From positions 1 to 14,057 of the forward strand of contig JBBKWS010000055.1 in NCBI GenBank assembly GCA_037969075.1: DNA of 14,057 nucleotides, given 5' to 3'. Of the stretch, positions 1-14,057 are shown in pieces; position 1 is the stretch's first letter; every line of letters begins with the position of its first letter. The notes below the pieces were generated by a model. That model was not told the DNA's origin, searched no databases, and saw nothing but the letters and a program-made list of their open reading frames with translations. This DNA comes from Bdellovibrionales bacterium (lineage in GTDB: Bacteria; Bdellovibrionota; Bdellovibrionia; Bdellovibrionales; UBA840). The position numbers and the translations under genes were made by a program.

Positions 1-23
1 TTTTTTAGTTCGTTCTCTCTCCT

Positions 24-58
24 TGATGAGCTGGAATTTGCCAGCTCATCACTTTTTT
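24..58. terminator. 11-bp perfect hairpin downstream of the porin gene; T-tract on the + strand
   Basis: TGATGAGCTGG (24-34), 6-nt loop, CCAGCTCATCA (41-51), then CTTTTTT (52-58). On the minus strand there is no U-tract after the stem. Confidence 0.6.
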
Positions 59-66
59 AGAGAGCT

Positions 67-1464
67 TTAGAATTTAACAGCCATTCCAAGTTGAAAACCA
101 TAAATCGATGAATCATCAAAGTTATTTGCTCCGCCTTTAAACGCCTCGCCTGGCATTAGATAAGCCGAATCAAAACGAAACTCAAAACGATCAAACGGGG
201 TATATGCAAAACCTAAATCAATCTCATATCCTAGATCCTTTTTGGCGTCCGTTGCGGTATAAGGCTCTTCTATCAATTTTGCATAAATAAATCTAGAGTG
301 TATGGCCCAACGATCATTCATTGTATAACGAAGACCTGGCGCAAAATACATAGCATTACTTAGAACAGCACTATCCACATCTGCTGATTTAAATTCACCG
401 GCTGTATCCGAGTTAAGAACATTTAACTTACCCAACGGATGATTAAATAATAACATTCCGACTTGATAATTTCGATCCGCAACAAAGCCTTCGTATACGC
501 TATCAGTAGATTGATCATCACCTGTTATCATACCCGCTTTTAGATCTACAACCCATTTAGCGTTAGCCTTATAGTGAAGTTCAGTTGCAATCGCATAGGC
601 ATCGATATCGATCTTCTCGCCAACGCTATTTAAGACCCCAGTGTCTCCACTATTAAAAGCAATCTCTATCCCAAAGCCAAAATTTTCATAATCTTTTTGC
701 GCAAATAAATTCCAGTTTTGGTGTTTATAGCCTTCCCAGTCTTTCGATACATCACCAGAACCATAGGCAGCTCCCGTTTTTTCTAGGCCACTAGAGTTTT
801 TTCGTTCCTCATAATAGGCCCCTAACTTTAAGTCAGTTTCTGGGTTTGTGTACTCAACCTTTAAGCCGTACTCTTGTGTGTCAGTATTATTTTTATTAAC
901 TGCACCCTCATCTAATTTTGCGTAATATGGCATAATGCTCATATTGCCTACAGCAAAACGGTACCCTACTAAATCATGTGTATCCATCCAGTGATCAAAC
1001 AAACCATCGCCAGCACTATAAGTAAGTCCTAGTCCAAAGCCTTTTGGTGCTCGGCCAACAATAAGCGCGCCGTATTCTTGCGCCCAAGTTAAGTACAACT
1101 GACTCACATTTAAATACGATACCTTTTGATTGTTTCCGATAGTTCTAGAATTATCTTCACTCGCCGCTTTTGTTGCATCGGTGTCAGCGGCACTTCCTAA
1201 ATAACTGCCCAGCGCATTTGAATAGTTCGAATATGGGCTATCTTCATTATTTAAAATATCAAATCTGCCTTGAATATGAAGACCATCAGCAGCGATAATC
1301 TTTGGCTTTAAAACCAAGTGATGTAAAAAGTAGTTTTTAGAATCATCATCAGCATTTATATTTTTAACATAAACACTTTCAAAACGATAAACCCCTGACC
1401 AATCCACTGAATTAGCAGAAGCACTTGCAGCAGCCAATACTATTAAAACACTAAATAATTTCAT
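67..1464 (-). CDS. Outer-membrane beta-barrel protein / putative porin (465 aa)
   Basis: Sec signal peptide (MKLFSVLIVLAAASASA), alternating amphipathic aromatic-rich strands, C-terminal beta-signal FQLGMAVKF ending in Phe. A GGAG SD lies within the last codons of the upstream groES gene. Confidence 0.8.
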   Translation of the reverse strand: MKLFSVLIVLAAASASANSVDWSGVYRFESVYVKNINADDDSKNYFLHHLVLKPKIIAADGLHIQGRFDILNNEDSPYSNYSNALGSYLGSAADTDATKAASEDNSRTIGNNQKVSYLNVSQLYLTWAQEYGALIVGRAPKGFGLGLTYSAGDGLFDHWMDTHDLVGYRFAVGNMSIMPYYAKLDEGAVNKNNTDTQEYGLKVEYTNPETDLKLGAYYEERKNSSGLEKTGAAYGSGDVSKDWEGYKHQNWNLFAQKDYENFGFGIEIAFNSGDTGVLNSVGEKIDIDAYAIATELHYKANAKWVVDLKAGMITGDDQSTDSVYEGFVADRNYQVGMLLFNHPLGKLNVLNSDTAGEFKSADVDSAVLSNAMYFAPGLRYTMNDRWAIHSRFIYAKLIEEPYTATDAKKDLGYEIDLGFAYTPFDRFEFRFDSAYLMPGEAFKGGANNFDDSSIYGFQLGMAVKF

Positions 1465-1466
1465 TT

Positions 1467-2033
1467 CTACTCCATAATCCCTAAAATTTCTTCTTCTCTA
1501 ACAATTGTAAGCTCTTGATTCTCTACTTTTATATTACTTCCCGAGTATGCACTTAAAAAAATAACGTCGCCCTCTTTTACATCTAGCGGTTGCAAGCTAC
1601 CCTTTTTAGTAACTAAGCCCTTACCTACTGCCAAAACTTTCGCCTTTGCGTATGTCGTGCTACTAGCTTCTTCACCTAAATATAACCCGCTTTTTGTAAC
1701 TACTTCTTGTTTTATTTTTTCGATCAATACTCTGTCATAAAGAGGTGATAAATATTTTTGCCAATTTTTAACAAGCTTTGCCGTAGTTGCCACGGGCTTT
1801 GCAGTCTTAATTACTTTTGTTGCCTTAGCCACTTTTACTTTTTTAGTTGTTTTGCTCGGCTTCTTTTTGTTGAGAGTTTTTTTTGCGGCCGTTTTTTTTG
1901 CCGTGGGTTTTGCTACCTTTTTTTTAACCTTCATAACTTTTTTAGCAGTTTTTTTAACAGGCTTTTTTGCTGCTGTTTTTTTACTGGCTTTGGTTTTAAC
2001 TTTTGTCTTCTTAGCTTTTGCTTTTTTTGCCAC
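1467..2033 (-). CDS. groES: GroES/Cpn10 co-chaperonin with N-terminal histone H1-like Lys/Ala-rich extension (188 aa, GTG start)
   Basis: The C-terminal ~95 aa have Cpn10 motifs (LSPLYDRVLIE, TKSGLYL mobile loop, VLAVGKG, DVKEGDVI, REEEILG). The N-terminal 90 aa contain 38 Lys and no acidic residue. AGGAG (2045-2041) lies 7 nt before the GTG. Confidence 0.88.
   Translation of the reverse strand: MAKKAKAKKTKVKTKASKKTAAKKPVKKTAKKVMKVKKKVAKPTAKKTAAKKTLNKKKPSKTTKKVKVAKATKVIKTAKPVATTAKLVKNWQKYLSPLYDRVLIEKIKQEVVTKSGLYLGEEASSTTYAKAKVLAVGKGLVTKKGSLQPLDVKEGDVIFLSAYSGSNIKVENQELTIVREEEILGIME
1764..2030 (-). repeat. Low-complexity AKK/TAKK/KKP-type repeats encoding the basic tail
   Basis: T-run-rich + strand; the translation has repeated KKTA(A)KK units. 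Confidence 0.8.
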
Positions 2034-2061
2034 TCGGTAGCTCCTAAAAATTGATTGGCTT

Positions 2062-2091
2062 AGACTATGAGTCCTAGTATTTTAATGTCAA
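2062..2091 (-). promoter_or_regulatory. Sigma70-type promoter for the groES-porin operon
   Basis: Minus strand TTGACA (2091-2086), 18-nt spacer, TAGTCT (2067-2062), just upstream of the AGGAG SD. Confidence 0.6.
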
Positions 2092-2172
2092 GAAAAAGGC
2101 ATCTTACAGAACTTGACGCAAGGCTAAGATTGTCGTGGTATTTTACTAGGTTCAAAGGTAAGGTAAATCTGC

Positions 2173-4455
2173 ATGAAAGCATGGCATGATTTCTTAAAAA
2201 ATGTAAAGCAGATACCCCGTCAGGCATATTTTGGCGTAGCCGGTTTATTACTAGCTATAGTAGTTATATTTAGTTTTTATTCTATCTATAAACTGCAAGA
2301 AACAATGCAAACCTCATTGCAAAATAAGCAACTAATTACTCCCATAGAATTTTACTCTGCCCCAGACACTATCTTTACATTTCAACGTATCAACAACGCC
2401 GATTTACTAGATACCATCAAAAAAGTTCTGCCTGATGATCAGTATGGAACACGTGATACTACTTCTTGTAAGCAACAATCAGGAATTCAAGGCGATATTT
2501 CTTTTTGTATTTATATTAATCTGACAGATGAGGCCGAGAATCCCGGTAGATATTTGATAGGCGCTACAGCCACTGATGTCGCTTGGATCTATTCATTAGA
2601 AGAAAAACGTCCTAAATACAACATAGAGCTCTTGCCACATCTGTTTGCGCAGTATTATGGAAATCGCCCCATATTAAAAACACCAGTACAACTCGGCGAC
2701 ACACCCGCTCTTTGTTTAAATTCTTTATTAGCCATAGAAGATAATGAGTTCTTAGAGCATAGCGGCTTTAGCGTAAAATCCATCTTTCGTGCCCTCATTA
2801 AAAATGTCATCGAAGGAAGGAAAGCTCAGGGCGGCAGTACGATCACACAACAGTTGGTAAAAAATTATTTTCTAACCCATGAGAAGACCTATATTAGAAA
2901 ATTAAAAGAACTTATTATGGCAGTTCTGTTAGAAACACAATTTTCTAAAGACCAAATCCTAGAAGCCTACATTAATGAAATTTATATGGGCCAAAACGGA
3001 ACTTTTGAAATTCGTGGTTTTGGTTCTGCCAGCGAATTCTATTTTCGCAAAAAATTACAAGAACTCAATCTATCTGAATGCGCATTGCTAGCTGCTATTA
3101 TTAATAGCCCCGGTAGATATGATCCATTTACAAAACCTGATAATGCTACAACCAGAAGACAATTGGTCTTAGAAAAACTTAGAGATAACAACATCATTAG
3201 TAGTGATGATTTTAGCGCTGCCAACCAAGCAGAACTACCCTCTTTTTCTGAGCAAAAATTAGAAAGCCCTGCTCCATATTTTATGGAAGCTGTGATGGAG
3301 CAAATAGATAGCCTAGGTATCAAGAAAGAGCAGGGACTTCGCATCTATACTACTTTAAATTTAAGAGCGCAAAAAGCGGCCGAAGATGCTGTAAAGTATG
3401 GATTAGATCGTATTCGCACTGTTTACAAAGATCGTCTTCCTAAGGGTGATAAACCTTTACAGGCAGTCTTAATTTCAGCAGATCCTGTAACAGGTTATGT
3501 ACAATCATTAATTGGTGGAGCTAGTTATAAATATTATCCATACAATAGAGCTTTAAAAGCTCACAGACAAATTGGCTCTACAATGAAAGCCTTTGTATTT
3601 TTATCAGCCCTAGAAAGTTTTACGGAAGAAGGAAATCCTTTTACTCCATTAACCGTAATTCATGACGAAAGATTTACCACAAACTATGACAACACTAGCT
3701 GGAGCCCTAAGAATTTTGAAAATAAATATTTCGGTGATGTTCCAATGTTTTTTGCTCTCAAAAACTCATTAAATTGCGCTACCTCAAAACTAGCAATAGA
3801 TACGGGTTTAGAGTCTATTGTGACCGTAGCAAGAAGCTTCGGCATTACTTCACCTATGCAACCGGTGCCAGCGCTTAGCTTAGGAGCTTTCGAATTATAT
3901 CCATGGGAACTTTTGCAAGCTTACTTAACCATAGCCAGGATGGGCTCCTACATTCCAATCACGTACATCAGGTATGTTACAGATCTGGATGATGACACCT
4001 TGTTTGAACAAATACCTAGAGTCGAACAAGTTTTTAGTAAATCAAAAGTAGCAGTACTAATTGGCATGATGAAACAAACTGTTGAAAATGGTACAGGAAA
4101 ACTCGCCAGACTACTTGGATTCAAATCTCCTGCTGCCGGTAAGACGGGAACAACTTCTGATTCTAGAGACTCATGGTTTGCTGGCTTTACTCCTAATCAC
4201 GTAGCGATTACCTGGGTGGGCTATGATGATAACACTACCCATAATTTAACAGGCGCAAGTGGCGCCCTACCAATTTGGGCTCAATATATGAAAACCTATG
4301 GCCAGCAGTTTCCTGATACTGATTTTAATTGGCCTGATGAGGTTTACCCGTTAGATCTCAGTGAATCACAATTAGAAGACTTAGGCATCAGTGCTGAAGA
4401 AACTGCAAAAATGGGTGATATCCAAATAATTTTAGAAAAGAATCAGTCTGAATAA
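2173..4455 (+). CDS. mrcB: Class A penicillin-binding protein, bifunctional transglycosylase/transpeptidase (PBP1B-like)
   Basis: N-terminal TM anchor; GT51 motifs AIEDxxFxxHxG, GGSTITQQLVKN, RKLKE; transpeptidase motifs SxxK (STMK), SxN (SLN) and KTGT. The 1B versus 1A assignment is less certain. Confidence 0.9.
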   Translation: MKAWHDFLKNVKQIPRQAYFGVAGLLLAIVVIFSFYSIYKLQETMQTSLQNKQLITPIEFYSAPDTIFTFQRINNADLLDTIKKVLPDDQYGTRDTTSCKQQSGIQGDISFCIYINLTDEAENPGRYLIGATATDVAWIYSLEEKRPKYNIELLPHLFAQYYGNRPILKTPVQLGDTPALCLNSLLAIEDNEFLEHSGFSVKSIFRALIKNVIEGRKAQGGSTITQQLVKNYFLTHEKTYIRKLKELIMAVLLETQFSKDQILEAYINEIYMGQNGTFEIRGFGSASEFYFRKKLQELNLSECALLAAIINSPGRYDPFTKPDNATTRRQLVLEKLRDNNIISSDDFSAANQAELPSFSEQKLESPAPYFMEAVMEQIDSLGIKKEQGLRIYTTLNLRAQKAAEDAVKYGLDRIRTVYKDRLPKGDKPLQAVLISADPVTGYVQSLIGGASYKYYPYNRALKAHRQIGSTMKAFVFLSALESFTEEGNPFTPLTVIHDERFTTNYDNTSWSPKNFENKYFGDVPMFFALKNSLNCATSKLAIDTGLESIVTVARSFGITSPMQPVPALSLGAFELYPWELLQAYLTIARMGSYIPITYIRYVTDLDDDTLFEQIPRVEQVFSKSKVAVLIGMMKQTVENGTGKLARLLGFKSPAAGKTGTTSDSRDSWFAGFTPNHVAITWVGYDDNTTHNLTGASGALPIWAQYMKTYGQQFPDTDFNWPDEVYPLDLSESQLEDLGISAEETAKMGDIQIILEKNQSE

Positions 4456-4461
4456 CTAAGT

Positions 4462-4480
4462 TGGCACCCCCTTTGCTCTA
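4462..4480 (+). promoter_or_regulatory. Sigma54 (RpoN) -24/-12 promoter
   Basis: TGGCAC-N5-TTGCT with GG at 4463-4464 and GC at 4475-4476 (exact GG-N10-GC spacing). Predicted +1 near 4488, upstream of the SD and ATG 4512. Confidence 0.85.
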
Positions 4481-4511
4481 TATGAGCTTGATACTCAAAA
4501 AAGGGGACAAA

Positions 4512-4649
4512 ATGAAATCACTTCAGATACTGAGCATTTTAGTTTTAGCAGTTGTAGCCATTACACTTAGCGCATCAGAAACACTAGATAAAAGCAAAAT
4601 TGAGAAAGATAAGTCTAGAGGTTGTGTAATCTGTTCTGAGGAGCAGTAG
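4512..4649 (+). CDS. Small secreted or membrane-anchored peptide with C-terminal CxxC (45 aa)
   Basis: SD AAGGGG 4501-4506, ATG 4512; MKSLQILSILVLAVVAITLSA-SETLDKSKIEKDKSRGCVICSEEQ. The ORF-track start at 4461 overlaps the sigma54 promoter and is rejected. Confidence 0.72.
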   Translation: MKSLQILSILVLAVVAITLSASETLDKSKIEKDKSRGCVICSEEQ

Positions 4650-4653
4650 GAAT

Positions 4654-4672
4654 TGTAAAAACATCTTTTACA
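4654..4672. promoter_or_regulatory. Inverted repeat TGTAAAA-N5-TTTTACA (operator/enhancer or RNA hairpin)
   Basis: Perfect 7-bp arms, extendable with a bulge to AGGA..TCCT, immediately after the peptide stop codon. Confidence 0.4.
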
Positions 4673-4709
4673 TCCTCAACTAAAAAATGAAATTTTTGTT
4701 ATTATATCG

Positions 4710-4755
4710 AAATTATGGGTGGCTTTTTGACCCTAATTTTTTTCAATGTTATCTC
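4710..4755 (+). promoter_or_regulatory. Imperfect hairpin with T-tract overlapping a possible sigma70 promoter for the kinase
   Basis: AAATTATGGGT/ACCCTAATTT arms with T7 at 4737-4743. Also TTGACC (4727-4732), 17-nt spacer, TATCTC (4750-4755) preceded by an extended -10 TG. Confidence 0.35.
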
Positions 4756-4802
4756 CTAAGTGGTGCCAAATGAAACTCATTTGGACTTTCGGGGGAAATT
4801 TT

Positions 4803-6629
4803 TTGGCTAAATTTCGTAAACGCGACTACTTTTATCAAATCCTAAAGGTATCATTAGGTTTAGTAATTGCTTTTATTTTATGCCAATTTCCACTCTATTA
4901 TCTTGAGTTTTTTGGCTATGATCTTATGCAGAGGCTCCGCCCCGCCACCCAGACCACCAATGCGATAGCTATAGTTGCCATTGATAGCCGAACCCTTGGA
5001 CAATTAAATCGTGCCCCTGATCTACTAGAGCATACCGAGGCCTTACGAAATATTTATTTAGAAAGACCTCGAGCTGTCGTTTATTTAGAAGATCCAAGCA
5101 CCTTAAAAGGAAGTTTTTCAACACGAAAAGACTTTGCTCGTATTGCCACTTCTTTTCCTTTTTTCTCTGTGTCCATACCCGACCTTGAAGTTGATGGTAA
5201 CACCGAAAAATTTCAACTTCCTTATCCGTTAGATATCCTACCTACACACCAAGGTATTTTAAGTGAAGACAAAGTTAACTTTGGCGGTGATGGGGTATCA
5301 AGGCGAGGAATTATTTCTTATGAAGGAAAATGGTTCATACATCCTTTAGCTGCTCAAACTGTTACCGGCCCGATGCGTCCTCAAGACTACAAGGGCACAT
5401 TTGACTTCAAAGGCTCTAAGCAAGTTTTAGTTAATATGCATCAAAAAAACTCTTTTCCTAAAGTGAGTTTTTTTGATGTTATGCAAGGTCGCTTTGCCTT
5501 TGGTGAGTTCACCAACAAGATCGTACTAATTGGTAGGGCTTCGGATTACGACTCGCCTGATTTTGTAAGAAGTGTATACTCAAGAGATATAACGGCCCTA
5601 CCTACCGTTGAATACCATGCAAATATCATCGATACCTTGATTGCTAACAACGGCATTACGCAAGCTCCTAGTTGGTGGAATTTACTAATGACAATTCTTG
5701 TTTCTTTAATGGCAGTTTTTTTTACTTTTAAACTTAGCCCACTTAAAGGGCTTGTTTTTATAATGTCCACTGCCGCAGTCTACTCAGCCTTAACTTTCGG
5801 GGCTTTTTGGATGTTTGATTTTTGGATGAATTTAGCTCACCCACTCCTTGCTGTTTTTATCACTTATTACTTTTTTATTCCTTATCGACTTATTAGTGAG
5901 AGTAAGAAATCTTGGGAGTACCAACAAAAAAACGTATTACTAACTCAAGTAGAAGAACTTAAAAATAATTTTATCAGCATGATGTCACATGACCTAAAAA
6001 CTCCTATAGCAAGAATCCAAGGAATGGCTGAGATGGCCTTGCATAGTCTACAGCAAGAAAACGATAAGCCAAAACATGCTTTAGAGAGCATCTGCAGCTC
6101 TACGGAAGAATTAACTTTATTTATAAACTCTATTTTAAATTTAAGTCGCGTTGAGAGTAAGGGCGTAAAATTACATTTAGAGAGTAGAGATATTAATGCC
6201 CTGATCAAAGAAGTAGTGGCTAAAAACCAATTTCAGGCCGAGAAAAGGGGTATTCAAATACTCTTCGAACCTGAACCTTTGTTTTCAATCAAAGTGGATG
6301 TGGATCTAATGAGACAAGTGATTCACAACGTAGTTGAAAACGCTGTCAAATACAGTTCTGACAACTCTAAAGTATTGATCACAACCGAAGAAGTGAATGG
6401 TGAAATTCTTTTACAAATTTCTGATCAGGGTATGGGAATTTCTACAGACGACATAGATAAAATTTTTTACAAATTTTATCGTTCAAAAAATGCCAAGTCT
6501 TCACCCATTAGAGGGAGCGGCCTTGGATTATATTTATCCGACTATTTTGTAAAATTGCACAATGGTAAAATTCAAGTTGAAAGCGTGCCAGATCAAGGCT
6601 CTACTTTCACAGTTAGTTTGCCGTTTTAG
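4803..6629 (+). CDS. CHASE2-domain sensor histidine kinase
   Basis: N-terminal TM; CHASE2-like periplasmic region (IAIVAID, DGVSRR, FTNKIVLIG, VEYHANIIDTL); three TMs; HisKA SHDLKTP; HATPase ENAVKYS, DQGMGI, GSGLGL, GSTF. TTG 4803 is preferred as start (GGGGG SD 7 nt upstream); alternatives are ATG 4746 and 4770. Confidence 0.9.
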   Translation: MAKFRKRDYFYQILKVSLGLVIAFILCQFPLYYLEFFGYDLMQRLRPATQTTNAIAIVAIDSRTLGQLNRAPDLLEHTEALRNIYLERPRAVVYLEDPSTLKGSFSTRKDFARIATSFPFFSVSIPDLEVDGNTEKFQLPYPLDILPTHQGILSEDKVNFGGDGVSRRGIISYEGKWFIHPLAAQTVTGPMRPQDYKGTFDFKGSKQVLVNMHQKNSFPKVSFFDVMQGRFAFGEFTNKIVLIGRASDYDSPDFVRSVYSRDITALPTVEYHANIIDTLIANNGITQAPSWWNLLMTILVSLMAVFFTFKLSPLKGLVFIMSTAAVYSALTFGAFWMFDFWMNLAHPLLAVFITYYFFIPYRLISESKKSWEYQQKNVLLTQVEELKNNFISMMSHDLKTPIARIQGMAEMALHSLQQENDKPKHALESICSSTEELTLFINSILNLSRVESKGVKLHLESRDINALIKEVVAKNQFQAEKRGIQILFEPEPLFSIKVDVDLMRQVIHNVVENAVKYSSDNSKVLITTEEVNGEILLQISDQGMGISTDDIDKIFYKFYRSKNAKSSPIRGSGLGLYLSDYFVKLHNGKIQVESVPDQGSTFTVSLPF

Positions 6630-6643
6630 TTTTGGGGGGATTT

Positions 6644-8080
6644 ATGTTGAAGTTATTAGTGGTAGATGATGATGCGGGCTTACGATTAAGCTTAGCCTCT
6701 AGTTTACATCAAACAGGAAGGTTTCAGGTTGAAGAAGCTGTGGATGGCGTCGACGCTGTCGAAAAAGTTACGACAGCGGATTCGAATTTTAATGTAGTGG
6801 TTTTAGACGTAGATATGCCAAGAATGAATGGCCTAGAAGCTCTGCAAAAATTAAAAGAACATGATCCTAGCCTTGTGATCATTATTCTTACGGCTCATGC
6901 CAATATTGAAGATGCTGTACGAGCAGTAAAAGAAGGTGCGTATGATTACATCTCAAAGCCTGTTCAGACAGTAGCTTTGATTGAAATGATCGATCGTGCC
7001 CTTCATGCGCATCAAATGATTAGTAATTTAATCTTTTCTGCACCGACCCTAATGGACGGATCGTCTAGATTTATTGGTAAAACGGTTGAAATGCAAAAAG
7101 TCTTTCACTTGATTCACCGACTTTCAAAAGTAGATACTCCAGTGATGATTCGAGGAGCTTCAGGTACCGGTAAAGAATTAGTTGCTAGAGCTATTCATAT
7201 GAACTCGGTTAGAAAAAATGAAAAGTTTGTGGCGATTAACTGCTCTGCCATTCCTGAAAATTTATTTGAATCTGAACTTTTTGGCCATGAAAAAGGTGCA
7301 TTTACTAGCGCTGACGCCAGAAAAATTGGTAAACTGCAATACGCTGAAGGCGGAACTCTATTTTTAGATGAATTGGGCGATCTACCTGTATTGATGCAAG
7401 TTAAACTACTACGAGTACTGCAGGAGAAAAAGTTTACTCCTGTTGGATCGAACCGTGAACAAGGAATGAATGTAAGAATCATTGCTGCTACTAACAGACC
7501 ACTAGAGCAAATGATACAAGAACAACGCTTTAGAGAAGATCTATTTTATAGATTGAATGTGATCCCTATATATCTTCCAGAACTAAAAGACAGAAAAAAT
7601 GATATCGATCTTTTAACCAATCATTTTTTAACTAAGTTCAATCAACAGCACAACCGAAAGGTGACTGGTTTGAGCCCTGAAGCCATGGCCATATTAAAAA
7701 AATATGACTGGCCAGGAAACATCAGAGAGCTAGAGAATGTAATTGAACATTGTTTTATTATGGAAACTGGCCATAGAATTAATATTCAATCACTTCCTGA
7801 AAAACTACTTTCAGCGCTTGGCATTCGCAGTAACACTGTCACTGTTGAGAATGTTGATGGACAAGAGGAGTCGGTTACATCTAACGTTGGCATTTTAATT
7901 ACAGATGACAAGCTAGACTTCAATAAACACAAAGAAATGTTTGAAAAGGAATTTATCATTAAGGCATTAAAGACGTTTGGCGGAAGAATCAATCAAACAG
8001 CTTTGCATGCAAATATTCCTAAGAAGACGCTTCTTAGAAAGATTGAAAAGTATGGTTTGATACCAAGAGATTATAAATAA
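6644..8080 (+). CDS. Sigma54-dependent response regulator (REC-AAA+-HTH, NtrC/AtoC family)
   Basis: Receiver VVDDD...LDVDMP; Walker A GASGTGKE; ESELFGHEKGAFTSA; Walker B LFLDE; RFREDLFYRLNV; WPGNIRELEN; C-terminal Fis-type HTH. ATG 6644 follows a G-rich SD. Confidence 0.95.
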   Translation: MLKLLVVDDDAGLRLSLASSLHQTGRFQVEEAVDGVDAVEKVTTADSNFNVVVLDVDMPRMNGLEALQKLKEHDPSLVIIILTAHANIEDAVRAVKEGAYDYISKPVQTVALIEMIDRALHAHQMISNLIFSAPTLMDGSSRFIGKTVEMQKVFHLIHRLSKVDTPVMIRGASGTGKELVARAIHMNSVRKNEKFVAINCSAIPENLFESELFGHEKGAFTSADARKIGKLQYAEGGTLFLDELGDLPVLMQVKLLRVLQEKKFTPVGSNREQGMNVRIIAATNRPLEQMIQEQRFREDLFYRLNVIPIYLPELKDRKNDIDLLTNHFLTKFNQQHNRKVTGLSPEAMAILKKYDWPGNIRELENVIEHCFIMETGHRINIQSLPEKLLSALGIRSNTVTVENVDGQEESVTSNVGILITDDKLDFNKHKEMFEKEFIIKALKTFGGRINQTALHANIPKKTLLRKIEKYGLIPRDYK

Positions 8081-8082
8081 AA

Positions 8083-8472
8083 CTACTTAACTATTAGGTA
8101 CTCTAACCAAGTCTTAATAACTGGTAATACTGCAATGAAACTAGCAATGCTCAGTATGGCTGCCACTAAATATATGGTTGTTTTAAAAGGGATTGCTTCC
8201 AGCTTTCTATCTTGTGCATCAAGCTTTCTATCTTGCGCATCGATCCTCTTATCTTGAGCACTGAGGTGCTTCTCATGCATCTCAAATTTTTGATCCTGTA
8301 GATCAAACCGCTTATCTATCGCTTTAAAATTAGCATCAAGCTTGTCGCTTAATTCTTTCATTGCGATTCTAAACTCATGCTTAAAAGTAGTCACTATCTT
8401 CACCTGCATCTCTGCTTGTCTACGACTAAACCCTGCCTCTTCAAATGCTCTAATATCTTCTATTGTATACAT
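8083..8472 (-). CDS. DUF1640/CCDC90-like membrane-anchored coiled-coil protein (129 aa)
   Basis: Head motif FEEAGFSRRQAE, heptad stalk (IDKRFDL QDQKFEM HEKHLSA QDKRIDA QDRKLDA QDRKLEA), C-terminal TM. GGAG SD 9 nt before ATG 8472. The longer start at 8559 lies upstream of the sigma54 promoter. Confidence 0.75.
   Translation of the reverse strand: MYTIEDIRAFEEAGFSRRQAEMQVKIVTTFKHEFRIAMKELSDKLDANFKAIDKRFDLQDQKFEMHEKHLSAQDKRIDAQDRKLDAQDRKLEAIPFKTTIYLVAAILSIASFIAVLPVIKTWLEYLIVK
8201..8263 (-). repeat. 21-bp tandem repeat (about 3 copies) encoding coiled-coil heptads
   Basis: + strand units agctttctatcttgtgcatca / agctttctatcttgcgcatcg (19/21 identical) / atcctcttatcttgagcactg. Confidence 0.85.
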
Positions 8473-8514
8473 CGTGAAAAACTCCAATCTGCTATAGTAA
8501 AAATATATATTTCC

Positions 8515-8533
8515 TAGAGCAAAGAAAATGCCA
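8515..8533 (-). promoter_or_regulatory. Sigma54 (RpoN) -24/-12 promoter
   Basis: Minus strand reads TGGCATTTTCTTTGCTCTA, with exact GG-N10-GC spacing. Predicted +1 near 8507, upstream of the SD and ATG 8472. Confidence 0.8.
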
Positions 8534-8660
8534 TAACCAGAGATAATTATATTAGACATTCAGTAATCTAAATTCGACCGACCGGACAACACGTTCGGAA
8601 GTATTTTTTAAATATCAGATCTAAACCAGCTGGCTATTTAAAAAGCAAATATCCCATTTC

Positions 8661-8681
8661 GCTTAAGCACCTAGCTTAAGC
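8661..8681. repeat. Two copies of palindrome GCTTAAGC separated by 5 bp
   Basis: GCTTAAGC (8661-8668) ACCTA GCTTAAGC (8674-8681) in a divergent intergenic region. Confidence 0.5.
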
Positions 8682-8748
8682 TTAGATTTTAGGCAAAAAC
8701 CACAATTTCTTTGATAAATAGTGCGAAGTCTATGACTCTCACCCACCT

Positions 8749-9288
8749 ATGAGGGGAATGCCGCCACAAGCCTATTCGAAACAAGACATTTTGAAGGCGA
8801 TGGAATGGTTAGAAAAACAATCTGAACCAGTAAAATCGCAAGCCACAAATGCCGACGCCTTAATGGGACTTTATAAAAAAGCACTCATTTACGGAGATAC
8901 GTTTGTCGACAAGCAGGCCCCTGTAAGCGGTGACTCATTTAGGTCAGAATTAAGAGACATTGCCGAAAGATTAGGGTCATTTGATGCAAGCCCCACTGTA
9001 AGCACGCAAACGAAGAAAGTCTCACAGGTTTCCCCCTTGAGTTACCAAGTCGAAGCAGAAGAACCGCGTCAACAAGCACATGATGTGGTCCAAAAAGAAA
9101 ATATTAAAATTTCTATCCAGCGGCAGCTACAGCAAACCACTAAAGAAGAAGGTTTTAATATCCAAGCTCTAGATTCTTTAACCCAATCTAGGGTTAAAGA
9201 AATTCGCACTAGATTTAATCTCTCTCGCGATGAAGAAGCCATACGTATGCTAGTCACAGTGGGCTATGAAAAATTACAAAATATTTAA
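8749..9288 (+). CDS. Hypothetical protein (179 aa), helical N-domain, polar linker, possible C-terminal RHH-like domain
   Basis: Long ORF filling the gap with natural composition; no recognised family. Start is uncertain (8749 or 8758). Confidence 0.75.
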   Translation: MRGMPPQAYSKQDILKAMEWLEKQSEPVKSQATNADALMGLYKKALIYGDTFVDKQAPVSGDSFRSELRDIAERLGSFDASPTVSTQTKKVSQVSPLSYQVEAEEPRQQAHDVVQKENIKISIQRQLQQTTKEEGFNIQALDSLTQSRVKEIRTRFNLSRDEEAIRMLVTVGYEKLQNI

Positions 9289-9324
9289 AAAAGATCAGAC
9301 ACATAGGCACAAGTTCTATCAGCC

Positions 9325-9353
9325 TTGACCCTCTATAAAAAGGCAGTTAATTT
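9325..9353 (+). promoter_or_regulatory. Sigma70-type promoter of the ileS operon
   Basis: TTGACC (9325-9330), 17-nt spacer, TAATTT (9348-9353); AGGAG SD at 9383-9387. Confidence 0.6.
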
Positions 9354-9392
9354 AAGCGATAAGTTCGTAAATATGCCGCCTTAGGAGTCAGT

Positions 9393-12131
9393 GTGTCGAG
9401 CCAAGTTCCAAACTATAAAGAAAGCCTGCTTTTACCTCAAACAACCTTTCCTATGAAGGGTGATCTTCCTATCAATGAGCCCAATGCGATCAAAAAATGG
9501 ACCGATAAAAATGTATATGAAAAAATGCTATCTGGTAAGGCTAAAACTTTCTGTTTTCAAGATGGCCCTCCCTATGCCAACGGCAATATTCATGTAGGGC
9601 ATGCGCTAAATAAAATTTTAAAAGATATCGTTGTTAAATTTAAAAATATGAATGGTGAGTCCACAGTATTTATACCAGGTTGGGATTGCCACGGTCTTCC
9701 TATCGAATTAGGGGTTTCAAAAGATTTAGGAGAAAAGAGAAAGCAAATCACCGATAAAGACTTTAGAAATCTTTGTCGTGAATACGCTATGAAGTGGATC
9801 CATAAACAAAGAGAGCAATTTATTCGTTTAGGCATCCTTGCAGATTGGGAAAATCCCTACATGACTTTGCAAGCCGAATACGAAGCCGAGGAAGTAAGAC
9901 AACTGGCACTACTTGCCGACAGTGGTAACTTTTATCGTGGAGATAAACCTGTGTATTGGTGCTGGCCTCTACAAACTGCCCTTGCTGATACAGAAGTAGA
10001 ATACCACGAACATAAATCCCCAGCGGTTTATGTAAAGTTTAAGATGGATCCTTCGTTTTACAAAAATGGATCTGTGTCTGCCGTTATCTGGACGACAACT
10101 CCTTGGACCTTACCAGCAAACCTTGCCATTGCTGTACATCCTGATTTTGAGTATTCGATTTATAAGTCTAGCGGCGAACTGCTTTTACTTGCAGACGGCC
10201 TGATCGAACAAATGACTGCTACTACGCAATTACAATTTGAAAAAGTAAGCGGCACTACCGTAAAAGGATCTACTTTAGAGGGTGTATCGACTACTCACCC
10301 ATTTATTGATAGAGAATCCAAGTTTGTATTAGGAGATCATGTTACTTTAGAAGGTGGTACTGGCTTAGTACACACAGCACCAGGGCATGGGCCGGACGAC
10401 TATATCATTGGTTTAAAATACGGCTTAGCAACTTACAGTCCAGTTGATGAAATGGGTAAGTTTACTGCTGAAGTACCTGAATACAAAGGCATCAATGTGT
10501 TTGAAGCCAACCCACTGATTGTTGAACGCTTAAAAAATGATGGCAGTTTACTATTTCATTACACTCTTACACACTCTTATCCACATTGTTGGCGCACAAA
10601 AAAACCTCTTATCTACCGTGCTACCAGCCAGTGGTTTTTGCGTATGGATAACCCAGAAAAATCTATTCGTGAGAAAACTTTAAAAGCCATCAAAGAAGTA
10701 AAATGGATTCCTAATTGGGGTGAAAATCGCATCAATGCAATGATTGAAAACAGACCAGATTGGTGTCTATCCAGACAACGTCTATGGGGTGTACCAATCC
10801 CCGTGTTCACCTGCAACTCTTGTGGTGAACATCTTGTGTCTTCAAGTGCGATGAACCGAGTGGCTGACGCAATGGAAGCAGGCGACGGCATCAATGAATA
10901 CTTTGAAAGTCCGGCAGAACGATTTACTACGGGTGAGGCTTGTGCAAAATGCAAGGGCACATCCTTTGAAAAATCAAAAGACATTTTAGATGTTTGGTTT
11001 GACAGTGGGACATCACATTCGGCAGTACAACGAAAACGCAAGGGTATGAAAGCCACAGCTGACCTATACTTAGAGGGAAGCGATCAACACAGAGGTTGGT
11101 TTCAGACTAGCTTACTTACCTCAATTGCTGCACATGGTGTAGCTCCTTATAAAACAGTCTTAACTCATGGCTTTGTAAATGATTTACAAGGTAGAAAGAT
11201 GAGCAAGAGCTTGGGCAACGTTGTAGATCCTCTTGATATTATTAAACGCTACGGGGCAGAAATTTTACGCCTGTGGGTTTCTTCAGGTGATTACAGTCAA
11301 GATTTAGCTTGCGGTGAAGAGCAGTTCAAAAGAATGTCTGAGGCCTATAGACGAATCAGAAATACGATGCGGTTTTTATTAGGAAACCTCTTTGATTATG
11401 ATCACAAAAAAGATGCCGTAGCATTTAAAGACATGCTTGAATTAGATCAATGGGCACTTTTACGATTAAACCAATTGATTACCGATGTAAACGCACATTA
11501 TGAAGCATATGAATTTTATAAAATCTATCACGCCATCAATAATTTTATTACTGTAGATTTATCAGCATTGTATTTGGATGTTCTAAAAGATCGCCTCTAT
11601 GTTGATAAAAAAGATGGTCTATCTCGCAGAAGTGCACAAACCGTTGTGTTTGAACTTACTGATCACCTTTGCAAAATGCTAGCACCTATCTTGTCATTTT
11701 TGAGTGATGAGGTTTATACACATTTGCAACCAGAGGTAGAATCCATATTCTCATTGCCATTTCCGAAGCCAAATAAAGATTGGAAAAAAGATGGTATCTT
11801 AGAAAAATTTGAATTGTTAAATGAACTACGCTCAAAAGTATCTAAAGATTTAGAGGATTTACGCAGAAACAAAACGATTGGCGCGAGCTTAGAAGCCAAA
11901 ATAAATATTAAAACAAAGGGTAAGACTTTAGAATATCTAAATGCTTACAAAACGGAGCTTCCTACCTATTTTATAGTTTCACAAGTTGAATTTAGTGAAG
12001 GGGATGAGAAGATTGTAGCAGAAAAAGCAGATGGTGAAAAATGTGTTCGTTGCTGGCGCTACGACAAAATTATTGGCGCCAATAAAAAATTACCAGGACT
12101 ATGTCCGCGCTGTACGGAGGCGTTAACATGA
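9393..12131 (+). CDS. ileS: Isoleucine--tRNA ligase (bacterial type 1)
   Basis: DGPPYANGNIHVGH, PGWDCHGLPIE, WTTTPWT, GTGLVH, EGSDQHRGWF, KMSKS, C-terminal zinc finger CVRCW...CPRC; GTG start with SD. Confidence 0.98.
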   Translation: MSSQVPNYKESLLLPQTTFPMKGDLPINEPNAIKKWTDKNVYEKMLSGKAKTFCFQDGPPYANGNIHVGHALNKILKDIVVKFKNMNGESTVFIPGWDCHGLPIELGVSKDLGEKRKQITDKDFRNLCREYAMKWIHKQREQFIRLGILADWENPYMTLQAEYEAEEVRQLALLADSGNFYRGDKPVYWCWPLQTALADTEVEYHEHKSPAVYVKFKMDPSFYKNGSVSAVIWTTTPWTLPANLAIAVHPDFEYSIYKSSGELLLLADGLIEQMTATTQLQFEKVSGTTVKGSTLEGVSTTHPFIDRESKFVLGDHVTLEGGTGLVHTAPGHGPDDYIIGLKYGLATYSPVDEMGKFTAEVPEYKGINVFEANPLIVERLKNDGSLLFHYTLTHSYPHCWRTKKPLIYRATSQWFLRMDNPEKSIREKTLKAIKEVKWIPNWGENRINAMIENRPDWCLSRQRLWGVPIPVFTCNSCGEHLVSSSAMNRVADAMEAGDGINEYFESPAERFTTGEACAKCKGTSFEKSKDILDVWFDSGTSHSAVQRKRKGMKATADLYLEGSDQHRGWFQTSLLTSIAAHGVAPYKTVLTHGFVNDLQGRKMSKSLGNVVDPLDIIKRYGAEILRLWVSSGDYSQDLACGEEQFKRMSEAYRRIRNTMRFLLGNLFDYDHKKDAVAFKDMLELDQWALLRLNQLITDVNAHYEAYEFYKIYHAINNFITVDLSALYLDVLKDRLYVDKKDGLSRRSAQTVVFELTDHLCKMLAPILSFLSDEVYTHLQPEVESIFSLPFPKPNKDWKKDGILEKFELLNELRSKVSKDLEDLRRNKTIGASLEAKINIKTKGKTLEYLNAYKTELPTYFIVSQVEFSEGDEKIVAEKADGEKCVRCWRYDKIIGANKKLPGLCPRCTEALT

Positions 12132-12628
12132 AAAAATATTTAATATTCACAACTTTAGCAGGAGCGATCATAGCACTTGATCAATGGTCAAAATTATTAA
12201 TTTACACCGAGTTCTCTTTGGGTGAGAGTTTAACAGTATTAGAAAATTATTTTAATATTACTTTTGTCAGAAACTTTGGCGCCGCCTTTGGTTTTTTAGC
12301 TGATTCGCACCCTGAGTTTAGAACTTACTTTTTTCTTTTAATTCCACCTCTTGCCATGGTTTTAGTTGTGGGTATTTTAAGAGGCGTAGCTCTCAGTGAT
12401 AAATTACAGACCATCGCACTATCCCTAATATTTGGTGGTGCCCTAGGAAATTACATTGATCGTCTTCGCTTTGGCTATGTTGTGGACTTTTTGGACTTTC
12501 ACTTTCAAGGTAAGTACTCATGGCCCGCATTTAATGTAGCCGACATGTCTATTGTGATCGGAATCGGAATTTTAGCTTTACTGATAAAAAATGAGCCGAA
12601 AAAAGATAATGCTACGGTGGCATCATGA
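12128..12628 (+). CDS. lspA: Lipoprotein signal peptidase II
   Basis: DQWSK, NFGAAFG, GALGNYIDR, VVDFLD, FNVAD. ATG 12128 has GGAGG 7 nt upstream and an ATGA overlap with the ileS stop. Confidence 0.97.
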   Translation: MKKYLIFTTLAGAIIALDQWSKLLIYTEFSLGESLTVLENYFNITFVRNFGAAFGFLADSHPEFRTYFFLLIPPLAMVLVVGILRGVALSDKLQTIALSLIFGGALGNYIDRLRFGYVVDFLDFHFQGKYSWPAFNVADMSIVIGIGILALLIKNEPKKDNATVAS

Positions 12629-13494
12629 GTTACTATGTTCACGACATTGACCCTGCTCTAATACATATTGGTGACATTCAAATTCGCTACTATGGTTTAA
12701 TGTATTTAGCTGGGTTTATTACAGCGTATTACCTACTCAAATACCGTTTTAAGCGTGGTTGGTTTAAATTACAGTCCATTCAAGTACAAGACCTATATAC
12801 TTATCTAATGGTTTCTATGATGCTTGGCGCGAGAATATTTTATGTCTTTATCTACAATTGGGATTCCTATAAGCACGACCCCATACAGGCACTTTATATT
12901 TGGCAAGGTGGACTTTCATTTCACGGTGCAGCTGTTGGCTTTATTGTCGCTATGGTCTTATTTAGTCGCAAAAACGACATTGGCTTCTGGCATTTGGCTG
13001 ACCACGTAGCCACAGGTTCTGCTCTAGGAATATTTTTTGGAAGACTTGGTAACTTTGCTAACGGCGAATTATTTGGTCGTCCTACTGATGTTCCGTGGGC
13101 CGTAGTATTTCCACACGCTGACATGCAACCACGCCATCCATCACAACTGTATCAGTCCCTTACCGAGGGCCTATTGGTATTTCTTCTGCTTATATGGATT
13201 GACTCAAGAGAGAGAAAAAAATATTTAGTTATGGATGTTAAAAAAGCAAAAACTGACGTTACGTGGAAGCGCACCGGGATTTTAGCTCCATGCTTTTTAA
13301 TATTTTATGGTGTTGGCAGGTTCATTGTTGAATTCTTTAGAGAGCCCGATGCTCAGCTAGGGTTTTATTTTAAGTATTTCTCTATGGGGCAAATTCTTTG
13401 CTTTATAATGATTCTACCCGGCATTTTCCTCCTGTTGATGAACATACGTACCCCGAAAGAAGAGCGATATGTCTTACAAAATCAATCTAAGTAA
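12625..13494 (+). CDS. lgt: Prolipoprotein diacylglyceryl transferase
   Basis: IRYYGLMY, LGARIFYV, GGLSFHG, GRLGNFANGELFGRPT, RHPSQLY, EFFREPD, SMGQ; ATGA overlap with lspA. Confidence 0.97.
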   Translation: MSYYVHDIDPALIHIGDIQIRYYGLMYLAGFITAYYLLKYRFKRGWFKLQSIQVQDLYTYLMVSMMLGARIFYVFIYNWDSYKHDPIQALYIWQGGLSFHGAAVGFIVAMVLFSRKNDIGFWHLADHVATGSALGIFFGRLGNFANGELFGRPTDVPWAVVFPHADMQPRHPSQLYQSLTEGLLVFLLLIWIDSRERKKYLVMDVKKAKTDVTWKRTGILAPCFLIFYGVGRFIVEFFREPDAQLGFYFKYFSMGQILCFIMILPGIFLLLMNIRTPKEERYVLQNQSK

Positions 13495-13948
13495 GGAGCG
13501 CTTTAAATTTAGCGCCTCTCATTTTACGATCTTTTCTGCAGATAAAGCCGAGAGTTTACACGGGCACAATTACTTTGTCCGCTGCGAAGTAATTACCAAT
13601 GATGTAGATAAAGATTTATCTATGGCTTTTGTTTTTTCGGAATTAAAAGATAAAATTGATTTTTTGTGTAAAGGGCTTGACGAAAAAGTGCTTTTGCCTG
13701 AATCCAGTCCCTTTGTGAAAATCCAAAAAAATAAAGCCAATATTGAAGTGAGCTTTCAAAGTAAATTTTATTCTTTTCCCGCTGAAGATTGCCAATTACT
13801 GCCGATTAGTAATATTACGGCTGAGGCATTGGCGAAATATCTATGTGAAAAATTGATCTCTTTTATTTCTTTTTCTTATCAGAGCATCGAAATTGCTGTT
13901 CAAGAAAGCACTGGTCAGACTGTATCGTTTATTAGATCGAACCAATGA
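13469..13948 (+). CDS. 6-pyruvoyl-tetrahydropterin synthase (T-fold) family protein, PTPS-III-type motif
   Basis: FSASHF...ESLHGHNY, later TAEALAKY and VQEST; Glu and no Cys before HGH; overlaps lgt by 26 bp. Confidence 0.88.
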   Translation: MSYKINLSKERFKFSASHFTIFSADKAESLHGHNYFVRCEVITNDVDKDLSMAFVFSELKDKIDFLCKGLDEKVLLPESSPFVKIQKNKANIEVSFQSKFYSFPAEDCQLLPISNITAEALAKYLCEKLISFISFSYQSIEIAVQESTGQTVSFIRSNQ

Positions 13949-14057
13949 TTCCTACTCTTCGCAGCGTCTAAAAAATTAAAAAAACTAGTCTTTTTTGAAA
14001 ATGATTTGTTGGTTATTTTATTACCGATTATACTATGGTTAGGTTCCTCCTAGCTTA

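Follow-up and report, generated by a model that had tools for sequence, protein, structure and literature searches.

Among the operons of NtrC-family two-component systems, those of NtrBC and of ZraSR with ZraP show sigma-54 autoregulation. The locus described here resembles them in placing a kinase-activator pair beside the sigma-54 promoter of a small envelope protein; in contrast, its operator sequence and its peptide are unrelated to theirs. A second precedent is the MgrB feedback peptide of the PhoQ/PhoP system, which PMC2789325 describes as a 47-aa protein with an N-terminal hydrophobic stretch that resembles a signal sequence yet stays uncleaved. Like MgrB, the small gene of our locus specifies a candidate sensor-kinase modulator in the range of 45–47 aa with a hydrophobic N-terminal stretch; unlike it, the gene is adjacent to its kinase in a sigma-54 system with a CHASE2 sensor, and no sequence likeness to MgrB was found. 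The third system is that of Bdellovibrio bacteriovorus HD100, where Bd3358–Bd3360 comprise a gene in the radical-SAM position, a CHASE2 kinase (CAE78162) and an activator named ‘zraR’ (CAE78163), with the kinase and activator orthologous to ours and PBP1B upstream in both. According to the supplement of PMC2797640, Bd3358–3360 go up together 2.0–3.0 fold at prey entry, and they are listed there among the genes whose expression rises in predation but not during host-independent growth. Our literature search, which covered mainly open-access papers, found no published account of the signal or operator of this operon, or of the cassette family described below; PMC3627812, in its accessible part, gives only a FliA motif.

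The window, that is, the whole stretch of 14,057 nucleotides analysed, is the entire contig C55 of a source genome of 2.50 Mb that is 90% complete (G000). It was compared with a genome of the same genus (G001) and with further relatives (G002–G006), of which G002 represents a second genus of the family. The genes run in the order groES, PBP1B, a 45-aa ORF, kinase, activator, a 129-aa ORF on the minus strand and a 179-aa ORF, followed by three last genes that we take, by sequence type, to be ileS, lspA and lgt. The features relevant to the argument are the following:

4462 to 4477, plus strand: left sigma-54 -24/-12 motif, 7 nt past the PBP1B stop; G001 has the same 19-mer, and G002 a matching motif ahead of its peptide ORF.
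4512 to 4649, plus strand: 45-aa ORF with a hydrophobic N-terminus, a Lys-rich middle and a GCVIC sequence close to the C-terminal end; may encode an exported disulfide peptide.
4718 to 4734, plus strand: putative conserved dyad operator of the kinase operon, of the GTGTCA-N3-TGACAC type, recovered by a matrix search and absent from an earlier sequence-only reading of this DNA.
4746 to 6629, plus strand: CHASE2 histidine kinase, the Bd3359 orthologue by domains and orthology.
6644 to 8080, plus strand: REC-AAA+-HTH sigma-54 activator, the Bd3360 orthologue, with GAFTSA as loop 1.
8081 to 8621, minus strand: presence/absence cassette of 541 bp, made up of an upstream element, a sigma-54 motif and an ORF; recognized from empty sites and not a conserved part of the operon.
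8083 to 8472, minus strand: 129-aa DUF1640/CCDC90-like protein with a short head, a long helix and a C-terminal membrane anchor; one of 17 genome copies.
8518 to 8533, minus strand: right sigma-54 -24/-12 motif, within the cassette, with its spacing to the ATG as in the paralogues.
8574 to 8600, minus strand: degenerate TCCGA...TCGGAC element common to the paralogue promoters; candidate enhancer.

The sequence-only reading had recognized a CHASE2 kinase and a REC-AAA+-HTH activator between the two motifs, and this is confirmed: the CHASE2-HisKA-HATPase and REC-AAA+-HTH_8 domains clear the Pfam cut-offs, and the activator carries the REC, sigma-54 AAA+ and HTH components of bacterial enhancer-binding proteins. 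Its closest named relatives are from the Bdellovibrionales (59–66% identity), and both proteins are conserved throughout the order. In place of the GAFTGA loop typical of such proteins, the activator has GAFTSA in G000 and G001, with F and T kept, where 92 of 93 orthologues have G[AS]FTGA, a point on the negative side for the signalling operon proposed below. The position of the SD in G002 and G003 suggests that the true kinase start may be TTG 4803. The B. bacteriovorus clusters of the kinase and the activator include HD100 CAE78162 and CAE78163, respectively; the source names of these match the Bd3359 and Bd3360 rows in the PMC2797640 supplement, and the orthology to these gene numbers is by names and gene order.

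Across 60 loci with a kinase identity of at least 37%, a radical-SAM gene (Pfam Radical_SAM) precedes the kinase-activator pair in 37, and in 36 of these 37 a one-cysteine peptide with a Lys leader and a C-x-P motif, often GC[IV]P, is encoded immediately ahead of the kinase. Of 36 radical-SAM loci, 28 have a sigma-54 motif ahead of the enzyme gene, against 0 on the reverse strand; of the 23 loci that lack the enzyme, 15, the window among them, have one no more than 400 nt from the kinase, against 1 on the reverse strand. The window has in common with this radical-SAM RiPP operon of the Bdellovibrionales a sigma-54 motif, a dyad operator, a Cys peptide, the CHASE2 kinase and the activator, all in one orientation, with the operator downstream of the motif in the window. 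It differs in being without the maturase gene and in its peptide, which has a hydrophobic leader and CVIC where the precursors of the RiPP operon have a KHIKK-type leader and a single-Cys C-x-P core. The radical-SAM gene was found in 19 of 61 genomes overall and in none of the seven genomes of family f1: tblastn found no match to it in the 90% complete source genome, nor did it turn up in the six other genomes of the family. Thus, unlike HD100 with its Bd3358–Bd3360 genes, the window's family is without the enzyme in the genomes searched, and has a signal-peptide CVIC peptide, not a Lys-leader C-x-P one. This is the new observation: in a family that lacks the enzyme in the genomes searched, two genera carry at that position a signal-peptide-like ORF of 34–45 aa that ends in CVIC and lies behind a sigma-54 motif.

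This small gene bears a coding signature: its differences between G000 and G001 fall 14/2/23 by codon position. The ORF is 45 aa long in G000 and G001 and 34 aa long in G002; each copy has a hydrophobic N-terminus and its own sigma-54 motif, and CVIC is invariant in all three. It has no Pfam family, and homologue searches recovered nothing beyond the protein itself and its G001 copy; no such peptide was found near the kinase in G003–G006. The peptide occupies the same position as the Cys peptide of the relatives and has a similar layout, Lys-rich and then G-C-[VI], with the qualification that the likeness of GCVIC to GC[IV]P amounts to three residues and the leaders are wholly different, so that the two are at most candidate homologues. 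Given the coding signature, the retention, sigma-54 motif included, in another two family genomes and the position equivalent to that in the radical-SAM/peptide operons, we judge the left small gene a plausible partner of the kinase and activator.

An alternative is that the left small gene is a passenger like the right one. It would then be a further gene for a small secreted protein, inserted behind PBP1B in two genera along with a sigma-54 promoter of its own, the kinase-activator pair being expressed from a separate promoter controlled at 4718–4734. The PBP1B-kinase spacer does hold differing genes from genome to genome, many of the 66 intergenic sigma-54 sites of the source genome precede genes for secreted proteins, and a second sigma-54 motif immediately ahead of the G002 kinase indicates that the G002 peptide has a promoter of its own. 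Further, 20 of the 23 enzyme-less loci are without such a peptide near the kinase, a few having Cys-free Lys-rich short ORFs; together with G003–G006, this implies that a linked peptide is dispensable to the kinase. What weighs on the other side is that the ORF is the only small one of the CVIC type found in the genome and that it sits, with its similar layout, where 36 of the 37 radical-SAM loci keep a Cys peptide. We consider the passenger alternative unlikely, though of appreciable probability.

The earlier reading had termed both small products envelope-targeted, which fits loosely: the 45-aa ORF is hydrophobic at its N-terminus (residues 3–21), the 129-aa ORF at its C-terminus (100–118). 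The former has the same size and layout as MgrB, and its product might instead be retained in the inner membrane to inhibit the kinase as MgrB inhibits PhoQ. However, small residues at positions ~19–21, read by eye from the sequence, fit a signal-peptidase site, and the positional counterparts in relatives are encoded beside a maturase and have no membrane segment; with the lack of likeness to MgrB, these points render such an inhibitor improbable.

The second link between the left side and the kinase is the dyad. GTGTCA-N3-TGACAC with at most two mismatches occurs within 400 nt of the kinase in 16 of 60 loci, as against 1.2 in shuffles, and an operator matrix from whose training this genus was left out detects sites in 39 of 58 loci, as against 1–2 in shuffles. 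The window site scores 18.0 bits, tied second among 112 genome matches of at least 11 bits. When the 48 sigma-54 promoters of the genome are scanned from -200 to +300, the one at 4462 has this as the best match of all; the next has 12.0 bits and the promoter at 8533 only 2.1. Hence, on its matrix scores, the putative operator links the left side, and not the right side, to the kinase operon. Its behaviour elsewhere is less uniform. It lies downstream of the left promoter in the window and 25–142 nt upstream in relatives; G003 has retained it but shows no strong sigma-54 motif; dyads of this kind also occur ahead of another activator; and none of 26 Bacteriovoracaceae-type loci was found to have it, even with the recognition helix of the activator near-invariant in 93 orthologues. 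The absence from those 26 loci, the dyads before another activator and the position downstream of the promoter argue against autoregulation through this operator. Three related candidates were discarded: a 14.6-bit operator match at 4503–4519, which was set aside as SD/ATG context; a wider operator regulon, which showed no enrichment over controls in 10 genomes; and TCTCA-N3-TGAGA as the site of the local activator, as it is abundant in family f2 genomes without an orthologue and neither promoter has a good match to it nearby.

The two sigma-54 motifs lie at the places where they had first been recognized and possess canonical spacing, with GG and GC 10 nt apart in both (TGGCA-N6-TTGC[AT]). 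Exact matches to TGGCA-N4-CTTTGC in the window are limited to TGGCACCCCCTTTGC at 4462 (+) and TGGCATTTTCTTTGC at 8533 (-), and permitting one mismatch yields 4 matches against 0.33 expected. Their placement 35–46 nt before the starts of the small genes also holds, at 35 nt ahead of ATG 4512 on the left and 46 nt ahead of ATG 8472 on the right, the latter being 61 nt by the measure used for the paralogues (mostly 61–64 nt). The G000 genome has a match to the RpoN DNA-binding domain and eight activator-type proteins; TGGCA-N6-TTGCT occurs 24 times in it, versus 5–19 at nine other spacings, and 220 sites, 66 of them intergenic, reach a motif score of at least 13.5. A sigma-70 scan gave fewer matches than shuffles, and no terminator was found between the peptide ORF and the kinase.

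In contrast, the special likeness that the sequence-only reading saw between the two motifs, identical at 15 of 19 positions, is not borne out. Among the 26 intergenic TGGCA-N6-TTGC sites of the genome, 48 of 325 pairs (14.8%) are identical at 15 or more of 19 positions. A genome-wide scan does find the exact 15-position pattern only twice, at these two sites, a pattern picked after the fact; yet TGGCA-N6-TTGC is present at 37 sites, and closer partners exist elsewhere, three at 17/19 for the 4462 site and three at 16/19 for the 8533 site. Moreover, a second cassette allele from the same sample has base 8517, inside the shared extension beyond the core, altered with TGGCA and TTGC kept. We therefore regard a 15/19 match as ordinary, one that points to sigma-54 and not to co-regulation, and the two motifs likely belong to different systems.

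The right-hand gene is very probably not a conserved member of the module, and this is our firmest result. Contigs of runs X1 and X2, from one sample, join 8080 to 8622 with 52 other letters replacing 8081–8621 and represent a co-occurring haplotype. G001 likewise has an empty site, with a terminator-like hairpin in it, and holds a family copy at a site that is empty in G000. No match to the cassette was found in 100 of 100 related loci (105 minus three duplicates and two loci without the kinase), and an inward-facing sigma-54 site follows the activator in 1 of 89. In G000, an iterated profile search places the 129-aa protein in a set of 17 dispersed copies, one of them fragmentary, that are all single genes among unrelated neighbours; profile matches number 10 in G001 and none in G002–G005. 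In a tree of 50 rows, the window copy belongs to an 11-row clade made up solely of G000 and G001 sequences (support 99/96). The sequence-only reading had itself named a motif common genome-wide and flanking genes unlinked in relatives as what would count against its proposal, and this is the situation of the right half.

The copies appear to move together with their promoters. An own sigma-54 motif precedes 10 of the 14 copies with upstream sequence, versus 35 of 1955 other genes. The TCCGA...TCGGAC element is, in the best cases, a 25-bp dyad that ends 38 nt ahead of the motif; its TCCG half-site is present in 8 of 9 family promoters versus 9 of 53 others. These counts, like those for the motif, are not independent given the shared ancestry of the paralogue promoters. 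The half-site at 8594–8599 is unchanged in the diverged allele. Two filled/empty alignments reveal no clear target duplication, with strongly diverged flanks, and 541 bp leaves no room for a transposase. Several other indications were considered and dropped: targeted insertion from the tight stop-to-stop spacing (48% of the 269 convergent pairs in the genome lie within -20 to +10 nt); GC content as a foreign mark (0.36 versus 0.378); the TCCGA element as an order-wide signal (20 loci have 17 half-sites where 10.5 are expected, about as in controls); and a 158-aa reading of the right ORF from ATG 8559, as the paralogues start at the equivalent of 8472.

The sequence-only reading had proposed a four-gene module with both small genes as outputs or modulators of the two-component system. 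Of this, the left gene plausibly stands, for the reasons given above, while the right gene, dispersed, absent in relatives and without an operator match, does not. To retain the full module, the local activator would have to drive both inward-facing promoters, with the TCCGA element as its site and the cassette kept here on that account. Both motifs do look functional, and the genome holds only eight activator-type proteins as candidate binders of TCCGA. Nevertheless, enrichment of the TCCGA dyad is confined to this genome (9 versus 1 control) and is not seen in the 60 relatives, most of which have the same activator; the element is absent at 4462; the cassette is polymorphic; and even if the activator drove all 17 copies, adjacency would be incidental. 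We thus hold the complete module to be very improbable.

DUF1640/CCDC90-like proteins are trimers. The window family shares with them (PF07798; 6H9M; PMC4786415) a head motif, a coiled-coil stalk of variable length and a C-terminal anchor, an architecture of head, stalk and membrane anchor that is present in the window copy. The best PDB match of the family profile is 6H9M, the head of human CCDC90B (E 0.0032), and one relative bears the source name DUF1640; PF07798 itself has matches in 52 of 301 genomes of the order. Against this likeness, the window copy scores 19.6 bits, below the PF07798 gathering cut-off of 33.5, which the paralogue C94 exceeds (35.7 bits); the copy has no NCBIfam family, and a fold search of its 129-aa monomer model against the PDB gave no match at E ≤ 0.001. 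Further, the [aliphatic]-A-T-K beta-layer given for the CCDC90-like neck in PMC4786415 is missing from it: the window copy reads FRIAMK, though among 16 aligned copies at least 90% retain the T. The family also departs from the described proteins in its 17 dispersed single-gene copies, mostly behind sigma-54 motifs. Judged from its anatomy, the 129-aa protein is most likely an inner-membrane-anchored coiled-coil scaffold of variable length.

From gene order, motifs, conservation, copy number, empty sites and the absence of the radical-SAM gene in the family genomes searched, we infer, at about even probability, a maturase-free variant of the operon, in which a disulfide peptide exported by Sec is encoded with the CHASE2 kinase and the activator, and beside it an unrelated cassette. 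On the left, the sigma-54 motif, 45-aa peptide gene, operator, kinase and activator would constitute a peptide-signalling operon, in which the peptide would be exported by Sec, cleaved near residue 21 (predicted mature forms: residues 22–45 in G000 and a 19-mer in G002) and oxidized at its CxxC, the resulting disulfide-closed CVIC product standing in for the enzyme-modified peptide of relatives. The periplasmic CHASE2 domain, at about residues 51–312 of the kinase, would sense this peptide, and the phosphorylated activator would bind the dyad at 4718–4734, 256 nt downstream of the left motif, and loop to open the 4462 promoter, closing a feedback loop. The cassette promoter would answer to whichever protein binds the TCCGA element common to the paralogues, likely a different activator. 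A more specific form of this reading, that in one lineage of predatory bacteria a thioether signal made by the radical-SAM enzyme was replaced by a Sec-exported CxxC disulfide mimic with the same CHASE2 kinase as its reader, we regard as rather unlikely.

The right-hand gene serves both as a caution, matching sigma-54 motifs being common in these genomes, and as a lead to CCDC90/MCUR1-like membrane proteins that have expanded within a genus and apparently travel as units of gene and promoter. On the left, the operator offers a concrete target for EMSA, and the maturase-free version of the operon makes the proposition that the peptide is the signal testable with a synthetic disulfide peptide of 19–24 residues. 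The locus bears on the sensing of prey entry by Bdellovibrio-type predators, a step at which, according to PMC2797640, the orthologous kinase and activator turn on. If the disulfide mimic were real, it would name a ligand for a CHASE2 domain, would suggest that the crosslink of the Bdellovibrio peptide runs from its Cys to the +3 position, and would yield a probe of simple chemistry for Bd3359/Bd3360, the switch thrown at prey entry.

For the region at about 6460-9400 of the window, contigs of one sample contain a diverged haplotype that starts at about 6460, and none was found at 4200-4763. The cassette at 8081-8621 (-), which comprises a degenerate upstream TCCGA element, a sigma-54 motif and a 129-aa DUF1640/CCDC90-like ORF, takes three forms in the contigs of one sample, namely absence and two alleles. 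Because the haplotype diverges from about 6460 but not within 4200-4763, and because the cassette has three forms, these sequences suggest recombination across the gene of the REC-AAA+-HTH sigma-54 activator (6644-8080, +). Loop 1 of this activator reads GAFTSA in this genome (G000) and the same-genus G001, a form seen nowhere else among 93 orthologous loci. Two further genes of the window are:

1467-2033, GroES, extended at its N-terminus by a long histone-like stretch rich in Lys and Ala
8749-9288, a 179-aa ORF between the activator and ileS

The GroES extension recurs in two other genomes (G002 and G003), and the 179-aa ORF, which matched no Pfam family, is kept across the order in the same position.

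Elsewhere in G000, the sigma-54 promoters at C24:5963(-) and C169:215(-) are each identical at 17/19 positions to the site at 4462, the -24/-12 motif preceding a 45-aa peptide ORF, and are followed by related 37-aa basic ORFs. The C169 promoter additionally has the TCCGA dyad, and a CCDC90-like family fragment lies back-to-back with it. Separately, the sigma-54 motif at C42:4427(+) belongs to an 84-aa gene outside that family, with several TCCG/CGGA half-sites upstream. At related kinase loci devoid of the radical-SAM gene, short ORFs directly 5' of the kinase are Lys-rich (L042, L043, L045, L049) or hydrophobic (L034); these are possibly remnants or other peptide types.

In genus g75 (G185, G205, G229), PF07798-like genes have expanded separately (5-12 hits, some clustered), and no sigma-54 motifs were found at them. 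Many DUF1640-like genes of other genera (L168-L197) carry TTGC[AT] 29-59 nt 5' of the start with a poor -24 element, and some have TCTCA-type dyads.

The TCTCA-N3-TGAGA dyad shows strong enrichment: G000 has 20 perfect copies, as against 0-3 at other spacings, and counts across the order, 60 relatives included, reach 61 per genome (controls, 0-9). Several lie 33-118 nt 5' of sigma-54 motifs belonging to secreted-protein genes. A variant with at most two mismatches precedes the REC-less activator (C145:1382-2407 in G000) at 12 of 30 loci, and this activator is present in all 53 of 53 near-complete genomes. The TCTCA-N3-TGAGA sites are candidates for an order-wide master regulon.
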